Positions 1 to 64,000 of a stretch of DNA of 64,000 bases are shown piece by piece. Every line of letters starts with the position of its first letter. Position 1 is the first letter of the stretch. The DNA is from Paraspadella gotoi (taxonomy: Eukaryota > Animalia > Chaetognatha), in NCBI GenBank assembly GCA_051294375.1, contig JBJCIZ010000239.1, positions 6,879,826 to 6,943,825 of the forward strand. Reading direction: 5' to 3'. A program made the translations under genes and the position numbers. Below the pieces are notes generated by a model. That model did no database searches. It was given only the letters and a program-made list of their open reading frames with translations, and was not told the origin of the DNA.

Positions 1-126
1 AATTTCTTCGCGAGTTCGCATTGGATTCTCTTTTGCGAGAGTGCCCAATTTCTGTTGGTTTATCCTTTAATGGATTTTTAACTTTAAAATTTAATTTAAA
101 TATATACTTAGAGCGATAACATAATC

Positions 127-310
127 CTTAACCCTAAGCTTGAGTCTTAAGCCTAATCTTGAGCCTTAACCCTAATCTTGAGCTTTAACCCTAATCTTGA
201 GCCTTAACCCTAATCTTGAGCGCTAACCATAATCTTGAGCTTTAACCCTAATCTTGCGCCTTAACCCTAATCTTGAGCCTTAACCCTAATCTTGAGCCCT
301 AACCCTAAAC
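127..310 (+). repeat. 19-bp minisatellite containing TAACCC
   Basis: Unit TTAACCCTAATCTTGAGCC. Confidence 0.9.
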
Positions 311-796
311 CATTAACCTTAATTTCTATCCTTAACCTCTAACCCATAACCTTTGTCCCTAACCCAAATCCTTACCCTTAATCACTAACCAAGTCCCTCC
401 CCTTAATAACTAACATAATCCTTAATCTTAACCCTAATCCTTAAGAAAATGAACCAATTTCCGTATTTTAGATAAAATGGGTGGTTCTAGGAAAATAAGG
501 CCGGATTTCGTCGTAATCTCCGAGTCAGTCCGCGGAAAATAGACAATTAAGTAAATAAGTATTACATGCAAACGCATCTTAAACAAAAGAGCGTATTTCT
601 CACACACCCCCCCAAAAAAAACCGTTCTAAACCGACTGTATCCCATTGTATCCGATCTCGTTGTATCCGATCTCGTTGTATCCGATCCCCTCTTCGCTCG
701 GATTTTTCACGCGATTCTCACGCTGACGTCCCGTCGGTTTTTCTCTCTTTGTCATTTGTCAAATCGAAACCTTTTTTCTTTTTGCTTGGAGTATCG

Positions 797-896
<100 letters not shown>

Positions 897-978
897 CCTC
901 TCGTCCGGGACTCTCGTCTCGGGTTGCCATCGGCAAACCAGTCACGTTTCTCCCAGGCGTTGGCGTCTGGCTGTTGTT

Positions 979-1040
<62 letters not shown>

Positions 1041-1276
1041 CCTCCTAATGGCCGTCTTCGTCTTCGTCATTCGCGAGGTGTGGATCTCGTCGTCGTCGTC
1101 GTCGTCGTCGCTTCATGTACTACCGATTTAAAAATTATCAATTCAATCCTTACTTTGCATAGGATGGTGAGTTAGTGCCTTCATCACTGACATAGCGGGA
1201 CCCTGCAGGCTTTCAATCAAGACTCTCTCACAGTCTGGCTTCCCTATCAATGACGTGTTAAAATGTTTCTAATCTT

Positions 1277-1349
1277 GAACGGTTAGCTCAGTCGGTAGAG
1301 CACGGGACTCTTAATCTTGGGGTCGTGGGTTCGAGCCCCACTCTGAAAA
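1277..1349 (+). pseudogene. tRNA-Lys(CTT)-derived sequence (pseudogene or SINE head)
   Basis: TAGCTCAGTCGGTAGAGCACGGGACTCTTAATCTTGGGGTCGTGGGTTCGAGCCCCAC matches the eukaryotic tRNA-Lys-CTT body; acceptor stem does not pair. Confidence 0.75.
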
Positions 1350-1840
1350 GATATCCTATGCAGAAGTAAATTCACGAGAATGCGGGAAAATAATATATCG
1401 ACGTCAGGAAAATCTATATGGCGACAAAATCATGAGGGTAGAAAAAGGGGAGAAACTAGTAGGAGAAGAGAGAGAAGGTGTACTGAATCTCGTGAACGCG
1501 GACCCGAATCCCTGGGAGGAGGATGAAGAGGAGGTGAATGAGAAGGAGGGGGTAATAGACCCGCGTCGGTCTATCTCTTTTTATACTGCAATTGTATTTA
1601 AGTACCATTCCCTTTAGTATTAGATCGGAGAATACAATATTGTGCCACATATCACTCCGGTTTACTCGCGAGCAGATTTCGCCTTTTAAAACGAAGTCTT
1701 TTCCTTTAAAATTCTCTCGAATTCGTCCCGAGGGAAAAAAGGGTTCGAATTGATACGACCCCCTAGGGACAAGAACCTCCCCGTGGGGAATCATGGGGTA
1801 ACGCTGGGCTTTTCTTTCTTTCTTTCTTTCCTCTCCTCCG

Positions 1841-1906
<66 letters not shown>

Positions 1907-2410
1907 CCTCCTTTTCTCTTTTCCTTAAAAACTCGCCCGTCTTAAAGAGGCCATTGACCTTATCTTCGCCCCCTTAACCTCCCCCCCTTTCTGTCCCGAT
2001 CTCCCCCATGTCGGGACCAAAAAAAAAAAGAGATTAAGTCTATGAATAATTTATCACAAAAAAAAAAAAATTAAATAAAATCTCCATTATGTCATCTTAG
2101 TTCCAGATTCTCGGGTCATTATGCGTCGAAATGGTCGTGATTTACTGTACGACGGGAGGCGGTTATAACGTCGATTTACGGCTCTTTCGATTATACATCG
2201 TGAAAGGGGGATGATAATGATTATGACGATGATAATGATGATAATGATGATTATGACCATAATACTCATGAGAGTTTGGGGCCTTTTTTAAAACTATATT
2301 CAGCACTAATAATGGTAATATTTACGTAATAGTATTTATCATTTCCGATAATTCTTTCTAAAAATTTCTCTAGTTTCCATTTCTATTTCCATTTTCTCTA
2401 TCTCTCTCTC

Positions 2411-2467
<57 letters not shown>

Positions 2468-3056
2468 ATCTCTCATCAGCACCATTATTATCATCTAAAT
2501 CATCATGATAATCAGTAGTATCATCGTCAACTTTGTCTCCAAAATCATCGTCATCATGATTTCCTTCAACGTCATTATCATCATCATCATCATCATCATC
2601 GTCGTCATTTATTGACATTTACAGTCTCCCTGACAAACAACAACAACAACAACGACAACAATAACAACAACAACAATTCCATCGTCTTCTCGATGCCAAT
2701 AAAGAAAAACGAGGAAACGTCGACACCCGCGAAATGAGATAACAACAACAACAACAACAAAATAAGCAATAATGCAATATTGTTGTTGTCGTCGTCTTTG
2801 TCACTTTAGTTCTCAGCGTCATTGACGTAGTTTTATCTTCGTCGTCCAAATCATTGTCGTTGTTTTCGTTTGCGTCTTTGTTTGCCATCTTCGTCGTCAT
2901 CGTCATCGTCGTCGTCGTCGTCGTCATTGTTGTCGTTATCGTCATCGTTTTCGTCGTCTCCTTCCGGCAGGCGACGTCGTCGTCGCCATAGTCGTCGTCG
3001 TCGTTGTCGTCGTCTCCCCACTTCCGGCAGACGACGTCACTTTTGTCAAAAAACCG

Positions 3057-58185
<55,129 letters not shown>

Positions 58186-59389
58186 GAGGTGAAGAAAGGG
58201 AGGAAGGAAAGGAGGAGAGAAGAAGAAAAGGTAGGAAGGAAAAGAGGAGAGAGGAAGGAAAAGGAGAAAGGAAAAGAAAGAAGGAATGGAGGAGAGAGGA
58301 AGAAAGTGAAGAAGGAAAGGCGGAGAGAGGAAGGAAAGAGAGGAAGAGAAGGAGGAGAGAGGAAGGAAAGGGAGGAAGGAAAGGAGGAGAGAGGAAAAAA
58401 TAGAGGAAAGAGAAAAAAGGAAAGAAAAAATACTCGAACCAAATTCTTTCGACCGAGAAGTGATGGATGTATCAGAAGNNNNNNNNNNNNNNNNNNNNNN
58501 NNNNNNNNNNNNNNNNNNNNNNNNNNNNNNNNNNNNNNNNNNNNNNNNNNNNNNNNNNNNNNNNNNNNNNNNNNNNNNNNNNNNNNNNNNNNNNNNNNNN
58601 NNNNNNNNNNNNNNNNNNNNNNNNNNNNNNNNNNNNNNNNNNNNNNNNNNNNNNNNNNNNNNNNNNNNNNNNNNNNNNNNNNNNNNNNNNNNNNNNNNNN
58701 NNNNNNNNNNNAAAAAAAAAATTTCGACCATTCTTTGTCTAAACAAAACGAAAAAATGAAATAAACAATTTAATTGGAATAATTACATCAAAAAACGAAA
58801 ACTATTCGGAAACTGTCCACCAGAAGTTCAAAAAACATCGCTTGTCCACGAATTTTGAGTGAAACAAAAAAAAATGACAAAAAAACGTACGTACTGTAAT
58901 CACAAAAAAATTGAGTTTGTTAAAAAAAAAAAAATAATATCAAACTTCCGATGTATAAACATTTTATACATTTTCAGTAATGCTCCGACATATTATCCTC
59001 TAATCGACCGACGAAATCCGCCAAAATCCTCCGATCGATGTCGGACCTAAACGACGGATCTAATCGATGTCCGTCCTAACTCCGTTAATTCTGGTCCAGC
59101 GTCGTCGTTCGACGTCTGACGGATCGACAAAGACTTTCACTGATCGACTCTGCCCGACATTACGACTCTGCCCGACATTACGGCCCGTCTTAGACCGACG
59201 CTTACCGACGCCACAATTCGCTGGATAACATCTGGAAGAACATTATCCTGGAAAGCAATGGAAAGCAACGAAAAAGCAGTCAAAAGTTTTTTTCTAAATA
59301 CTGAGTCGATTAAATATTTAGATTTAGCGCTATTAAGAATATTTCCAAGGAAAGCAGAGGAAAGCTTTTCTAGAATGACTACAGCATAT

Positions 59390-59800
59390 ATAAGAACATT
59401 CTCCATGAAAACAGTAGGAAGGTTTTGGAGTGATATTTTTGACAAAAATACTGGAGGCCACTCCGAAAAACATTCTTCAAATTAATTGCTTTATTAACAA
59501 ATGAACTATAGAGCATTCTCCAAATATTGAAAGGTTTCCTAACGATATTATCGACAAAAGCCCTGGACAGCATTCCTAAAAACATTCTCCAAATATTGAA
59601 AGCTTTCCTATTGATATTAATGACGAATGTCCTGGAGACCATTCCTAAGAACCTTCTCCAAATATTGAAAGTTTTCCTAATCATATTATCGACAAAAGTC
59701 CCGGAGGGCATTCCTAAGAACATTTTACAAATATTGCAAGCTTTCTCAAAAATATTATTTACAAAAGCCCTGGCAAGCATTGCTCAAAGAATTCTCCGTT
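59390..59800 (+). repeat. Diverged 69-bp tandem repeat
   Basis: TTCTCCAAATATTGAAAG recurs at a 69-bp period. Confidence 0.8.
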
Positions 59801-60743
59801 TAAGTTGGGTTGGGGAAAAAGTGTTAGTTACATTCTCACTGAATCCATTCCACGATGACATTGAATCGCTCACAACTTCCAATGTTCATTTGTTTCGAAT
59901 TGAATATTTTCTAAAACGAAATCTCTTGTTTTTTCTTCTTCTCTTATTTGTTTTTTACTCCGCAAAATAATCCGAAATATTTTCACAGTTTTATGTAAAC
60001 ATTAATCTTAACTTGAGATTAAAGTATTCTATGCCATTATGTTTAGTGTGGAGTGGTCAATGTTTTAAAAATATAGTGGTTGAAAATTATTTTATTTAAA
60101 TTCTACTCAAAATTAAAAAAATGTCTCTATATGACTACTTCAAAGGATGCAAAATAATTCTTAAGAATAACCAAAAAAGGTCAAAACATAAATATTTTTA
60201 TAAGTAAAAACAGACAAAATATCAATAATTAAAACAATTAGCAGCAATGTATGTATTTAAGAACTGTGTTTTTTCTCTTTAACTTTTTTTCTCTTCGTAT
60301 AATCAAAAATGTTTTATATTTATGCCTTAATGGTTTTTACTGTTTCAACAAAAAAATTTTTCGATCTTTGACAGTCACAGTTATAAAAAAAATCAGTTGT
60401 GTAAACTTGTTTATTAACTTCGTGATTTGCACAAGAAAAAAATCTCACGCGAAAGAAATAAAAGGGCACAAGTAAGTCATTTTTTTTACAAAATTCATCC
60501 ATTTTCTAATTTCTAATTTCGTTTTGTTCATAATTTTATTAATGTTTAATTTCTATGGATAGATACGCAGGAGGCTTATTTTTTCATTCGTCGTTTCTAT
60601 TTGTTTTATTTTGTGGGGAGGTGAACCTACCAAATTAAATTTGAGTCTTTTCCTTTGGTTTTTTTGTAAGTCAGTTGATGAATTTCCCGTTGATACGACT
60701 GTTCCTTCCATCAGCGCCATGGTTAGAACAGTTTTTGCAAAAA

Positions 60744-60799
60744 GAGTGACGGGCCGGTTAAACCACTGGTAGCAACCCTACCCCCGGATCCGAGGTTGG
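60744..60799 (+). ncRNA. Degenerate type-P5 twister-like motif (family 4)
   Basis: GAGU-GACGG-GCCGGU-UAA-ACC-AC-[GGUAG/CUACC]-..-UCCGAGGU; T1 CCG/CGG and T2 AC/GU intact, P4 imperfect. Confidence 0.55.
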
Positions 60800-62093
60800 T
60801 TGTTGGGGCTATCCACACTCACGCATGGCGACCCCTCTTTCCTCTCGGTCACTTCATTTTTTTTTCTTTGATTTTTTTCATCCGTTTTTTCCTTGCTTTT
60901 TTTTAAGCTTTCAAGTACATTTCTTAATTACAAACTTTATTTCAAAATTTTTTTTTATCAATTGTCAAATAACTATTTGTTTATTTTCCTGTTTTTTGTC
61001 TTTATTTTCGTCACCGGAGATATAAACATTAATAATATTTTTTGTTTTGTTTTAGCGTACGGGCGATTCTTCGATACGAAATATACTAAAACAATATTAA
61101 AATTATGTATATACTTAAATATATAATATACATTTAATTAAATTTACCTTCCATTCCCTTACCGTTATTATTTTTATTTTTATTCATATGAATTGAGCAA
61201 CAAAAATAAAACATAATGCCATTTTCTTCCTCTTAAAATTAAAAAAAACAAAAAAAAACAAAAAAACAATTAATAATGAAAACAAAACTTGACTTCTAAT
61301 TTTACCCACCTTTAATAAAAAAGATTAAATTATCGGGTCGTGGACCCATGTTACCCACTACCCTTTGTGTTCTTTATTTTAACCACGTGTTCTTACCTCC
61401 TCGTGTAACTACAGTCCTTACCGATTTGTGTTAAAGCCCCTACCTTTTTTGTACCTCGCCCTAATTTTTTAAAACAATTTTAAATCATCTTCGCTTCGCT
61501 TCATACTACATCCCCTTAAACTCCGAAATTGAACGATTTCGTTTGCGTATTCATTAATCATCGCCATACTGGAAAATCTTATCGAATGATAACGAAATAC
61601 CATCTTGGTCAAATGACAAAGTTGCCGAAACTTTTAATACAAATTAAAATTGAGGATATCAATATTTTTATTTTTTATGCGATTCTTTTCATTCCCTTCA
61701 CGATCCCACGCCTGTGCCTTCAAGCATGTGTTGCCAGACGGTAGAACATTTATATAAGTAAAGGCTAAATCTTTCAATATGTCATTTCTTTTCTAATTTT
61801 ATGTTAAAGATACAAAATCAAAATTTAGTTGGGAGTTTCGGCGGCTTAAATTTATTCTCCAACGTGGTATATATAATTTAATATATATTAGACGAAGAAC
61901 GAGAAATAAAGTTTTCTTTCAATTAATATTCTCACATTTTAAAAGAGAAATTAGGGAGAAAAATGAGAAAATTGGTAAAATTGATAAATAAACAAACAAG
62001 TTACTGTCACTCGAATAATTCGTCGAAGCGAATATCAATTGAAAGAAAGAAAGAATTTCTCATCAAGAGAAACTAAATTTCGAATGATTTTTA

Positions 62094-62180
<87 letters not shown>

Positions 62181-62183
62181 AAG

Positions 62184-63122
62184 GTATCACCACGGTTTGG
62201 GCGGAATGGGTCAGCGGCGTCGGGCAGGATGAGGCACGTCGGGCACCACGGGCATCACCCACACGCTCATGGAGGTGAGGGGGGAAGTGGGGTAGGAGAG
62301 AAGGTGAGTTGAGGGGGTGGGTGGGGGGGTAGTGGATGTAGGAAAGAAAAAAAAGGAGTGAAGAGACAGTAATTATTGTTATATGTTAGTGTCAGAACCG
62401 TTCAATATAAGCAGTCCCTGAGCTTCGGATCAGGCTGTAACACCGTTGTTACAAGCGGGTTAAGCGCCCTTCTCTCTAACTGCAAGGCGACCTCCGGGCT
62501 AAAACCGCGGACCTTTGGGTTGAGAGGCGAATGACTTGCCTCCGGCACCAATGGCCACTGATGAACGGTTGGTGGATTTTAGTCCACCATACATCCCCCC
62601 TCCCGTAGGGAGAAGTCTGTTGCGTCTCTTCAGTGAATTGTTGTTGTTGGTGGAAAGTGCATCACCAAGTTGAGGCATGTTGCCTGATTTGTTGTGGGTG
62701 GAAAGTGCATCGCCAGGTTGAGGCATGTCGCCTGAAAGTGTTGTTGTTGCTGTTGTCGTGAAGTCGGCTCACCAATGAAGAGACAGTGATAATTGTTATG
62801 TGTTAATGACAGAACCGTTCAATGTAAGCAGTCCCTGAGCTTCGGATCAGGCTGTAACACCGTGTTACAGGCGGGTTAACCGTCCCTCTTAACTGCTAGG
62901 CGACCACCGGGCTAGAACCCCGGACCTTTGGGATGGGAGGCGAATGACTTGCCTCCGGCACCAATGGCCGCTGATGAACGGTTGGTGGATTTTAGGTCCA
63001 CCATAGGAGGAAAGTTTATGGGGAAAACGTCCTAACTTCTTTAATTCATGCACCTAAATTTTAATACTTAAATTTTAAACCTAATCGCTGACACACTATT
63101 ACTTATCCATAATACTAATGTT

Positions 63123-63166
<44 letters not shown>

Positions 63167-63206
63167 TTTCTCTCTTTCTTTTTAATTTTCTTTCTTTTTA
63201 TCCTTT

Positions 63207-63270
<64 letters not shown>

Positions 63271-63353
63271 GCATCACGGTCACCGGGGCGGACACGCTGG
63301 ACATCATGGTCACCACGGACATCATCACGGTCATCACCACGGACATCTCGGAA
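62184..63353 (+). CDS. Two exons (62184-62274, 63270-63353) of a His/Gly-rich protein; gene continues beyond the window
   Basis: (CT)n-ag acceptors and gtgag donors; phase-1 join gives MRHVGHHGHHPHAHGAHHGHRGGHAGHHGHHGHHHGHHHGHLG. Confidence 0.65.
62410..62483 (-). ncRNA. Type-P5 twister ribozyme-like motif in the 3' LTR
   Basis: Same fold with a GCGCU P1 stub; L1 reads GAAGG (one T1 mismatch). Confidence 0.6.
62827..62897 (-). ncRNA. Type-P5 twister ribozyme-like motif in the 5' LTR
   Basis: AGCAGUU-AA-GAGG-GACGG-U-UAA-CCC-GC-CUGUAACAcggUGUUACAG-CCUGA-UCCGAAGC-UCAGG-GACUGCU; P1 stub absent in this copy. Confidence 0.7.
62900..62971 (-). promoter_or_regulatory. tRNA-derived cloverleaf / internal Pol III promoter inside the LTR
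   Basis: 7-bp acceptor stem GCGGCCA/TGGTCGC; A-box-like TGGTGCCGGAGG; T-arm CCGGG-GTTCTAG-CCCGG (B-box-like). Confidence 0.65.
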
Positions 63354-64000
63354 GTGAGTTCATAGTTTTATTAGTTAGGTTAATTTTAAATATATTTTTT
63401 GTTCGCGTTTTATATTTCTTAGTTTAGTCTGTAGAAATAGCTTTAAATAAAGTGTGCTATAAAAAAAGAAAATTTCTCTGTACAATGTAAATAGACAAAA
63501 TTTACGTGATTAGATTGAAAATCTCAGTTCTTATTTTTAATCTAAAACTTCAATCCTACACTATCTTACACTCTAGATTTTAAATCTTAGATTTTGACTT
63601 TGAAAACTCAAATCTTAGATTCGAAAATTTCAATCAGACTATATCGTGAAACTTTATTTACAATTTTGCAATGCAATAAATTTATTTTAATAATAGAAAT
63701 CTCAGATCATAAGCTGCCGAACAAAAACTCGGATCCTCAAAATCAAATCTTTAATCCTAAATTTAGTGATTAAATCTTATGTATTAAATCTCAGATCCTC
63801 AAATGTTGAATCTTAAATCTCAAATCTCAAATTTTAAATCTCAAGTATAAAACTGAATTCCTAAATCCCAAATGTTCAATCTCAAATCTTTGACTCTCAT
63901 CTCAGGTCTTTAAATCTCAAATCTCCAATATAAAACTCAAATGCAAATCTAAAATCTTCCGCCTTCAGCTCCATCGATTCACGGACACATCCGAGGCGGT

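Follow-up and report, generated by a model that had tools for sequence, protein, structure and literature searches.

On the minus strand of the window (the whole 64-kb stretch of DNA analysed here), positions 63005-62359 hold a 647-bp element with the layout LTR-PBS-interior-PPT-LTR, bounded by a TSD. On balance, we lean towards reading it as a decayed copy of a high-copy, Helenus-like TRIM that is likely to be an animal LTR retrozyme, whose RNA would be cut by twister ribozymes acting as swapped pairs, closed into a circle and copied by a Gypsy element, probably from a tRNA-Trp primer.

Anatomy of the element

An earlier note on this DNA had described a miniature, non-autonomous LTR element at this place. 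Its layout and the lengths of its parts were found on the minus strand as proposed, as was the TSD, which reads CTCC on that strand and GGAG on the plus strand, and the description is borne out by the anatomy, the TSD and the high copy number of the family. The parts are:

63006..63009, minus strand: TSD, 5' copy, CTCC (from the sequence; the LTR end was placed independently by contig loose ends)
62776..63005, minus strand: 5' LTR, 230 bp, termini TA...CA (sequence comparison)
62983..63003, minus strand: 7-bp hairpin at the 5' end of the 5' LTR (fold)
62763..62774, minus strand: PBS of the tRNA-Trp type, TGGTGAGCCGAC (compared with Fig. S2 of PMC10886601 and with the contigs)
62592..62775, minus strand: non-coding interior, 184 bp (sequence)
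62594..62604, minus strand: PPT, polypurine tract (sequence)
62359..62591, minus strand: 3' LTR, 233 bp (sequence comparison and contigs)
62355..62358, minus strand: TSD, 3' copy, CTCC, reading GGAG on the plus strand (sequence)

The two LTRs (230 bp and 233 bp) are only 90.6% identical over 234 columns, so the insertion is old. No open reading frame of at least 120 amino acids overlaps the element. In the interior, a repeat of 47 nt is present twice (62641-62735), and 9 nt at 62632-62624 are complementary to the 3' end of the LTR. The TSD is set in pyrimidine-rich flanks. All the features that define a TRIM were found: a length below 1 kb, two LTRs, a PBS, a PPT, the lack of coding sequence, a TSD and numerous copies that share their termini.

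Copies of the family

We surveyed the family in contigs from four public runs (of 12 listed), placed on the element at 80% likeness. Matching contigs numbered 13,435 in run X1, 3,234 in X5, 1,087 in X9 and two in X10; the last of these runs was left out of the evidence. The loose ends of the contigs stack at three positions: 98, 78 and 28 of them (X1, X5 and X9, respectively) lie before 62359, 141, 112 and 21 behind 62591, and 96, 63 and 24 before 62776. Because of this stacking, we regard the LTR termini TA...CA as fixed and the family as high-copy. The summed contig depth of the LTR compared to that of the interior carries no weight.

The PBS of this copy is one base shorter than in most of the contig depth (4,315 of 6,693 in X1 with the extra base). 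The majority version and the tRNA-Trp PBS shown in Fig. S2 of PMC10886601 agree at 12 of 13 positions, which upholds the tRNA-Trp type that had been suggested for it. For the copy at 63005-62359, eight of the first nine bases match the printed PBS, and then a gap follows.

Two solo LTRs of the same family are present in the window:

41915..42146, minus strand: solo LTR with the full 6-nt stub GGCGCU; L1 and T2 mutated
36283..36506, plus strand: second solo LTR, within an inverted duplication of the 42-kb region

The inverted duplication that carries both is 95.6% alike over 3.4 kb; the two solo LTRs thus represent one insertion, not two. At the solo LTR 42146-41915, the flanking 4-mers differ, and no TSD was found. 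Neither a Gypsy partner nor a second PBS was found within the 64-kb window. The types of TSD and PBS, together with the repeat landscape, suggest that the host is an animal.

The window contains large inverted and direct duplications (34831-39097/39281-43582, 42180-49042/49044-56041 and 20923-23056/30642-32777). Many homopolymer-length differences and N gaps lie near them, and some of the duplications may be assembly artefacts.

A twister fold in each LTR

Each LTR had been said to contain a P5-permuted twister fold. This assignment is supported by a descriptor, by a custom covariance model and by a homologous module in a second repeat family (family B, below).

62827..62897, minus strand: P5-permuted twister fold of the 5' LTR (descriptor, custom covariance model, folds)
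62410..62484, minus strand: twister fold of the 3' LTR (L4 62429-62422; predicted cut 62462/62461)

In the 5' LTR, the parts follow one another in the order P5, UAAGAGG, GACGG, stub, UAA, CCC, GC, P3, P4, UCCGAAGC, P4' and P5. The stems are P5 (62897-62892/62832-62827), P3 (62870-62852) and P4 (62851-62847/62838-62834); L1' GACGG occupies 62884-62880, the UAA 62878-62876, T2 GC 62872-62871 and L4 62846-62839. The cut sites are predicted at 62878/62877 in the 5' LTR and 62462/62461 in the 3' LTR, with 416 nt between them (62877-62462). These sites and their spacing, both L4 loops and the position of GACGG agree with what had been claimed. Twister, PBS and PPT all lie on the same strand.

The U^AA in L1, the GA opposite it and the A.A pair are present in the 5' LTR and in the solo LTR at 36 kb, and one copy has UCA. 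T1 (3 bp) and T2 (2 bp) are complete in the 5' LTR; among the four LTR copies, T1 is complete in three and T2 in two. P4 has 5 bp in all four, while P2 consists of 2 bp and a mismatch or bulge. The pair that closes L4 is A-U in all four copies and stacks on a CCUG/CAGG stem that family B has as well. Of the four LTR copies in the window, not one retains an undamaged twister core.

The damage to this copy had been described as a missing P1 stub in the 5' LTR and a T1 mismatch and a T4 run in the 3' LTR. The 5' stub is indeed down to 1 nt, T1 of the 3' LTR is mismatched (GAAGG 62472-62468) and the T4 run is at 62504. The damage to the 3' twister was understated, however, in that its P2 is weakened and its stub has 5 nt. 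The copy at 63005-62359 is, judged by its sequence, probably inactive. At the joint 62879-62934, contigs of three of the four runs show a variant of the family that has GACGU in front of an unchanged stub; a matching change in L4 would be further covariation.

Tests of the twister likeness

The earlier note had proposed a check with Infernal and the Rfam twister models, and this check was negative: no LTR copy matched at E ≤ 10, where the RF02684 gathering threshold is 37.6 bits. Among phage control loci, 19 of 20 matched Rfam Twister-P5, and 25 of 26 matches were above gathering. Rfam matches of sR38, GHRLOS and P26 on the element or the solo LTR were far below gathering and were rejected as chance.

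A strict descriptor, in which T1 was defined by complementarity, had one match in the window, the 5' LTR, and none in 100 window shuffles or 20,000 LTR shuffles. In two comparison sets of phage loci, the same descriptor matched 63 of 83 loci and 18 of 120, and it matched none of 109 motif-only loci. A general descriptor had three matches in the window, compared to one in 100 shuffles. Both descriptors were written after the sequence had been seen and are post hoc. The custom covariance model was built from 24 microbial twisters (alignment A1, with one misaligned row, L302), two of which bear the T1 swap and were put in the training set on purpose. The four LTR copies took ranks 1 to 4 among its 12 matches in the window; they scored low, at 14.5-16.1 bits (E 0.03-0.08; 12.7 bits for the next match), and only the top two are in register.

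The GACGG/UCCGAAGC swap in T1 gave at least 123 pattern matches in at least 120 loci in GTDB, and among those listed, four have stems. Two bacterial T1-swap twisters score above the Rfam gathering threshold for Twister-P5 (49.4 and 48.9 bits). A viral scan for the GACGG/UCCGAAGC variant yielded no locus, out of 109, that satisfies the descriptor. A metagenome scan for the stub motif of the family returned eight loci, none with twister stems and none with a blastn match to the element. P2 strands of 3 nt are also frequent, in 82 of 104 pattern matches with stems. In published mutagenesis (PMC5113685, PMC11662667 and PMC5408937), T1 pairs are mostly swappable, P1 is dispensable and faults in P2 are tolerated; the G-C pair that closes L4 is described as essentially invariant in PMC5408937.

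Two by-products of these scans are recorded here. Loci L342:58-113 (minus strand) and L408:58-111 (plus strand) are Twister-P5 ribozymes of bacteria in which T1 has the less common GACGG/UCCGAAGC swap. Phage contigs L294, L253, L270, L291, L305 and L287-L290 contain arrays of three to at least five P5-type twisters that lie a few hundred bases apart.

Family B, a second repeat with a homologous twister

Family B is a different, AT-rich repeat in the same window that contains a homologous P5-type twister:

3495..3557, plus strand: family B twister with stub AGGCCU (Rfam Twister-P5, 25.8 bits), in the repeat 3452-3611
about 13095-13150, minus strand: family B copy, in the repeat 13040-13151 (homology)
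40696-40756, plus strand: family B copy, in the repeat 40653-40756 (homology)
37673-37770, minus strand: family B copy, a duplicate of 40653-40756 (homology)
1188-1229, minus strand: family B fragment (homology)

The score of 25.8 bits is below the RF02684 gathering threshold. The copies of family B are alike in their 3' part only and may represent the tail of a Penelope-like element.

The LTR and family B modules have a mean column identity of 69%. Between them, three of the eight core pairs (one in P2, one in T1 and one in T2) differ in both of their bases. Of the cells, 91% are paired, compared to 23-52% in slid controls. This covariation amounts to three events in two homologous families, and 188 of 500 shuffles reach the count of two-sided pairs. 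Between the families, P4 gains a base on both sides, and P5 differs in sequence yet pairs in both. These two stems were judged by eye and by folding.

That the twister likeness is due to chance could be argued from the negative Rfam search and from the post hoc descriptors. However, the shuffles rarely or never reproduced the matches, the homologous module in family B scores 25.8 bits with Rfam Twister-P5 and pairs with compensation, and the order of the parts and the start of P3 resemble those of the Schistosoma mansoni twisters in Table 1 of PMC8501958. We consider chance scarcely credible and largely refuted already. As a prediction from sequence, the twister fold holds up despite the absent Rfam score.

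The homology of the two modules also bears on a different explanation, in which the twister is a passenger captured from a family B element, possibly the tail of a Penelope-like element, and the TRIM is an ordinary Helenus. The damage to all four copies in the window, the A-U pair that closes L4 and the lack of an Rfam match would all suit a passenger. Against it, the two families differ in P2, T1 and T2 by changes that compensate each other, P4 gains a base on both sides, P5 pairs and the stub is self-complementary. Among the 40 of 61 variant rows of the contigs that were listed, none falls in the UAA, T2, P4, L4 or P3 stems of the 5' LTR. The compensated changes could, however, predate the capture. 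We think the capture of a passenger decidedly unlikely.

The P1 stub and possible cleavage as a dimer

In the position of P1, the family has a stub of 6 nt, GGCGCU, as in the solo LTR 42146-41915; the stubs of the 63005-62359 element have 1 nt (5' LTR) and 5 nt (3' LTR). The 6-nt stub is also seen in the loose ends of contigs before 62880 (107, 23 and 17 contigs). In phage P5 twisters, the P1 hairpin has 14-30 nt (the search pattern allowed 4-30). A P1 helix in cis is absent here, and the stub could pair solely between two copies. In family B, the stub is AGGCCU in two of three distinct copies and AGGGCU, which is not palindromic, in the third. Both GGCGCU and AGGCCU are self-complementary, with duplex energies of -8.3 and -9.1 kcal/mol, respectively. 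By chance, 5.3% of hexamers are self-complementary when G-U pairs are allowed and 1.6% when they are not.

When two natural copies were co-folded, they formed a domain-swapped dimer in which the stub duplex and P5 join the two strands. The dimers are 10-15 kcal/mol lower than two monomers (-68.9 compared to -54.0 and -37.7 compared to -27.8 kcal/mol); the co-folding excluded pseudoknots, and part of this gain is generic. That P1 is replaced by a self-complementary hexamer in both families suggests that the twister would cleave as a domain-swapped dimer.

Alternatively, the twister might cleave as a monomer, with the stub forming a hairpin of a single G-U pair and a loop of four bases; circles would then arise as in plant retrozymes, and the palindrome would be incidental. 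P1 is dispensable in trans constructs (PMC5408937), and P1 imperfections have no average effect in more than 1,900 natural twisters (PMC11662667); as twisters without P1 cleave well, a monomer may suffice. The RNAs in these tests have open P1 ends, however, with no covalent linker of 6 nt, and self-complementarity is kept in both families with different letters. This alternative seems very improbable to us. The palindromic stub offers a clean and cheap way to ask whether a twister can need a partner copy. A partner-dependent twister would cut full-length transcripts and spare transcripts of solo LTRs.

The tRNA-like segment

Directly upstream of the twister fold, each LTR contains a degenerate tRNA-like segment:

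62899..62972, minus strand: tRNA-like segment of the 5' LTR (fold and box patterns), a putative Pol III promoter
62486..62559, minus strand: tRNA-like segment of the 3' LTR, with the T4 run at 62504

A box-B-like core was found in the 5' LTR at 62919-62910 (GGTTC 62919-62915). In the 3' LTR, the majority letter at 62502 restores the GGTTC core, and the T4 run is absent from most contigs. The description of the segment as a 72-nt tRNA-like cloverleaf stands in part. An acceptor-like pairing and a T-arm-like hairpin can be drawn by eye, and a loose box (GGTTY.A..C) is present in three of the four LTR copies. Against the full cloverleaf, ARAGORN found no tRNA gene in the 64-kb window, Rfam at E ≤ 10 found no tRNA at the element or the solo LTR, RNAfold gave no D-arm for the segment and the strict A-box and B-box patterns are present in none of the four LTR copies. 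Another tRNA-like stretch of the window resembles the segment only weakly (76 of 2000 shuffles reach the same score, p=0.038). The lack of T4 runs is not significant (26% of shuffles) and carries no weight.

A partial tRNA-Lys-like sequence at 1284-1341 (plus strand; Rfam 42.4 bits, missed by ARAGORN) is probably a SINE head or a pseudogene. A similar translated signature was found near 14514-14600.

Proposed life cycle

We propose a transcript, probably made by Pol III, that would start at the tRNA-like segment or upstream of it and run into the 3' LTR. The 5' half of the twister in one LTR would pair with the 3' half of the other by way of the stubs, and both U^A sites would be cut. For the copy at 63005-62359, cuts at 62878/62877 and 62462/62461 would release a unit of 416 nt. 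An RNA cut twice at the same LTR site would contain the equivalent of one LTR and no terminal R repeat; without R, the first-strand transfer would be impossible unless the ends are ligated. The ends predicted for twister cleavage are of the kind joined by RtcB, which would yield a circle, and the monomers of animal retrozymes are circularised by RtcB in vitro (PMC7229834). Reverse transcription around the circle would rebuild two LTRs, and the Gypsy integrase would insert the product with a 4-bp TSD. A Gypsy element primed by tRNA-Trp would supply both the reverse transcriptase and the integrase.

In the predicted circle, 52% of the bases are paired (z -1.3 compared to 100 shuffles); it is no more structured than the shuffles and differs in this from the highly paired circles of retrozymes. 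The value is that of a decayed copy, and the stability of the whole circle carries no weight. There are two long-range pairings of 9 nt, which frame the tRNA-twister domain and the interior.

The strongest competing reading has a linear RNA that is cut in the 3' LTR alone. The twister would be active for 3'-end formation only: RNA from the 5' tRNA-like segment would evade the first cut often enough and be cut in the 3' LTR, leaving an R of about 90 nt, and transposition would be linear and Cassandra-like, with no circle. The tRNA-like part is followed by no T-run, unlike in most of the Helenus LTRs compared, and the ribozyme could replace the terminator. Cassandra transcripts begin and finish inside the small-RNA segment, according to PMC10886601, and the fold of the circle is unremarkable. 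Against this reading, identical ribozymes in both LTRs would be predicted to act at both sites, most of all when they form a symmetric dimer, and plant LTR retrozymes of the same geometry accumulate circles (PMC7761336). We regard a role in 3'-end formation alone as unlikely.

Comparison with known systems

Helenus, or TRIMp3 (Kojima 2024), is described in PMC10886601 as a TRIM whose LTR is tRNA-like, whose PBS is of the Gypsy type and whose TSD in animals has 4 bp. The element shares with Helenus its length of less than 1 kb, the lack of coding sequence, a tRNA-like segment (degenerate here) in both LTRs, GGTTC in box B, a PBS, a PPT and a 4-bp TSD, and its tRNA-Trp PBS is like that of Helenus-2_SyJa and Gypsy-32_NVi. 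It differs in that the tRNA-like part lies near the 5' end of the LTR, has no TRGCY box A and precedes a twister fold rather than a T-run. With the strict box pattern in none of four copies, the element is by sequence Helenus-like, not a Helenus member. None of the motifs of the family matched the Helenus consensus file (PMC10886601), in which line breaks could hide some matches. PMC10886601 contains no mention of twister, and the word hammerhead occurs in a reference title only.

By eye, the LTRs of Helenus-2_SyJa and Helenus-2_SyUm (Synergus wasps) contain a type III hammerhead directly after the tRNA-like part, with no T-run. The fold has the core CUGAUGA...GAAA, a GUC site, a stem I of 7 bp and a complementarity of 12 nt between loop I and loop II. 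Like the element, these two have a tRNA-like segment and then a ribozyme-like fold in each LTR, a tRNA-Trp PBS and a 4-bp TSD; they differ in having a putative hammerhead where the element has its twister fold. PMC10886601 makes no mention of this hammerhead; the two families would be animal LTR retrozymes already present in Repbase. A literature search for hammerhead, Synergus and LTR returned PMC10886601 only.

Plant LTR retrozymes also have a ribozyme at the same place in both LTRs, a non-coding interior, a PBS, a PPT, a 4-bp TSD and a dependence on Gypsy elements (PMC4918200 and PMC7761336). They have a type III hammerhead, a tRNA-Met PBS, LTRs of about 350 bp and highly paired circles known by experiment, whereas the element has a twister, a tRNA-Trp PBS, LTRs of 233 bp and a predicted circle. 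No hammerhead was matched by Rfam in the LTRs of the element, where the twister fold takes its place; the predicted sites flank a non-coding unit of 416 nt with PBS, PPT and 4-bp TSD. According to PMC4918200, PMC7761336 and PMC7229834, animal retrozymes lack LTRs, PBS and PPT. By analogy, the element is likely to work like a plant LTR retrozyme on a Helenus-like scaffold and is a strict member of neither group.

The fold resembles Twister-P5 (RF02684) in the order of its parts, the GA and UAA of L1, T1, T2, the L4 pattern, P2 and P4, and its P3 is as in some natural members. It differs in that a self-complementary stub of 6 nt takes the place of the P1 hairpin, an A-U pair closes L4, the P5 helix is closed and there is no Rfam score. 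In the minimal hammerheads of type I that occur in Penelope-like elements and in retrozymes of amphibians (PMC6765202 and PMC7229834), a core helix is likewise shrunk to a palindromic loop and tandem copies cleave as dimers; these belong to another ribozyme class and to non-LTR hosts, and dimer cleavage is demonstrated for them, whereas it is predicted for the twister here. The T-variants of Perere-3 in S. mansoni (PMC8501958) also combine a twister with a poor P1 and a similar start of P3 in an animal retrotransposon. They are of the P1 type, however, with one per element at the 5' end of a non-LTR element, and the TSD completes P1. The SINE-like hammerhead elements of Schistosoma (PMC6765202) have a promoter followed by a self-cleaving ribozyme and are non-autonomous, but they have no LTR, PBS or PPT.

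The combination of features had been presented as new, and this holds in part. The literature consulted, with subscription journals, Repbase Reports and the supplements of PMC11662667 and PMC8501958 outside its scope, contains no description of a twister in an LTR element or of a dimeric natural twister, and no printed description of the combination was found. However, Helenus (PMC10886601), which the earlier note did not recognise, is a published TRIM with a tRNA in its LTR, a PBS of the Gypsy type and a 4-bp TSD, and a tRNA-type promoter with a ribozyme is known from the Schistosoma SINE-like elements (PMC6765202). The overall scaffold is known; what is new here is the twister fold, its dimer-type stub and a ribozyme fold in an animal LTR element.

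More tentatively, and with somewhat less than even confidence, we suggest that animals have true LTR retrozymes: TRIMs with a tRNA promoter and a ribozyme slot in the LTR, which would be taken by a dimeric twister here and by a type III hammerhead in gall wasps, with a circle of about 420 nt closed by RtcB. If this is true, the element would bring the first LTR-borne twister and the first twister in nature that depends on a dimer, and it would be the natural equivalent of expressing circular RNA with Pol III and twister. Reviews split retrozymes into those of plants, with LTRs, and those of animals, without LTRs, all with hammerheads; a twister LTR element in what is apparently an animal, together with the wasp hammerhead, would break this split and provide the twister with a second defined role in retrotransposition. 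The element also makes the definition of RNA ends in Pol III-type TRIMs testable.

Elsewhere in the window, an open reading frame at 16231-20937 (plus strand) runs uninterrupted for 1,568 amino acids and begins with an N-terminal HEPN_DZIP3 domain (E 8.5e-10); it is probably an immune-type gene.
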